Virus record (IMG/VR): IMGVR_UViG_3300025574_000085
Coordinates: 1-61,430 of that record
DNA: 61,430 nt
From: a virus
Lineage: Duplodnaviria; Caudoviricetes
Strand: one strand, 5' to 3'
Shown here: one piece after another, positions 1 through 61,430 of the stretch
Layout of the letters: the number at the start of each line of letters is the position of its first letter
Position numbering within the stretch: position 1 is the stretch's first letter
Position numbers and translations under genes: made by a program
Notes under the pieces: generated by a model
The model's database searches: none
What the model was told of the DNA's origin: nothing
Seen by the model: the letters and a program-made list of their open reading frames with translations, nothing else

Positions 1-372
1 TCAGGACTTGGCCGCGGTGCTGCCGGACGTGCTCGCCGTGCCCGTGCTGGTGCCTGTGCCGGTGGCCGGCTTCGCCGGGCTGGTCTGGCCAGCGGCAGCG
101 GCCTGGCTGCCGCTGGTGTCCTTTGCGGCCTGCTCGGTCTCGTCCGCGGCGTCCTTGCGGGCGCTGGTCGCGATCTCTCCGAGGTCGGCCAGCACCTTCG
201 TGAGGGTGTTCACGCTCGCCTGGCTTACCGGTGCGCCGGTCATGACACCGGTGTTCAGGTCACCGATGGCGGCATGGGCGCTGGCCAGGATGGCGGTCAG
301 GCGGTCGGCGAAGTCGGTTAGGACGGCCATGGGTGAAGCCTTTCCGTAGGTGCCGGTCGACAGTGCGGGCAT
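1..372 (-). CDS. hypothetical protein with Ala/Thr/Ser-rich tail
   Basis: 123 aa ORF, co-oriented with neighbouring genes. Confidence 0.6.
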   Translation of the reverse strand: MPALSTGTYGKASPMAVLTDFADRLTAILASAHAAIGDLNTGVMTGAPVSQASVNTLTKVLADLGEIATSARKDAADETEQAAKDTSGSQAAAAGQTSPAKPATGTGTSTGTASTSGSTAAKS

Positions 373-375
373 GGT

Positions 376-519
376 TCAGGTCTCCGTGGTCAGGTGACGG
401 CTGCACAGGCAGTACGGGTGGCAGTTCTTCTCCACCCATGCGCCGGATTCCCACTGCAGCCAGCTAACGCAGCCGCACGAGTATTCGCGGCGGTTGCATG
501 CCATCCAGCAGAGAGCCAT
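376..519 (-). CDS. small Cys-rich hypothetical protein
   Basis: MALCWMACNRREYSCGC...CHPYCLC, read by hand; fills the gap in the operon. Confidence 0.45.
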   Translation of the reverse strand: MALCWMACNRREYSCGCVSWLQWESGAWVEKNCHPYCLCSRHLTTET

Positions 520-522
520 GGC

Positions 523-693
523 TCACACGCCGCTGCGGTAGGTGCGGCCGCCGCGGTTCCAGCCCCACGCGACCTCGGCGGCGACGAGGGCCCCGCCGAT
601 GATGATCAGCCAGATGATCGCGGCCGGGTACTTGCCCGTGAGCTGCAGGATGGCCGCGATCACATAGAGGACAAAGCCGAGGATGGCGAGCAT
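523..693 (-). CDS. small membrane protein (2 TM)
   Basis: MLAILGFVLYVIAAILQL...IIWLIIIGGALV, read by hand; GGAGGG RBS upstream. Confidence 0.65.
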   Translation of the reverse strand: MLAILGFVLYVIAAILQLTGKYPAAIIWLIIIGGALVAAEVAWGWNRGGRTYRSGV

Positions 694-710
694 GGTTTAT
701 CCCTCCGCGA

Positions 711-944
711 TCAGGTCAGCACTTCGCTGTCGTAGTGCTGGGCCGCGATCATCCTCCGGCCGTCCGCGTTCCTGCGGGTGACCTGGATGTTTCGGTCCTG
801 GGCCGTGGCACCGCCAGAGATCTGGAGGGGAGCGCCTTCGTGGCCCGTAATCTCATGCGCGCCGTCGGGGATGTCGCCGTAGCTGCCGCTGATCTCCAGC
901 TTGCCGCCCTGGCTCTTTACGGTGATTCCGTACGTCATGCTCAC
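711..944 (-). CDS. hypothetical protein
   Basis: 77 aa ORF with GGAGG RBS. Confidence 0.6.
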   Translation of the reverse strand: MSMTYGITVKSQGGKLEISGSYGDIPDGAHEITGHEGAPLQISGGATAQDRNIQVTRRNADGRRMIAAQHYDSEVLT

Positions 945-969
945 GCCTCCGCGATCAGGTCAGGGTCTT

Positions 970-1803
970 TCACCAGAGCGGGACTTCAATCGCGCTGGGG
1001 TGGATGTAGACGAGATCCCAGCCGCCGTCAGCGGCTGCTTCGGTCTCGGCGTCCGCGTCGGGGACACGTTCCCAGCCATGGCCGGTGAGACGGTACCAGC
1101 CGCTCTCGCGGGGAAGCTCACGGTCAGCCATGGCTCGTTTCCGGAGATGCGTCGCGTGCCCAAAGAGTAACTCAATTCCGCTGGGTGCGGCGGCAGGCGC
1201 GAGGAACGGCACCAGCGCGCCATGGAGTTCCATGGCTTCCTCCAGATTGACTGCGATGCGGCGAAGCCGCTCCGGGTCGTCGCGTGCATACCCGATGATG
1301 ATGTTGCATCGGGTGCAGGCAATCCCCCGGCGGCACGCTGGGCACGACTTCTTGCGCCCGCAGCAATCATGCCGATGATCCATGACGGCCTTGCTGTTCC
1401 CGTTGGGGCCTTCCATCCGCAGCTCATCACCACAGAGGTAGCAGCATCCTTGCTGCGCTTCCCACATCGCATCCCACTCGTCACGTCGCATTCCGTGCCT
1501 GCGGCGCAGTTCGCCATCCCGGTCCTTGCTTTTGTCCCGGATCTCCTTGTTCCGTGCGTTGATCTTCTCGCGGTTCGCGGCGTAACGAGCACGCGCGAGC
1601 CCTCGCGCGTGCTCGGGGTTGGCGGCACGCCGGGCACGTACCTGAGCGTTTACCTTGTCCGCATTGGCGGCGCGGTAGGCCCGCTGCCATTCCATGATCT
1701 CTTCGGAGTGTCTCGTGTAGCGGCGCCGCGCTGCCGCACGCCGCTTCTCCGCCTGCTCCGGAGTCTCATTTTCTCGCCACCTCGCTCGCGTCATAGGCAT
1801 CAT
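970..1803 (-). CDS. endonuclease VII-family (HNH) nuclease
   Basis: CYLC...DHRHDCC...RGIACTRCNIIIG.ARDDP motif; basic N-terminal repeats. Confidence 0.8.
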   Translation of the reverse strand: MMPMTRARWRENETPEQAEKRRAAARRRYTRHSEEIMEWQRAYRAANADKVNAQVRARRAANPEHARGLARARYAANREKINARNKEIRDKSKDRDGELRRRHGMRRDEWDAMWEAQQGCCYLCGDELRMEGPNGNSKAVMDHRHDCCGRKKSCPACRRGIACTRCNIIIGYARDDPERLRRIAVNLEEAMELHGALVPFLAPAAAPSGIELLFGHATHLRKRAMADRELPRESGWYRLTGHGWERVPDADAETEAAADGGWDLVYIHPSAIEVPLW

Positions 1804-2012
1804 TATGCCAGCCAGGGGGCCAATGCCGCATGTAGCCGGAGTATCTCAGTCGCGTCGTACTCGGGCGCTGGGCGTCCCGCGCGGCCGGTGTAGCGGTGAC
1901 CGGCGGGCATCCAGCCGAGGGCATGGACGATCTGCCGCAGCTGCCGCTCGGACAGGGGCGGGTCCAAAACCTGGCTTGCTTCGGCCAAGGTGAGAGAGAC
2001 CGCCGACGCCAT
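1803..2012 (-). CDS. small HTH DNA-binding protein
   Basis: LTLAEASQVL...LSERQLRQIV...YDATEI. Confidence 0.6.
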   Translation of the reverse strand: MASAVSLTLAEASQVLDPPLSERQLRQIVHALGWMPAGHRYTGRAGRPAPEYDATEILRLHAALAPWLA

Positions 2013-2052
2013 GATGCTCTATGGTGCACGACACGGCTCATGGTGTGCATGC

Positions 2053-2631
2053 TCATGGCGCCACCAGGCCGTCGTTCCAGCGAATCAGCGGGTCGCCGGT
2101 GAGCCGGGAGACGTCCATCCGCCCGACCGGGTGGTGCCCGTCCGCGTCCCGGCAAGCCCCGTATCTCAGACACGTAACGGTGCCTTCGCGGGGCTGGACG
2201 CGGAGCATCGTGCAGCCGCAGTACGGGCAGGCGACGCCATGGACGCGCCGCCATGGCTCGACCTCGTCCACGGCGGGCAGTTCCTGGATCTGCCGCACAA
2301 GCCGGTCCAGGTGCCGCGCCGTGACGGCGATAGCCGCGCCGCTGACGTTGGCGTGACTGAGGGCCTCGATGGCGGCGATGGCGGCCATGGTGGCGGCGTC
2401 GGAGCCGCCGCGGCGGCGTGCGGGCAGCCCGGCTTCCATGCGCAGGGCCAGCTCCAGGTGGCGGACACCGGCGTGGGCGTCCATCTCCGCGTTGGCGGCG
2501 GCACTATTCCAAGGCGGGCGCGGGCCTGGCTTGCCTTTCCCAGACGAGCCGTCAGCATCCTGCTCAGCTATCAGCGCGGCGGCGACCGGCAGCCAGTTAG
2601 CAAGATCCGCACAGGATTCACTAAGGCTCAT
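2053..2631 (-). CDS. conserved phage protein with C-terminal Zn ribbon
   Basis: Starts MSLSESCADL at an ATGA overlap with the upstream stop; CPYC...C...C motif. Confidence 0.65.
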   Translation of the reverse strand: MSLSESCADLANWLPVAAALIAEQDADGSSGKGKPGPRPPWNSAAANAEMDAHAGVRHLELALRMEAGLPARRRGGSDAATMAAIAAIEALSHANVSGAAIAVTARHLDRLVRQIQELPAVDEVEPWRRVHGVACPYCGCTMLRVQPREGTVTCLRYGACRDADGHHPVGRMDVSRLTGDPLIRWNDGLVAP

Positions 2632-3401
2632 GGCTGCCGCCACGTCAAGCCTGCTAGCGCAACGCTCATGGTCGAAGCGTCCACTTGATGCTCTCGCGCC
2701 AGAGCGGCGATGGTTGCGCCCGCCGCTCGGCGGAGTCGGCATTCCGCGACGATGGCCCATGACAGCTTGGCGTTGCCATTGACATCGCCGGACGGGGAGA
2801 AGTGCGTCACAGTGCCGTCGCGAACCTTGTCTGCCGAGTTCTCGGCGGGCGTGCCGTAAGACAGGTTGACGGCGCGATTGTCCAGCTTCCCGCTGGGACC
2901 GTGGCGAACCTGCTGGCCCGGCGGACATGGCCTAATGAACGCGGCAGCAACGAGCCCGTGCACGCTGACCGTGAGGTGGTCCCCTGAGCGGCTGAGGGTG
3001 ACCGCGAGGTAACGGCGGCGAATGCGCGGAGCCAGGATTCTGCCCTCGCGCCTGGTGCGGCCATGGGGCCCGTTCCTGATCTCGCGGGGCAGGCTCCGCA
3101 CCCGGCCAAGGTCGCTGACCTCGTACAGGCCTTCGAACCCGGCAATTGGCCGCCAGGTCTCGTCGGTAGCATCGTTCATGTCGCACCTCACAGCAGGTGT
3201 GGCCACGCCCCGGGGCCGGTTGCACGGTCGCCGGGGCCTACCCGTAAATTCTATCGTTTTCACGCCGCTACCAGGTCGTCTTGCCACAGCCGCGCGCCGT
3301 TCCACGGTGGTGCCGTCGGCGTCGGGCTCGGTGATGAGGGCGGCGGCGATGGGCAGCCACGCGGCGATAGCCGCGCACGACTCAGCCAGGTCAGCGGTCA
3401 T
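2628..3401 (-). CDS. NUMOD4-HNH homing endonuclease with N-terminal remnant of the target gene (internal start likely at 3179)
   Basis: WRPIAGFEGLYEVSDLGRVRS (NUMOD4); VHGLVAAAF...RH...DNRAVNLSYGT..EN (HNH). Confidence 0.85.
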   Translation of the reverse strand: MTADLAESCAAIAAWLPIAAALITEPDADGTTVERRAAVARRPGSGVKTIEFTGRPRRPCNRPRGVATPAVRCDMNDATDETWRPIAGFEGLYEVSDLGRVRSLPREIRNGPHGRTRREGRILAPRIRRRYLAVTLSRSGDHLTVSVHGLVAAAFIRPCPPGQQVRHGPSGKLDNRAVNLSYGTPAENSADKVRDGTVTHFSPSGDVNGNAKLSWAIVAECRLRRAAGATIAALAREHQVDASTMSVALAGLTWRQP

Positions 3402-3589
3402 GGTGCCTCAGCGCGGATGCCATGGCGCTCCAGTGCCGTCTCGTACAGCGTCGTGAATTCGGTTGGGTGCTCGCGGGCGAGCGCTTCAAGGGCCTCCCGA
3501 CGCGCCCTGCTGCGCCGTCGATTGCGCTCGACGTACTCGGGGTGTGCGGCGCGGTAGGTGCGCTCGGCCTCGACGTTGCGTGGGCTCAT
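3398..3589 (-). CDS. hypothetical protein
   Basis: MSPRNVEAER...; coupled by ATGA overlaps. Confidence 0.55.
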   Translation of the reverse strand: MSPRNVEAERTYRAAHPEYVERNRRRSRARREALEALAREHPTEFTTLYETALERHGIRAEAP

Positions 3590-3771
3590 GAGGCCGCCCG
3601 GTAGGCGCGGTAGCTGGTGGTCTTCGCGGTGGATTCGCTGGTCAGGTGCCAGAAGCCGCCGTCGCACCGGTAGGCCCGCAGCTTGCCGCGGGTCCGCCGG
3701 AACCGTCGCGCCTCCTGCCGGGCGTGCTTGCGGGTCAGGAACCGGATCTTCCCGCACGCGCATTCAGCCAT
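3586..3771 (-). CDS. small Zn-binding phage protein
   Basis: CACGKIRF...RAYRCDGGFWHLTS motif. Confidence 0.6.
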   Translation of the reverse strand: MAECACGKIRFLTRKHARQEARRFRRTRGKLRAYRCDGGFWHLTSESTAKTTSYRAYRAAS

Positions 3772-4000
3772 GGCCGTCCCTCGGGTCCACGGGGGCGCCG
3801 GTGGCGTCAATCACCATCACCGGCGTGGTTGCTGGGTCTCGCCCGGACAGGATCAGCAGGCAGTCGAAGCACACGCCCTCATCCGGGCCAGGATTGCTGG
3901 CACCCACGCCGTAGTAGTCATCCAGCGGCGTGCACTGGTAGGTGCGCTTGCAGCGCTGGCAGGTCACTTGCTGCCATTGGATCGCCTCGTTCAGGTCCAT
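3764..4000 (-). CDS. small CxxC hypothetical protein
   Basis: CQRC...CFDC. Confidence 0.55.
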   Translation of the reverse strand: MDLNEAIQWQQVTCQRCKRTYQCTPLDDYYGVGASNPGPDEGVCFDCLLILSGRDPATTPVMVIDATGAPVDPRDGHG

Positions 4001-4348
4001 GGCGTGTCCTTGAGGCGTGCCTTGCGGCGCCGGTCGCGCTTCGTCTTGGCGTTGCGAGCCTCCGCCTCGCGGCGCTTGACGACCCGGAGGTCTCGCGCCG
4101 CGCCTTTCCGCTGCGGCCCGTGCCAGGCGCTCATGGGCGCCACGTCACGTACATGTTGCGCGGGGAATGCGTGCACTCCCAGCAGATCGACGCCCCCATA
4201 GCAATCGCCCACGGGACGCAACCAGCCATTCCCCAGAAAGAGCCGGTCGCCAGGAGGATTGGCCAGGACACGGCGTGGGCCAGGATGAGCGTTATCCACA
4301 TCCATTTGAGCCATGGATTTCTGAGGCCGCATCCAGTACGCATCCGCG

Positions 4349-4795
4349 TCACCACTCGCTGCCCATGGTCGCGCTCAGCAGCGCCGGCAGCGAGGCGGGG
4401 ACGGGACCTGGCTCCCATTTCGGCGGGCAGTCCCAGACCATCGTGGCGGCCTTGCGGACGAGGACGCGGGTGGGGTGCCTGCGGGGCAGCCGCCGCTTCT
4501 CCCGACGGGCGGTGTCGGCCTCGTCGAGCTGGCACAGGCGGCCACGGTCGCCTAGGTAGCCGACCTCGGCTTCGAGGAGGACGAGGGTCTTCTGCACCTG
4601 CCGCGTGCCCGGTGCGGCCTGTACCGGCGCCGGGAGCGCGGGTGGCGGTGAGGGGGTGGTGAGGTCGTGGCGGGGCCGCGGCGGGTTCTTCAGGAGGGTG
4701 ATCTCTGACCGGGTGAACGGGTGTGTGATGTCCCGCCGGACCGGGGCTTCGATGGCGAGGCGGTCGGCGTGCTGGCCGCGGTGGAAGAGGCTCAT
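4349..4795 (-). CDS. hypothetical protein
   Basis: MSLFHRGQH... start coupled to the upstream stop. Confidence 0.45.
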   Translation of the reverse strand: MSLFHRGQHADRLAIEAPVRRDITHPFTRSEITLLKNPPRPRHDLTTPSPPPALPAPVQAAPGTRQVQKTLVLLEAEVGYLGDRGRLCQLDEADTARREKRRLPRRHPTRVLVRKAATMVWDCPPKWEPGPVPASLPALLSATMGSEW

Positions 4796-5205
4796 GCGTG
4801 CCTCCCGGACCATGCCATCACCATGCGTGACCAGTCCGGATACCACTCGATCGCTGGCAGCGTGTGGAAAACGTTCTCGCGCGGGCCAACGATCACCAGG
4901 CGCTTGCCGAGCCCGAGCGCCAGCCCGAACTCGACGTGACGCCCGCCTTTCCCGCCGCCGCCCGCCGAGGTGAACGAGATCACCGTGTCGGCGGCTTCGA
5001 GGTCTTCGAGGTCGACGCGGGCGTACTTCGCGCACTCGTCCGGCTGGGCGTTCAGCTTCTCAGCGACGAACGACTCCAGCAGGTTCCCGCCGTGCTGATC
5101 GATCCAGCGGGAGGTGACCTCGTGGCCGAGCGCCTGGAGGACGTCGCGGACGCCCCGCATCTCGTCGTTCCGGCTGTAGCGGGCGGCTAGGTAGATCTTG
5201 CTCAT
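4792..5205 (-). CDS. nucleoside 2-deoxyribosyltransferase-like protein
   Basis: KIYLAA...DLEDLEAAD...GRHVEFGLALGLGK pattern of the NDT fold. Confidence 0.75.
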   Translation of the reverse strand: MSKIYLAARYSRNDEMRGVRDVLQALGHEVTSRWIDQHGGNLLESFVAEKLNAQPDECAKYARVDLEDLEAADTVISFTSAGGGGKGGRHVEFGLALGLGKRLVIVGPRENVFHTLPAIEWYPDWSRMVMAWSGRHA

Positions 5206-5492
5206 GCGGTTCTCCTGGTGTCGCGGATGGGTTCGTGGCTGCCGCATGGCCCGTGGTCCCAGACATGGATCAGGGCCAGGCAGCGACGGCAATGGCGGTA
5301 CTGGGGCAGGGATTTGGCGGCGAGGGGATGGCAGGCGAGGCACCGCTGCGGCCCGTCCGGGGTATCCATTTGCCGGGTGCCTTTCTGGCACTGGCCGCAC
5401 CATTCCGGGGCTGCGCCTTTGAATTTGCCGTTGTCGGCATCCAATTCAAATCGCCCTTTCGTCTCGCTTGTGGATAACCTCGCGCGTTCCAC
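5202..5492 (-). CDS. Zn-finger hypothetical protein
   Basis: WCGQC...RCLACHP...HCRRC. Confidence 0.5.
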   Translation of the reverse strand: MERARLSTSETKGRFELDADNGKFKGAAPEWCGQCQKGTRQMDTPDGPQRCLACHPLAAKSLPQYRHCRRCLALIHVWDHGPCGSHEPIRDTRRTA

Positions 5493-5693
5493 CGGTACCG
5501 GTGAGGTCAGGTGCTTCAGGGGGTTGGCTTGGTGTCTTGGTTAAGTTCTTAAGGTCCTGCTCTTAGGTGGGGTGAACTGAGTTCACATGATCCGGGCTAT
5601 CAGGTGAACTCAGTTCACGTGTTCCTGTCGCTCAGATCATGTGAACTACGATCAGGTGATCTGAGTTCACGTGTTCAAGGTGGGTTATCCACA
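5469..5693. promoter_or_regulatory. putative replication origin: palindromic iterons bracketed by two DnaA boxes
   Basis: TGTGGATAA 5469-5477 and TTATCCACA 5685-5693; GTGAACTnAGTTCAC at 5572-5586 and 5604-5618, half-sites at 5641 and 5664; AT-richer tract near 5540. Confidence 0.7.
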
Positions 5694-6070
5694 GGCTGTG
5701 ACGGCACCCGGTAGGCCGGGTCAAGCATCGGCACCCGGTCAAGAATGTCCTTCGGAATTGTCAGCCGGTACACGTCAGACATTGCCCGCCGCCCCTGTTT
5801 GCTGCCTTCGCAATAGCGCCACATAAGCTCCCATTCGCGTATCTGCGCCAGCGCGTTTATAACCGCTCGCGTGCTCATCTCGCCGCATATCGCGCTGAGG
5901 ACGACATTGCCCGGGTGGATATTCGCGCCGTCGTTGTAGTCGGCAAAATAGGCTGCCATCGCGCCGACGAGCTTCACCGACTGGGCCGCGCGGACCCGGA
6001 CCCACACGCGCATCCATTCGTGGGGGCCGACCGCCATCAGTCCCTCGGGCGGCTCGGGCGGCTTGGTCAC
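5675..6070 (-). CDS. HTH replication initiator-like protein
   Basis: A.YFADYNDGANIHPG...MSTRAVINAL...YRLTIP; adjacent to iterons. Confidence 0.65.
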   Translation of the reverse strand: MTKPPEPPEGLMAVGPHEWMRVWVRVRAAQSVKLVGAMAAYFADYNDGANIHPGNVVLSAICGEMSTRAVINALAQIREWELMWRYCEGSKQGRRAMSDVYRLTIPKDILDRVPMLDPAYRVPSQPVDNPP

Positions 6071-6309
6071 TCACGTTGTCCTGTTCTCCGGTTCGGCATG
6101 GATGGATGGGCCTGCGGTGGTGCGGGCCGCGCCTAACGGGCTCACCGCCCGTACGTCCGCGCCCCACGTCCCACGCGGCCCCAGCACCGGAATCCGCCGC
6201 CACACACTGGCCTCATGGGATGCCTCCCACCAGAACATCAGCGAGGCGCTTGAGAGCATCTGCCGCCCGTCCGGCGCGGTCAGCACGACCACCCACACCC
6301 GCCCGGCGC

Positions 6310-6534
6310 TCACGGCGCGGCCGCCTGGATCGGTGAGCCGCGCTCCTCGGCGCACACTGAGCATTCGGGAATCCGGAGCCATGTCGTGTTGTCGAGGATG
6401 TCGTGACCGGGGCCGACGACGTGTTCCAGGTAGAGGTCGCCGAACCTAATCCAGCGCGAGCAGGAGACGTAAGCACTGCTGCAGCGCCGCTCCTTCCGAG
6501 CACGGCGCACGGTCGTCCGCTCAACCGCCATCAC
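6310..6534 (-). CDS. small Zn-ribbon protein
   Basis: ARKERRC...C...I.FGDLY...CSVC. Confidence 0.55.
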   Translation of the reverse strand: MMAVERTTVRRARKERRCSSAYVSCSRWIRFGDLYLEHVVGPGHDILDNTTWLRIPECSVCAEERGSPIQAAAP

Positions 6535-6754
6535 TCACCCCCGCGTGCTCGATCGCCCACGCCTCGGCTTGCCGCTCAGCCTCGAAGTAGCCCCTGATGA
6601 AGGCGTCCCGCTCGTCCAGGCCGAGGATTGCCGTGGAGCGTCCCACGGTGACCAGGACGGCGTCGCAGTCGGCCCGCAGCCGGACCTTCAGGCCCATCGC
6701 GTCGAGCAGCTCACCGGCGTCCTGGAGGCCGCCCGGCGGCCTGCCGCTAGGCAT
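6521..6754 (-). CDS. hypothetical protein
   Basis: 77 aa ORF in the early operon. Confidence 0.5.
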   Translation of the reverse strand: MPSGRPPGGLQDAGELLDAMGLKVRLRADCDAVLVTVGRSTAILGLDERDAFIRGYFEAERQAEAWAIEHAGVSDGG

Positions 6755-6861
6755 CGGCGCCCTCCGGCTTCTCGCCGCTCTCTGCCCTGTATGACGGGTC
6801 GGTCCGGTCGAACCATTCCTGCGCGGTCTCGGTGCCGTTCCACTGGTATTCCAGGTCGGCG

Positions 6862-8163
6862 TCAGCCATCGCTGCCCTCCGGCTTCTCGCCGTCAACGAG
6901 CAGCGCAATGAGCGCGTCCCGTGACCCCTCGCACCCCTCCAGCGTGCTGATGAGCGTGCTGGCCTCGTTGACGGACAGGTCCGAGGACGACCCCAGCTCC
7001 CGGCCCGCGATCTGCGAGGCGGCCACGAGCCGCTGCTCCCGCTCCTTGCCGGTGAACCCGAGTCCGGTGAACAGCGCGCCGAGCTTGGTCAGCTGCGCCC
7101 TGGTGACCGTGCCGGGCGTGTCGTAGTCGCTGTCTGCACTGAAGACGGCGCCATCCCTCTGGTCCGTATCCGAGGTAGCCGCGTCTCCATTCGTGGGGAC
7201 CTCTTGCTCGTCTGGAGCCTCCCCCGCGGACTCCGCTGGGGGGGTTTGCGGAGCTGCAGCAGGGTGCTGCCGCTCCGCGGGGGAGGCGTCTGGGGGCGCG
7301 CTGGCCGCCTGGCGGGCGAGGTCGCCGACGTGGACGGGCTGGGCAGCTTGAACGAGGCCCCTGAGGCGGAGCCGGATGCGGTTCTGTATGTGCGTGGCCT
7401 GGCCGGGGGTGCACTGGCCGTCGCGGGCGGCGGTGGCGGCGTCGCGCCAGATCTGCTGCCCGGCCGCCTCGGTGGTGAATGTGGCCGCCTCCTCGAGCAG
7501 GCGCATGGCCGGTGTCGGGCCGTCGTCCGCCGCGGCGGCGGTGTCCTCGCCGCCGTCTTCAGCGCTGAACAGGCCGGCGGCGGCGGTGGCATCGACCGTG
7601 GCACCGACGAGGGCGCGCTTCTGCGCCATCCTGATGATGGTGTTCCAGGGTGCCCGGTATTCGGTGAGGTGCTTCCACTTGTTCGGGTTGGCTACCCTGC
7701 GGTCTTTCTCAGCCCACATCCGCTCCTTGGCCTCGGCCTTGAACTGGGCCTGCTCGGCGGTGGTGAAGAATTTGGCCTCGTCGTAGCCCGCGTAGCCCTC
7801 GCAGGTCGCGACGGTGACGATGTGGCCGCCGGGCAGCTGCCTGGTGATGGTGGCCCGGTAGGTGACGCCTTCCTTGCGGTTGTCGCTGTCGTACTCGGTT
7901 TCGGTGCGGTCGCAGGTGAACGCGAGGCCGAACCACTGGAGCAGCTTCTCCGCGCCCGGCTTGAACAGAACCTTTCTGTCATCGGTGCCCGGTATGGTGC
8001 CGTAGTCCACGCTTTCGCGGAGCACGGCGAGGGTGCAGGCGCGCAGCTGGGCGTCCAGGGCCTTGGCGTCCTCAGGCGTCATGACGATCCGCGCCCGGTA
8101 TTCCTCCACCTGCCCGCCGGTGTAGGGCATCAGGCCGGTTTCGGGTGTCTCTGTAGCTGTCAT
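6862..8163 (-). CDS. putative ssDNA-annealing/recombination protein
   Basis: DYGTIPGT..K.LFKPGAEKL and NTIIRMAQKRALVGA motifs; start MTATETPE inferred at 8163. Confidence 0.6.
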   Translation of the reverse strand: MTATETPETGLMPYTGGQVEEYRARIVMTPEDAKALDAQLRACTLAVLRESVDYGTIPGTDDRKVLFKPGAEKLLQWFGLAFTCDRTETEYDSDNRKEGVTYRATITRQLPGGHIVTVATCEGYAGYDEAKFFTTAEQAQFKAEAKERMWAEKDRRVANPNKWKHLTEYRAPWNTIIRMAQKRALVGATVDATAAAGLFSAEDGGEDTAAAADDGPTPAMRLLEEAATFTTEAAGQQIWRDAATAARDGQCTPGQATHIQNRIRLRLRGLVQAAQPVHVGDLARQAASAPPDASPAERQHPAAAPQTPPAESAGEAPDEQEVPTNGDAATSDTDQRDGAVFSADSDYDTPGTVTRAQLTKLGALFTGLGFTGKEREQRLVAASQIAGRELGSSSDLSVNEASTLISTLEGCEGSRDALIALLVDGEKPEGSDG

Positions 8164-8501
8164 GACGTGTGCCTTCCTTCGAGCCAGTTCAGGTAGTCCT
8201 GGTCCTTGCGGGACAGCTGAGTGAACGTGGTGTGGTCGTACGTGCAGCCGGGATACGTGCAGTTGGCCGGGCAGGTGCACCGCCCATAGCCCCCGTCCCG
8301 GCACAGCGTGCACAGCAGGGCCAGCACCGACGCGATCTGCACGTCGGCCGCGTCCTCCGCCTGCCGGCGGGCGGCCCGCGTGCCCCGCCAGCCCCGTACC
8401 AGGTCGGCGGCGGCGACGGCGGCGAGGGCGGTGACAACGAAGGGCGCGGCGATGACCACGATCAGGCAGGCTTTCAGCAGCAGCGGCGGGAACGGGGTCA
8501 T
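8160..8501 (-). CDS. membrane protein with Cys cluster
   Basis: N-terminal TM segment; CTLC...CTC...C...C. Confidence 0.5.
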   Translation of the reverse strand: MTPFPPLLLKACLIVVIAAPFVVTALAAVAAADLVRGWRGTRAARRQAEDAADVQIASVLALLCTLCRDGGYGRCTCPANCTYPGCTYDHTTFTQLSRKDQDYLNWLEGRHTS

Positions 8502-8767
8502 GACGCACCCGCCGTCCGGAGGGCCCGCTGGTAGCGGAGGATGGTGCGCTCTTTGACGCCGAGCCTTCTGGCGGCCTCCTCGAGAGTGACTTCGCCGGGC
8601 CCGGGGTGCCCGGTGCTGGCCAGCCGCATGGTGGCGAGGAGGGCGAGCCGCGCATCCCGCGTGCGCTGGGCGTCGGTGGGCTCCCGTTGGCGCCCGGTGC
8701 GGGGCGGGGGCATGGCGGGTGCCGGGATGGGCTGGCCACGCCAGCGGTACGGCTTCGGTTCGGCCAT
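8498..8767 (-). CDS. HTH protein
   Basis: VTLEEAARRLGVKERTILRY. Confidence 0.6.
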   Translation of the reverse strand: MAEPKPYRWRGQPIPAPAMPPPRTGRQREPTDAQRTRDARLALLATMRLASTGHPGPGEVTLEEAARRLGVKERTILRYQRALRTAGAS

Positions 8768-8802
8768 GCCGTTACAGGGACCGCCGAGGCCCATCGCGGT
8801 GA

Positions 8803-9105
8803 TCATGACCGCCGTCCCTGGCCCCGCCGCCACGTCAGGGTGAACTCGAACGGGGCGCCCGGGTCGCCCAGCTCATCGAGGGCACCGATGAAGTTCCCGG
8901 CGGATTGGGGCAGGGGGGCCCATATCTCGCTGTCCGGCAGGAAGACGACGGCCCGGTAGCCGCCGACCGCGACCACTGAGCCTTCGGGCAGGAGGTCCCC
9001 GAGCGCGCGGATGATCGCCAGGGCGGCCGGGCACTCATGGCAGTTGCGGGGCTTACCGTGCGCGATGTCCCACGGGGTGACCCGCACGAGGGTTGCCTGT
9101 TCCAT
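8803..9105 (-). CDS. hypothetical protein
   Basis: MEQATLVRVTPWDIAHG...CHECPAALAI. Confidence 0.55.
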   Translation of the reverse strand: MEQATLVRVTPWDIAHGKPRNCHECPAALAIIRALGDLLPEGSVVAVGGYRAVVFLPDSEIWAPLPQSAGNFIGALDELGDPGAPFEFTLTWRRGQGRRS

Positions 9106-9359
9106 CACGTCTGCTCCCCTGTGTAGATGACGGTGGCGCTGGTGAAGAGGGGCACGGAGCACAGGACGGCCCGGTATTCCGCCTCGCTGATGAGCCCCCG
9201 CCGGTACGCCCTCCCGAACCGGGACACGTGCAGGCCCCGGGTGCCGCCCCGGTCCTCGCACGCCAGCGCGGCCAGCTGCCCGCACAGCCCGCACCGCACC
9301 AGCCGGGTGACCTCGCAGATGCCGGCCAGGTCGCGCGGCGGCGCATCGGTGGCGGTCAT
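9105..9359 (-). CDS. Zn-finger protein
   Basis: CGLC...C...H.SR. Confidence 0.5.
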   Translation of the reverse strand: MTATDAPPRDLAGICEVTRLVRCGLCGQLAALACEDRGGTRGLHVSRFGRAYRRGLISEAEYRAVLCSVPLFTSATVIYTGEQT

Positions 9360-9559
9360 GAGGCACCGACGCGCCGCGGCCAGGAGTGGCACAGGACGAC
9401 CGGCCGGTCGGGCGGGTCCCCTTCTTCGAGCCAGCCGCCATAGGCCATGTGCGGCCCGGTGTGACCCTTGGCCGCCGTGCAGAAGTAGTCGCTGTCCTTG
9501 GCTCCGCATTCAGGCGTAGCCGAGTCAACATACAGAGGCCCGTTGTCCGGCCTGGTCAT
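9356..9559 (-). CDS. small Cys/His protein
   Basis: C...CTAAKGHTGPH. Confidence 0.5.
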   Translation of the reverse strand: MTRPDNGPLYVDSATPECGAKDSDYFCTAAKGHTGPHMAYGGWLEEGDPPDRPVVLCHSWPRRVGAS

Positions 9560-9859
9560 TGCGTCTTCACCTCCGCGATGTGGTCGTTGAGGTGCAGGCG
9601 CCGGTCGGTGTCGGCAGCGGCCACGGTGACGCGCAGCTCGCCAGTCCAGCCGCAGCCCTTGCGGTGGCAGTGGGCCTGGTAGAGGCGGTCGATGCTGACG
9701 TGCGGCGGGGCGGTCACGGCTGCTCGCCGATCAGGACAGTCGCCACATACGGGCCGTCTTCGCAGTCACAGCAGCCGCCGCACCGGTAGCACGCGGCGCA
9801 CAGTTCGTAGTCGGTGCACATGTGCTCGTCTGGGTAGTACTCGTCATCGCCGGGCCCGG

Positions 9860-10201
9860 TCACGGCTGCCTCACCTGCCTGCTCAGCTGGTCCCGCAGAT
9901 CTTGGACCTGCTCAGCGGTGAGCGGCTCACCGCGGCGGTATGCCTCGCACTGGGCGCGGAAGTACCGGTGGTGCCCCCGTTCGCCGAGTGTGCGGCAGGC
10001 GACGGCGAGCTGCCCGGTTTTGGCGTAGCGGGTGATGGTCTTAACACTGAGCTGGTCGCAGTCGGCGCGGGACTCCATGTACAGCTTGGTGGTTCCGCGC
10101 TGCGCGGTGCCGATGACCGCGAACGGCCTGGCCCCGCTTGAGTTGAGGTGGACGGCGAACTCGCCGTCACCGACGTTCGCGCCTGGCGTGTGGATTCGCA
10201 T
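9860..10201 (-). CDS. protein with C-terminal MerR/BldC-like (excisionase-like) HTH fragment
   Basis: VKTITRYAKTGQL...RTLGERGHHRY. Confidence 0.5.
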   Translation of the reverse strand: MRIHTPGANVGDGEFAVHLNSSGARPFAVIGTAQRGTTKLYMESRADCDQLSVKTITRYAKTGQLAVACRTLGERGHHRYFRAQCEAYRRGEPLTAEQVQDLRDQLSRQVRQP

Positions 10202-10298
10202 GGATGCTCCCTTTATGCTGGCTGGGTTGTCCCGGTGCGGATGCTCCCCGGGACCGTGAGACGCGCCGGGCCGGGCAGGTCAACGGCGCGTCTCGCGT

Positions 10299-10541
10299 TT
10301 ACGGGCTCTGTGCGACGGGCTCCCGCTCGGCCTCCCGCTCGGCCTCGACCTCTTTGCGGCCAAGGTCAGTGATCCGCCAGTGCTTGTAGCGGCGGCCGCC
10401 CTCGACGGTCCAGTACGGCTCAGCGAGGCCGCGCCGATGCAAGCTGGGCATGCGCCGTGCGGTGGACGTGGACACCAAATCGAGCCCCAGCAGCGTCAGA
10501 GCGCGGCGCTGACCCTTGGTCAGAGGGCGCAGCGAGGTCAT
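10299..10541 (-). CDS. hypothetical protein, possible wHTH
   Basis: LTKGQRRAL...LHRRGL...WRITDLG. Confidence 0.5.
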   Translation of the reverse strand: MTSLRPLTKGQRRALTLLGLDLVSTSTARRMPSLHRRGLAEPYWTVEGGRRYKHWRITDLGRKEVEAEREAEREPVAQSP

Positions 10542-10765
10542 GACGCCACACCTTCGGATGCTGGCCGGGCGGCGTCCTCGTTCTCCTTCCGGACGCGCTC
10601 GACCTCGGCCGCGTCGAAGATGTAGGCGCCGCTCTTGCCGGGCATCTTCTGCAGCGCATTGATGCGCGGCGGGTCAGCGAGGACCCAGCGGGTGAGGGTG
10701 CTGCGGTCGATGCCGAGGATGCCGCACGCCTCAGCGCTTCCGATCAAAGAGGGGGCGTCTGTCAT
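10538..10765 (-). CDS. Cro-like HTH protein
   Basis: LIGSAEACGILGIDRSTLTRWV...AYIFDAAEVER; divergent from the repressor. Confidence 0.75.
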   Translation of the reverse strand: MTDAPSLIGSAEACGILGIDRSTLTRWVLADPPRINALQKMPGKSGAYIFDAAEVERVRKENEDAARPASEGVAS

Positions 10766-10774
10766 GCGAAGAGC

Positions 10775-10788
10775 TTTGCACATTGCAC
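10775..10788. promoter_or_regulatory. putative repressor operator
   Basis: TTTGCACATTGCAC in the cro/repressor intergenic region; 13/14 inverted copy at 12237-12250. Confidence 0.5.
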
Positions 10789-10855
10789 GAGGGCCGCGCA
10801 ACCCGGCTGCGGGAAGTTATTGCAAAAGCACAGGTCTGCGTGCAATGATCGGCGC

Positions 10856-11176
10856 ATGAGTGAGGTACCCGTGGCGACCAGGATTCCCACCTGGGACACA
10901 GCCGACCGCATGAAGAAGGCGCTCCGAGAGGCTGACCTCGGAGTACAGGAGATCGCGGAATACCTTGGAGTGTCCCGCAACACCGTCAGCACATGGATCA
11001 ACGGCCGGATCGAGCCCTCGAAACAGACGCTCCGATTGTGGGCGATGAAGACCGGCGTACCCTTCGACTGGCTCACCGATGAGGCGGACCCTAGTGGCCG
11101 GGGGGGCCACCGGCGCAGGGCTGGCCCGGGGTTCAGAACATCGCGGTTCCGATCGCTCAGAACACGGGCCGCTTAG
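10856..11176 (+). CDS. immunity repressor (XRE HTH) with C-terminal AA degradation-like tag
   Basis: DRMKKAL...QEIAEYLGVSRNTVSTWINGRIEP...GVPFDWL; ends RTRAA. Confidence 0.85.
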   Translation: MSEVPVATRIPTWDTADRMKKALREADLGVQEIAEYLGVSRNTVSTWINGRIEPSKQTLRLWAMKTGVPFDWLTDEADPSGRGGHRRRAGPGFRTSRFRSLRTRAA

Positions 11177-11257
11177 CGTGATACGGACATTACGGGATGT
11201 ATCCCGCGCAAATTCTTCGCGCACATGAACTTTTGCATTGATTAAGGCATCCTTCCC

Positions 11258-12217
11258 GTGAAGGCTGCGGGCACAGACGGTGCCCCCAGAGATCAATGGG
11301 AGCGGATGTGCATGCCGTTGTTTTCCGCGCAGGAGGCCGTCGTAGTCGCCGCGCACCTGCGCCACATACACCTGATGGGCCACACCGAGGGCAGCGTGTA
11401 CTCCAGGGCCCGGGCGCTGCACCGGATGGCCATCTACCTGGCCGGGTCACTGATCGAGGCCACCGCCGCCGAGCTGCTCACCTGGCGGACGTCCCTGGCG
11501 GTCACCGATGAGACAGTCGTCCACTACGTCAGTCACGCGAGGGAGTTCTACAGCTGGTGTATCCACGAGGGCTTCAGGACCGACAATCCGGCCGAGGGCA
11601 TCCCGGTGCCGAAGATGCCCCGGCGGCTGCCGCGGCCGATCAGCGACGAGGAGCTGGCGTACGCGGTCGCCGCGGCAGATGGCCGCATCCGGCCGTGGCT
11701 GATCCTGGCCGCCTGGTGCGGGCTGAGAGCCAAGGAGATCGCCCTGCTGCGCTGGGAGTGCGTGCTGGACACCGCCGCGCCGCCGGTGCTGCTGGTGGCC
11801 GCGGACGCGACAAAGGGACGGAAGGAGCGTGCGATCCCGCTGCACGAGTTCGCCGCGTCCGAGCTGGCCGCCGTGCGCGGCCGCCGGGTGGGGTACGTGT
11901 TCGGCCGCCACGACGACCGCCCGGGCCCGAACCAGCCGCACCAGGTCTCCCATCTGGCGAACGAGCACCTGCACGCCTGCGGGTCGGCCGCGACGCTGCA
12001 CCAATTGAGGCACTGGTTCGGCACGAACACCTACCGGGCGAAGCGGGACCTGCGGGTGGTTCAGGAGCTGCTCGGCCACGTCAGCCCGGCGACCACCGCC
12101 GGGTACGCGGCGTACGACCGGAGCGAGGCGACGGAGGCGGTCAACGCCCTCCCGGTCCCGTCCGCGCTGCGCCCGGTCCCGGGGCGCAAGGATTCTGGCC
12201 CCGCGGCCTTGCCATAG
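11258..12217 (+). CDS. int: tyrosine integrase, short type with no evident arm-binding domain (start may be ~11312)
   Basis: GLRAKEI, KG, HQLRH, QELLGH and TTAGY catalytic motifs. Confidence 0.93.
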   Translation: MKAAGTDGAPRDQWERMCMPLFSAQEAVVVAAHLRHIHLMGHTEGSVYSRARALHRMAIYLAGSLIEATAAELLTWRTSLAVTDETVVHYVSHAREFYSWCIHEGFRTDNPAEGIPVPKMPRRLPRPISDEELAYAVAAADGRIRPWLILAAWCGLRAKEIALLRWECVLDTAAPPVLLVAADATKGRKERAIPLHEFAASELAAVRGRRVGYVFGRHDDRPGPNQPHQVSHLANEHLHACGSAATLHQLRHWFGTNTYRAKRDLRVVQELLGHVSPATTAGYAAYDRSEATEAVNALPVPSALRPVPGRKDSGPAALP

Positions 12218-12236
12218 CGGGCAATCGGCGTAGTCT

Positions 12237-12250
12237 GTGCATTGTGCAAA
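12237..12250. promoter_or_regulatory. second copy of putative operator
   Basis: GTGCATTGTGCAAA, reverse complement of the 10775 site with one mismatch. Confidence 0.45.
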
Positions 12251-12270
12251 GATCTGTGGAGGGGGAACGG

Positions 12271-12462
12271 ATGGACCGGGACGAGGCCCTGAAGGATCTC
12301 CGGTACCACTGGGGTTCCGCGTACGAGCTCAGCGAGGGCAGCGGAGTGTGGCGGGCCGTCCGGCTCGACAACCAGCGGGCCCTGATCGCCACCGATCCCC
12401 GGGACCTCCGGGGCCTGATCCTCGCCGACTACAGCAGCAACCCCGTGAACACCCGGGCATAA
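12271..12462 (+). CDS. small hypothetical protein
   Basis: MDRDEALKDLRYHWGSAYEL...WRAVRLD...DLRGLILADY; GGAGGGGG RBS. Confidence 0.65.
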   Translation: MDRDEALKDLRYHWGSAYELSEGSGVWRAVRLDNQRALIATDPRDLRGLILADYSSNPVNTRA

Positions 12463-12550
12463 CTGAAAAAGGCGGGCCGCGAGGGGACTCAAGATCCCCG
12501 CCGCGGCCCGGAGACCGTAGCCTCACCCCCTGAGCAAGCAGGAGGCCCAG

Positions 12551-12808
12551 ATGAACTCTAGAAGCAGCACCACCAGGCGCCGCAAGTACGCCGCCGCTAT
12601 TTTCGTGCTCGCCGTCGTGCTCATAGCGCTGTCCGGCTGCACGAAGACCGTCACCGTCACCGCGAAGTACCGCGGGATCTTCGGCTGGTACTTCGTCTGC
12701 ACCGGGACACTTCCGGGTCACTGCTACAAGGGCCACGTCTGGCGCGTTACGCAGAGCGAGTACGGCCGCGCGCGCGTCGGCCAGACCTACACGATCAGCA
12801 TTGGCTGA
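12551..12808 (+). CDS. putative lipoprotein
   Basis: Basic N-terminus, hydrophobic stretch, lipobox LSGC. Confidence 0.65.
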   Translation: MNSRSSTTRRRKYAAAIFVLAVVLIALSGCTKTVTVTAKYRGIFGWYFVCTGTLPGHCYKGHVWRVTQSEYGRARVGQTYTISIG

Positions 12809-12813
12809 CGGCG

Positions 12814-13038
12814 ATGAGCAGCGATAACGGCAGGCCCCAGCTGACGGACACCCAGCTGCGCCGCCTGGCGGCGGCCCGCGTGCTGGCGGGCGCGGAAGCC
12901 GATGACCTGTCCGCCGGGTACGAGTACGTCGATCCCCGGAACCGGACGATGGTGTATAGCTTCGCGTTCGGCATGGCGAAGGTGAGCATCACCGAGCTCC
13001 TGGAGATCATCGGCGCCCTGACTGGCGACACCCAGTGA
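12814..13038 (+). CDS. hypothetical protein
   Basis: 74 aa ORF coupled to the next gene. Confidence 0.55.
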   Translation: MSSDNGRPQLTDTQLRRLAAARVLAGAEADDLSAGYEYVDPRNRTMVYSFAFGMAKVSITELLEIIGALTGDTQ

Positions 13039-13694
13039 CGGGCGTCCTGCGCACGCCCCGGCGGGCGGCGCTAATGGTGGTGGCCGCGCTGGTGGCCGCC
13101 GCTTCGCTAACCTCGTTCGCCGAGTCTTACCGTGGCCTGTACGACTGGGCGAACGAGCATGGCCTGTCCGGGGCGTGGGCGGCGATCTGGCCGCTGCAGG
13201 TGGACGTGTTCATCGCGGTCGGTGAGCTGGCCCTGTTCGTGGCCCTGGTGGACGGCTGGGCCCGGCGGTCCCGAGCCGCCGCGTGGACGGTCATCCTCGC
13301 CGGGCTGGCTGTGTCGGTGGCGGGCAACGTCGGCCACGTCGCCGGTCATTCCCTGGCCGACCGGGTGACGGCCGCGGTCCCGCCGCTCGCCGCCGCCGCT
13401 GCGCTGGCGGTCGGCCTGGGTGTCCTGAAGCGGGTCGTCGAGCAGCATCACGCGGGCCCGCTGCCCAGGGTGGCGGCGGACGCCCAGAGTGCGGCGCTGG
13501 CCGCGCTGCGGGCCACCACGGCGGCGGGTAACCCGCTGTCCGGCAGGCAGCTGGAAACGCGGTTCGGGCTGTCCCGCGCGGACGTGTCCAGGGTGCGCGA
13601 GCTGGTCCCTGATCGTGGCCGGGACGGGGGCGGCCTACCTGCCGTCCCGGCCACACCAGCCCCGTCGATGAACGGGAACGGAGGTGCGCCGTGA
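13035..13694 (+). CDS. DUF2637-like (SpdA-like) multi-TM protein
   Basis: SFAESY..L...AIWPLQVD...SVAGNVGH...AAVPP; C-terminal HTH-like segment. Confidence 0.8.
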   Translation: MTGVLRTPRRAALMVVAALVAAASLTSFAESYRGLYDWANEHGLSGAWAAIWPLQVDVFIAVGELALFVALVDGWARRSRAAAWTVILAGLAVSVAGNVGHVAGHSLADRVTAAVPPLAAAAALAVGLGVLKRVVEQHHAGPLPRVAADAQSAALAALRATTAAGNPLSGRQLETRFGLSRADVSRVRELVPDRGRDGGGLPAVPATPAPSMNGNGGAP

Positions 13695-13854
13695 AGAGGT
13701 ACGTCATGACCGGCACCGAGGTGACCCGGTGCGTCTGCGGCGGTATCGACATGGGTGACGACAACTGGGACCTTGACGTGCGGCCTGACTGCCCGATCCA
13801 TGGCGATGAGGCCCCCGGCGATCAGCTGGCCATCGCAGACGAGGACCCCTTCTG

Positions 13855-14043
13855 ATGACCGTCTTCACTGACCCGGCCGAGGCGGGAAAGCTCATCTGCT
13901 GCCCGGCGATCTCGGTGGACGGGCTGGATTATGAACCGCCGCCGCTGAACCTGGACCTGTCCCGGTTCGTCCCGGACTATGAGGCCATGCCCCGACGGCG
14001 GTTCTGGGCCCGCGTGTGGTGGTGCCTGCGGGGCTGCCCGTGA
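13855..14043 (+). CDS. hypothetical protein
   Basis: 62 aa ORF with coupled start and stop. Confidence 0.45.
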   Translation: MTVFTDPAEAGKLICCPAISVDGLDYEPPPLNLDLSRFVPDYEAMPRRRFWARVWWCLRGCP

Positions 14044-15716
14044 CCGGCACTAACCGGCAGGAGCTGGGCATCTTCGCCTTCTTCCGGTTCCTGGGGCTGC
14101 TGTGGCGGGTCTACACCGGCTACACCGGCCACGAATGCGACCCGCGCCGTCCCGGCGGATGCGCGGCCGGGCGGCCACTGGAGCACCGGATCGCGCTCCG
14201 CTGGCATCACCTGCCGCGGCCCGCCCGGGCCGGTGTCGCCCTGGCCCTGACAGCGACCTTTTATGGCCTGCTCGTGGCTCGCACCCTCACCCTGATCGTG
14301 CTGGCCGTCACTGCCGGTGTTTGCCTTGGAGGGGCTGTCTGGCTGGTGATCCACGGCGTCCGCAACTGGCGGCACCGGCGTCACTACGTCGCCCCGCTCG
14401 AGGCGCGGCTGGCGCATGTGGTAGGCCACGCCCCGGAACATATCCAGATCGAACGGGACGGCGATGCGGTCAAGTCCGTCGAGATCACCTGGCCGGCAAC
14501 GGCAGAAATTGCGCCCGCTAACGCGCCGCTGATCCTGGAGGCCGTCACCGCCCGGCTGGCGATCGAGGCGCCGGAGCCGGACCGGTCCAACTTCAAGGGC
14601 CGGAACAGGACGGTCCGGTACGTGCAGAGCGCCCCCCCGCCGGAACGTGTCACCCTGCGTGATCTGCGGTCGGCCATCGAGGGGTCCGGGCCCGACCAGA
14701 TCGTCATGGGACTCGGCCGCCGCAGCACCGTCGTGCCCATTGACCTGCACAGCGACTCACCGCACATCGCGCTGTCGATCGGCAGCGGCGGCGGCAAGAG
14801 CATCGCGGCCAGGGGGATGGCCGTCCAGGTGCTCCGCAAGGGCGGCCTGGTGGTCGTGCTGAACGCTAAGAAGTCCTCTTACAACTGGACCCGGGGGCTG
14901 CCGAACGTCTGTCACTGCAAGACGGTCGATGAGATCGCGGCGATGCTGATCTGGCTGAACACCGAACGGAAGCGCCGCGAGGACGTGGCCGAGCAATCCG
15001 GCGACATCGAGGACGTGGTGCATGCCCGGGTTGGCCCGCGCATCCTGATCGTCTTCGAGGAGCAGAACCTCACCGTCCCGAAGATCAAGGCCACCGACCC
15101 GGAGGCGTACGAGGCACTCGGTGACATGAACTTCGCCGGCCGGGCGGCCTTCATGAACATGGTGGCGATTGCGCAGCGTTACAGCGCGAAGGCCGCGGGC
15201 GGCGGCGATGTCCGGGCGACGGTGAACGCGCGCATCCTCGGCCGCTACGAGAAGTCAGCATGGAAGATGCTCGCCGAGCAGTTCCCGATGCCCGCGCCGA
15301 GCAACACCCCGGGCCGGGTGCAGGTGGTCACCGACCGTGTGGCCGAAGCCCAGATGCCGTACACGGGCGGCCAGGAAGCCCACGACTTCGCGCTGTCCGG
15401 GGAGGTGGCCCTGTGCCCGGGGGATATGCCCGCCCGGTGCGCGATCGGTGCCGCTGTCCCAGTGGGACAACTCGTAAATACCGGCCCTGAGCAGCCACTG
15501 TCCCAGGGACAGGATCCGGTTCCGGCCCTTTCGCCGCCTCAGCTGATCGGGCTGTCCGAGGCGGTCAGTGAGGGCGTCGTGAGCCTCAGCCTGGCCGCTG
15601 TCCGCAAGCGCCGCCAGCGCGACCCTGGCTCATTCCCGGCGCAGCGCGGCCAGCGTGGCACCGAGGCGCTCTTCGCCGAGACCGAACTCATCGAATGGGA
15701 GGAGAGCAGGAGATGA
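14040..15716 (+). CDS. FtsK/SpoIIIE-like TraB DNA translocase
   Basis: N-terminal TMs; DSPHIALSIGSGGGKS (Walker A); ILIVFEE (Walker B); AQR; PGR; C-terminal HTH-like region. Confidence 0.8.
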   Translation: MTGTNRQELGIFAFFRFLGLLWRVYTGYTGHECDPRRPGGCAAGRPLEHRIALRWHHLPRPARAGVALALTATFYGLLVARTLTLIVLAVTAGVCLGGAVWLVIHGVRNWRHRRHYVAPLEARLAHVVGHAPEHIQIERDGDAVKSVEITWPATAEIAPANAPLILEAVTARLAIEAPEPDRSNFKGRNRTVRYVQSAPPPERVTLRDLRSAIEGSGPDQIVMGLGRRSTVVPIDLHSDSPHIALSIGSGGGKSIAARGMAVQVLRKGGLVVVLNAKKSSYNWTRGLPNVCHCKTVDEIAAMLIWLNTERKRREDVAEQSGDIEDVVHARVGPRILIVFEEQNLTVPKIKATDPEAYEALGDMNFAGRAAFMNMVAIAQRYSAKAAGGGDVRATVNARILGRYEKSAWKMLAEQFPMPAPSNTPGRVQVVTDRVAEAQMPYTGGQEAHDFALSGEVALCPGDMPARCAIGAAVPVGQLVNTGPEQPLSQGQDPVPALSPPQLIGLSEAVSEGVVSLSLAAVRKRRQRDPGSFPAQRGQRGTEALFAETELIEWEESRR

Positions 15717-16489
15717 CGACAGACAGTGACCAGCACACGGAGGCATCCCCGGCGTGCGCGGCCTGGCTGGACGCTCACCCAGAGTGGGTGGCGATACCGG
15801 GTGCCCGGTATTACGAGGCCAGCCACCGGGGGAACGGCATCCGCTCCCTCGACCGCACCGTCGGCGGGCGGCAGCTGAAGGGGAAGGTGCTAAGCACCCC
15901 TCCCGGCAGCAGCGGATACCCCAAATGCAAGATCACCCGCGACGACGGGACCATCATCACCGGCTACGTGCACGCCTTCGTGCTGGCCGCTCACGCCGGG
16001 CCGTGCCCAGACGGCCTGGAGACGCTGCACGGCAAGGGCGGCCCGCTGGACAGCCGCTACTGCGGCTGCCCAGCCGCCGAGTGCACCGAGGGGAACCTTC
16101 GCTACGGCACGCACGTGGTGAACGTCGGCGAGACGATCGCCGCGGGCAACGCCAGGCGCCCCGCCACGCACCCGTGCGTCAACAATGAGCGGTGCGGCGG
16201 GATGGTCGTCAACCCCGGCCGCCGCTGCCTCCCGTGCGCGATGGAGGTCGGCCGGGAGGCAGCCGCGATGCTCAGCGCGGGCCTCGTCCTGGAGGAGGTG
16301 ACGCAGCGGCTTGGCTACCAGAGCCGCCCATGGGTGGAGAAGCTGGCCCGCGACCACGGCGGGTTCGCGGGCCCGCTGCCGCAGCCGTGGCCACGGCAGC
16401 CGAGGACGCACCACCGCCAGCCGTGGCCGCAGCGCGTGATGGCTACACTCCGCTACCGGCTCAAGATCAAAAAGGGTGACGCAAAGTGA
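15713..16489 (+). CDS. NUMOD4-HNH homing endonuclease-like protein
   Basis: WVAIPG..YEAS...IRSLDR; VHAFVLAAHAGPCPDGLETLH...NLRYGT..N. Confidence 0.75.
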   Translation: MTTDSDQHTEASPACAAWLDAHPEWVAIPGARYYEASHRGNGIRSLDRTVGGRQLKGKVLSTPPGSSGYPKCKITRDDGTIITGYVHAFVLAAHAGPCPDGLETLHGKGGPLDSRYCGCPAAECTEGNLRYGTHVVNVGETIAAGNARRPATHPCVNNERCGGMVVNPGRRCLPCAMEVGREAAAMLSAGLVLEEVTQRLGYQSRPWVEKLARDHGGFAGPLPQPWPRQPRTHHRQPWPQRVMATLRYRLKIKKGDAK

Positions 16490-16738
16490 CGCCCGAGAAT
16501 TGGCTACACTCCGCTACCGTCACGCACCGTGACAACAGCGCGAGGGGCACGCGCCCAGAGCTCCGGCCGGCTTCGCCGGCTCGTGCCCCTCGCCATTTGA
16601 CCTGCGACAATGTGACTATCTGCGACATTCCTGGGACAACGCTCCGTGACCGCCTCTCCGGTGGTCACTCGCCGTGGTGTTCACTCAGGGTCACAAATCG
16701 CGGCCCGAGCAACCGTCACTCTGGGTGCATGCCGTGAC
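16440..16738. repeat. GTGAC/GTCAC-rich tract with a 19-bp direct repeat
   Basis: TGGCTACACTCCGCTACCG at 16440 and 16501; about 10 GTGAC/GTCAC copies in 16476-16738. Confidence 0.5.
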
Positions 16739-17000
16739 GTGGCTCCTCGCCGTCGCGGCCGCGGTCATCGTGGCGTGGCTGCTGGCCTGGACCCGGTTCT
16801 TCCCGTACCGCCCGTGCTGGGCGTGTCGCGGGCGGAAGGGCCGGGGCCTGGGCTCGACGGCGAAGGCGTACAGCCGGTGCCGCCGCTGCGCCGGGTCCGG
16901 TGAGCGGGTCCGGCCGCTGAGCCGGATCTGGCCGAGGCACAACGCGGAAGCCAAACGCAGGCGCGCGGAAATCAAGCGCGGCCGCGAGGAGAGGAGGTGA
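16734..17000 (+). CDS. TM + CxxCxGxG Zn-finger protein
   Basis: PYRPCWACRG..G...CRRCAGSG.R.R, resembling AICE/plasmid small genes. Confidence 0.65.
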   Translation: MTWLLAVAAAVIVAWLLAWTRFFPYRPCWACRGRKGRGLGSTAKAYSRCRRCAGSGERVRPLSRIWPRHNAEAKRRRAEIKRGREERR

Positions 17001-17148
17001 AACACGATGGGCAAGGCAAAGGATGCGGCACAGAAGGCCAAGGATGAGATCAAGTTCCGGGCCGAATCACCGAAGAGCAAGGACTTCGGCAAGTCCAAGG
17101 CTGACTGGAAGGCCAGCAAGGACGCAGCCAAGAAGGGCAAGTGACCTG

Positions 17149-17562
17149 ATGAGCAGATGTCCCGGCCTGCATTGTGACGGATGCGGCCGCGGCGGCGGTG
17201 TCCTCGCGGCCCTGGCCGCTACCGTCGCCGCGGGTGCCGTGGTGGCGGAGTTCCTGGTGGACCTGCTGATCGCGGCGGGCACGGTGGTCGGCCTGGCGCT
17301 GACGGTGGCGGTGGTGGTCCTGACGCGGATGAAGCGCCAGGGTCAGCTGTCGCTTCACCCGGATGGCCTGTGGCAGCCGGGCGCGGTCCGGCCGGTGTCA
17401 TCGCCTGCCCCCGTCACCGGCCGGCCCGCTCGGGCGCTCCCAGCGCCGCAGGAGCTTCACGTCCACATCTACGGCACGCCGACGCGGGAGCAGCTCGCCG
17501 GGCTGGCCGCGATTCAGCAAGCCAGGCCCAGCGCCTGGCGTGAGGGAGAAGATCATGACTGA
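17149..17562 (+). CDS. membrane protein
   Basis: Two TMs, Pro-rich tail, ELHVHIYG. Confidence 0.6.
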   Translation: MSRCPGLHCDGCGRGGGVLAALAATVAAGAVVAEFLVDLLIAAGTVVGLALTVAVVVLTRMKRQGQLSLHPDGLWQPGAVRPVSSPAPVTGRPARALPAPQELHVHIYGTPTREQLAGLAAIQQARPSAWREGEDHD

Positions 17563-18151
17563 TACCCAGAGTGACCAGGGCCGGACTGCATCTTCCGGTG
17601 CGCTGATCGGCGCGGTCATCGTCACGTTCGGCCTGGGGATGGCCGACCTGCACATGCCGGCCTGGTGCGGCTTCGCCTTAAATTGGTCCGTCATCCTCGG
17701 CGCCTGCTACGTCACCACGGTCTATAAGCGCCGCTGGTATGGCTGGCTGGTGTTCTGGGGCCTGGCGGTCACCTGCCTGATCGCGGCCATCCTGGGCCTG
17801 ATGGGCGTGGTTAGCGGCAATAGGCCCAACGGGGCCGGGCTGGTGATCGGCGCGGCGATCGTCGGCGCCTATTACTGGCTGCTCTGTATCCCGCGGCGGC
17901 AGGCGGGCGCACCGGCCCCCCGCAGCGAGGTGCACGTCTTCCATCACGTCGTGCACCATGGCCAGTCGTCCGGCCCGGCGGTAGTGACGGCTGCCGCCGC
18001 CCGCGCCCAGTTCCCCGGTCCTGTACAGAAGGTCATCGGCGGCAGGGTGGCGCAGGTCATCACCGCGCCGCACCGCAAGATCAGCGCCCTGACCACCGGC
18101 CGGGAAGAGGCCTCCGTAGTTGCCAGACGTCAATCAGGCGAGGGGAGGTGA
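17555..18151 (+). CDS. multi-TM membrane protein
   Basis: Four hydrophobic segments; VHVFHH. Confidence 0.6.
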   Translation: MTDTQSDQGRTASSGALIGAVIVTFGLGMADLHMPAWCGFALNWSVILGACYVTTVYKRRWYGWLVFWGLAVTCLIAAILGLMGVVSGNRPNGAGLVIGAAIVGAYYWLLCIPRRQAGAPAPRSEVHVFHHVVHHGQSSGPAVVTAAAARAQFPGPVQKVIGGRVAQVITAPHRKISALTTGREEASVVARRQSGEGR

Positions 18152-18603
18152 ACGCGATGGGCAAGTGGATCAAGAGCACGCTTAGCTTCGCGAACGGCAA
18201 TTGCGCCGAGGTCACGGACCTGCCGGACGGCACGGTCGGTGTCCGTAACAGCCGGTTCCCGGACGGCCCGGTGCTGTCGTTCACCCCGGCCGAGTGGCAG
18301 GCGTTCCTAGGCGGGGCGCGGGCCGGGGAGTTCGACCGGTTCGGCGCGACCCCTGCGGTCGTCTCGGTGCGCAGGCTGTACGTCTATTGCTCGCTCCCGG
18401 CCGGCGGCGCGGATGGCGCCTGCTGGCTGCCCGCGGACAGCGCTGTTCTCATGGAGAACGGCGAGTACGAGTGGCGCTGCGGTGCGCACGAGGGCCTGCG
18501 GCGGCCGGGGGAGAAAAAAGGACCGGTCTGCGCGGAAGTTCCGGCGGCTGCTATGAAGAGCAGCCCGGCGCCCCGTGGGAGGATGGCGGGATGGCAGTCG
18601 TAA
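18148..18603 (+). CDS. DUF397 domain protein with C-terminal extension
   Basis: WIKSTLS..NGNCAEV...VGVRNS..PDGPVLSFTPAEWQAFL. Confidence 0.85.
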   Translation: MNAMGKWIKSTLSFANGNCAEVTDLPDGTVGVRNSRFPDGPVLSFTPAEWQAFLGGARAGEFDRFGATPAVVSVRRLYVYCSLPAGGADGACWLPADSAVLMENGEYEWRCGAHEGLRRPGEKKGPVCAEVPAAAMKSSPAPRGRMAGWQS

Positions 18604-18923
18604 TCCGTGGCCCGGGCGGCGGCTTCGATTTTGGCTCGTCGGCGGTCGCCTCGTTCACGATGGATCTTGGCGCAGGTTCGTGGGAGCCGGGTCCTCTGCC
18701 GTGCACCGGGGACCTGGTTGTGCTTGAAGTCCGCAAGCCGGTGACTCCCATTATCTGGCCACCCGGCTGGACTGCATTTTCAGATGGTCGCACCTGCCAC
18801 AAGATCTGGAGCAGCCAGGAGCCCACCTCGGTCACCTTCTACGCCAACGACGCAACCGAGTGGGAAGTCAAGGGCTACGCCTTCGCCGCCGGGTCCTACG
18901 AACTGCCGCCGTCGGCCGGATGA
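18591..18923 (+). CDS. hypothetical protein
   Basis: MAVVIRGPGG...; globular-looking composition. Confidence 0.45.
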   Translation: MAVVIRGPGGGFDFGSSAVASFTMDLGAGSWEPGPLPCTGDLVVLEVRKPVTPIIWPPGWTAFSDGRTCHKIWSSQEPTSVTFYANDATEWEVKGYAFAAGSYELPPSAG

Positions 18924-19171
18924 CGGGATGAGCGAGCAGGACGCCGGGCCTTACCTAGAGGAAGGATCACCCGCCGCGAATCCGCTGGCGCAGCGGCAGG
19001 GGGGCGTGGCTGACCGGCTACATTGCCGCCAGGGCGTCAGCGCTGCGGCCGGAAGGTGTCATCGGCTTCGGTGTGGCCGAAACAGACCAGTACGTGCTCA
19101 TTCTCGACGGGTGTGACGACCTTGAAATCTCCCACTTCATGTTCTGGTTCGATCACCCCGAACTAACGCGC

Positions 19172-19858
19172 CTACTGCCTGACCGGCGTACTCCAGGCCT
19201 TCCCGTCGTAGGCGGTGTGCCAGGCGTTCCCGTCGGTGCCGGTCCCCGCGTACAGCCCGGACGTGCCCTGCTGCCAGATGCCGGGCGGCGCACTGCCGAC
19301 GGTGTAGTCCCCTGGGACAGCCGGGGCGGCCTTCCCGGACACGGCGGCCAGCCAGGCGCCGCTGATCGCGGAGACGTCGTAGTTCCCGGCGTTGCGGAAC
19401 TGCACCCCGATGACCGGGAACGGCCCGCTTCCCCCGAGGACCTGTGCGGTCTCGGCGGCGAGATTGTTGTCCCACCTAGCCAGCCACAGCCCGACCCCGG
19501 CCGTGACGCCCCCGGCGATCAGCGCGTTAACGACGGGCGTCGCGTTTGACGCGCTCATGTAGATCGCCGGTGCCCGCTGCCCGGGCCGCGCCGCCGTCCG
19601 GTAGCTGGACATGGCCGCCTTGGCCCAGCCGGGGCAGTCCGCGAGGGTGGCCGCCCCGGACTCTACGTCTAGGACGTCGGCGCTGTGGTCGCTGGCGCTG
19701 ACGTTCTGGCAGATCCGGACGGCACCCGGGTGGGCGGCCCAGTCGGCGGGCGACCATGGCACGTCACCGCTGCCGGTGCTGTACCCGGCGGCCTGCTGCC
19801 CTCTGGGCAGGGACGGGACGTTGGCGTGGGTGGCGTCGTTGACAATGACAATGGCCAT
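19172..19858 (-). CDS. putative endolysin (GH25-like muramidase)
   Basis: LDVESG, PAIYMS, LWLARWD, GVQF...YDVS resemble the GH25-like barrel. Confidence 0.65.
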   Translation of the reverse strand: MAIVIVNDATHANVPSLPRGQQAAGYSTGSGDVPWSPADWAAHPGAVRICQNVSASDHSADVLDVESGAATLADCPGWAKAAMSSYRTAARPGQRAPAIYMSASNATPVVNALIAGGVTAGVGLWLARWDNNLAAETAQVLGGSGPFPVIGVQFRNAGNYDVSAISGAWLAAVSGKAAPAVPGDYTVGSAPPGIWQQGTSGLYAGTGTDGNAWHTAYDGKAWSTPVRQ

Positions 19859-20076
19859 CAGGCACCCCACGTTCCGGCTGGCCAGACGTCAGGAATTACG
19901 TAGTGGCACTGGCAGTCGCCGTGCTCGCAGCTGCCGTGGCGCTTGCGGGTGCCGTAGAACTCCGCGTCGGAGCACGGCAGGCACAGGCCGTCGAGCGCCG
20001 TGAGCCACGCGGGCCGTTGGCGGGCCGGCTCTGCGGGCGCACCTGCTTCTGTGCCTGACTTGAGATCGGTAGCCAT
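19858..20076 (-). CDS. small Cys/His protein
   Basis: CLPC...HGSC...CQCH. Confidence 0.45.
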   Translation of the reverse strand: MATDLKSGTEAGAPAEPARQRPAWLTALDGLCLPCSDAEFYGTRKRHGSCEHGDCQCHYVIPDVWPAGTWGA

Positions 20077-21029
20077 CAGTTGCTCCTTCCGAACGCGGCG
20101 AGGAACGCCGCGCGGGCCTGCGGTGCGGCGACGAGCCGCCGGGGCAGGTCGTCGGGGTCGGCGACGCCCATCCCCGGGTCCTCCCATAGTGCGTGCATCT
20201 GCGCTCCGGTGTCCTGCATCCACGCGGCCATCTCCTTGATGAGCACCGCATTGTCCCCGCCGCCGCTGTACTGGCCGCCGGAGTTCCACAGCTCCAGCCC
20301 CCACTCGGGGTAGGCGAGCGGCTTGTGATGAGTGAAGGCGAGCTGCAGCCAGCCGGTCAGCCCGTCCCACTGGTCCCGGAGGGTGGCCCAGGTGGCGTGC
20401 TGCTGCGATTCGGTGCGGAGCACTTCCCCGGGCGGATACACCCCGTCGTACAGGTCCAGGCCGATCACGTCGACGAACCCGTCACCAGGGTAAACGGCCT
20501 CGACGCCGGAGGACGGCCCGAAGTTGCCCTGCCCGATGTAGGGGTTCCACATGAACGTGCCCCTGAATCCGGCGGCGCGCATGGTGGTCACGATCCGCGG
20601 ATAGGCGACCAGGTAGCCGGCGGCGGTGCCCGGGGTGACCTTCCACCGGTACCAGGACCCGTTGAACTCCCGCCCGATCCGCAGCACGCAGTCCCCGAGT
20701 CCGGCGGTCACGAGGTTGCGGGCGAGCGCGGCCCAGTGCGCGTCGTTGACCCCGGAGCCTTCCATCGTCCAGCTGGTGCCCACGCAGCACGCGGGGACGG
20801 CCAGCATCAGCTTGCGGGCGCCGAGGATGGGCACCCAGTCCGCGGCGATGTTCCTGCCCGCCGGGCCGTTGGTGGTGCCCTGGAGCGCCCCCGCCTCGAA
20901 CTGGCTCCAGGACGGATCGTCGGCCATGAACGCCAGCACGTAATCGACCTCGCGGCCAATGAACTGCTCGTAGGCGGTGATAGGCGTGATGTCCACCGCC
21001 GCCCCCCGGTACACCCCGATCTGCGTCAC
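20076..21029 (-). CDS. glycoside hydrolase family 26-like protein
   Basis: LRIGREFNGSWY, YPGDGFVDVIGLDLYD, KPLAYPEWG; GTG start at 21029 inferred from AGGAG RBS. Confidence 0.8.
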   Translation of the reverse strand: MTQIGVYRGAAVDITPITAYEQFIGREVDYVLAFMADDPSWSQFEAGALQGTTNGPAGRNIAADWVPILGARKLMLAVPACCVGTSWTMEGSGVNDAHWAALARNLVTAGLGDCVLRIGREFNGSWYRWKVTPGTAAGYLVAYPRIVTTMRAAGFRGTFMWNPYIGQGNFGPSSGVEAVYPGDGFVDVIGLDLYDGVYPPGEVLRTESQQHATWATLRDQWDGLTGWLQLAFTHHKPLAYPEWGLELWNSGGQYSGGGDNAVLIKEMAAWMQDTGAQMHALWEDPGMGVADPDDLPRRLVAAPQARAAFLAAFGRSN

Positions 21030-21160
21030 GTCTCTCCTGTCTCCGGACACAAAAAACCCGGCCCGGGAGAGGTTTTGGGGGGCCATCCCGGCCGGATCGG
21101 ACATGCTTCCCGCGTCTCAGGGTACCGCCGCGGTCTCCTTCTGGGTGAGAGGATGGCGGG

Positions 21161-21370
21161 ATGGACCAGCAGCCTGCCGAAGTGGTGACGCGCACCATGA
21201 CCGGGCCGGAGCTGCGGCGCCGGAAGGCCGAGCTGGAGCGCATCCTGGACGTGCTGACGGAATACACCCTGGACAGCGTGTGCGCAGAGCTGGGCGAGAT
21301 CAGCTACCTGCTTGGCGAGTCTCCTTCTGGCGGCCGATACTGGGGACACGGCGACGCGCGCCGCGGGTGA
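21161..21370 (+). CDS. hypothetical protein
   Basis: 69 aa helical ORF. Confidence 0.45.
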   Translation: MDQQPAEVVTRTMTGPELRRRKAELERILDVLTEYTLDSVCAELGEISYLLGESPSGGRYWGHGDARRG

Positions 21371-21587
21371 GGCACTGGCCGCCGCGGCCGCTGGGCTTGC
21401 GGGTGTGGGCGCCGAGCAGCACCCAGCGCTTCTCCGCCGTCGCCCGCTCGATCCCATCCGCCCGGCCGGCCACAGTGCGCCCGCAGTCCGGGCATACCCC
21501 GTACGTGCCGGGTCCGCGCTTACCCATAGATCCCCACTTTGCCAATGAGAGGATGGCGGCGTTCTCCCATATCCAGCAGAGAAGGTA

Positions 21588-22766
21588 ATGATGACCAGTA
21601 AGACCCGCATCACCCTCACAAGGAGATGGATCTTGTTTCCATTTAAAAGGATGGCCGCTGCGGCGGCCGGTATCGCACTGGCGGGTGGTGCCGCTCTCGC
21701 GGTGGCTGCGCCCGCCGGGGCCGCCACCTACACCGACACGTCGCTTCAGGCCAATACGCCCAGCGGTTACAGCATCAACCCATCGGCCATCACTGGCACC
21801 GTCTCCGGGAAGGTGCTCACGTTTGCCGCCACCGGCAGCGAGACGCTTGCCGCCCCGGCGATCTCCGGGGGCACCGGCGGTGACCTGACTACCGCTGGTT
21901 CCACATCGACGGCGGTCACGCTAACCGGCTCGGCCACGACGGCAACGTCCCCGTACGCGCTGACCTTCAAGATCAGCAGCGGTACCGGGAGCACCGACGT
22001 TGAAACCGTCACGGGGATCACTGAGGTTACGGGCACACCTGGCCCTGCCTCGGCACCTGGCACCATTACCGACGCGATCAGCACGATCACCACGCACAAC
22101 AACAACGTGACCGGGGCCGTCGACTTCGGCATCACCGGCACCACCTCGGCGCTGAACTCGGTCACCGAGGGCAACCTGCCTTCCGGCCTGGTCTCTGGTA
22201 ACCCGCTGGTTCCGGGCACCGCAATCCCCGGCACGTACAACGGCGTGACGGTGGCCGCCACTGACGCGGCCGGGTCTGCACTCTCCGGTCACTTCGGCCT
22301 GAAGGTCAACGCCACCCAGGCGGTCGTGCACAAGAGCTACGGACCAGGCGCGATCAGCAATTTCTACAGCGCCAAGTGCCTGGACACCGCCTACCGCTGG
22401 TTCAACGGCGGCGGCCTAGTGCAGTGGACGTGCGGATCATCCGGCGGTATCAACCAGCAGTTCGAGCTGGTCTATTCGGGCTCGGGCTATGAGCTGCAGG
22501 CCATCGCACCGTCCGGTAAGCCAGCAGGCCCGTGGTGCGTGACCACCGACAAGGTGACCGGCGACCAGCTGACCCTCCAGACCTGCGCAACCGCCGGGAC
22601 CACCCCGCCGGCCGGGCAGGAGATCACCAAGAGCGGCCCGTACTACAAGTTCACCGGCACCGCGCAGGTCATCAATGACCCCGGGTACCAGACGTACAAC
22701 AGCGCCTGGGTGATCGGCTGGCCGCTGGTGCCGGGAGCGGCGAACGAGAAGTACACGTTGCCGTAG
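21588..22766 (+). CDS. secreted Thr/Ser-rich protein with C-terminal ricin-B lectin domain
   Basis: Signal peptide ending AAPAGA; SAKCLD...QWTC...NQQF...C...LQTC; real start may be ~21633. Confidence 0.75.
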   Translation: MMTSKTRITLTRRWILFPFKRMAAAAAGIALAGGAALAVAAPAGAATYTDTSLQANTPSGYSINPSAITGTVSGKVLTFAATGSETLAAPAISGGTGGDLTTAGSTSTAVTLTGSATTATSPYALTFKISSGTGSTDVETVTGITEVTGTPGPASAPGTITDAISTITTHNNNVTGAVDFGITGTTSALNSVTEGNLPSGLVSGNPLVPGTAIPGTYNGVTVAATDAAGSALSGHFGLKVNATQAVVHKSYGPGAISNFYSAKCLDTAYRWFNGGGLVQWTCGSSGGINQQFELVYSGSGYELQAIAPSGKPAGPWCVTTDKVTGDQLTLQTCATAGTTPPAGQEITKSGPYYKFTGTAQVINDPGYQTYNSAWVIGWPLVPGAANEKYTLP

Positions 22767-22873
22767 GGCACCCAGCCGTGATCTGACAGTTCCATGATCG
22801 GCCTGCGCGGTCCGGGCGCTAGCGACTTAGGGGGCGGCCCCCGGCCCGCGCAGGTCCATGACGGCACCGTCAG

Positions 22874-23224
22874 CTACGAGAGAGGCAGCAACGCTGAATA
22901 GCTGGCCAGGATGCTAGCAAACACTTCATTCCTGTCAGGCCGTGCGCACAGCCCGCGAAGGAATCCGCTTACGCGCGGGTCGCTGTCCATCCATTCCCTG
23001 ACCTCCGGCGTGATCCGGGGGTCAAGGGCTTGCAGTTCGGCTAGCGGGAGATCCAGGACGGCGGCGACCCGGGCGAGCACCTCATGGCCGGGCATGCGGT
23101 TGCCTGCCTCGATATCGACAACGAACGCCGGTGCGATGCTGGCGGAGCGGGCGAGACCCCTGAGAGTGAGTCCGGTTTCCTGGCGGCGCTCCTTTATGCG
23201 TTCCCCAAGACTGGCCACGGTCAC
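22874..23224 (-). CDS. XRE-family HTH regulator
   Basis: LGERIKERRQETGLTLRGLA...DIEAGNRMP. Confidence 0.85.
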   Translation of the reverse strand: MTVASLGERIKERRQETGLTLRGLARSASIAPAFVVDIEAGNRMPGHEVLARVAAVLDLPLAELQALDPRITPEVREWMDSDPRVSGFLRGLCARPDRNEVFASILASYSALLPLS

Positions 23225-23252
23225 ATGTTAGCAGACTTGGCGAACACGTGAC
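23219..23252. promoter_or_regulatory. inverted repeat over the XRE gene start (possible auto-operator)
   Basis: GGTCACATGTT...AACACGTGACC. Confidence 0.4.
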
Positions 23253-23272
23253 CGGGGACTGCCGGCCCGGGC

Positions 23273-23743
23273 TTACGAGGGCGTGACGGACGGGCTGGGC
23301 GGCGCGATGCCGGGAGCCGTGCTGTCACCAGGCGACGGCGATAGCGACGGCACCGGCTGGCTGGGTGAAGGGCCCGTGGATGCGGGCAGCACCGGGCCCG
23401 GCTGGCTCACCGATGGGCTGACCGCTGCCGTGACGGGCGGCGGGGCAGGCAGACGGGTGGTGGCTGCGGGGGCGGCAGAATACGGCACCGTCCGCTGCGG
23501 CGCTGCCGCCTGGGCGGGTGCTGCCGTCACAGGCAGCGGCCCGGCGGGCGGCGGCGCGCTGAATGCGCGGACCGGCTGTGGCGGTGTGCTGGTCGCCGAA
23601 GGACGGGCCACCGTTACTGCTGACGGGCGGAGCAGGTACGCGCCGCCGAACACCGCCCCCGCACCCGTCCACAGCGCCGCGATGCACGCCATGCCGTACA
23701 GGAGGCGGAACTGCCAGGTGCTCGCTGCTGGTACTCGATGCAC
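23273..23743 (-). CDS. membrane-anchored Pro-rich protein
   Basis: TM segment followed by a P/S/A-rich tail. Confidence 0.55.
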   Translation of the reverse strand: MHRVPAASTWQFRLLYGMACIAALWTGAGAVFGGAYLLRPSAVTVARPSATSTPPQPVRAFSAPPPAGPLPVTAAPAQAAAPQRTVPYSAAPAATTRLPAPPPVTAAVSPSVSQPGPVLPASTGPSPSQPVPSLSPSPGDSTAPGIAPPSPSVTPS

Positions 23744-23787
23744 CCGCGCCCGCTTCCGTCTCGTGCCGTTCCCGGGACGCGCCCGTG

Positions 23788-23826
23788 ATGCCGCCCGGCC
23801 CCTCGTCCTGAGGGGCCGGGCGGCAT
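23788..23826. terminator. stem-loop, putative terminator
   Basis: Perfect 17-bp stem ATGCCGCCCGGCCCCTC / GAGGGGCCGGGCGGCAT. Confidence 0.65.
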
Positions 23827-23840
23827 TGGAAGCTAACTAG

Positions 23841-24350
23841 TTAGGCACTCTGTCGCCGGATCAGCCCGGCCAGCGAAGCAGGAGTTACGAACCCAGGCCA
23901 CCGCGAGTCCGTGTAGAGATGCACGCCCGCGTCCGCGTAGCACTGGTCGACCAATTGCGAACAAATCATCGACTTGCTGCTGCCGATATAGGCCCGCAGC
24001 CCCGGTGCGGGGATGTGCAGCCGGTGCGCGGCCAGCGCCGCATAGTCGGCGAACGAGTACGGCACCCCCACGTACCCGCGTGCCGCGTCACAGATGGCTT
24101 TCCGCTGCGGGTCGGTCAGCGGGATGACGTCGCTGGACCAGAGGATCTGCGCGTGCGGGGTCAGCGCCGCCTCGGCCGCGCCGCCCGGCTCAGCCTGGAT
24201 GACCCGCCCGGAGCCGATGTAGATGAAGGCATGCTCGAAGTCGCCGAACCCGTCACCGTTCAGCCACTCACCGACCGCGATGGCGCGGCCCACGGGGCCG
24301 CCGACGGAGACGACGGCGAAGTCCCCGGGCTGCGGCGGGATGGTGGTCAC
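23841..24350 (-). CDS. permuted papain-like NlpC/P60 (YiiX-like) protein
   Basis: PGD...HAFIYIG...VGVPYSF...ICSQLV, with His before Cys. Confidence 0.75.
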   Translation of the reverse strand: MTTIPPQPGDFAVVSVGGPVGRAIAVGEWLNGDGFGDFEHAFIYIGSGRVIQAEPGGAAEAALTPHAQILWSSDVIPLTDPQRKAICDAARGYVGVPYSFADYAALAAHRLHIPAPGLRAYIGSSKSMICSQLVDQCYADAGVHLYTDSRWPGFVTPASLAGLIRRQSA

Positions 24351-24661
24351 ACCTGCCTCCAGACGTGGCCTTCATCGAGGTAGCCGTGCCAGCCGTCGTC
24401 GCTAGCCCCGGTCGTGTCCCCGGCCATCAGGTTGCTGATGCTGTTCCTGATCTCCAGCGATCCGTCTGGGCACTCCCGGTAGGTGTGCGGCGGGAAGCAG
24501 ACGTGCTGGACGCTGCGGGCCCGCGGCGGCACGCCCTCATCCCGGGCATTGGGCTTCAGGAAGAACACGGCAGGCAGGTCGCCCGTCCAGCCCTTGGCCG
24601 GGCCGAAGTAGTCGCCCGGCCGCTCAATCTCCGCGAGACTCTGCACGCGCCGCCCGATCAC
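24347..24661 (-). CDS. hypothetical protein (DUF6527-like)
   Basis: [10 protein letters not shown]...GWHGYL..G.W. Confidence 0.5.
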
Positions 24662-25203
24662 GTGACCGCCCCGGACTTGGCCTGCACGGTGAGCATGTGC
24701 GTGTGGATCATGTCCACCCGGGCGCGGGCCTCGGCGGCCACGTACGGGTCACGGACGATCGTCAGCTGATTGTCCTGGGTGCCCTCGCCGCCCGCCGACC
24801 AGTTCGTGGAGCCGGTCACCACGTCCAGGCCGTCGATGACGACCAGCTTCATGTGCATGATCGCGCCCTTCTCGCTGCGGCCGATCGCCACCGAATTGCT
24901 GGGGAACGCATCCTTGGCCAGCAGCGCCTTCTCGTGCACGCCGCCTGCCTGGCTGGAGTCGAGGGTGAGCTGCACGAACACCTGCTCGTTGTCAAGCTTC
25001 CCGAGCAGCGCATCGGCGAGCTCGTCATCATCCCATCCGTACATCGCGACCACCGCTGACTTGCTGGCCGACTTGATCATGTCCACGAGCACGCCGTGCA
25101 CGTCGTCGACGGGGCTGTAGAACGTCAGCGCCGAGGGCGGGTAGCCGGTGACGAACGGGACGGCCTTGTGCTTGCTCAGGACGGACAGGTCAGGCAGCGC
25201 CAT
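24658..25203 (-). CDS. phospholipase D-like (single HKD) nuclease/lipase
   Basis: MHMKLVVID...TGSTNWS. Confidence 0.85.
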
Positions 25204-25333
25204 GGTGGCCCTCCGGTGCGTAGGTGTTGTAGCAGCCGCAGGCGGGACACCACCAGTAGCGGACAGCGGTCTCGGCGGCGAGGGTGAGCCGGAACGGGCA
25301 CAGCCCGCAGGTGATCATCTGCCGCGTCACCGG

Positions 25334-25705
25334 TCAGGCCAGCGGAATCGGGCCCGGGTCGTCTGGTGCGGGCGGCACGGCTGTCGTCGACGGCGTGCGC
25401 ATCGCGGCGGCGAGCTGGCGCTTGATCTCCGCGGCCTCGGCCCCGCTGATCGTTCCCGGCGCCGTGGTAGTTCCCGGGTAGGCCGGCGGCAGTTCCGGCA
25501 GCGCGGCCGGGGGCGCGGGTGTGTTGGGGACGGCGAGCACGCCGAGCGCGACCGCTGCGGCCGTGAACACCTCAACCCAGCGGTTGTTCGCGGCGTAGGT
25601 GGTGTCCGCGAACACCAGGGCGTTGCCGGCCAGGGCGGTAATGAACTTCGCGTACCGGCCGGGCAGGGTCCTGACGGTTGCTGCTGTGGCCACGACGGGC
25701 CTCAT
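25334..25705 (-). CDS. putative holin
   Basis: YAKFITAL...ALGVLAVPN; two hydrophobic segments. Confidence 0.55.
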   Translation of the reverse strand: MRPVVATAATVRTLPGRYAKFITALAGNALVFADTTYAANNRWVEVFTAAAVALGVLAVPNTPAPPAALPELPPAYPGTTTAPGTISGAEAAEIKRQLAAAMRTPSTTAVPPAPDDPGPIPLA

Positions 25706-26307
25706 TTCTTGGTGGCGTACAGGATGATGCTGATCACCGTGGCCAGCACGGCGAGCGCCGCGATCACCTGACTCACGTTGAGACGCTGCTCGCTGCGGCC
25801 CGACGCCGCGCCGCTGTCGGAGCCCTCGCCCCGGTCGATGCGCTCTTTCAGCTCGGTGAGCCGGTCGTCGAAAGCCTTCTGCATCGTGTCGATACGGCTG
25901 CCGATCTGGTCGATCTGCTTGGTCGTGGACTGCTCGGTCTTCTCGGAGGTGGCGGCGTTGGCGTCGTTCTGCTGGGCGACCAGTTCCTTCGCGGCCAGCA
26001 AAGCGGCGTCGAGGGCTTCCTTGGATGCCTTGGCGACGTTCTCGGTGCGGACGTCCCGTTCCCTGAACTGCTGGCTGATTGAGTCGAACCGCTCGGCCAC
26101 CAGCTCGCGGACGTGGGTGATCTCCGTCTGGATGACGGTGGGGGTCCGGTTGACAGTCTCGGACAGCACCACGCTGGCGCGGTCCATCCCGTCCAAACGT
26201 GCCTGAAGGATCTCCCGCAGCGCGGAGACGTCCCGGCGCAGTTCTTCGGTGGTCAGGTAGGCGGGACCGGGGATGCTTCCGTTGCGCGGATCATCACCGG
26301 CCATCAC
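25702..26307 (-). CDS. coiled-coil protein with C-terminal TM (lysis region)
   Basis: Heptad-rich sequence ending in a TM segment. Confidence 0.6.
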   Translation of the reverse strand: MMAGDDPRNGSIPGPAYLTTEELRRDVSALREILQARLDGMDRASVVLSETVNRTPTVIQTEITHVRELVAERFDSISQQFRERDVRTENVAKASKEALDAALLAAKELVAQQNDANAATSEKTEQSTTKQIDQIGSRIDTMQKAFDDRLTELKERIDRGEGSDSGAASGRSEQRLNVSQVIAALAVLATVISIILYATKK

Positions 26308-26451
26308 GCCCGCTCTCCAGTAACACCATCCCCAGGCATACGCCCAGTTTAGTTACGCCAGATTACAATTCAGGTGCCACAGGGCCGGTCACGCCTTCGC
26401 GACCGGGGTGAGCGCGGGTACGGGGTGATCGTCAGGGTCTGGGCCCGCAAA

Positions 26452-26898
26452 TTACCATTGCGAAGAATCTGCACTGATCGACCCGATAGCGAACTGGACC
26501 GTGTCCCCGTTGACGACGCCGGTGATGCTGGTGATGCTGCCCTGCAGCCAGCGGAGCGGGGTGCCTGCACTGTCCCAGATTTCGATGCCGACGACGGTCG
26601 CCCAGGTGCCGGTCGCGGCCCAGGACACGAGGTTGCTGTTGGTGGCGACCCCGGCGGTGGGGGCACCGAACGCGGATGAGCCCATCGACGCGCCGAGCGC
26701 GGTGTACCCGCCGGTGGTGGTGAGCTCGGTGCCGGTCGCGGTGTTGATCGGTGACCCGTTCGCGGACATGAGCCGCAGCTTGTACGGGGGGGTGAGGACC
26801 AGCGCGGACCCGCCGCCGGTGCCAGGGGTGAACGTCGCTGTCGCTGAGGCGGTGAAAATGGCCTGGAGCAGCCAGCTGACCCGGGCCCGTTCGGTCAT
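26452..26898 (-). CDS. tail fibre-associated structural protein
   Basis: KLRLM...GTEL..GGY...ATGTWATV...IWDS...NGDTVQF; paralog of 46111-46554. Confidence 0.65.
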   Translation of the reverse strand: MTERARVSWLLQAIFTASATATFTPGTGGGSALVLTPPYKLRLMSANGSPINTATGTELTTTGGYTALGASMGSSAFGAPTAGVATNSNLVSWAATGTWATVVGIEIWDSAGTPLRWLQGSITSITGVVNGDTVQFAIGSISADSSQW

Positions 26899-26908
26899 GT
26901 TAGCGATG

Positions 26909-27157
26909 TCAGCCTCCGAGGATGAGGTTGGCGTTGGCGTGGTGGACGACCGGCCGGCACACCTTGCAGCCGTCGGGGCGTGGCCCGGACTGGGGGCCCT
27001 GCCAGCATTCGTGGCTGTCGTCGAGGGCGCATTCGGCGTTGCCGTCGGCGTGATGGTGGTCGATGGTGCAGCACTGGCACCAGGTCAGGGTGTGCGGGTC
27101 GGTGCCGGGGTCGACGTTGATCGACGCCAGGCACTGCTTGCAAGAGATGAGCGGCAA
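26909..27157 (-). CDS. Cys/His-rich small protein
   Basis: CKQC...CQCC..DHHH...CKVC. Confidence 0.55.
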   Translation of the reverse strand: MPLISCKQCLASINVDPGTDPHTLTWCQCCTIDHHHADGNAECALDDSHECWQGPQSGPRPDGCKVCRPVVHHANANLILGG

Positions 27158-27172
27158 GGGGTTCTCCGTGGT

Positions 27173-29299
27173 TTAGCCGGCTGCGGTGATGGGTGTCATG
27201 ACCGTGTTGGTGGCGGACAGCATCCCCGTGACGGACTGGTCCCAGAGAGCCATCGGCGTCAGGGTGAACACCTGCGAGTAGTCGTTCCACTCATAAGCGC
27301 CGGTCACGAACTGGATGGGGCTGCCGGGTGCGACTTCCCCGCCGTACCCGTAGTCGGTGAGGATCGCCCGGCAGCAGGTGGCGGCCTGGTCGGTGCCGGG
27401 GTCGATGGGCACGCCGCCGAGGGTCATCAGGTCCCCGTAGTGGCCGGTGATCGGCTGGGTGAAGCTGGCCCGTTTGTAGATGGCGAGGATGTTGTTCCCG
27501 ACAGCCTGTGCGGCGCCGGAGGACTGGACGCCGACGTCGGACAGGTCGATGAACGTTTCGATGGTGCCGTGCGCGGCGACGGACGCGGCGCTGGTGGCGG
27601 TGACTAGCCCGTACGTGGCGGCCGTCCCGCCGCTGGATGAGGTGTCGGCGGTGGCCTGGTAGCGGATGACGATCGTGTTGATGTCGCCGCCCAGTGTGCG
27701 GGGGGCCGCGTCGGAGACGATCAGCAGCCGGTTCGGGACCGACGGGAGGGGGAAGACGCTGATGTCGGTGCCGGGGAGGCCGCCGGGCTGGCTGTTCGCG
27801 TACCAGGTGAGCTGGCCGCGGGTCGTGACCAGGTTCAGCAAGGCCGTGAGGGTCTGGGCGCCTGAGTCGACCTGCTGCCCGAACCATGCCCCCGCCGGTG
27901 AACCGATGCCGGGGTTGACCCACGGCAGGCCCCGGGCGATGGCCTGATTCACGGCCTCGTCGGGCTGGGCGGCCGGCCAGGTGCTCGTGTAGAGCGCGAG
28001 GAAGTCGGTTCCCCGCTGCCCGTCCCCGACCGCGGTCAGTGTCCACCCCGCCGCGCTGGGCACTGGCTCGTCGAGCCGCCCGGTCCACACGACGTGCCCG
28101 CCGCGGGTGACGCGCACCTGCCAGCCAGGGTTGAACGCCTGGGTCCGGTAGGTGGCGGGCACCATGACCGTACAGGTCATTTTGTCCGCCCCGCCGGGGC
28201 ACACGAAGCTGTAGGTGAGGGCAGTGACGACCCCGATGGTGCCGAGGTAAATCCAGTTCGATGACCCGGGCGGGGCGACCGCGACCTGGCTGCTGCCCGG
28301 ATATGCCTGCGGGATGGTGGCACCGGGTGAGGCGAACACCAGGCCTCCGGTGGCCTGCAGCACGCTCAGGGTGCCCTGCCCGGCCAGCGGTGCCGGGTAT
28401 CCGAGCTGTACCCCGGACAACCCCAGTGTGCCCAGCCCGGCGAGGGCGGCGGGCGGCTGCTGCAGCAGCCCGATCCAGGTGGCGGCCAGGGTGCCGGACC
28501 CGGACAGCGCCGCAGACTGGGTGAAGGTGCCAGTCAGCGCCCCGGACAGGGCACCGATCCCGGACAGGGCGGCGCCGCCGCCGAACCCGGTGGCGGTGGC
28601 GGTGCCGGAGAGGGTGCCGGACCCGGACAGGCCAGCCGCGCCCGCGAACACGCCCGCCCCGGACAGCGACCCGGACCCGGACAGGGCCGCGGCGCCGGAG
28701 AGGGTGGCTCCCTCAATGATCAGGACGTCCACACCGAAGATCGTGTCGGTGCCGCCGGCCCACACCGGGGCCTGCGCCGCAGAGGTACAGGCCAGGTCGT
28801 AGCACAGCGCGTTGCCGTTCGGGTCCAGCGCGTACACATACCCGGAGGTGGACCCGGCGGTCAGGTTCCCGGCGACGGTATAGGCGAAACCGAAGTACAG
28901 TTCCCCCGCACCGGTGGGGGTGCTCGCGGTGAACGTCTGGGTGGCCGCGGCGTCGATGGTGCCGCGTTTGTCGACCACCCACGCGCCGATGCTGGAGGAG
29001 AACATCCGGCCGGCGGCGCGGATCGTTGGGGTGGTGCCCGAAAACGCCAGGGTCGCGGTCGCGGACCCCGAAGCGGTCGAGACTCCCTGCCACAGCGACA
29101 CGTAATAGGCGGTGGTGGTGCCTTTGAATGGGGTGCCGATCTGCGTCCAGGTGCAGTTACCGCCGGAGATGCCGTTGCAGAACACGGTCGCTGATTCGGC
29201 GACGACCGCGACGAGCGCGAGCTGATTGGTGCCGGTGGGTGCGACGGTCAGCGACGTCGATGTCGTCGCAAAAAGAGACCCGACCGGCGTCCAGGTCAT
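27173..29299 (-). CDS. minor tail protein
   Basis: Beta-rich N-domain, ALSGSGTL repeats, tail hub-like C-domain; lies after the tape measure gene. Confidence 0.75.
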   Translation of the reverse strand: MTWTPVGSLFATTSTSLTVAPTGTNQLALVAVVAESATVFCNGISGGNCTWTQIGTPFKGTTTAYYVSLWQGVSTASGSATATLAFSGTTPTIRAAGRMFSSSIGAWVVDKRGTIDAAATQTFTASTPTGAGELYFGFAYTVAGNLTAGSTSGYVYALDPNGNALCYDLACTSAAQAPVWAGGTDTIFGVDVLIIEGATLSGAAALSGSGSLSGAGVFAGAAGLSGSGTLSGTATATGFGGGAALSGIGALSGALTGTFTQSAALSGSGTLAATWIGLLQQPPAALAGLGTLGLSGVQLGYPAPLAGQGTLSVLQATGGLVFASPGATIPQAYPGSSQVAVAPPGSSNWIYLGTIGVVTALTYSFVCPGGADKMTCTVMVPATYRTQAFNPGWQVRVTRGGHVVWTGRLDEPVPSAAGWTLTAVGDGQRGTDFLALYTSTWPAAQPDEAVNQAIARGLPWVNPGIGSPAGAWFGQQVDSGAQTLTALLNLVTTRGQLTWYANSQPGGLPGTDISVFPLPSVPNRLLIVSDAAPRTLGGDINTIVIRYQATADTSSSGGTAATYGLVTATSAASVAAHGTIETFIDLSDVGVQSSGAAQAVGNNILAIYKRASFTQPITGHYGDLMTLGGVPIDPGTDQAATCCRAILTDYGYGGEVAPGSPIQFVTGAYEWNDYSQVFTLTPMALWDQSVTGMLSATNTVMTPITAAG

Positions 29300-29300
29300 G

Positions 29301-29612
29301 TCAGGTGGGCCCGGTCAGGGCTTTGAGCTCGTCAGCGAAGTTGAACGTGGACGCGCCGGATCCGCCGGTGCCGCCGTGCTGCAACTGCCCGCTGTAGATG
29401 AGCGGGAATGTGGACAGGTGGCTGGCCTGAGTAAGCATCGCCTGCGCGTCGGGGCCGGTGAACCCGAGATTTTGCAGCCCGGCCGCCCCCTGCCCGGCTA
29501 CCCAGTCGGTGAACACGGTGATCTGATGCATCAGGGTGCGCAACTGGGTGGCAAGCTGGGCACCCTGGCTGTTCAGCTGGAATGTGGTAGTCGGGGCATT
29601 CCCGATCGGCAT
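29301..29612 (-). CDS. hypothetical tail-region protein
   Basis: 103 aa ORF in the tail operon. Confidence 0.6.
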   Translation of the reverse strand: MPIGNAPTTTFQLNSQGAQLATQLRTLMHQITVFTDWVAGQGAAGLQNLGFTGPDAQAMLTQASHLSTFPLIYSGQLQHGGTGGSGASTFNFADELKALTGPT

Positions 29613-29621
29613 ACGGTCTCC

Positions 29622-30128
29622 TTATTGCAGCAGGTTGGTGGCGTTCAGCCGGAACATCAGCCCGTTGTGCATGTTGAGCAGGTTGGTATGGTCGGCGCGC
29701 AGCGTGGCTATGGCAACGACCAGGTTCCCGTGGTCCCCGATGTGGTCGTTGAACGCTTTGACCGTGTCGGAGTAGGAGTTCCGCAGGTTGTTGAAGTCGT
29801 TGGCCAGGTTCCCGTAATAGTGGCCGTGCGCGATCGAGTGGTAGTGCGCGGTGGGGGCACCGCCGAGCGGCCAGCTGCTGTTCCCGTTGTCGGGGCCGCC
29901 GATGCTGTCGGCGCTGGACGAGATCGGATAGGAGTAGTTGCCGGACGTGTAGGAGGTGTTGCCGGGCCCGAAACTGTTGTTCACGGCCGGCCCGTCGTAC
30001 GGCTGCGGCCACGGGATACGTGGCATCGCGGTGTTCAGCCGGTCTTCGGTGTTCCGGGTTTTCGCAGTGTTCCCCGTCGGGGCCGCCATCCACAGCGCGA
30101 TCCCGGCGAGCAGCAGTTTCCCCAGCAT
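29622..30128 (-). CDS. hypothetical tail-region protein
   Basis: MLGKLLLAG...; H-x-H motifs and coiled coil. Confidence 0.55.
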   Translation of the reverse strand: MLGKLLLAGIALWMAAPTGNTAKTRNTEDRLNTAMPRIPWPQPYDGPAVNNSFGPGNTSYTSGNYSYPISSSADSIGGPDNGNSSWPLGGAPTAHYHSIAHGHYYGNLANDFNNLRNSYSDTVKAFNDHIGDHGNLVVAIATLRADHTNLLNMHNGLMFRLNATNLLQ

Positions 30129-30387
30129 GCGGCATTCCTTTACTGCAGGTATTGGGACATGTGGGGGATGACGAATACCATCGGCAGATGGACATACCGC
30201 CATCCCAGGCAGACATCAGCGAACTCAGCGTGACGATGTGGCGGGCAGGCAACGCGGCCCTGGCGGCCACCGGTGAGGACCGGGAAGAACTGACCCGATG
30301 CAGCAGCCTCCTGGGATCTGTGCATGACCTCGCTGAACTGTGGCGGTCCGGTGCCCCGCCAGATCCGTCCGCGTGGCCTGGTGACGG

Positions 30388-33300
30388 TTACTGGAAACGG
30401 TCGAAGAACCAGGCGGGCGAGTAACTGAGGCTTATGGCGGGGGCCTGCGCGTCCGCGGAGTAGGCGAACAGCGAGTTCTCGCCGTCGGCGGGCTCGATCG
30501 CGATGGCGGGCCCGGAGATGGTGCAGTCGGCGAACACGGACACGGCGCTGGGCCGCCCCTGGTTGCTGCCCTGGATGAGCCCCAGGTTCAGGTTCGGGTC
30601 GGGGGCGTCGACGTAGTAGTTGATGTAGCTGCCGCCGGACCGGTTGATAACGATGGTCTGGCCCTGGGTGTCCAGGAAGATCGCCTCATAGAACCGGTCA
30701 TTTGTGTTGGTGTCGGTCACCGAGACAGAGTAGTAGCCGCCGGAGTTGTCCGCCGCGACCTGCTTGACCGGCAGCGTCAGCACGCCTGCGGTGACGATCC
30801 CGTTGGTGATCTGCGCGGGGGTAACCGTCACCGGCAGCGTCGACATGGCGTAGCTGGGGCCACCGGCGTACTCGTACTGGGTGACGGTGACCGTGATGGT
30901 CCTGGCGCTGGACCCGTTCCAGCTCGAGTTGATCAGGTAGATCGTGTAGGTGCCGCCGAAGTCGGCGTTGATGCCGGTCAGCGGCTGGGGCACCGAATAC
31001 TGATGGGTGCCGTCGGGGGCGTCACCGCCGCCGCCGACCGGGACCAGCGGCATGAACGTTTTCAGGGCCCCCAGCGGCGGCCGGTGCACAATCAATGATT
31101 TGAACGCTGCGCTGCTGTATGGGGTGATGATCAGTTTCCCGGCCGCGCCCACCCCGCCAGCCTCGGCGGTGCCGGTGGAGCAGCCGCCGCCGCCCGCTCC
31201 GCCAGGCGCCGACCCAGCCGACCCGGCCGTGTTCGCGGATGGGCCGCCCGCGCCGCCCGCGCCGCCGCCTGCGACAGCCGCCGCGCCGTTGCTGGTGGGT
31301 GCGCCGAGCCCGCCGGGGAAGGTGAGCCGCACCTGTCCCGCGGCGCCGGCCCCGGACGCGACCCCGCCCGCGAAGGTGGCGCCGCCGCCGCCGCCGGGTG
31401 CGCTGCCTGCTGTACCAGGGTTGCTGTTCGCTCCGGACCCGGCGCCTCCGTTCCCGCCGCCAGCTGGTGCGGGAGTGGTGTTCCCGTACCCGTTGCCAGG
31501 GTTACCGGCCGATCCGGGGGCCGCCGACGACCCGCCGGACCCGGAGTAGGGGACCTCGGAGCCGCCTTTCCCGCCGGGGAAATGGAACGTGCTCCCTGAC
31601 CCGGTACCGCCTGCACCGCCGTCGCTGCTGTTGTACCCGGACTGGCCGCCGCCGCCGCCGTGGGCGGTGATGGTCAGCGCGGCGTCCCCCGTGAACGTCG
31701 CGGACGCCCCGGTGCCGCCGCTGGCCCCGGAACTGGATGTGCTCGCCCCGCCAGACGGGACGGTGTAGGAGTACAGGTTGCCGGGGGTGACGTTGACGAA
31801 CCCGGCGGCGTACTCACCGCCACCACCGCCGGCACCGTTCCCGGACCCGGACCCGTCACCGCCGCCGCCACCGGACCCCCAGCATTCGGCGTACACCTGG
31901 GTGACCCCGGGCGGGCAGGTCCAGTTCGCGGTGGCGGGGCTCGTGAACGTGGTCGCGGCGGTCCCGGTGGGGGTCAGGCCCGCACTGGCGGTGCCGCCGG
32001 AGCTCGCGCCGCCACCGCCCACTGACCCGGACGCGGTCCGCCCGGTCCCGCCCGGGAAACTGATCACGTTCGCGGACACCAGCCCGCCCAGGCCGCCGGC
32101 CGCCGAGTTCTGTGCCGCTGAGCTCCCGCCGTTGGCGGTGACAACCAGCGGCCCGGCCGGGCCGGGCCCGAAAATGGCCGGCTGCCCGGCGACGGGGCTC
32201 GCGCCCGCGGTCCCGCCGATCCCGACGTTGTAGGGGATCACATCCCCCGGGGCGCAGGGGAACACGTTTTCCCGGCTGTAACCGCCGCCGCCGCCGCCAC
32301 CGCCGTTCCCGGTGGTGGTAAGCGACGCACCCGCACCGCCCGCGCCGATCGCCTCCACTTTCAGGTAGGCGGTGTTCGCGGGGACGGTGTAGTTCCCGAC
32401 CCCGGTCGCGGTGACCGTTGTCGGGGTGCCCGCCGACGGGGCCTGCTGAAACGACAGGGTGGCCTCGGCGCGGGCGGTGCCCTGCAGCCCGTACAGCACG
32501 TACTGGGAGCCGCGGACAACCGGGGTGGTGGTCTGGCTCGGCGGATACGCGGTGAGGGCGTCGACGTAACAGGTCACCCAGGACAGGCGCCGTATCCGGT
32601 CGTTCCGGTTGACGACCTCGATGGTGTAGCCGCTAACCGAGGTGTAGTCGAAAACGGCGTTCCCGGGGATCGGCATGGTGACCCGGGAGAAACACGGCTG
32701 CTGGCTGTTCGGCGACGCGGGCAGCCGCAGACGCTCGCGGGAGAACAGCAGTTTCCGGCCGGACGTGTCGGTCAGGGTGACGCTGACGCTGACCCCGTGG
32801 ATGATCCCCCGGTACTCCAGGTTCCAGTAGTACCTGCTGCCGAACCCGAGCCACATGGCCAGCGACGTCATGCCGCTGATGTTCAGGGTGGCGGCCAGGC
32901 TCGCGTTATACAGGAACGTGCTGTTCTGGCCGCCGGGGTCGTTGTTCCGGTAGTCGTCCGGGTCCCACCCGCACGACCGCGGACCGACCACGCACTGGGT
33001 GGACTGGAAATGCTTCGCGGAGGAGATCGAGCTGAACGTGTCGATCACCACCGGCGGCGGCGGTGGCGGCGGGGCCGCGGGCACGGGGGCGGCGAACGGG
33101 ACCTGCACCTGGGTGTCGGACCGGCCATACGGCCGCGCGGGGATGGTCAGGGTGACCCACATGACGCCCTGGTCCGCGGCGAGCGGGTCGTAGGCCGGCC
33201 TGGACGGCTGCGCGCGGAAGCAGTCCAGGATCAGCGGCAGCGGGGTCCCGCCGGGCCCGGGGTCGCGGGTCCATGTAATCGTGAAAATGTCCTGGTCGAC

Positions 33301-33603
33301 GGCCTGCCCGAGGACCTCGCGGGCGGCGGCGAGGAGTTCCAGGGGGTTCGCACTCCCGGGCGGCGCGACGATCTTCACCGGCAGGGTAATGGTCCGGTTG
33401 GAGGCGCGGCGCCCGAACGGCCGTTCCCCGTCGAGGATGAGGGAGGCGACGTAGTCGGCGGTGGGCTGGGGTGCGCCCAGGCCGTATGACCCGTCGTTGG
33501 CGAGCAGGAATATGGCCCCGGCACAGGCGGGGATGACCGACGGGACGCCGCCCTCGGCGCCCAGCAATTCAATGGTGTTCGCCAGGATGAGACTGTTCGC
33601 CAT
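30388..33603 (-). CDS. distal tail/minor tail protein with Gly-rich domains
   Basis: Starts MANSLILANT at an overlap with the tape measure stop; NRTITLP motif; two Gly-rich domains. Confidence 0.8.
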   Translation of the reverse strand: MANSLILANTIELLGAEGGVPSVIPACAGAIFLLANDGSYGLGAPQPTADYVASLILDGERPFGRRASNRTITLPVKIVAPPGSANPLELLAAAREVLGQAVDQDIFTITWTRDPGPGGTPLPLILDCFRAQPSRPAYDPLAADQGVMWVTLTIPARPYGRSDTQVQVPFAAPVPAAPPPPPPPVVIDTFSSISSAKHFQSTQCVVGPRSCGWDPDDYRNNDPGGQNSTFLYNASLAATLNISGMTSLAMWLGFGSRYYWNLEYRGIIHGVSVSVTLTDTSGRKLLFSRERLRLPASPNSQQPCFSRVTMPIPGNAVFDYTSVSGYTIEVVNRNDRIRRLSWVTCYVDALTAYPPSQTTTPVVRGSQYVLYGLQGTARAEATLSFQQAPSAGTPTTVTATGVGNYTVPANTAYLKVEAIGAGGAGASLTTTGNGGGGGGGGYSRENVFPCAPGDVIPYNVGIGGTAGASPVAGQPAIFGPGPAGPLVVTANGGSSAAQNSAAGGLGGLVSANVISFPGGTGRTASGSVGGGGASSGGTASAGLTPTGTAATTFTSPATANWTCPPGVTQVYAECWGSGGGGGDGSGSGNGAGGGGGEYAAGFVNVTPGNLYSYTVPSGGASTSSSGASGGTGASATFTGDAALTITAHGGGGGQSGYNSSDGGAGGTGSGSTFHFPGGKGGSEVPYSGSGGSSAAPGSAGNPGNGYGNTTPAPAGGGNGGAGSGANSNPGTAGSAPGGGGGATFAGGVASGAGAAGQVRLTFPGGLGAPTSNGAAAVAGGGAGGAGGPSANTAGSAGSAPGGAGGGGCSTGTAEAGGVGAAGKLIITPYSSAAFKSLIVHRPPLGALKTFMPLVPVGGGGDAPDGTHQYSVPQPLTGINADFGGTYTIYLINSSWNGSSARTITVTVTQYEYAGGPSYAMSTLPVTVTPAQITNGIVTAGVLTLPVKQVAADNSGGYYSVSVTDTNTNDRFYEAIFLDTQGQTIVINRSGGSYINYYVDAPDPNLNLGLIQGSNQGRPSAVSVFADCTISGPAIAIEPADGENSLFAYSADAQAPAISLSYSPAWFFDRFQ

Positions 33604-36590
33604 CACGCGCCCCCGGCTGGATACCTGCTCCGGAACCCGGCGGCACCCGCGGCGCCGCTGATGGCCCCCCCGACGTGCGCGCCGGTCGCGGCGGGGACGG
33701 CGGCGGTGGTGCGGATCAGTTCGGCCATCTGGCCGCGCAGCGCCCGCAGCTCGGCGGCCAGCCCCGGCTGCGGGCCGTTCCCGGAGCCGATCGCGCCGCG
33801 GACCGCGGCGGCGAGTTCGGCGGGCAGGATCATCTCCCCCTGATGCACGACCGCGGGCCCGGTGACCGGAATGTTCCACGACCCGCTCGCGTACCGGGCA
33901 CCGGAGCCCCCGACCGCACCGGTCCCGATCGTCGCCGCCTGCGCCGCCGCCCTGGCCACTGAGACCGCCGCGTTGATCGCATCGGTCATCGCCTTGGTTA
34001 TCGCGTTGATCCCGTAGGCGACGGTCGCGTCATAGGACCGGCCCACCCACAGGGACTGGCCGGCCAGCTGGTTGCCGCCGACCACTCCCCCGGCCGCGTA
34101 CCCGGGGACACCTATCGCCGCGAAGTACGGGGCCAGCTGCGCCGAATGCGCCGCGCTGACGACGGTCTCATTCCGGCTCGCCCGGATGAGCACGTCATCG
34201 GCGGTCGGGGTGGTCCCTGCCGTGATCCGGCCCCCGGAAGCGTAGCCGACCAGTTTCTGCTGCAGGCTGCCCTGCGCGATCGACCAGGCACCCTGGCCGT
34301 TGACGCTGATGCTGACGGGCTTGTTGGCGGGGAGGGTCGTGATTGACCGGGCGAGCCCATCCACCAGGGCGGCGGCGTTCTTGCCGCTCACCCCCGAGTT
34401 CACCAGGTCGGTGATCAGCCGCAGCCGGGCGCCCCGGTAGGCGTCGCCGGTCAGGCCGTGCTTCTGGACCGCCGTGGTCAGGGCGTCCATGTCTGTCTTA
34501 CCGCTCCTGGAGTTATTGCTGGCGGCCAGGATGTCGCTGATTATCCGCTGCCGGGCGGCCCGTGCCTGGTCGGAGTAGATGCCGTTGTTCGCGACCGCGG
34601 TGGTGTAGGCGGCGACGTCACCGTTGGCGGTGGTGGCTTTCACCCCGGAGTTCACCAGGTCGGTGATCAGCTGGCCCCGGGCCTGCTGCGCGGCCTGGGA
34701 GGTGACACCGTTGAACCGGACTGTGTTCGTGTAGTTGTCCAGGGCGCTCTTGGCGTTCGTGGCGTACTGGCCCTGACGGGTGAAGTCGGCGACGATCTGG
34801 GCGGTGGCCGTGGTGCTGGTTTTCTGCTGGGCGGTCAGCTGCCCCTGCCAGCCCTGCATGGTCTTGATCATGCCGTTGAACGCGCCGTCGACCCCGGCTC
34901 TGAATCCGTCGAACCCGGCGGCGGCGGTCTTCAGTTTCGGGCCGAGCCCGGGCACCCAGCCGAACGCGGCCGCGGCCCCGTTGATGATGGAGCCGAAGAA
35001 ACCGAGTACCCCGTCGACGACGACCTTCAGGCCCTGCACGACGGTGATGCCCATCCCGAGAACGACCGCGCCGAGGGTCTTGATCACGTCCCGGAACCCG
35101 GCGGACTTCTGCCAGGCCACATAGAACGCGGCACCGAGGGCGGCGATGGCGACCACGGCAATCCCGATCGGGTTCGCGTCCAGCGCGATGTCCAGCAGCG
35201 CCTGCGCCGCCGTCCACTCCTTCGTCCCCGTGACGATTCTCCCGATGGTGTTGACCAGCGCCAGCCCGCCGGAGAACACACCCGCCTTGTTCAGCAGCAG
35301 CAGCGCCCCCCCGACCGCCGCGATCGGCCCGGCCAGGCCCGGCGGCAGTTTCGCGACCAGGCCGAAAAAATCCGACACCAGCTTCAGTTCCGTGACACCA
35401 CCGGCGCCCAGGCCCGGCGCGAGCATGGCCAGCGTCCTGCCGATGTTCCCCAGCAACTGCGTCAGCACCGGCCCGTTTGCGTAGAACCAGGCCATAAACG
35501 ACTTGATGCCATCAGCGGTCTTCTGCGAACCCGCCCACTTCAGGACCGCGGGGCCGAGTCCGGCGATCCCGCCGGTCATCGTCAGGATCAGCGGGTTGAA
35601 CTGCGGTAGCAGGGTCATGAGCGACTTGACGAAATCGATCAGGGTGCTACCTACCGCGCCGACCACCTTCGAGCCGGTGCTGGCGATGAAATCCCGGAAC
35701 CCCTTAAACGCCGCGGAGTTGACCAGGGCATCGAACTGGGTGCCGAGCCCCTTGATGACCGGGGACACCGCCGCGATGATCGGCCCTAGCTGGCCGGTCA
35801 GGTCCGTGACCGACTTCAGCCACGGCTGAAGCGCCCCAGCCACGACCGGGGTCTGGGCGGCTTTGAGATCCTGCCAGGCGTTCGCCATGTTCCCGAGCTG
35901 CTTCGACAGGGCGATCTGCTGGGGGGACAGCTCCGCGTAGGCCTTGCCGATCGCCACCTGCTCGGCCTTGTAGGCGACGGACTGCTTGGTGCCGTTGGCG
36001 ATGGCGACGGTGTAGTTGTCCTGCGCCTTCTGGACGGCCTGCTCGGCGGTCAGTGCGCTGGCCAGGACCGGCTTGGCGACGGCCCCGAACGCGGCCAGCG
36101 CGCCGCCTCCGGCGACGAACGCCCCGCCGAGCCCGATCGCCGCGCCGCCCAGCAGCCCGACCGCGGTTGCGGCCGCGGGAACGAACGCGAGCGCGGCGCC
36201 CATCGCACTGAACTGAGGACTGATACCTTTCAGGGCGCCCTGCAGCTGGGACAGCTTGCTGGACTTGTCATCGAGCTTGCCGAGGGCGGCGTCGACCGCG
36301 CTGATGTCGGCGATGGCCCGCGCGGCGCCCTCGACCTTCAGGTTCGGGTTCGCGACACGCCGGTCCAGGGCGAGCAGCTTCGCGTCCGTCCGGTCCAGTG
36401 CCGCCAGCGCTTCGGCGTTCCCGTCCAGGCGCACCCGGGCGGCCGCGGACTTGCGGCTTATCTCATCCAGGCGCCGCGACAGCTTGTCGACATTCCCGGC
36501 AGCCTCGGACGCGGACCGGCCAGCGGCGGAGAACCCCGACGACGCCCTATCCTGCGCGATGATATCGAAGCGGAGAGTCTCGTTAGCCAC
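33603..36590 (-). CDS. tape measure protein
   Basis: 995 aa, Ala/Gly-rich helical; LRFDIIAQD, ANPIG; follows the tail chaperones. Confidence 0.9.
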   Translation of the reverse strand: MANETLRFDIIAQDRASSGFSAAGRSASEAAGNVDKLSRRLDEISRKSAAARVRLDGNAEALAALDRTDAKLLALDRRVANPNLKVEGAARAIADISAVDAALGKLDDKSSKLSQLQGALKGISPQFSAMGAALAFVPAAATAVGLLGGAAIGLGGAFVAGGGALAAFGAVAKPVLASALTAEQAVQKAQDNYTVAIANGTKQSVAYKAEQVAIGKAYAELSPQQIALSKQLGNMANAWQDLKAAQTPVVAGALQPWLKSVTDLTGQLGPIIAAVSPVIKGLGTQFDALVNSAAFKGFRDFIASTGSKVVGAVGSTLIDFVKSLMTLLPQFNPLILTMTGGIAGLGPAVLKWAGSQKTADGIKSFMAWFYANGPVLTQLLGNIGRTLAMLAPGLGAGGVTELKLVSDFFGLVAKLPPGLAGPIAAVGGALLLLNKAGVFSGGLALVNTIGRIVTGTKEWTAAQALLDIALDANPIGIAVVAIAALGAAFYVAWQKSAGFRDVIKTLGAVVLGMGITVVQGLKVVVDGVLGFFGSIINGAAAAFGWVPGLGPKLKTAAAGFDGFRAGVDGAFNGMIKTMQGWQGQLTAQQKTSTTATAQIVADFTRQGQYATNAKSALDNYTNTVRFNGVTSQAAQQARGQLITDLVNSGVKATTANGDVAAYTTAVANNGIYSDQARAARQRIISDILAASNNSRSGKTDMDALTTAVQKHGLTGDAYRGARLRLITDLVNSGVSGKNAAALVDGLARSITTLPANKPVSISVNGQGAWSIAQGSLQQKLVGYASGGRITAGTTPTADDVLIRASRNETVVSAAHSAQLAPYFAAIGVPGYAAGGVVGGNQLAGQSLWVGRSYDATVAYGINAITKAMTDAINAAVSVARAAAQAATIGTGAVGGSGARYASGSWNIPVTGPAVVHQGEMILPAELAAAVRGAIGSGNGPQPGLAAELRALRGQMAELIRTTAAVPAATGAHVGGAISGAAGAAGFRSRYPAGGA

Positions 36591-37065
36591 CGGTGATCTT
36601 CTTCTCCGTCTCCGTCAGCGCCGCCAGCACGTGCTCACGGATGTCCGGTGCCGCCTTCTCGCACGGGTCAGTGAAAAACCCGGGCCGCATGCCGCCCGTC
36701 TGGCCGTTCTGCCATTTCCACTCGCTGCGCGGCCGATGCCCCGGCCACTTCGGGTGGTTGATGACGCCGTCGTCGAGCAGCTTCACCTTCCGCCGCTTCG
36801 CCCGGGCCTTCGCCCGGATGCTCACGCGCGGGCTGGAGGCGAAGATCTTCTGGGCGCCGACAGCCAGATCGGGGGCCAGGATCGCGGCGTAACGGTCCGG
36901 CAGGTACGGCTTCAGGTGCTCCACGTCAGCGATCTCACGGGCGATCGGCTGCGCGGCCGCGTCCAGCTGCTTCATCAGCTCTTTACGGAAGCCTTTGCCC
37001 TCGTCCCCGGCTTCCTTCAGCCGCGCCGCGAGGGCGTTCAGCTGCTCACGCCCGTCGACCGCCAT
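36583..37065 (-). CDS. HK97 gp10-like tail completion protein
   Basis: LAARLKEAG...GVINHP...RPGFF. Confidence 0.55.
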   Translation of the reverse strand: MAVDGREQLNALAARLKEAGDEGKGFRKELMKQLDAAAQPIAREIADVEHLKPYLPDRYAAILAPDLAVGAQKIFASSPRVSIRAKARAKRRKVKLLDDGVINHPKWPGHRPRSEWKWQNGQTGGMRPGFFTDPCEKAAPDIREHVLAALTETEKKITGG

Positions 37066-37136
37066 CACACTCACCTCCCCTGGCCACGTCATGTACCGAT
37101 CGTGTCGATCCGCATGGGCGCATGGTGGAAGGTGAT

Positions 37137-37672
37137 CTAGGACCGCTGTTCCCGCTCGGCTTCCACCTCGGCCGCCTCCAGCTTGTACAGGGCCATCCAC
37201 TCAGTCAGCTCATAGGAGCTGATCCGGGCGAGGAGCTCGGCGACAGTGCATCCAAGCTCCCGGGCGAGGGTGAAGCAGAACCGCCGCCCAGGTCGGCCGG
37301 TGAGTCTTTTCCCAGCTCCTCCAGGTCATCGTCGGCGATCCCCGACAGCCGGGCGGCGACCTCGAAGATGCGGTCGAGGGCGGCGCAGGACTTCTTCCCC
37401 AGCTCGTGCACGTCGGACTGGGTGAACATGGGTTCCCCGTCGTCGCCGATGATGCAGCGGGCCACCAGCTTCGCGCGGATGTTTGCCGTATCGCGGATCG
37501 CCTGCTCCTTGCCCATCGGGCCGCGCATCGTGATCATGGACGCCTCGAACTCATCCCGCCCGGTGCCGTTCAGCCCGCGCACGAGAACCTCCCCGCCCCA
37601 CTCCGGGACGTTCACCGCCTCGGTAAGCAGATCGTCGGCCGCGAGGATCTGATCCCGGTTCAGGCGGCTCAT
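37137..37672 (-). CDS. tail assembly chaperone G/GT pair with -1 frameshift (G: 37205-37672)
   Basis: GGGAAAA slippery site at 37307-37313; the -1 frame gives RRFCFTLARELGCTVAELLARISSYELTEWMA. Confidence 0.85.
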
Positions 37673-38151
37673 GCCGGGATCGTAACGTTCAGGCTGGGAA
37701 CTTTGGTGATAACGAAGTCGACGTCGACCTGGGCGGCGTCCGCGATCCCCGTTTCCAGGGCACACGTCCCCACCTTGACCGGCCAGACGTCCATCTTCTG
37801 CGTCGGGACGTCACCCTCCCACAGCGTGATGATGAAACCCGTCGTGTCCCTCGGCAGCACCGTCCGCACATCCGCGCTGGTGCTTGAGGCGTAGAACTGG
37901 ATCTGGCTGTTCGCCGCCGTGATCTCACCGGGGATCTGGGAGGTGAACCGGGATGACAGGTCCGCGGTCGGTTTCGTCCCCGACGCCAGCGTGAACCCGG
38001 TCATTACCCCGATCTCCGCGGTCAGGTCCACTCCCGCGTTCATCTCCGCGCGGGTCGGTGCGGACTGGCTGGCGATCGCGGCCACGAAGTAGATCTTCCT
38101 GACCGACTGGGGGACGTACCGGACGGTGGGGGTCAGCGGTGGTGGCGCCAT
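37669..38151 (-). CDS. major tail (tube) protein
   Basis: APTRAEMNAGVDLT...FTSQIPG...DVWPV. Confidence 0.8.
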   Translation of the reverse strand: MAPPPLTPTVRYVPQSVRKIYFVAAIASQSAPTRAEMNAGVDLTAEIGVMTGFTLASGTKPTADLSSRFTSQIPGEITAANSQIQFYASSTSADVRTVLPRDTTGFIITLWEGDVPTQKMDVWPVKVGTCALETGIADAAQVDVDFVITKVPSLNVTIPA

Positions 38152-38350
38152 TTACTTCTCCTTCTTGGGCGCGGCTTCGGGCGCCGGGGGGGCGACCTCG
38201 GCGACGGTGACCGGCGGGGGCACCGTCAGCGGCGGGTCCGGGGGCTGCTCGCCGTCGGCCAGCAGACGCCACCCGCTCATGTACCACGTGGGCAGCGACG
38301 TCTCCGGGACCTCGCTGATGCTGTCCCGGCCCAGTTCCGGGTGAATGATG
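38152..38350 (-). CDS. small structural-region protein (start uncertain)
   Basis: HPEL...SEVPE...SGW. Confidence 0.45.
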
Positions 38351-38381
38351 CGCACAAACCCTGGTTCCACTGCTGCCGCTC

Positions 38382-38744
38382 CTAGGTGGTGATGTAGATG
38401 CAGGCGCCGCTGACTGTGCCGGCCGCGACGTCGAATGTGCACAGGCCGCCGATGCTCGGGTCGCCGTAGTCCGCGGCAACTAGCGGGATGATGGTGATGG
38501 CGCCGGAGGTGGCCGGCAGCGTCACGATCCGGTTGCCGATCGCGATCCCGTCGAGTGTGGTGGCGGTGGGGACGTGCAGCGTCACCACGCAGGTCGCGGC
38601 GGCGCCGTTGATGAGCAGGAGCCCGAGGCTGGGCCCGCAGGGTGCGGTGTGCCCGGTGAACCCGCCCAGCGCCGCGAACTGGGTGACCGGGTTCAGGCCG
38701 GTGGCGTGCGGGGCGGTCTGTACCGTCAGTGCGGTCTGCGCCAT
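38382..38744 (-). CDS. structural-region protein
   Basis: 120 aa beta-rich ORF. Confidence 0.6.
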   Translation of the reverse strand: MAQTALTVQTAPHATGLNPVTQFAALGGFTGHTAPCGPSLGLLLINGAAATCVVTLHVPTATTLDGIAIGNRIVTLPATSGAITIIPLVAADYGDPSIGGLCTFDVAAGTVSGACIYITT

Positions 38745-38762
38745 GAACTACTCCCTAACTAT

Positions 38763-39254
38763 TTAGCGGAGCCCCAGGCTCCTGAAGGCCAGGCCGAACG
38801 TCACCCGCGCAATCGCGCCGGTCTGCGTGTTGTTCTGCAGCAGCGACCCCGACGTGACACCCGGCGTCGCGAACACCACGTTCCCGCCGAACTGGGTGGC
38901 GTCCGTGGCCATGAGCACCTCGACGGCCGCGAGAATCCCGAACGCGGCCACCCGCACCGTGCGCGGGTCATCGGTGCCCGCCCACGCCTGCGCGCAGCAA
39001 TGCACCGTGATCGTCTCGTCGCGGGACGAGCCCATCCCCGCCCACGCCTGCGTGAAATCGGCGCCCGCCTCCGCCTGCACGTTGTCCGGGTCAGGGACGC
39101 CCACGTACAGCGCGAGGCCCGGGTCCAGTTCCGTCGTCGGCGGCCCGTCGAAGATCGTCACCGCAGGCGTGGCGGCGCCGAGGGTGGCGGCGTTTGTGAA
39201 CAGGGCGACCAGGTAGTCGATCAGCGCCGGGACGCGGCTGGTGATCGTCGGCAT
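38763..39254 (-). CDS. tail terminator-like protein
   Basis: SRVPALIDYLV...IFDGPP...RDETITVHC; position in the operon. Confidence 0.65.
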   Translation of the reverse strand: MPTITSRVPALIDYLVALFTNAATLGAATPAVTIFDGPPTTELDPGLALYVGVPDPDNVQAEAGADFTQAWAGMGSSRDETITVHCCAQAWAGTDDPRTVRVAAFGILAAVEVLMATDATQFGGNVVFATPGVTSGSLLQNNTQTGAIARVTFGLAFRSLGLR

Positions 39255-39283
39255 GCGGCCACCTTTCCCGGTAACATGTACCT

Positions 39284-39829
39284 ATGCCGAAACAGTCTCT
39301 CCCGGCCATTGAGCGCTTCTGGCCAAAGGTCGATAAGAACGGGCCAGTCCCAGCGCACGCGCCGCACCTCGGCCCGTGCTGGCTATGGCTGGGCTACTGC
39401 CGGGCCGGCCGCTACCCGTGGATGTACTACGAGGGGCGACCGCTTGCCGCCTACCGCGTCGCCTACATCCTGCTTGTCCGGCCGATCCCCGAAGGGCTGC
39501 AGCTAGACCACCTGTGCCGCGTCGCGTCATGCGTGAACCCGGCCCACCTGGAACCCGTCACCCAGCAGGAGAACATCAGGCGGCAGGGCGCGACGATCAC
39601 GCACTGCCCGCAGAACCACGAGTACACGCCGGAGAACACGGGGTACTCAACCGGCGCCCGGTACTGCCGCATCTGCAGCCGCGTAAAAGCGGCACGCGGC
39701 AGAAGGTCAATATCACAGCGGCTGTGCGAGCATTGCCGCCAGCCCTACAAGCCTGGCGACTACCGGCAGCGCTTCTGCGGTCGCGTCTGCTCGCGGCAAG
39801 CTCAGCTGCTCAGACAAAAGCTTCAATGA
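39284..39829 (+). CDS. HNH homing endonuclease, antisense insertion
   Basis: RFWPKVDK...CWLW...LDHLC...CVNPAHLEPVT..EN. Confidence 0.9.
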   Translation: MPKQSLPAIERFWPKVDKNGPVPAHAPHLGPCWLWLGYCRAGRYPWMYYEGRPLAAYRVAYILLVRPIPEGLQLDHLCRVASCVNPAHLEPVTQQENIRRQGATITHCPQNHEYTPENTGYSTGARYCRICSRVKAARGRRSISQRLCEHCRQPYKPGDYRQRFCGRVCSRQAQLLRQKLQ

Positions 39830-40703
39830 GGAACGGAATCCCGTTCTGTGAGCCGTTTAGCAGCTCGGCGGCCTGGTTCGGAATCGCGAACCCGAACCCC
39901 GGCACCGTCACCATGTCATCCCCTGCGCCCATACCTGGCCGCGCCGACGGGCCATGCTGGGTCTTCCACAGGTTCTGGATGATGATCCGCGCCGCCGTGT
40001 TGAACGCGGCCGGCACCGCCGGGCCCCACCCGGCGACGTAGGTCACGTTGACCTGCGGGAGCCAGGAGAAGAACGGGCCGTAGAACGGCAGGCCCAGCTT
40101 GCGGCGGATCAGGCCCGCGTTCGCGTCCAGGTCCAGGCCCGCGCTGATGTCGATCGCCCCGCCGGACGCCGAGATGATCGACGTGACCGACACAAGCGGG
40201 CGGCAGCGGACCGGGATGACCGTCTGGCCGGCCATCATCTCGGTGCGCTCGGCGGTGATCGTCTTAGACGCCAGCGGGCCGCCGGTGTACCGCTCCAGGC
40301 AGGACTCGATCGTGGCGATGTAGCCCTGAATCTCGCTGTCGTTCGCGGTCGTGGCCTGCGGGATGTTGAGGGCGTCCTTGGCGTCCTGGAGCGGCAGGAC
40401 GGACGGTTCGAAGGGGTCGAAGACGTCGAACTGGCCGAAGGAGACACCGGCCCCGGTGCCGGTCGCCGTCCACGTGAACTGGTAGTGGCCGATCGCCGCC
40501 AGGTCCGTGACCGGGATGTCCTGATGGTAGGTACCGGTGGAATCGTTGGACGGGGTGGCGTACGTGCCGGTGGTCAGCTGTGTCCCGTCGGCCTGCGCGA
40601 TCTTCACCAGCAGCGTCAGCGCGGTCGCGTTGACCAGCGTGCCGGTGACGTCCTTGACGGTGGTCAAAATGCGAACAGGTTGATTCAGGGGGTACCTGGC
40701 CAT
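39810..40703 (-). CDS. head-to-tail adaptor with N-terminal Ig/BppU-like domain
   Basis: LQDAKDALNI...D.EI...VTYVAGW...AARII..LW.TQ. Confidence 0.75.
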   Translation of the reverse strand: MARYPLNQPVRILTTVKDVTGTLVNATALTLLVKIAQADGTQLTTGTYATPSNDSTGTYHQDIPVTDLAAIGHYQFTWTATGTGAGVSFGQFDVFDPFEPSVLPLQDAKDALNIPQATTANDSEIQGYIATIESCLERYTGGPLASKTITAERTEMMAGQTVIPVRCRPLVSVTSIISASGGAIDISAGLDLDANAGLIRRKLGLPFYGPFFSWLPQVNVTYVAGWGPAVPAAFNTAARIIIQNLWKTQHGPSARPGMGAGDDMVTVPGFGFAIPNQAAELLNGSQNGIPFLIEAFV

Positions 40704-43700
40704 CTGGCACCTCCTCCCGTCGCGGTCTTCCTGCGGGGCCACCAGCGGCGCCGCCACGCCGGGCAGCTGCACAGGCCGCAGTCGCTGCCTGGCCGGTAAT
40801 GCTGGTGGGCGGCGGCAGGGTGGCCGCATCGCACGCAAGGGGACTGCCGCATAAGCTGCCGGGTCCTCCCGTCGTCTGCGTCGTGGCTGTGAGGACGCCG
40901 CCGCTGGCCGCCCCGGGCGACGTCGCGGCGGTCAGCGTGCCGACGGTGAACGCGAGCTGGACGCCGCTGATGGCGACGGCCGAACCGGCGGCGGTGATCG
41001 CTGCGGTGGCCTGCTGGGTGGCCAGCGCGGACAGGGCCGCTGCCCCGGCTGGTGCCGCCGTGGCCGCCTGCACCGCGGCAGTGGTGACGGCCCCGGCACC
41101 CGCCACGCTGGCAGTGCCGGTGATCTGCCCTGCGGCGGCGGCCGTGCTTGCCCCGGCCGCTGCGGCTTTCGCTGCCTGCGCGACTGTGGCCGCTGCGGCG
41201 CCGGTCCCGGCGGCCGTCGCGGTGGCTATCTGCGTGGCAGCCGCGGTGACCGATCCGGCCCCGGCCGCGGTGGCAGTGGCACCGGCGCCGGTGACGCTGC
41301 CTGCGGCGGTGACCGCACCGGCGACCGCCGCGGCGGCGGTGACCGCCTGCGCGGCCAGGGCCGTGACCGTGCCCGCGGCGGTGGCCGCCGCTGACGTGGC
41401 CTGGGTGACCGGTGCTGGTCCTGCCGTGCCCGCGCCGGCCGCGGTGGCTGGGGCCGGCTGGGCGGCTACCGCAGCTGCCGTAGCCGCAGCCGGGGCGCTT
41501 GCGGTGGCTGCCTGCGCGCCTGCGGCTGTGACCGCGCCAGACCCGGCCGGGGATGCCGCGCTGATGACGACCGCGGTGGCCGTGACCGACCCGGCGCCCG
41601 CGGCCGATGCGGTGACAGCCTGTGCGGCCTTCGCGGTGACCGAGCCCGCGCCAGCCGGGGCTGCGGTGACAGCCTGCGTGACAACCGCGGTGACCGAGCC
41701 CACGCCTGCGCCAGCCGCCCCGGCCGTGACAGCCTGCACTACGGCACCGGTGACCGACCCGGCACCGACGGCGGACCCCGGCGTTACCTGAGTTGCTACG
41801 GCAGAGGCCGCGCCCGCCGCCGCGATTGCGGCGGTGGCCGCCAGCTGGGACGTAACACCCTGAATGACCGGCACGCGGGCGGCCCAGGTGGTCGCCACCG
41901 CAGACCAGGAGGTGACAGCCGCAGGCGACGACGTGACGAAATATTCCAGGGAAGTGCTGTCGGTCTCGTGCCAGTAGTTGATGCCGATGACATTCGGCAT
42001 GTCCGCCGGGACGATCCGGAGCATGTCCGTGAACCACTGCGCCTTGGTCTGGGCTACCGAGTCCCAGCCGAGCGTGGTGGCCCCGGGGGTCACCGTGGCG
42101 GACGCCTGGCGCCCGGCGATGAAGCTGCCCCCGTCATTGCTGTCATCGAATTCGGTGATGGTGACGGTCGTGGCGGCGGCCGGCTGAAGCCCGGGGGACG
42201 CCTTGCCGTTCGTGGCCTGAAGATAGACCCACGACCCGGCGGCGGTGGTGGTGACCGATCCGGTGGAAATCGTCACCCCGGTAGCGGAGTGGACTGAGGC
42301 TGATCCGGCGCCCGCCTGGCTGGACGCGGCGTTCATGACGACCCGGACTGCGAGCTGCATGCCCTGCGTGGCGGTGTTTGAGTTGGTCGCAGTGACGGTA
42401 ATCGGTCCCGGCGCGCTGGACAGGTACCGGTACCAGATGCCTGACGACTCGTACTGAGTGTCGTAGGCGAACGGTCCCGTCGTGTAGCTGCCGGACACCG
42501 AGTCCGAGATGGTGATGGCGGCTGTGGTCGCGCTGGTCGCATTGACCACGCCGACGGTGATCTCCAGGAGCGCCCCGGCTGGCGGGCTGAACACCGGCGA
42601 GCTGATCACGCCGCCGGTCAGGGCCGACTGGTAAGCCGTCTGCGGGGTGCTGGCGTCTTCGTAGATGGAATGGCCGGCTAGGGGCAGGACCTCCTGCGCC
42701 ACCCAGGAGTACGGGACGGACTGGGCGGATGACGGGATCTCGTCGGTCTCCCACGACCCGATCTCGCCCAGGATCATCGGCTTGGCGGTAACCGGGCCGC
42801 CTGTGTACGGGTCGCCGCTGTACAGTGCCGCGTAACTGGGCTGGAAGACGCTGCCGAAGGTCTGCCATGCTGCGGGAGTCTTGTTGTACCCGTCCAGGCC
42901 GACGTAATCAACGTAGGCGTCGCCGGGGTAGAGCAGGGCGGTCGTTCCTGACGTCCTGGAGTACCCGGAGTTGTTCGGGGTGGCGGCCCCCGGGGGGAAA
43001 ACGTTGGGGCACCACAGCCACCGGGCGTTCGTGGCGCCCTGCTGCGCGAATACCTGGACGATGTGCCGCCATGCGGCCACGAACATCGCGCAGGTCGTGG
43101 TCCCCGGCTGTGACGATGACCCCGGGCAGTACCCGGACCAGGTGCCGTTGAATTCGTGCATCAGCCGGATGATTACCTGGCCGCCCGGCTGGCTGCCGTA
43201 AGCAGGGTTCCCTGAGCTGGAGGCGGGCCATGCCTTGCACGCCAGTGCGGCGGGGATGATGGTGGACGTGTCGTAGGTCCCGGCGGCGATGGCGGCCAGC
43301 GACGTGGTGCCCAGGTCCCAGGAGATGATAGGGACGGCCGGGATGGCAGTGCTGCCGTCCGGGTTTTTCGGCGTGGTCCATGTCCCGGCGGGCACCGGCA
43401 GTGACGTCAGGGCTGCCGGGGCGGTCAGCTGCCCCTCGTAGACGGGATAGCCGCCGTTAGTGGCCGATCCCCCCGACCCGGTGCCGTAGTACAGCAGGGC
43501 GATGTTCCCCCCGCTGCCGGGGGTGTTGGTGTTCATGAAGCAGCCGACCGTGGCTGGCCACGGGAACGCCTGGAGGTAGTCGGTGAACGATTCGAGGCTG
43601 GCCGGGAGGGTCTGCTGGGTCTGCGGGGAACCGCCGCCAGTGAACGGGACGGTGGCCAGGCCACCCTCGTCCGTGGTGGTCAGGGCCTTCCCGGCCATCC

Positions 43701-45432
43701 CGGACCGGTTGGTCAGGTCCATGGTGAACCCGGTGAACCGGGGCGTACTTGTCGTGGCTACCGCCGTGGCGGTCCCGGACGAGGCCGCCGACGCGTCTTG
43801 TGCGGCCAGGGCCGTGGCAGCGCCTGCCCCGGTAGCTGCGGCATGGATGATCACCGTAGCGACGGCGGTGACGGTCCCAGCTCCTGCGGCCGCAGCCTTG
43901 GACGCCTGGGCAGCAGCACCTGCGGCAGCCCCGGCCCCGGCACCAGCTGCCGGGACGGCCTGTGCCGATAGTCCGCTGACGGCACCCGCACCCGCCGCGG
44001 TCGTGAGCGTCCCGGCGTCTTGCGCTGCCAGGGCCGTGGCAGCGCCTGCCCCGGTAGCTGCGGCGGTAGCGGTGATGGTAACGGCGGTCGTGGCTGCGAC
44101 CGGGAACACTTGCTGACGCCGCTTCGCCACGCGCCGCCGGTACGCCTGCCCGCCGGCGTACGGCGCAACCGGGGCCGGGGCGGCCTGCACGGGCAGGATC
44201 TCCAGCGCCGCCCACGAATAGCCGGTACTCGTGGCCGTCCAGCCGGGGGTGGTCGCGCCCGGGGTGATCGTGGCAGGGGTCTGGGCGCCGAACATGGACT
44301 CGATGCCGTTAACCGAGTCTTCGTAAGATCCCTGAAGGGTGGTGCCTGCCACCGCCGTGGGCGCGAAAGCATTATTCTCGGTGACGGTGAGCAGGACCCA
44401 TGATCTGGGCTGGGTTGTGGTGATGCTCCCGGTCAGGCTTGTGGCGGCACCCGAGATTGCGGCGAACGCCGCGGCAGCCTGGCTGGCTGCCGCCCCGGGC
44501 AGGACCAGGACATACATGCTGACGGTCGCGGCTGTTGCCGAATTACGGGTCGCCGTGACTGTTATAGGTCCCGGCGCGGTCGCATAATAATGGCTGAAAA
44601 TCGCTGAGAAGCTGAACGTGCCGGTATTGGCAGACGGCCCGGCATCATAGGAGACGCTGCCGGAATCCGCGACGGTAACAACAGGACCGGTTGCGGTCGA
44701 GGTAGCCCACCCGAACCCGTACAGCACTACGACCAGGGAATTGGCCGGCGGCGAGAATGAGGCAGACTGGATCGTCGTCGCGCTGGCGCTTGCGAGCTGC
44801 CCGGTGAGACCGGGGGTTGACGGGTCAATGTCAATCCCGGGCAGCACTTCGCGCATCAGGACGGCGACGCCGAGCCTGGTGTTCGAGTCGCCGAAGGCCG
44901 GGTTCTGCGCCGCCGACGTGCAGGCGGCGTTCCAGCACATGCCGTTGCCGCCGGCGTCGATCGCGTACGTGTATCCGGTGGTGGCCCCTGCGGTCGCGGT
45001 GCCGGCGTCGAATGCGTACCCGAAGTACAGGTCGCCGGCGGCCGCGGGGGTCAGGGATGCGATCGTCGTTATCGCCGTGTGGTCGACGGCGCCCGGCGGC
45101 CCATCTACTGTCCAGTAGCCGACGGTGGAGCTGAACTCGTGCCCGGCGCAGTAGAAGGCCGGTGTGGTCCCGCTGAACGTCAGGGTGGCCGTGGCGGCCC
45201 CGGTGGCGGTGACCTTCCCGGCGAACAGGGTCACATAACGGGAGGTGTAGTTGCCGAGGAACGGCGCGCCGATCTGGGTCCAGGTGGCGCCTCCGCCGGA
45301 GATGCCGTTACACCAGACAGTCGCCGAGCTGGCGACGACCTCGACCAGGAGCAGGTCTGTGACGGCCTGGTTGGCCATCGTCAGCGACGTGGTGGTCGTG
45401 TAGAGGTTGCCGCCTACCGGCGCGAACGTCAC
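40264..45432 (-). CDS. giant virion fibre-like protein with GH26 domain and Ala/Gly/Thr repeats (functional end likely ~40855)
   Basis: RLMHEFNG, YPGDAYVDYVGLDGYN, KPMILGEIG; AAGAG.VTA repeats. Confidence 0.75.
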   Translation of the reverse strand: MTFAPVGGNLYTTTTSLTMANQAVTDLLLVEVVASSATVWCNGISGGGATWTQIGAPFLGNYTSRYVTLFAGKVTATGAATATLTFSGTTPAFYCAGHEFSSTVGYWTVDGPPGAVDHTAITTIASLTPAAAGDLYFGYAFDAGTATAGATTGYTYAIDAGGNGMCWNAACTSAAQNPAFGDSNTRLGVAVLMREVLPGIDIDPSTPGLTGQLASASATTIQSASFSPPANSLVVVLYGFGWATSTATGPVVTVADSGSVSYDAGPSANTGTFSFSAIFSHYYATAPGPITVTATRNSATAATVSMYVLVLPGAAASQAAAAFAAISGAATSLTGSITTTQPRSWVLLTVTENNAFAPTAVAGTTLQGSYEDSVNGIESMFGAQTPATITPGATTPGWTATSTGYSWAALEILPVQAAPAPVAPYAGGQAYRRRVAKRRQQVFPVAATTAVTITATAAATGAGAATALAAQDAGTLTTAAGAGAVSGLSAQAVPAAGAGAGAAAGAAAQASKAAAAGAGTVTAVATVIIHAAATGAGAATALAAQDASAASSGTATAVATTSTPRFTGFTMDLTNRSGMAGKALTTTDEGGLATVPFTGGGSPQTQQTLPASLESFTDYLQAFPWPATVGCFMNTNTPGSGGNIALLYYGTGSGGSATNGGYPVYEGQLTAPAALTSLPVPAGTWTTPKNPDGSTAIPAVPIISWDLGTTSLAAIAAGTYDTSTIIPAALACKAWPASSSGNPAYGSQPGGQVIIRLMHEFNGTWSGYCPGSSSQPGTTTCAMFVAAWRHIVQVFAQQGATNARWLWCPNVFPPGAATPNNSGYSRTSGTTALLYPGDAYVDYVGLDGYNKTPAAWQTFGSVFQPSYAALYSGDPYTGGPVTAKPMILGEIGSWETDEIPSSAQSVPYSWVAQEVLPLAGHSIYEDASTPQTAYQSALTGGVISSPVFSPPAGALLEITVGVVNATSATTAAITISDSVSGSYTTGPFAYDTQYESSGIWYRYLSSAPGPITVTATNSNTATQGMQLAVRVVMNAASSQAGAGSASVHSATGVTISTGSVTTTAAGSWVYLQATNGKASPGLQPAAATTVTITEFDDSNDGGSFIAGRQASATVTPGATTLGWDSVAQTKAQWFTDMLRIVPADMPNVIGINYWHETDSTSLEYFVTSSPAAVTSWSAVATTWAARVPVIQGVTSQLAATAAIAAAGAASAVATQVTPGSAVGAGSVTGAVVQAVTAGAAGAGVGSVTAVVTQAVTAAPAGAGSVTAKAAQAVTASAAGAGSVTATAVVISAASPAGSGAVTAAGAQAATASAPAAATAAAVAAQPAPATAAGAGTAGPAPVTQATSAAATAAGTVTALAAQAVTAAAAVAGAVTAAGSVTGAGATATAAGAGSVTAAATQIATATAAGTGAAAATVAQAAKAAAAGASTAAAAGQITGTASVAGAGAVTTAAVQAATAAPAGAAALSALATQQATAAITAAGSAVAISGVQLAFTVGTLTAATSPGAASGGVLTATTQTTGGPGSLCGSPLACDAATLPPPTSITGQAATAACAAARRGGAAGGPAGRPRREEVPDGQVPPESTCSHFDHRQGRHRHAGQRDRADAAGEDRAGRRDTADHRHVRHPVQRFHRYLPSGHPGHGPGGDRPLPVHVDGDRHRGRCLLRPVRRLRPLRTVRPAAPGRQGRPQHPAGHDRERQRDSGLHRHDRVLPGAVHRRPAGV
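40685..40852 (-). CDS. small Cys/His protein
   Basis: CVRCGHPAAAHQH...CGLCSC. Confidence 0.45.
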   Translation of the reverse strand: MRQSPCVRCGHPAAAHQHYRPGSDCGLCSCPAWRRRWWPRRKTATGGGARWPGTP

Positions 45433-45515
45433 GAGGCCACAGCCCTCCCGGCTAGGATGCGGTCAGTTCAGTCCCGCAGCATGAACCGCCAGGTACTCGA
45501 TCAGCCCGGCCACGG

Positions 45516-46073
45516 CTAATTCAGGCCGAACAGGAACATCTGCTGCAGCGTGGTCGTGTTACCCGCGGCCGAAGCGGACCAGGTGCCGAACAGCTCGATG
45601 TAGTTGTCGACGCGCGGGTCCATGCCGGTAATGAGCCCTGAGAACCCGGCATTTAGCGCCGCTGCGCTCGCCACGCCACCGGAGGCTACGCTTTCCATCT
45701 TCCAGTAACCGTTGACCTGAAGGCTGAAGGTGCTAGTAGCGAAAGCCGTGCAGGTGTACCACGCCTCAAAGTCAAACGGGGCGGTGATAGCGGCGACCGG
45801 CGCGGTAGCGGCCATGACGCCAACCGCGTTCGCCTTGGTGCCCGCAGTGGGATCAAGGCCGAGGTTGACCGCGATCGTGGCGGCGGAGGTGGTGGCGATG
45901 GTTCCCTTGCACCGCAGGTACAGGGAGCGCCCCACCGGGTTGGGATTGTCACTGGAGAAATAGCCGCCGGACAGCTTGCAGACGGTGTTCGTGCCCAGGA
46001 CGCCGGAGAAGGCAGCCTCGGTCGTGTACGTGTTCTTGGTTACCGCAGCGGACAGCGAGTACAGCTGCTCCAT
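45516..46073 (-). CDS. structural protein
   Basis: 185 aa beta-rich ORF in the head-fibre module. Confidence 0.6.
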   Translation of the reverse strand: MEQLYSLSAAVTKNTYTTEAAFSGVLGTNTVCKLSGGYFSSDNPNPVGRSLYLRCKGTIATTSAATIAVNLGLDPTAGTKANAVGVMAATAPVAAITAPFDFEAWYTCTAFATSTFSLQVNGYWKMESVASGGVASAAALNAGFSGLITGMDPRVDNYIELFGTWSASAAGNTTTLQQMFLFGLN

Positions 46074-46110
46074 CTGGGTGCCGGTGATTCCAGAGATTTA
46101 AAGCCACCTC

Positions 46111-46554
46111 CTACGTCAGCGAGATCTGGATACCGGCCGCGGCCCCGGACCCGCCGGTCACCTGGAAGGTGTTGCCGATGCCGACGACGATCGGCTGGGC
46201 GTTGAACAGCCCCCACCACGACCGCTGTGCCGCGTTACCGGTCAGGTCGAACGACACGATCGACCACGCTGCCGTCGCGGTCGCCGACTGGGTGGTGAGC
46301 GGCACGCCCACCGCGCCGCCCGCGCTCGATGCCGTGGATGCGCCCAGCGACGTCCATCCGCCGGCCGCGTACCCGGTGCCGTTCGCGATCTCCGTGCCCG
46401 CCGCGGTCGCCGTGCTCGCGGTCGAGTTGAGCCGCAGCTTCATCGCGGTAGTGCCTACCGGCGTGCCAAGCGCCGTCCCCGGGATGCCCGCCGCCCCCGT
46501 CGGCGTCAGTGCGTTAAGGATCAACGACACCAATGTCTGGTCGATGGCTGCCAT
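46111..46554 (-). CDS. fibre-associated structural protein
   Basis: Paralog of 26452-26898. Confidence 0.65.
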   Translation of the reverse strand: MAAIDQTLVSLILNALTPTGAAGIPGTALGTPVGTTAMKLRLNSTASTATAAGTEIANGTGYAAGGWTSLGASTASSAGGAVGVPLTTQSATATAAWSIVSFDLTGNAAQRSWWGLFNAQPIVVGIGNTFQVTGGSGAAAGIQISLT

Positions 46555-46680
46555 TTACGTCTCCTCGCCTGCGTCCGCGGACGCTTCCAGCACGGTCTGC
46601 GGCCCGCTGGCCACCACGTTTCCGTCCGGGCCGGTCACCTGCCACCCGACGGGTTGTTCTTCTGAAGTCGGCTCACCCAT
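46555..46680 (-). CDS. small protein
   Basis: GWQVTGPDGNVVASGP. Confidence 0.5.
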   Translation of the reverse strand: MGEPTSEEQPVGWQVTGPDGNVVASGPQTVLEASADAGEET

Positions 46681-46870
46681 GGCGCTCCTGCCCGGTGCCG
46701 AGCAGCGGGATGCCGTCGAGCGCGCCCAGCGAATCGAGCAGGTCCAGCGTCGCGTGCGCGACCGTCTTCGGGCCCGCGTCGACCACGTGGCCGTCCGGGT
46801 CCAGCACCCGCCAGCCCTGGTCCGGCTCCCACGGCGGCAGCACAAGCTGCGCCACGCCCAGCAGATGCAT
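46673..46870 (-). CDS. small protein, paralog of 46555-46680
   Basis: GWRVLDPDGHVVDAGP. Confidence 0.5.
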   Translation of the reverse strand: MHLLGVAQLVLPPWEPDQGWRVLDPDGHVVDAGPKTVAHATLDLLDSLGALDGIPLLGTGQERHG

Positions 46871-46885
46871 GTGATTCTCCCTAGA

Positions 46886-47167
46886 TCAGCGCGGTATCTG
46901 GCCGCGGGCGAGCAGCAGACCGCTCCCGTTGGCGCCCGGGCCGGCCTCGGGGATGTGCTCCCAGCAGTACGGGAGCGCCACCACGCCGACACCGATGACC
47001 TGGCCGCCGGGGCCAGGGATCGGGGCCGCCGTGGGCACCATCGTCACCGCTTCGCGGACCGGCTGCTCCGGGTCGGCCTTGCGGGCCGCGCAGCACGGAT
47101 TGCACAGGCCGAGCGGCCCGGACACCTTCACCTGCGGTGGGATCAGGACGGGACGGGGGTTGGTCAA
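46886..47167 (-). CDS. Cys-containing hypothetical protein
   Basis: CNPCC...CWEH. Confidence 0.55.
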   Translation of the reverse strand: MTNPRPVLIPPQVKVSGPLGLCNPCCAARKADPEQPVREAVTMVPTAAPIPGPGGQVIGVGVVALPYCWEHIPEAGPGANGSGLLLARGQIPR

Positions 47168-47180
47168 CTCGGGGGGCCTC

Positions 47181-47846
47181 TCAGATCAGCATCGTTGTCT
47201 TGATGTGGCCCACGCGGACGCCCGTGTGGACGTGCACCGGGATGCCAGCCGTGGCGGCCCGGAGGCAGAACGTCAGGTCCTCACCGACCAGCGCCGCCCC
47301 GATGACCGACTCCCGGAACCACGGGGCCGCCCGGTCGCCGGAGGCCTTCCCGGTGGCTTCGAGGGCGTCGCGGTGCATCAGCAGGAACGCCGCACCCGTC
47401 GCCGCCACCGGCACGCACGTGTCCTCCGGCCAGCGCCTGTACCGGGCGAAACCCACCTGGCCGCCGTCCTCCTGCACGAGTTCGTACATCGTCGGCTGCG
47501 CCGCGCCCGTCTGGCCGTCCTGGGAGAAGCACAGCGCACCCAGCAGCGGGCGGGCCACCGGGTCAGCGGCGGCTGCCAGCTTGTCCACGTCCGCCGGGGT
47601 GAACACCATGTCGGTGTCCGCCATCAGCAGCCACGGGGCGCGGCACTCCTCGAGGAACCGGCGGACGATCAGGTTGCGGGCCTCGGAGATGTTCGGGCCC
47701 GACGGGGCGGCCAGGAACACGTCGATCCGGGTCCCGCCGCTCTTGCGGGCCAGGGCCAGCATCGAGGCGAGGAACTCCGCGCGGACCGTCCCGCCGTGCA
47801 CGTAGCCGACCGCCGCGTGCTGCGGCGGGGTGCGGCCGTGCGGCAT
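47181..47846 (-). CDS. GT-A fold glycosyltransferase (GT2-like)
   Basis: ARN...WLLMADTDM (DxD)...GAAFLLMHR...GEDLTFC...GH. Confidence 0.8.
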   Translation of the reverse strand: MPHGRTPPQHAAVGYVHGGTVRAEFLASMLALARKSGGTRIDVFLAAPSGPNISEARNLIVRRFLEECRAPWLLMADTDMVFTPADVDKLAAAADPVARPLLGALCFSQDGQTGAAQPTMYELVQEDGGQVGFARYRRWPEDTCVPVAATGAAFLLMHRDALEATGKASGDRAAPWFRESVIGAALVGEDLTFCLRAATAGIPVHVHTGVRVGHIKTTMLI

Positions 47847-48106
47847 TATCTCGCTGCCAGTCGCCGGATCTCGTCGCGCATGTCCGGTCGCCGCACGGCT
47901 GTCTCCATCGTGGCGCACGGCAGGCGGCGGCCGGTCAGCGTCCGGTAGCCGTCGAAGCCGCCCTCGCGGTAGGTGCGGTGCCAGAGCGCACGATCCCAGA
48001 CAACGAACCGGCGCTCACCGGTCCTGATGTCATCGGTGTACTGCTCAATGCCGATGATCACGTCCAGGTCAGGGTCGGGCGGTGGCGGTTCCGGTGGCAT
48101 AGCCAC
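47846..48106 (-). CDS. hypothetical protein
   Basis: 86 aa ORF with coupled stop/start. Confidence 0.5.
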   Translation of the reverse strand: MAMPPEPPPPDPDLDVIIGIEQYTDDIRTGERRFVVWDRALWHRTYREGGFDGYRTLTGRRLPCATMETAVRRPDMRDEIRRLAAR

Positions 48107-48108
48107 GG

Positions 48109-48681
48109 TCAGCTGGTGCCGTACTTGGTCAGGCCGTCCTGCGTCGTGCCCGGGTAGTCGCCGCCAGCATTGCCGGTCTCGTCTGATTCGTCGGACATGG
48201 TGCCCGTCTCCGGGGGCAGGCCCGGGATGCCGGAACCGCCGCCGAGTCCCGCCGTGAACTGCGGCACCCCGTCCTGCGTGGTGCCCGGGTACTCACTGGT
48301 GTGCCCCTGGATCGGGTTCTCCATCGCCGCGCCCGGCGAGATGTCGGCGCTCTCGTAGTCGGGGAAGCCGGTCAGGATGGACACGGCCCCGTACCCCTGC
48401 GGCGAGTTCAGGAACGCTTCGGCGGCAGCCTGCCGGGGGCTGTGCATGTCACCGAGCCCCGCACCCGTGGGCACGCCCTCCGAGCCGCCGGTCAGCGCCT
48501 GTGCCGCCGCGACAGCGCCGGTGAGCGCCGCGATGTCCTGCGGGGCGGAGATGTCGTAATCGGCCGGGCCGATGCCCTCCGGGGTGACCTGCGCCCAGCC
48601 GGCCGCGTCGCCGGGGCTGTCCTGCGGCGTCACCGGGTCCGGCGCGCCAGCAGGGTCAGGGGACTGGAAGAACTGAGACAT
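48109..48681 (-). CDS. acidic low-complexity protein
   Basis: D/E/G/P-rich; YPGTTQDG occurs twice. Confidence 0.6.
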   Translation of the reverse strand: MSQFFQSPDPAGAPDPVTPQDSPGDAAGWAQVTPEGIGPADYDISAPQDIAALTGAVAAAQALTGGSEGVPTGAGLGDMHSPRQAAAEAFLNSPQGYGAVSILTGFPDYESADISPGAAMENPIQGHTSEYPGTTQDGVPQFTAGLGGGSGIPGLPPETGTMSDESDETGNAGGDYPGTTQDGLTKYGTS

Positions 48682-48920
48682 CATTTCTCCTCTGGAGACA
48701 TCAGCGCCTGCCGGCGGTGCCGCATGCACGACCGGAACCCCGTAGCAGGATTCCGGTGACCCGCGATCCGCCAGCAGCCCTTCTCATGGCAGTTCAGGTG
48801 ATGCCAGATCACGACCACGATCGCGAACTCGCCCAGGTCGGAACCAGGCCCGGACCAGAATAGATAGACCGGCCCCGAGCCGTTATCCAGGCCCAGGACG
48901 TGCGCCAGCCAGTGCGGCAC
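48681..48920 (-). CDS. small membrane protein
   Basis: YLFWSG.GSDLGE...NCHEKGCWRI. Confidence 0.55.
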   Translation of the reverse strand: MPHWLAHVLGLDNGSGPVYLFWSGPGSDLGEFAIVVVIWHHLNCHEKGCWRIAGHRNPATGFRSCMRHRRQALMSPEEK

Positions 48921-48929
48921 TCAGCCCGG

Positions 48930-49433
48930 CTAGGCGGGGTTGGTCTCAGGGAAGAACGGCCCCTCGAACGGCGGGTTATCCGGGCCGTTCGTGCCCACCG
49001 CGGGATTCATCGGCGACTGCGGCAGGTCCATCAGGTCCCCGTACGTGGACCCCTGGCCGAACGTGTCGCCCTGGAACTCCTGCCAGCGCCCGGTAGCGTT
49101 CGCCACCGCGCCGGCCACCGTGGCGGACACGTCGTCGCGGCCGCCCGCGTCCGGGTCACCAGCGGCGTCGATGGGAGACAGCGCGCCCGGGTAGTACGGG
49201 GCATCCACCGTCCCCGCGGCCAGGTCATGCGCGGACGGGTCCTCGGTCGTGCCCAGGTTCGTGACACCAGCCATCACCGATGCCGCCCCATCCCCCAGCG
49301 GCCCCAGGTCCGCCGCATAGCCCGGCGGCTCCGGGGACAGATCCGTCCCGCCGTACGGCACCGGCGCCGGGCCCGAGTTCGGCGCGGCGGGCATCTGCGG
49401 GGCGTCACCCGGGCTGCCGTGGATCTCAGCCAT
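48930..49433 (-). CDS. acidic Pro/Gly-rich protein
   Basis: 167 aa ORF after the capsid gene. Confidence 0.6.
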   Translation of the reverse strand: MAEIHGSPGDAPQMPAAPNSGPAPVPYGGTDLSPEPPGYAADLGPLGDGAASVMAGVTNLGTTEDPSAHDLAAGTVDAPYYPGALSPIDAAGDPDAGGRDDVSATVAGAVANATGRWQEFQGDTFGQGSTYGDLMDLPQSPMNPAVGTNGPDNPPFEGPFFPETNPA

Positions 49434-49678
49434 CAGGACTTGCCGCCGGCCGGTGCCTTCTCGGGCGCCGCAGCCTTCGCCTCACTTTTGGCAGGCGCCT
49501 CATCATCGCCGCCGCCCAGGTCCAGCGGCCGGAACAGCCCCCCGGACCCCTCCCGGTCCCGGCGCACCAGCTCATGACCGAACGGCAGGATCTGCCCCTT
49601 CGTCACCAGCTGATCCGACCCGTCCTTCATCGTCGCCACAAACGTGTCCGTCGCCTGCATCGGCTGCTGCTGCGCCAT
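49433..49678 (-). CDS. small head-region protein
   Basis: V.KGQ...GHELV...LF. Confidence 0.6.
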   Translation of the reverse strand: MAQQQPMQATDTFVATMKDGSDQLVTKGQILPFGHELVRRDREGSGGLFRPLDLGGGDDEAPAKSEAKAAAPEKAPAGGKS

Positions 49679-49688
49679 TCTGAGTCTC

Positions 49689-50228
49689 CTAAAGTTCCGG
49701 TCCCGACGGATGCACCGCGAGGTACTGCAGCCGCCCCGGGCTCACGTGGTTCGTCCCGGCCACCGGCACCGTCGTCACGAACGCATTCGGGTTCGCCACC
49801 ACCGCCGGGTGCGTGCTGTCCCGCAAAGAGCCCGCCTCCGTCAGCATCGAGCTGATCTCCGCGGTGCTCACGGCCGGAGGGACCGCCGCCGTGCCTGCGG
49901 TGCCCGTGTCCGTGTAGGCCACCACCGCGCCCAGCGTCGCCACCAGAACATTCTCCGTGTTCGTCACCGTGCCGCGGTACACCTTCACCCCGGTCGTGCC
50001 CGCCGGGAGGGCCGCCCAGGTGAGCGACGCGGTCCCGTTCAGCGCCACCGCCGTCGTCGCCTCATTCGAGACGACCGTCTCGCCGCGGCCGTTCAGCCCG
50101 GTGATCTTCCAGAAGTAGGTCGCCGCCGCGAACGACCCGCCGCCCACGTTCGGCGACGCGGCCAGCGTCGACGGCGGCGCCAGGATCGTCGCGAGGACGA
50201 AACTGTCCGTGCAGTAGCGTGCGGCCAT
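49689..50228 (-). CDS. putative head decoration (Ig/FN3-like) protein
   Basis: YFWKIT...GET..SNE...LTW...VKVYRG...YTDTG. Confidence 0.55.
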   Translation of the reverse strand: MAARYCTDSFVLATILAPPSTLAASPNVGGGSFAAATYFWKITGLNGRGETVVSNEATTAVALNGTASLTWAALPAGTTGVKVYRGTVTNTENVLVATLGAVVAYTDTGTAGTAAVPPAVSTAEISSMLTEAGSLRDSTHPAVVANPNAFVTTVPVAGTNHVSPGRLQYLAVHPSGPEL

Positions 50229-50230
50229 CC

Positions 50231-50896
50231 TTAGCCTGCCTTTCCGGCCAGCATGTCCAGCATGGCAGCCGCGTGATACTCCGCGATGTACTCCATCAAG
50301 TCCTCGACGCGCTGGCCCGTCGGCTGCATGATCAGCCAGAGTTCCAGGTTGCCCGGGTCGTTGTCGTGCTTGATGCCGTTCTTGTGGTGGACGTTCTCAA
50401 GGCCCACGAGGCGTCGGCCGAGTTGCTGTTCCATCACGAGCACGTGCGCCAGGACCCGGCGGCCGTCCGGCATCGTGCGCCGGACGTAGCCTTCCTTGCC
50501 CGGCTTGACGACACCCCTGGCGCGCATCGGCTGCGCGGGCCCGACTTCGCCGGTACGGCGCAAGCGCTCGCCGTGCAAATGGCAGTAGGTCGCGCCCTTG
50601 CGACGCCGATCGCAGCCCTCGACCGCGCAAATCGGATCGGGCGCGGGCATGCGGCCTTTCTTCACAAGTCCCGCCGGGCCCGGCTCGCCGTGAGCCCGGA
50701 CGCGGGAACGGTGCATCGCGCAGTAGCCGCGCGACTCCGTGTCCCTTTCGCAACCCTCAACCGAGCATTGAGCCTTTGGCTGCCAGGGACGAGCTTCGAG
50801 ACTTCCGCTGCGGTGCAACCGGGTGTAGTGGAGCCGGCAAAGCCCGCGCGCCACTACGACCCGGTTGCATCCGTCGACACTGCATATCTGGTCCAT
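50231..50896 (-). CDS. free-standing HNH endonuclease with three Cys-repeat domains
   Basis: C.V.GC...C..H three times; HVLVME..LGR...ENVHHKNG.K.DN...NLELW. Confidence 0.88.
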   Translation of the reverse strand: MDQICSVDGCNRVVVARGLCRLHYTRLHRSGSLEARPWQPKAQCSVEGCERDTESRGYCAMHRSRVRAHGEPGPAGLVKKGRMPAPDPICAVEGCDRRRKGATYCHLHGERLRRTGEVGPAQPMRARGVVKPGKEGYVRRTMPDGRRVLAHVLVMEQQLGRRLVGLENVHHKNGIKHDNDPGNLELWLIMQPTGQRVEDLMEYIAEYHAAAMLDMLAGKAG

Positions 50897-50931
50897 ACCT
50901 GGTAGTTTACCAGAATATAAACCAGAATTTG

Positions 50932-51003
50932 TCACAGGCCCTTCATTACCCTGAACGCCCCGGGAACGGCGACCTGCGAGGATGTGCGCCAGAACATGAA
51001 CCA
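50932..51003 (-). CDS. major capsid protein exon 2
   Basis: WFMFWRTSSQVAVPGAFRVMKGL*, in frame after splicing; typical HK97 capsid C-terminus. Confidence 0.85.
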   Translation of the reverse strand, partial: WFMFWRTSSQVAVPGAFRVMKGL

Positions 51004-51279
51004 CGGATTGTTACTCACTCATCACAGTAAGTGAGGCCAGGTCATTTCTGCCTGGCTCTGCATCTTTTCCATCGATGCAGACCGGACTATAACTTCACCT
51101 GCGGTGCACTGCCCCTATTGCACTCGGGGCAGGTCCCATAACACAGGTGCCACACGCTTAGTCTCTACGGAACCCTGAATGCGAGGTTTCCACGGTATTC
51201 CCCACGAACTCGGAGGGGTTCACCGTTACGGTGCGGTTTTCACTGACCGATCACTCGGTCAGGCGGCCAGTTCGAATTG
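51004..51279 (-). ncRNA. group I self-splicing intron (276 nt, no ORF)
   Basis: 5' splice after U with U-G pair in P1 (CGGU|CA..UGGCCG); P2 hairpin CUGACCGA-GUGA-UCGGUCAG; core GUAGAGACUA / GUUAUAGUCC; terminal G; P10 GAACUG:UGGUUC. Confidence 0.88.
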
Positions 51280-52656
51280 ACCGGCTTGCCCTGACGGAAG
51301 CGACGAACCAGAGCCCTTAACGAGGGGCTCGTAAATAAGACTAACCCCCACACGGTCGACCACTATGAACTGCCCGAAGTCGCCCATGACGGCTTCGAGG
51401 CTGCCGATGGAGGTGGTGCCGGACATGGTGGTGGACTCGTAGATCGGGGCGCCCAGCAGCGTCTCGGGCTGGCCTTTCCCCAAATTCGTCCAAAAACTCG
51501 CACCTCCAGCCGTGTCAAGCTGGCGGAACTTGTTGATAATCGCGACGTTCGCGACCCACGCGGCACCCGGCGCGTTGCGGAACCGCGGCGGCAGCGCGCC
51601 CTGGACGGCGTAGATGTCGCCGACCGCGATGACCAGCGTGGTCGCCGTGGTGACCACGGTGGTCGCGCCGGTGATGACGCCCGCCGGGACGCCGCCGGAA
51701 CCCGCGCCGGTCGCGAAGGCGGCCTCTTCCAGCCGGTCCTTCGCGTCTGCGAGAAGACGCGGGAGCTGCTGGCCGAAGTCGGTGTCCTCCAGCACTTCGT
51801 AGGAACCGAACACCCACGCCGCAGCCTTCTGCGGGGTGATCTGGACGTTCCCCACGGTTGGGGTGCTGTCGGTGGACGTCGTGCCTTCAGTGAGCCACGC
51901 CGCGCTGACACCGGCCGACGTGACGCCGTTCCACGTGTTGCTGGTCGTCTGCTTGACGTTGCTGATCCGCCGCCACGGGTTCGCGGAGCCGGTGTTGGTG
52001 AGGATGATCGTCGGGTCCAGCACGAACGGCAGCAGGTAGCCGCCGTTGGCCAGGGTCAGGGTCAGCGCGGCGCGCTGTGCCATTCCCTGCGGGTCTTCCA
52101 CGTAGGCGCGGAAGGTTTCCTGGTAGTCCTCGGAGCCGGTGAGCAGGATGTGCTCGGCGACGCCGCGGCCGTAGGTGCCGGGGTTCTCCTGGACCATGCG
52201 GGTGGCGTTCTCCGCGAAGTCCTGTGCCAGGTTTCCCCGCTTGGCCTCAAGCTCAACGGCGTCGAACGCGCGGCCGCGGAGCTCAGGGGTGCGGATCATG
52301 TGGGAGCGGACCGCGTCCGGGTCCTCGTACGGGTCCCGGTAGCGGCTGGTCACCAGGTCGGGGCTGCCGCCGCGGTACGGGGTGCCGCGGCGGGCGCTCC
52401 CGTTCCCGTTGCCGTTCCCGTCGCCGTCGGGCCGTTCGAGGTTGGCCTCGTCGTCGGTGGCTCGGGTGATGCCCCGGATCTTCTCCATCCGCTCGATGAT
52501 CGGCTTGGAGTCGGCGTCGAGCCCTTCCCACCGGTCCAGGAGGGTGTCGCGGTAGTTGCCGTCGTCCTCTTCGGTGACGGACTCGTCGGTCTCCATCCGC
52601 TGGAGTTCCTGCTTGATCCTCGCCATCTCGTCGAGGATGTCCTTCAGTGCGGTCAA
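51280..52656 (-). CDS. major capsid protein exon 1 (HK97 fold with delta domain)
   Basis: TTG start inferred; GGYLLP..LDPTII, AAWLTEG, LLGAPIYES, GDFGQFIVVDRVG. Confidence 0.92.
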
Positions 52657-52681
52657 GGGGGCCGCCTCACTTTCGGTCTGG

Positions 52682-53980
52682 TTACCAGACCAGCCCGGCC
52701 TTCTCCCGCGCGTCCTTGGCGCGGAGCACGTAGAGGGCGTGCTGGTGATACCGGGCCGAGTGCTCGCCGCCGTCAGGCGTGAGCGGGTCGCCGGGGGCGG
52801 GTCCCTCATCGGGGGGAGTGCCGGGGTCTTGCTCCTCGTCCGGGTCCGGGCTCCAGGAGCCGGGAGTGGACATACGGACGCCGAGGATCTCGGCGCCCGT
52901 GTAGGCGGGCCACAGCACCGGGCCGTAGTCCCGCAGGCCCAGTTCGGTGCGGCGCACCACCGGGAGTTCACCGCCGCGCGGGCGGTACTTGTCACCCATC
53001 CGCAGCTGCGGATCGGATCGCATGATCCCGCCGACGAACGACTGCGCGGTGATCGCGCCGCTGCGGATGTTCTCCAGCACCTCATCGGCCAGCGGGGTCT
53101 CGCTGTAGCGGGTGCGGGTCAGCACTCCCCGCGCCTCCGCGCGGATGCCGTCCTCGACGGGGACGCCGATTGGCATGGAGAACCGGTCGGACGGGTTTCC
53201 GGCCAGGTCCCGGCCGTGGTTCCACAGGACCTTCACTGAGGCGGGGAAACCGCCGCGGGACCGCTGCGCGTGGTCGATCGCGCGGTTGAACGCGCCCGGG
53301 TCGATCGTCTCCAGGTAATGGCCCTGGTGGTCCTGGATCTCGGCTTCCTGGTTGAATACCGCCGCGTACGCCTCGACGGTGCGGCCGTCGCCGCCGTCCG
53401 CGGAGCGCAGGATGTGGATGTCCTCCAGCGGGTAGATCCGCATGAACTCCGCGCGGGACGCTGGCTTGCTGTCATCGCTGCTCACATCAACTCCGAGCCT
53501 CTTAGCCGCAGCTTTTATCTTCGGCATGGCCTTGTCACCGAACGGGGACTGCGGGGCGCGGCCGAGCGCGTCGCGGACGTGCGCGGCGTCGTGGACCGGG
53601 AAGTGCCGCAGCGAGCGGGGGACCGTCCGGCCGGAGCCGTCCTTGGTGCCGCCGGGCTCGATATGGGCGAACGCGCTGTCGGGCAGGTTGTTGACGCTCG
53701 CGGAGGCCATCTCCGCGCGCTCCGCTGTTGCCGTCACCAATGACCTCCCGGTCGCCTTCTTGTCCATTGCCGCGTGCTGCGCCGGGTACATGCCGGTAGC
53801 GGCCTTGTGCGCCAGATTGCAGTAGCCCTCGGCGTCGTCGATGTACTTGCCCAGGTGCTCGACGCACCGGGCGAAGTCCGACGGCTCGCCCCAGCGGATC
53901 TTCGCGGCGCCCTCGCCGTGCACCCAGTAGGCGTGCAGCCGCTCGGTGTCCCCCGGATGAGCTGCAGCGCCGCCTGCCAT
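52682..53980 (-). CDS. HK97-type prohead protease with extra N-terminal domains
   Basis: EAYAAVFN...ETIDPGAF...VLWNHG...QSFVG...PAYTGA; N-terminal GAAKIRWG and LPDSAFA domains. Confidence 0.85.
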   Translation of the reverse strand: MAGGAAAHPGDTERLHAYWVHGEGAAKIRWGEPSDFARCVEHLGKYIDDAEGYCNLAHKAATGMYPAQHAAMDKKATGRSLVTATAERAEMASASVNNLPDSAFAHIEPGGTKDGSGRTVPRSLRHFPVHDAAHVRDALGRAPQSPFGDKAMPKIKAAAKRLGVDVSSDDSKPASRAEFMRIYPLEDIHILRSADGGDGRTVEAYAAVFNQEAEIQDHQGHYLETIDPGAFNRAIDHAQRSRGGFPASVKVLWNHGRDLAGNPSDRFSMPIGVPVEDGIRAEARGVLTRTRYSETPLADEVLENIRSGAITAQSFVGGIMRSDPQLRMGDKYRPRGGELPVVRRTELGLRDYGPVLWPAYTGAEILGVRMSTPGSWSPDPDEEQDPGTPPDEGPAPGDPLTPDGGEHSARYHQHALYVLRAKDAREKAGLVW

Positions 53981-54462
53981 CAGAGCTTCCCGGCCTGTGC
54001 GACCAGCGCCCGGGCATTGGACAGCAGGACGTGGATCTGGTGCTGCAGGTGGGCCACGTGCGCCTTGTGCGCCGACAGCTTGTGCTTCGTGGTGGCGGCC
54101 TTCTTGTGCGCGGTGACGGCCTTTTTCACCGTGGTCGCCTTCTTCGCCGCCGTGGTCGCCTTCTTCGCCGCTGTGGTGTGCGCGGCCGTCTGCTTCTGCA
54201 CCGTGGCCAGCTGGGCCATCAGCGTGTGCGCCTGGGCGCGGAGCGCGGCGGCCTGCGCGAGCAGCTGCGCCTTGCGGGCTGCGTTCGGATTGGCCGCGCT
54301 CTTGCCGCCGCCGGTGCCGCCCGTGGCCGCGCTGCCGCCGCCGCCGCTGGAGGACGCGAACTGGCCGCCGGTGGGGCCGCCGGCCGCGGCGTGGGTCATG
54401 TTGAACCGCTGCGCGCCCGCCGCCCACTCACCAGCCCAGCGGGATGACCACGAGTCAGGCAT
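53980..54462 (-). CDS. basic histone-H1-like Lys/Ala/Thr-rich protein
   Basis: GGQF motif; AKKATT repeats. Confidence 0.6.
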   Translation of the reverse strand: MPDSWSSRWAGEWAAGAQRFNMTHAAAGGPTGGQFASSSGGGGSAATGGTGGGKSAANPNAARKAQLLAQAAALRAQAHTLMAQLATVQKQTAAHTTAAKKATTAAKKATTVKKAVTAHKKAATTKHKLSAHKAHVAHLQHQIHVLLSNARALVAQAGKL

Positions 54463-54495
54463 GGCTGCGTTTTCACCTCGCATTGATGCGCGCAC

Positions 54496-54504
54496 TGATA
54501 CGCT
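54496..54504 (+). promoter_or_regulatory. putative extended -10 promoter for the repeat/RAMP cassette
   Basis: TGATACGCT, 7 nt upstream of the first repeat unit. Confidence 0.4.
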
Positions 54505-54511
54505 GGCGTCT

Positions 54512-54588
54512 AACACAGCCCAGCGGAGCTGAGCCAAGCCCAGCCCGGCATGGCATAGCGGAGCTGAGCCAAGCAGAGCAGAGCACAG
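54512..54588 (+). repeat. RGC-NN pentamer array 1 (putative guide RNA)
   Basis: About 15 units with strict 5-nt period; ends AGCACAG. Confidence 0.85.
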
Positions 54589-54607
54589 TCCCCACGGAAG
54601 GAACCCG

Positions 54608-55216
54608 ATGCGAACCGAGACCAAGGCACGGCTGGAGCTGACCGGCGTGACGCCGCTCGTCGTCAACAACGCCCAGCTCGCCGACCCGACGAACGACTAT
54701 GCGATGAAGATCAGGACCATCACCGATAAGGGCATCAAGATGACTCCCGAGGAGCGCGAGCAGAAGGAAGCGCTCCAGTGGGCTGGAAGTCTCTACGTCG
54801 CCGACGACGGCCACCTGGTCTTCCCCGGCCGGAACTTCATCCGCGCGTTCCGCGACGTCGCGCCTGCGTTCAAGTCGGGCGCGGACATCGACCGCGGCGG
54901 CGTCATGATCGCCGAGACCGAGGTGGACATTCAGCACGACGGCCCGGCCGACCGCCGCGAGCTATGGGAGAACCCGCGTTACCGGTTCCGCACTGTCGTC
55001 AACGGCAATCCGACCAAGGGGCCGAAGGGCGGCAAGGTCGTATCGATGCGGCCGGTGTTCCCCGTCTGGGCGATGACGGTCAACGTCGTCGTGTTCGCGG
55101 ACATCCTCGGCTGGGACAAGTTCGAGCTGATCATCGACGCGGCCGGAGCGCAGGGCATCGGCAACGCCCGCAAGCTCGGCTACGGCCGGTTCACCGCCAA
55201 GGTCACCAAGCTCTAA
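54608..55216 (+). CDS. stand-alone Cas7/RAMP-like protein (VIPR-like)
   Basis: LTGVTPLVVNN, LY...P..NF..AF, RPVFPVW, and C-terminal Gly loop GIGNARKLGYGRF. Confidence 0.75.
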   Translation: MRTETKARLELTGVTPLVVNNAQLADPTNDYAMKIRTITDKGIKMTPEEREQKEALQWAGSLYVADDGHLVFPGRNFIRAFRDVAPAFKSGADIDRGGVMIAETEVDIQHDGPADRRELWENPRYRFRTVVNGNPTKGPKGGKVVSMRPVFPVWAMTVNVVVFADILGWDKFELIIDAAGAQGIGNARKLGYGRFTAKVTKL

Positions 55217-55222
55217 AGCCGT

Positions 55223-55359
55223 AGCCCAGCTAAGCCCAGCGCAGCCCAGCTAAGCGGAGCCGAGCGAAGCACAGCACAGCGAAGCAAAGCAGGGCGCAGC
55301 GGAGCGCAGCTTGGCGTAGCACAGTGCAGCGGAGCTAAGCCCAGCAGAGCACAGCACAG
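55223..55359 (+). repeat. RGC-NN pentamer array 2 (putative guide RNA or RNAs)
   Basis: 27 contiguous 5-nt units (24 AGC, 2 GGC, 1 AGT); ends AGCACAGCACAG. Confidence 0.9.
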
Positions 55360-55368
55360 AAAGGATTC

Positions 55369-55881
55369 ATGATGAGCCCCTTCCCCCCGAAAGGGTCACG
55401 GGCGCTGCGGATCATCGTCACGGAGATGGCAGCCGCCGCCGAGTACGGCGACGTGCTGACCTTCACCGAACTGGCGCAGGCCATCGAAGCCGAGGACGAC
55501 GACGCCGGCCACGCGCAAGTCAGGCAGGTTGTCAGCGCCGCCCGGCCCCTGCTCCTCGCCGACCACGGCCGCGCGCTGGTCGCCGTCCGCGGCAAGGGCT
55601 ACCGCGTCGCACTGCCCGGCGAGATGGCCGGGATAGCGCAGGATCACCGGCGGCGGGCCGACCGGCAGGTCGGCAAAGCCCTCGCCGTAATCGACCAGGC
55701 CGACATGACCGCCGCGACCGATGAGGAACGCCAACGGTTCCAGGCGGTCGGCGTCGTCATCCGCAACCTGCACTCACGCATGACATCGGCTGAACAGCGC
55801 CTCGCCGACCTTGAAGACGCCGTATTCGGCCAGAAGCCGCGTCAGAAGGTCATCCCCGGCGAGGTCGAGAAAGAGAACTGA
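55369..55881 (+). CDS. winged-helix plus coiled-coil accessory protein
   Basis: GDVLTFTELA...AVRGKGYRV wing motif; C-terminal heptads. Confidence 0.65.
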   Translation: MMSPFPPKGSRALRIIVTEMAAAAEYGDVLTFTELAQAIEAEDDDAGHAQVRQVVSAARPLLLADHGRALVAVRGKGYRVALPGEMAGIAQDHRRRADRQVGKALAVIDQADMTAATDEERQRFQAVGVVIRNLHSRMTSAEQRLADLEDAVFGQKPRQKVIPGEVEKEN

Positions 55882-55892
55882 GCGGAACTCTC

Positions 55893-55964
55893 AGCACAGC
55901 TCAGCCCAGCGGAGCGAAGCGGAGCGGAGCAAAGCCAGGCACAGCCGAGCCCAGCACAGCACAG
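55893..55964 (+). repeat. RGC-NN pentamer array 3 (putative guide matching the portal 3' end)
   Basis: 14 contiguous units; ends AGCACAGCACAG. Confidence 0.9.
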
Positions 55965-55967
55965 GTT

Positions 55968-57386
55968 TCACGGTCGGCCATTCAGCGCACGCCGCGCACT
56001 GGCTGGCCGCGGCGTCGGCCTCGTCCCGTTCCCGCCATCACCAGGACTGGTGCTGCCGACCGGCAGGCGGGGCATTGACGGCGGCAGGGGGTCGGCGGTC
56101 GCGCCCGGCTGGCCGGGCTGCGGCAGAAGATGCTGCACGTTCCCGGCCGGGAGCTGGGGCGGGACGTCAGCCACCTTCAGCTGGCCCATGTCACCCGCCT
56201 CGATCGCGTCGACCGCGCTCATCTTGTCGTACCCGGCCTGGCCGAGGGCCAGGAGAGCCTGCGCGCGGATCAGGGTCACCTGCGCCCGGACCTGCTCACC
56301 GTCCTGCAGCGCCGCGATGCTGGAGGTGTCCACCCACAGCCGGGACCCGGTGGGCAGATCCGGGACAAGAGGCTCCAGCGCCCCGCACAGCGACCGCCAC
56401 AACGGCCGCAGCGTCAGGTCACCGAAACGGCGGATCACTTCCTGATACGACTTCCCGGCGCCCTTGATGGACTCCAGGCCGATCAGCAGCGGCGGCACAC
56501 CGGCGGCGGCCAGAATGCGCTCGATGCCCAGCCCCATGACGCTCGTGAAATCGATCTGCTGCATGCTGTTGCCGACCGCTACCAGGTCCGCGCCCTGGTC
56601 CAGGATCAGGGTCTTGCCCGCGTTGGTCGTGCCGCCGTAGCGGGCGGACATCCGCTCCCGGATCGAATCCACCGTGCCCGGCTGAAGCTTCTGCGCGTAC
56701 TTGATGACCAGGTTCGGGGTTGCGTTGGCATCCAGGTAGCGGATCTTGTACTGGGCCATCCCGTCGTCGCCCTGAATGTCCCGCATCACCGGGGTCAGCC
56801 AGGACATGCCGCGGAAGTCGGCCTGCGGGTCCGGGATAGGCGCCCAGTGGGCCACCTCGGCGGCCTGGTACAGCTGGCCCTTGCCCCGGTCCAGGACGCT
56901 CTTCGGCGGTTCCACCCAGTAGCCGACCTTGCGGCGGTACTGGCCGCCGCCGGGCACCTGGACCAGCTCGGAGATGATCGTGGTCCAGTCGGGGCGCAGC
57001 CGGACCAGCACGTCCTCGCCAGGGGGTGCCCAGGTGTAGGAATTGCCGGCCACGCTGGCGTCCTGCTCACAGCGGGCGATCAGCTCACCGGAGGTCGAGT
57101 CCGGGCCCCACGGATGCTCCAGTACCGCCAGGGACTGGTTGCCGTACAGGTGCTTGTCATCCTTGGCCTGGAACTGGAACTGCGCTTCGGACAGCAGCAT
57201 CATCCGGACGAGGATCGCGGAGAACACCGGGGAATCGGATGCGTTGGCCTGCTGCGCCCACCCGGAAATCTGCGGCAGGATCGACTCACGGTCCGGGCTG
57301 CCGTACGTGGTCGTCAGGACCGCCGCGCCGCTCGCCTGGCCCTCAAAGAAGCCGCTCCGCGAGAGCAGGCGGTCAAGGAGCCTCAC
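55968..57386 (-). CDS. portal protein (HK97-like)
   Basis: GNSY...LRPDW...GMSWL...NATP...NAGKTLILDQG...GVPP. Confidence 0.92.
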   Translation of the reverse strand: MRLLDRLLSRSGFFEGQASGAAVLTTTYGSPDRESILPQISGWAQQANASDSPVFSAILVRMMLLSEAQFQFQAKDDKHLYGNQSLAVLEHPWGPDSTSGELIARCEQDASVAGNSYTWAPPGEDVLVRLRPDWTTIISELVQVPGGGQYRRKVGYWVEPPKSVLDRGKGQLYQAAEVAHWAPIPDPQADFRGMSWLTPVMRDIQGDDGMAQYKIRYLDANATPNLVIKYAQKLQPGTVDSIRERMSARYGGTTNAGKTLILDQGADLVAVGNSMQQIDFTSVMGLGIERILAAAGVPPLLIGLESIKGAGKSYQEVIRRFGDLTLRPLWRSLCGALEPLVPDLPTGSRLWVDTSSIAALQDGEQVRAQVTLIRAQALLALGQAGYDKMSAVDAIEAGDMGQLKVADVPPQLPAGNVQHLLPQPGQPGATADPLPPSMPRLPVGSTSPGDGGNGTRPTPRPASARRALNGRP

Positions 57387-57528
57387 GGCGTCCCCTGCGG
57401 CTCATGCTGGCAGTAACACCATCGGCTCGTGCCGGGGGCCATCGCCGGAATCTTGCCCAGGAGCTCGGCGCCGAGACGCATGGTGTCATCGCAGCCGGAG
57501 TGGTAGTCGTTCCGGCATGGCGGGCAGA

Positions 57529-57747
57529 TCACGCGGCGCGCCGGGCCCTCTCCAGCACGCTGGCCACCGTCGGGACCTCGTGCACGGCGGGCTGCGCGCC
57601 GGTGCCGTCGTCATGCAGCAGGGCGTACACGCCGAGGGCCAGGGAATCGAAGATCACCGCGCCGCCCAGGGCGGGCAGGCCGATCAGCGCCGCGCCGCCC
57701 AGGACGCCGGCCAGGGAAGCGATCAAGAGCAGCACAGATGAGCGCAT
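57529..57747 (-). CDS. small membrane protein upstream of portal
   Basis: Two TM segments. Confidence 0.6.
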   Translation of the reverse strand: MRSSVLLLIASLAGVLGGAALIGLPALGGAVIFDSLALGVYALLHDDGTGAQPAVHEVPTVASVLERARRAA

Positions 57748-57761
57748 GTCATCTCCCCTGG

Positions 57762-58142
57762 CTAGAGTCGGTCGCTTGCCTTTTCGAACCAGCTGCGCAC
57801 ACCGTCCTGAAACAACTTCAGGTCAGTGGGCTTGTCCTTGCCGAACGGATACCGGACGGTCTTCGGGTCCATTGGGTCGCTTAGGCCATGGACGATCAGG
57901 ACGGTGCACTGATCAAGGCTGTTCAGCGCCTCAAGGGCACGCTCCTGCGCGCGCTCAACGGACCTGCCGGGCGGTTTCCACTCGACGACCAGAAACTGCC
58001 CGCGCCGCTCGACCAGGCCGTCAATGTCGCCCATCTTGCAGGGGCTCAGGGCGTCATTGAGCACGCTCCAGTCGGGCAGGCACGTCCGCTTGTAGCAGCC
58101 ATCCACGCTGCAGTCCCACCGGAAGTTGGGCATGTCAGGCAC
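57762..58142 (-). CDS. putative PD-(D/E)xK nuclease-like protein
   Basis: GDIDGLVE...LVVEWK...Q. Confidence 0.55.
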   Translation of the reverse strand: MPDMPNFRWDCSVDGCYKRTCLPDWSVLNDALSPCKMGDIDGLVERRGQFLVVEWKPPGRSVERAQERALEALNSLDQCTVLIVHGLSDPMDPKTVRYPFGKDKPTDLKLFQDGVRSWFEKASDRL

Positions 58143-58806
58143 GCCTCACAACAGCGCCGTACCGCGCGAACTCGGCGGCAAAGGCGGCCGGATCAGGGCC
58201 GAGGTAGGCGAACACGCTGCCGTGCGTGGACCCGCCGCGTGATGCCGTGCCAGCCCCAAAGTTCAGGCGGCCGTGGGTGAAGCACAGCGTGTGATCCCAC
58301 AGTGGTCTGAACCAGCTGGTATCCGTGCAGTGGGCATTGACCAGCGTGACGGCCGCAGTAACGCGGCCCGCGTCATACTCGCGGGCGAGGTTGACGACGA
58401 ACTCACCGGCCAGCCGCCCATAGGGCGGGTTCAGCCAGACGCGGCCCTTCCACTGATGGCCGAGGCCCGGGTCCGCCTCGCTGTAGAACTGGCCGGCCTG
58501 GACGGTGGCGTTGGCTTCCTCGCAGCTGGCCGGGTCCAGGTCGATGGCGCCCATCACGCGGCGCGCGGCGTCGATGTACTCGGCGGGCGTATACCACTCG
58601 TTCGTCAGCGACTGAGTGACAGCGGCCGTGTTCTTGGACGCTTCGCGCTTCCGGTGCGCCTTGAGACGGCAGTTGGGCGAGCAGAACTCCTGCGCCGCAT
58701 GCCTGCGATTCAGTGGCTCCTTGCATTGCCCGCACCGGCACTTGCATGCGGCGCGGCCACCGTCCGGATACAAACCTTCACAGGTATCGCACTGGCGTTT
58801 CAGCAT
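58135..58806 (-). CDS. phage DNA N6-adenine methyltransferase
   Basis: EWYTP, DLDPAS and VWLNPPY motifs; N-terminal Cys cluster. Confidence 0.85.
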   Translation of the reverse strand: MLKRQCDTCEGLYPDGGRAACKCRCGQCKEPLNRRHAAQEFCSPNCRLKAHRKREASKNTAAVTQSLTNEWYTPAEYIDAARRVMGAIDLDPASCEEANATVQAGQFYSEADPGLGHQWKGRVWLNPPYGRLAGEFVVNLAREYDAGRVTAAVTLVNAHCTDTSWFRPLWDHTLCFTHGRLNFGAGTASRGGSTHGSVFAYLGPDPAAFAAEFARYGAVVRRA

Positions 58807-59104
58807 GGAAACGCCAATGGCGAGTTTGCGTTGTAACGAGAACCGGCCGTTTGCGTTGCCGTACGTGAAACGGATCTAGCGCAGCGCTTCGCCATGAAGA
58901 TTTCCTTCCGGGAATGCGAGAGCCCCCACGGCCCGGAAGTCCGCGAGGGCTCTCTAGCCCCGGTAGCTAGCCGGGGATTCTTGGATAGTGACACCTGTGA
59001 TATCGGTGACACGTTTTGGGTGGGGCTAGACCTGCCAGACGCCGGGGGTGGCCAGTTCCTCCCAGCGGGCGAACGCCCAGCACGCCAGCGTCGCCGCCTC
59101 AGAC

Positions 59105-59626
59105 CTACCAAACCCCCGGCTGTGACAGAACCTCCCAGCCGAGGAACGCCCACACTGCGAGCGTCGCCGCCTCCAGCGGCGACTGATCAACTTGCACGCC
59201 CCGCCGGTCCCACGCCTGCGCGCCAGCCAGGGGACGCTGCTGGGCCGCGCGGACCGCGGCGGTGAGCGGCGGCTGGTCCAGGTGCTCCAGGCCGCCGCCG
59301 TTCACCAGGTCCAGGAACTCCCCGTGCGCGATCGCCACCTCACGCACCGCCGGGGACTTCACCCACACCCCGGCATCAGCCAGCGGGCGCAGCAGCGTCG
59401 CTGACTGCGAGCCGGCATCCACCACCACGGCCAGCGGGTCATGCTTCTCACTCAGTTCCGCCAGCCGCGTGACCGCGCCGGACGGATGGTCATACCACAC
59501 CAGGTCAGCCACAACCCGGCCGGAAGTACCGCGCCCCGCCCCCACGATCGCCGCGTGCTGGCGGCCCTTGGTGTGACAGGTGCAGTGCTCGCTGATCTGG
59601 CAGCCGAACGCGATCTCGCCGCTCAC
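59105..59626 (-). CDS. terminase large subunit, C-terminal nuclease part (separate ORF)
   Basis: VVVD...HLDQPPL.AAV...DQSPLEAATLA; GTG start overlaps the upstream TGA. Confidence 0.7.
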   Translation of the reverse strand: MSGEIAFGCQISEHCTCHTKGRQHAAIVGAGRGTSGRVVADLVWYDHPSGAVTRLAELSEKHDPLAVVVDAGSQSATLLRPLADAGVWVKSPAVREVAIAHGEFLDLVNGGGLEHLDQPPLTAAVRAAQQRPLAGAQAWDRRGVQVDQSPLEAATLAVWAFLGWEVLSQPGVW

Positions 59627-60564
59627 AGCCGCGCATCCCGGTTCACGCACGCCGCCCAGTCGTCCTCGCCGACGACATCCCAGCCGGGCTTAGCCACTTC
59701 CGGCCACTGGCAGCCGTAAGCTCTGCGGAACTCGCTTTCGACCATGAGCCCGAGGTCGGTCCGCACCGTCTCCTCGGTCACCGTGATCCCGAGTGCGGGC
59801 ATCCGCCGACGCCACGTCACCGGGTCCGCCGGGTCCTCATCGTCAGCGAACGAATAGCCGATGTAGCAGCCGTCGGACGTCACGCCCATCTCCGCGCGAG
59901 CCCGGCCGTCCTCGACCTTGGCGCGGAAATACTCCGACGTCTCATCGCCCGCCGCCGACACGATCCACAACTGCGCGTCCCGGGTCATCATCGCCGGGCG
60001 CATCGCCTGCTCCAGGTGGCCATCACGCTGCGCCCACGCCTCATCAATGACGCCCAGGTCCAGGTTGTCGCCGTGGCCGCTCACCTGCGTCCCCGACACG
60101 AGGCCCAGCATCGAGCCGTTCTTAAACAGGTACGCCTCAGACCCGGACCCCTTGCGGACCTCGATGAACCGCCGGAGCCTGGACCGCTCAATGATCGGCC
60201 ACCACACGTCCAGCAGCCGGTGACGGGCATCCAGGCGCGTCTGCGCCGTGTAGGAGATCTGCGTGCCCGGGCGGCGCAGGGCGCGGGCGATCATCATCGA
60301 CAGCAGGTCAACTGTCTTGCCCTGCTGCCGCATCACCTCCAGCACCACCTGGCGGTAAGCGAAGCGGCCGTCGGCGAGCAGCTCGGTCGCGATCGAGTTG
60401 GTGTCGTGCTGCCACGGCATCAGGCCCGGTCCCAGCGGCGTGGCGTAGCCGAGCAGCTCCGCCGTCCTCGCGATCCCCGCCGCCAGATTCGGCCGGCCAG
60501 TGGCCGGGGTCGCGAACCTAGGCTTGCAGGGCGCTGAAGAGGCCGGTGAGGTCGGCGTCGGCAT
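59623..60564 (-). CDS. terL: terminase large subunit, ATPase part
   Basis: LMPWQ, RQQGKT (Walker A), GVIDEAW (Walker B), F.RAY. Confidence 0.9.
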   Translation of the reverse strand: MPTPTSPASSAPCKPRFATPATGRPNLAAGIARTAELLGYATPLGPGLMPWQHDTNSIATELLADGRFAYRQVVLEVMRQQGKTVDLLSMMIARALRRPGTQISYTAQTRLDARHRLLDVWWPIIERSRLRRFIEVRKGSGSEAYLFKNGSMLGLVSGTQVSGHGDNLDLGVIDEAWAQRDGHLEQAMRPAMMTRDAQLWIVSAAGDETSEYFRAKVEDGRARAEMGVTSDGCYIGYSFADDEDPADPVTWRRRMPALGITVTEETVRTDLGLMVESEFRRAYGCQWPEVAKPGWDVVGEDDWAACVNRDARL

Positions 60565-60850
60565 TCTCCGAGCCCTTCGGCATCAGTGCCTGCAGCGTCA
60601 TCCGCAGTTCGCGGGCCACCAGGGAGTTGGCCGGGTCGGCCTCGTGTGCGGCGGCCAGGCGAGACGCCAGGGCGCGGAGCTCGGCCGGAGGGTCGAGCGG
60701 CGGGGCTGGCTGCTGCGGGAGCGAGGTGACGCCGTGCAGGGGCTCGGCCTCGGCGCGGACGGCGGCGCAGCGGCGGCAGAGGGAATGATCGCCCGCTTTG
60801 TGGGCGCGGGCGCGGCGCATACGGAGAGCGTTTGAATCAGCCATAATCAC
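60518..60850 (-). CDS. terminase small subunit-like protein
   Basis: Immediately upstream of terL; LASRL...ARELRMTL helical motif. Confidence 0.6.
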   Translation of the reverse strand: MIMADSNALRMRRARAHKAGDHSLCRRCAAVRAEAEPLHGVTSLPQQPAPPLDPPAELRALASRLAAAHEADPANSLVARELRMTLQALMPKGSENADADLTGLFSALQA

Positions 60851-61058
60851 CCTCCGTTACGTAACGCAGTGTGCCGGCATATATGCGCACGGCTGCGGAG
60901 TCCGCGGACGGCCGATGATCATGGTCGGCGATTCGATGTCCGTCTATATTACCAGGTCACAAGCCTGGATGGTGAATCAGCCGCGGGTGGTCAGTGCCGG
61001 GCGCGGGTGGTCAGGCTACGACCGTCCGGCAATGCCAGCCTTCGCCTGCTACTGACCG

Positions 61059-61430
61059 TCACCACTGCCGCGAACTGGCTGCCAGTTCGCCTGCGTGATA
61101 GTCGCACCTGCCGTCAGTGCTGGCACCGTTGCCGCATCGCTTGCCCTTAGCGCTGACGTTGATGCACAGGCATTCGGTGCACCACCGCCGCGTAGTGCGT
61201 TCGCCGCACCCGGGACACATATGGGCCAGCGAACGCGCGCCGTTATACACGGCTTGCCCTTCGGCCTTTGCCTCAGCGTGTGCCTCGGCCTGCGTCATGC
61301 CGTATCGCGCCTGCAGTTTGTTGACCCTCAGTCGCAGCAGCTGGCATACGCGCGCTGGGCAGACCTCGCGAAGCCGGGCACGTGCCGTCGTTACGCCGAC
61401 CTTGCCGCAGTACCGGCAGGTGTAGTACAT
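61059..61430 (-). CDS. Cys-rich Zn-binding hypothetical protein
   Basis: Several CxxC pairs. Confidence 0.5.
   Translation of the reverse strand: MYYTCRYCGKVGVTTARARLREVCPARVCQLLRLRVNKLQARYGMTQAEAHAEAKAEGQAVYNGARSLAHMCPGCGERTTRRWCTECLCINVSAKGKRCGNGASTDGRCDYHAGELAASSRQW

What the first reader, a model, noticed from the sequence alone, without database searches (positions are those of the whole stretch)
55893..56051. Pentamer array 3 spells a gapped copy of the adjacent portal gene, and the phage's own copy mismatches at Ser/Arg codon swaps
Seen: the variable dinucleotides of array 3 are AC TC CC GG GA GG GG AA CA AC CG CC AC (AC). Read as codon positions 1-2 they give T-S-P-G-D/E-G-G-N/K-H/Q-T-R-P-T. 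The portal C-terminus at 56051-56013 (minus strand) is ACC AGT CCT GGT GAT GGC GGG AAC GGG ACG AGG CCG ACG = TSPGDGGNGTRPT, so 10 of 13 dinucleotides match at a 3-nt target step. Two of the three mismatches are synonymous: Ser is AGT instead of TCN and Arg is AGG instead of CGN, both rare codons in this GC-rich genome. Inference: the array RNA is a guide that reads two bases and skips one, so wobble changes cannot escape it. It would pair with the portal template DNA strand and target portal alleles of related, competing phages (or drive homing of the cassette). The resident allele appears to avoid self-targeting through six-codon amino-acid family swaps.
Basis: partly seen in the sequence, partly recalled or inferred. 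Interest (0 to 1): 0.97.

Follow-up and report, generated by a model that had tools for sequence, protein, structure and literature searches.

The report
Phage VIPR guide against rival portals
This repeat array is a guide RNA of the recently described phage VIPR system, which reads DNA two bases at a time and skips the third; it matches the portal gene of closely related phages perfectly, while the phage's own copy differs at a few mostly synonymous codons.

Summary
Array 3 has 15 NNAGC units at 55891-55965. Its dinucleotides match codon positions 1-2 of the adjacent portal C-terminus at 10 of 13 units, in frame. It is the best step-3 hit in the window (2 of 200 permutations reach it).

The kind is already in print. 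The array belongs to a 1.5-kb VIPR cassette of Vipr, a wHTH accessory gene and three arrays. A profile of this protein's family hits the solved SUSP1 Vipr at E=3.6e-21.

Two results here are not in those main texts.
- **Cognate target.** Portal genes of cassette-free relatives match the guide at 13 of 13 units (L052). Relatives with the same peptide as the window use TCC/TCG/CGG where the resident has AGC/AGT/AGG.
- **Recurrence.** At least two other cassettes of this clade (L013, L040) also carry a guide against a flanking gene. Each has a perfect match in a relative and Ser/Arg/Leu family swaps in the resident.

Selection for self-avoidance is plausible but not shown. The resident allele is no worse a match than 7 of 17 cassette-free relatives, and family swaps are common across the gene.

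The parts
54466..55989 (+). VIPR cassette as a discrete insertion between the portal 3' end and the protease/scaffold gene
   Evidence: blastn of W against the cassette-free relative L065: homology runs to W 55990 and resumes at W 54465. The 1525 bp in W stand where L065 has 24 bp.
54515..54589 (+). Array 1: 15 NNAGC units upstream of vipr
   Evidence: No natural target found.
54608..55216 (+). vipr: 202-aa RAMP protein with the G-loop GIGNARKLGYGRF
   Evidence: Family profile hits 'SUSP1 Vipr protein' (36pp_D) at E=3.6e-21 over positions 11-203. AlphaFold2 model pLDDT 88.8. Top Foldseek hits are Csm3/Cas7-type RAMPs, E 1.4e-7, TM 0.55. G183, G185, G191, G193 and F195 are invariant in 21 homologues. 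phrog_4652.
55221..55360 (+). Array 2: 28 units. Units 13-23 (55281-55335) form an 11-unit guide.
   Evidence: Units 13-23 match a 716-aa ORF of viral contig L109 at 11 of 11 units, in frame.
55369..55881 (+). vap-like accessory gene: 170 aa, winged-helix DNA-binding-like
   Evidence: Pfam Trans_reg_C E=2.4e-4, below the curated cut-off. phrog_5926. Homologues sit next to vipr in 34 loci that hold a vipr homologue (tblastn hits among L001-L035, 50-86% identity).
55891..55965 (+). Array 3: a 15-unit vrRNA guide; units 1-13 or 1-14 specify the portal site
   Evidence: The guide is conserved in L001 and L012, while arrays 1 and 2 differ entirely between these loci.
56010..56054 (-). Resident, imperfect copy of the guide's target, in portal codons 445-459 (STSPGDGGNGTRPTP)
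   Evidence: 10 of 13 units (units 2-14) and 22 of 30 bases (all 15 units) match. [quoted passage not shown]
55968..57386 (-). Portal gene
   Evidence: Pfam Phage_portal 1e-28, phrog_12.

Best explanation
Array 3 encodes a vrRNA of a VIPR (Viral Interference Programmable Repeat) system. The system sits on a 1.5-kb cassette inserted between the portal and protease genes of a high-GC provirus, probably of an Actinomycetota host.

**How it works (inferred from the published system).** Vipr protomers, encoded at 54608-55216, would bind one NNAGC unit each. They hide the AGC and present the NN. The filament then pairs with double-stranded DNA in a 2-paired, 1-skipped register, so the skipped base falls on the codon wobble position.

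**What it is aimed at.** The cognate target of this guide is the conserved C-terminal motif S-T-S-P-G-D-G-G-N-(H/Q)-T-R-P of the portal gene of closely related phages. Binding there most likely blocks late-operon transcription of a superinfecting or co-resident relative, which is inter-phage exclusion. The phage's own portal lies 25-65 bp from the cassette boundary. It is an imperfect copy of the site, with two Ser swaps, one Arg swap and one Gly where the guide reads CA, and this may spare it.

**Shown here.**
- Homology to Vipr, and the array architecture.
- The step-3, wobble-aligned match.
- Perfect targets in cassette-free relatives.
- Imperfect resident alleles.
- The same layout in other cassettes.

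**Inferred.**
- That the arrays are transcribed and the RNP forms.
- That the outcome is repression.
- That the resident's mismatches are enough to protect it, and were selected.
For: **Membership.**
- The family profile hits SUSP1 Vipr at E=3.6e-21. The fold is RAMP and the G-loop is invariant.
- All 35 related loci fetched with the Vipr alignment carry NNAG(C/T) arrays on the vipr strand.
- Distant homologues in the isolated phages LittleE and Medea1 sit beside canonical YNNGG arrays.

**Rule.** Only target step 3 gives a hit, with NN on codon positions 1-2.

**Targets.**
- The 9-unit core pattern has 28 exact matches in viral contigs. Seven lie at the homologous site of portal homologues (57-65% identity); the other 21 are one unrelated family that matches only 21 of 30 bases.
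- L052 matches units 1-13 perfectly, 26 of 26 bases. L052, L056, L062 and L064 have the protease gene directly after the portal and no arrays.
- In an independent portal-seeded set of 17 cassette-free alleles, the guide matches 12 of 13 units in 5, 11 in 5, 10 in 3 and 9 in 4.
- Across 78 distinct loci plus the window (588 kb), 21 loci hold at least 20 of 22 matching bases. Twenty shuffled guides gave none.
- L065 and L115 encode the window's exact peptide with TCC/TCG/CGG.

**Conservation.** The guide is kept in L001 (Vipr 92% identical) and L012 (79%), while arrays 1 and 2 differ entirely.

**Replicates.**
- The L013 array 3 guide matches the 90%-identical cassette-free L083 at 16 of 16 units, and its core pattern matches 12 of 12 fetched homologues. 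Its own neighbouring gene differs at AGG (Arg), AGT (Ser) and one non-synonymous codon.
- The L040 guide matches L111 at 10 of 10 units and its own portal at 19 of 20 bases. The only difference is Leu TTN against CTG.

**Co-occurrence.** Contigs that skip the cassette occur in the same peat metagenome runs.
Against: - No expression data: no RNA run was listed, and no promoter-like site was found.
- The repeat trinucleotide is AGY, not the published GGY, and no room for a structured 3' tail is visible. Function of this variant is therefore inferred by homology only.
- The resident allele is not an outlier. 7 of 17 cassette-free alleles match the W guide no better than W's own. For L001's guide the figure is 11 of 17, and for L012's it is 6 of 17.
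- Differences at codon positions 1-2 in the footprint are not significantly enriched over the rest of the gene: W against L065 5/30 vs 99/914, p=0.23; L013 against L083 5/32 vs 41/576, p=0.085.
- Family swaps are common gene-wide: 12 of 13 conserved Ser columns and 11 of 27 Arg columns are mixed. In L013 against L083 they are 2/3 in the site and 12/53 elsewhere, p=0.15.
- Self matches of 81-95% would count as target hits under the preprint's 80% criterion, so the resident may in fact be bound.
- Arrays 1 and 2 (units 1-12) have no identified target.
Confidence: 0.8

Rival explanations
1. Self-regulation. The guide is meant for the phage's own portal and late operon and tolerates three mismatched units. 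It would act as a lysogeny lock on head genes, or shield the cassette from antisense late transcription.
For: - Self matches are high: W 21/26 bases, L001 22/26, L013 13 of 16 units, L040 19/20, L024 17 of 18 bases. All are at or above the 80% NN criterion used for natural targets in 10.64898/2026.04.26.720920 (Methods section read).
- The target always lies next to the cassette.
- 10 of 55 arrays tested have a self-locus hit that at most 2 of 100 shuffles reach.
Against: - In all three best-resolved cases a perfect match exists in a relative, not in self.
- A self-directed guide should co-evolve to a perfect match. Instead, W's guide reads CG where its own allele has AGG, and L001's and L012's guides read AG where their alleles have CGG.
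- L040 carries a cassette without this guide and keeps the fully matching TCG..CAG..CGC allele.
Confidence: 0.1
2. Selfish linkage or homing-like element. The guide is directed at the cassette-free allele of the flanking gene, and the cassette travels with a linked mismatched ('immune') allele. Binding next to the empty insertion site penalises cassette-free genomes or stimulates recombination that copies the cassette in.
For: - The target lies 25-65 bp from the insertion boundary in W. In other cassettes it lies about 45-590 bp from the array.
- W and L001 share AGC ACN AGT CCT GGT GAT, wobble bases included, although their portals are only about 64% identical overall. W-L001 nucleotide identity rises to 82% in the window at W codon 422.
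- Flank-directed guides recur in three different gene contexts: portal, terminase in L024, and an unnamed gene in L013.
- Cassette-free relatives occur in the same metagenome runs.
Against: - No nuclease domain was found in vipr or vap (Pfam, NCBIfam, PADLOC).
- The published type with DNA-binding accessory genes only represses.
- No recombination junctions or gene-conversion tracts were tested formally.
- Adjacency could equally reflect how guides arise.
Confidence: 0.08
3. Chance resemblance, or a non-guide repeat such as a binding site for an oligomeric RNA-binding protein (TRAP-like), with no sequence relation to the portal.
For: - Within the window alone the match is only moderately significant: 2 of 200 permutations, one of three arrays.
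- The site is a Gly/Pro/Ser-rich tail.
Against: - Perfect 13-unit and 16-unit matches at homologous sites in relatives, against zero hits for shuffled guides.
- The guide is conserved across three diverged cassettes.
- The protein is homologous to a solved Vipr.
Confidence: 0.02

Closest known systems
VIPR systems (Vipr + vrRNA + vap). Sources: bioRxiv 10.64898/2026.04.26.720920 (Results, Discussion and two Methods sections read); 10.64898/2026.04.26.720927 (passages read); 10.64898/2026.10.15.759431 (passages read)
   Same: - A small RAMP protein homologous to SUSP1 Vipr.
- Tandem pentamers of a fixed trinucleotide plus a variable NN, in 15-unit arrays on the vipr strand.
- A two-gene cassette with a DNA-binding-like accessory gene, carried by a phage.
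- The 1-nt skip register aligned to wobble positions, with targets in other phages on either strand.
   Different: - The fixed trinucleotide is AG(C/T), with occasional GGC, rather than GGY. 'AGC' and 'AGY' do not occur in the main texts of 720920 or of 10.64898/2026.10.21.760802 (word searches). Figures and supplements were not seen.
- No space for a structured 3' tail: the arrays abut ribosome-binding sites or the portal stop codon.
- The guides are aimed at the gene flanking the cassette, and self matches are 81-95%. The first preprint reports no self hit at 80% or more in its sets.
- Ser/Arg/Leu family swaps appear as synonymous mismatches. The October 2026 preprint states that escape requires amino-acid-changing mutations; the words sixfold, six-fold, arginine and leucine are absent from it.
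Class 1 CRISPR-Cas backbone proteins (Cas7/Csm3)
   Same: RAMP fold with a G-rich loop. One protomer binds per periodic RNA segment, and a thumb interrupts pairing (fold; the mechanism is taken from the cited preprints).
   Different: - No CRISPR repeats or spacers and no other cas genes in the window's cassette.
- The period is 5 nt of RNA to 3 nt of DNA rather than 6 to 6.
- No adaptation module.
Free-standing homing endonuclease genes of T-even phages (recalled from general knowledge; no call)
   Same: A small cassette between conserved phage genes acts on a site in the neighbouring gene of cassette-free relatives. The carrier's own site differs by a few substitutions.
   Different: No nuclease domain was detected. 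Recognition is RNA-guided. Cassette spread has not been shown.

Membership tests
VIPR | Vipr protein: a small RAMP homologous to published Vipr | tested here: met
   hmmsearch of alignment A1 against PDB sequences: 'SUSP1 Vipr protein' 36pp_D, E=3.6e-21, nearly full length. Foldseek top hits are Csm3/Cas7 RAMPs. The G-loop is invariant.
VIPR | vrRNA arrays: 9-16 tandem pentamers of a conserved trinucleotide (GGY) plus a hypervariable NN, beside vipr | tested here: met
   Arrays of 15, 28 and 15 units on the vipr strand, and all 35 related loci likewise. The trinucleotide is AGY with some GGC, so the YNNGG consensus is met only as the 'related consensus' YNNNG named in the preprint's Methods.
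VIPR | Targets obey the 1-nt skip rule | tested here: met
   Only step 3 gives hits. Perfect 13-, 16-, 11- and 10-unit natural matches were found. Shuffled guides gave 0 hits.
VIPR | Skipped base aligned to the codon wobble position | tested here: met
   NN falls on codon positions 1-2 of the portal frame. For an antisense-strand target in L071 the skipped bases fall on position 3 of the 513-aa frame.
VIPR | vap accessory gene next to vipr | tested here: inconclusive
   A 170-aa wHTH-like ORF follows vipr in the window and in 34 vipr-holding related loci. Homology to the published vap1-6 could not be tested because no sequences are held.
VIPR | Invariable structured 3' tail after the repeat tract | tested here: inconclusive
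   By reading only: the arrays end 10-20 nt before the next start codon or 3 nt before the portal stop. Recurrent endings are ACAGC ACAG(N) or NNAGT. No fold test was run.
VIPR | vrRNA expressed and bound by Vipr; DNA binding and repression | not testable with these tools
   Needs sRNA-seq, pull-down and reporter assays.
CRISPR-Cas | Repeat-spacer array with cas operon | tested here: not met
   Tandem-repeat scan and ORF/Pfam survey of the cassette show only pentamer arrays, vipr and vap. PADLOC gave no hit.
Homing endonuclease cassette | Encodes a site-specific nuclease | tested here: not met
   No nuclease family was found in either ORF by Pfam, NCBIfam or PADLOC.

The most novel reading that the evidence does not exclude
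In this AGY-type VIPR clade, cassettes behave as linked poison-antidote (or homing-like) elements. Each carries a guide against the cassette-free allele of the gene it is inserted beside, and it travels with a flanking allele that mismatches the guide.

The wobble-skipping code leaves one synonymous escape route open: family swaps at the six-fold degenerate Ser, Arg and Leu codons. Resident alleles, and probably targeted relatives, use this route. That would produce a codon-family arms race, for example guide CG against allele AGG in W, and guide AG against allele CGG in L001 and L012.
Probability: 0.3. Interest if true: 0.82.

Novelty: new variant of a known kind. Interest (0 to 1): 0.66.

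Why it matters
VIPR was described only in 2026. Its authors argue that skipping the wobble base makes guides proof against synonymous escape.

This locus gives natural, replicated cases in which the only or main differences between a guide and the carrier's own gene are synonymous Ser/Arg/Leu family swaps. The guide is aimed at the gene next to the cassette in sister phages.

If these swaps protect the carrier, they define both the escape route from VIPR and a self/non-self rule for it. They would also show VIPR cassettes acting on their own lineage, not only on satellites or unrelated prophages.

The data also extend VIPR to an AGY-repeat clade in soil and peat actinobacterial-type phages, and supply ready-made target/non-target pairs for measuring mismatch tolerance.

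Tried and rejected
**Readings dropped.**
- I first read the arrays as a TRAP-like binding site for an oligomeric RNA-binding protein. I dropped this once the protein proved to be a Vipr homologue.

**Targets for arrays 1 and 2.**
- No step-3 hit above shuffles in the window, in 588 kb of loci, or in five relatives' whole records, 252 kb.
- Exact 9-unit patterns in viral contigs gave 0 hits for array 1 units 2-10 and 0 hits for array 2 units 1-9.
- Only array 2 units 13-21 gave a hit.

**Searches that returned nothing useful.**
- The Vipr alignment against genome contigs found no relative.
- Rfam gave only a sub-threshold snoRNA match.
- The promoter/terminator scan found 0 promoter-like sites and 1 terminator-like site, about the number shuffles give.
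- PADLOC and NCBIfam gave no family for vipr or vap.
- PHROGs gave no family for the gene adjacent to the L013 cassette or for the L109 ORF.

**Expression.** No RNA holder was listed among 10 runs. The runs laid were DNA contigs only, so nothing can be said about expression.

**Enrichment tests that did not reach significance.**
- Differences at codon positions 1-2 in the footprint against the rest of the gene: p=0.23 to 0.38 for W against L065 and L069, and 0.067 to 0.116 for W against L072, L078 and L066.
- L013 against L083: p=0.085 for positions 1-2 and p=0.15 for family swaps.

**Ascertainment bias.**
- L040, L052, L056-L058, L062 and L064 were found by a pattern that requires TC..CA. I kept them out of the unbiased counts.
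- L075 (portal cut off) was dropped from the site table.
- L070's site was missed by my regex but is included in the alignment-based counts.
- The 12 L013-type targets are likewise pattern-selected.

**Not available.** Supplementary files of the four preprints were closed and I did not request them. Their data S3/S4, fig.
Full report
**1. The observation**

Positions 55891-55965 hold 15 head-to-tail pentamers of the form NN+AGC. One unit is GGC and the last is AGG. Their variable dinucleotides are TC AC TC CC GG GA GG GG AA CA AC CG CC AC AC. Two more such arrays lie at 54515-54589 (15 units) and 55221-55360 (28 units). All three are on the + strand, and there are none elsewhere in the window on either strand.

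The minus-strand ORF 55968-57386 is a portal gene (Pfam Phage_portal 1e-28). Units 2-14 match codon positions 1-2 at 10 of 13 units (21 of 26 bases). The mismatches are TC/AGT (Ser), CA/GGG and CG/AGG (Arg). Unit 1 (TC) faces AGC, a further Ser swap.

In a scan of both strands of the whole window, the best step-3 alignment of array 3 is this site. Only 2 of 200 permuted arrays reach its score. Steps 2, 4 and 6 give nothing, and arrays 1 and 2 have no above-chance hit. Taken alone the match is moderately significant. The comparative data below settle it.

**2. What surrounds it**

Array 1, a 202-aa ORF (54608-55216), array 2, a 170-aa ORF (55369-55881) and array 3 form one + strand cassette. 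It lies between the minus-strand portal and protease/capsid genes.

Against the closest cassette-free relative (L065), homology stops at W 55990 and resumes at W 54465. The 1525 bp in W replace 24 bp in L065. The cassette is therefore a discrete insertion, and the portal site lies 25-65 bp from its edge.

The record is an IMG/VR provirus of 61,430 bases. The only genome-collection relative of the portal is a prophage in an uncultured Actinomycetota MAG.

**3. It is a VIPR system**

A full-text search turned up bioRxiv 10.64898/2026.04.26.720920. I read its Results, Discussion and two Methods sections. It describes phage-borne systems with these features:
- a roughly 20-kDa RAMP protein (Vipr);
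- an accessory gene (vap);
- vrRNAs of 9-16 pentamers in which GGY alternates with variable NN.

The NN pair with DNA while every third target base is skipped, and the skipped base usually falls on the wobble position. Natural targets are competing phages and satellites.

Membership is supported as follows:
- A profile of 21 homologues of the 54608 protein hits the solved 'SUSP1 Vipr protein' at E=3.6e-21 over nearly its full length.
- Its AlphaFold2 model (pLDDT 88.8) matches Csm3/Cas7-type RAMPs (E 1.4e-7, TM 0.55).
- The C-terminal G-loop is invariant.
- All 35 loci fetched with the protein alignment carry NNAG(C/T) arrays on the same strand, and 34 of them a homologue of the 170-aa ORF.
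- Distant homologues (26-27% identity) in Mycobacterium phage LittleE and Pseudomonas phage Medea1 sit beside canonical YNNGG arrays. In Gordonia phage Trine (31%) such a run lies under the annotated gene 40.

The differences from the published type are the AGY trinucleotide and the lack of room for a structured 3' tail.

**4. The cognate target exists in relatives**

The 9-unit core of the guide, written with N at every third place, has 28 exact matches in viral contigs.
- Twenty-one belong to one unrelated protein family of lower G+C and match only 21 of 30 bases overall.
- Seven lie at the homologous C-terminal site of portal homologues (57-65% identity).

In L052, units 1-13 match perfectly (26 of 26 bases), including TCC and TCG for the two Ser, CAC at the variable codon and CGC for Arg. 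L052, L056, L062 and L064 have the protease gene directly after the portal and no arrays, so they are cassette-free.

Because that set was selected by the pattern, I also fetched portal homologues by protein alone: 18 loci, all cassette-free. Of the 17 with a readable site, the guide matches 12 of 13 units in 5, 11 in 5, 10 in 3 and 9 in 4.

L065 and the MAG prophage L115 encode the window's exact peptide STSPGDGGNGTRPTP with TCC/TCG/CGG where the window has AGC/AGT/AGG.

Over 588 kb of fetched DNA, 21 loci hold at least 20 of 22 matching bases. Twenty shuffled guides gave none.

The guide itself is conserved in the cassettes of L001 (Vipr 92% identical) and L012 (79%), whose arrays 1 and 2 are entirely different from the window's. 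So the guide is under constraint, and its target is the portal C-terminal motif of this phage lineage.

**5. Does the resident allele avoid the guide?**

For:
- None of the three guide-bearing genomes matches its own guide at more than 10 of 13 units (W 10, L001 10, L012 7).
- At the Arg codon all three are discordant, in both directions: W has guide CG and allele AGG; L001 and L012 have guide AG and allele CGG.
- Against L065, all 3 six-fold codons in the footprint are family-swapped, compared with 3 of 91 elsewhere (Fisher p=1.5e-4). The result is similar against 11 other relatives, all 3/3, p=0.0009-0.005.
- L040 carries a cassette without this guide and keeps the fully matching allele.

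Against:
- The resident is not an outlier. 7 of 17 cassette-free alleles match W's guide no better than W's own; the figures are 11 of 17 for L001 and 6 of 17 for L012.
- AGY at Ser447 occurs in 7 of 16 cassette-free alleles read.
- Family mixing is common across the gene: 12 of 13 conserved Ser columns, 11 of 27 Arg and 10 of 34 Leu.
- The cassette-free L071 shares AGC/AGC/AGG.
- Overall divergence at positions 1-2 in the footprint is not significantly above the gene average.
- W and L001 share AGC ACN AGT CCT GGT GAT, wobble bases included. W-L001 identity rises to 82% in the window at W codon 422 and 76% at codon 438, against 60-82% (mostly 60-74%) in the windows before. The Ser swaps are therefore probably one inherited allele linked to the cassette, not repeated events.

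Conclusion: the mismatches are real, and they are mostly synonymous family swaps. Selection for self-avoidance is plausible but not demonstrated. Whether three mismatched units prevent binding is unknown.

**6. The layout recurs in other cassettes**

- **L013** (Vipr 74% identical, different neighbouring gene). Array 3 matches the 3' part of its own adjacent minus-strand gene at 13 of 16 units. The differences are CG/AGG (Arg), TC/AGT (Ser) and CA/ACG. The 11-unit pattern (22 specified bases) has 12 exact matches in viral contigs. All 12 are homologues of that gene (49-90% identity) without arrays, and the 90%-identical L083 matches all 16 units.
- **L040.** The last 10 units of array 3 match its own portal, about 100 codons from the end, at 19 of 20 bases. 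The single difference is Leu TT against CTG. The portal homologue L111 has TTG and matches 10 of 10.
- **L001.** Array 1 matches a head-module gene of L071 at 10 of 10 units on the antisense strand, with the skipped bases on codon position 3, and its own genome at 18 of 20.
- **L024.** Array 3 matches its own terminase gene about 590 bp away at 17 of 18 bases.

Overall, 10 of 55 arrays tested have a self-locus hit that at most 2 of 100 shuffles reach. L027 and L028 carry the same array.

In an all-against-all scan, 64 arrays gave 38 hits at 19 of 20 or better. The same arrays shuffled gave none.

Self matches of 81-95% contrast with the preprint's statement that no self hit reached 80% in its sets.

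**7. The window's other guides**

Array 1 and units 1-12 of array 2 have no target in the window, the fetched loci, five whole relatives or the viral collection.

Units 13-23 of array 2 match a 716-aa ORF of an unrelated viral contig (L109) at 11 of 11 units, in frame. The guide starts right after two ACAGC units, which suggests these mark a vrRNA boundary.

**8. Co-occurrence**

Contigs of four peat metagenome runs were laid on the cassette. In the run that may be the window's source, a 343-nt contig joins 54458 to 56056 with 235 other letters in place of 1597. Another run has a 4785-nt contig that likewise skips from 54403 to 56056. These are cassette-free relatives in the same habitat. They are short contigs at 85% likeness, so this is weak but consistent evidence.

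**9. Mechanism and rivals**

The best reading (0.8) is a VIPR guide aimed at the portal gene of sister phages. By analogy with the published repression data, it would block their late operon, and the carrier's own imperfect site would possibly be spared.

The rivals are:
- self-regulation of the carrier's late operon (0.1);
- a linked poison-antidote or homing-like role for the cassette (0.08);
- chance or a non-guide repeat (0.02).

**10. Novelty**

The kind of system and its gapped code are in print in four 2026 preprints, which I saw as named sections or passages. The following do not appear in their main texts, by word search:
- an AGY repeat unit;
- guides directed at the gene flanking the cassette;
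- near-perfect self matches;
- Ser/Arg/Leu family swaps as the synonymous route left open by a wobble-skipping code.

The October preprint states that escape requires amino-acid-changing mutations. Supplements could not be seen and may bear on these points.

Noticed in passing
window 55281-55335 (array 2 units 13-23); L109 6418-8568 (-): An 11-unit guide inside array 2 matches a 716-aa ORF of an unrelated viral contig at 11 of 11 units, in frame. The ORF has no PHROG family. The guide begins right after two ACAGC units.
   Followed up: partly
window 54585-54589, 55271-55280, 55351-55360, 55956-55965; arrays in L001-L035: Arrays of this clade typically end in ACAGC ACAG(N), or in a unit with T instead of C (NNAGT). 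This may be a vrRNA boundary or processing mark that replaces the structured tail of published vrRNAs.
   Followed up: no
L013 5129-6815 (+), 5898-6338: Beyond the gene targeted by L013's array 3 lie four further arrays of NNGGC type and a second vap-like ORF (30% identity). One phage gene is therefore flanked by two VIPR-like cassettes with different repeat trinucleotides.
   Followed up: no
L114 (Mycobacterium phage LittleE, NC_042322.1) 2172-2363 and 3654-3945; L113 (Gordonia phage Trine) 3125-3186; L112 (Pseudomonas phage Medea1) 3559-3625: Isolated phages carry distant homologues of this Vipr beside canonical YNNGG arrays. In LittleE and Trine some arrays lie under CDSs annotated as 'hypothetical protein' (gp35, gp40), which are probably mis-annotations.
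   Followed up: partly
window 54403-56056 (read laying, runs X1-X3): Contigs from peat metagenomes join the protease side to the portal side without the cassette. The loose end before 56056 in X2 reads, on the portal strand, as a TCG ACG TCG ... allele. Cassette-free relatives therefore co-occur with the carrier.
   Followed up: partly
L082 3277-3846 (-), next to portal 4001-5401: A complete 52.5-kb relative has a 25%-identical Vipr-like ORF immediately upstream of its portal, with degenerate NNNGG runs nearby. The portal neighbourhood may be a recurrent site for such cassettes.
   Followed up: no
L014 ~429; L027 ~5672; L028 ~28; L009 ~7891: Some arrays have 17-18 of 20 self matches in apparently non-coding DNA about 200 bp outside the cassette. 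The matched stretches contain stop codons in frame. They could be regulatory or VIPR-on-VIPR targets.
   Followed up: no
L115 4001-5412: The Actinomycetota MAG prophage portal (83% identity) has a frameshift near codon 40. This is either an assembly error or a decaying prophage.
   Followed up: no
window 54515-54589: Array 1 contains an internal repeat of three units: GG TG CA at units 3-5 and again at units 10-12.
   Followed up: no
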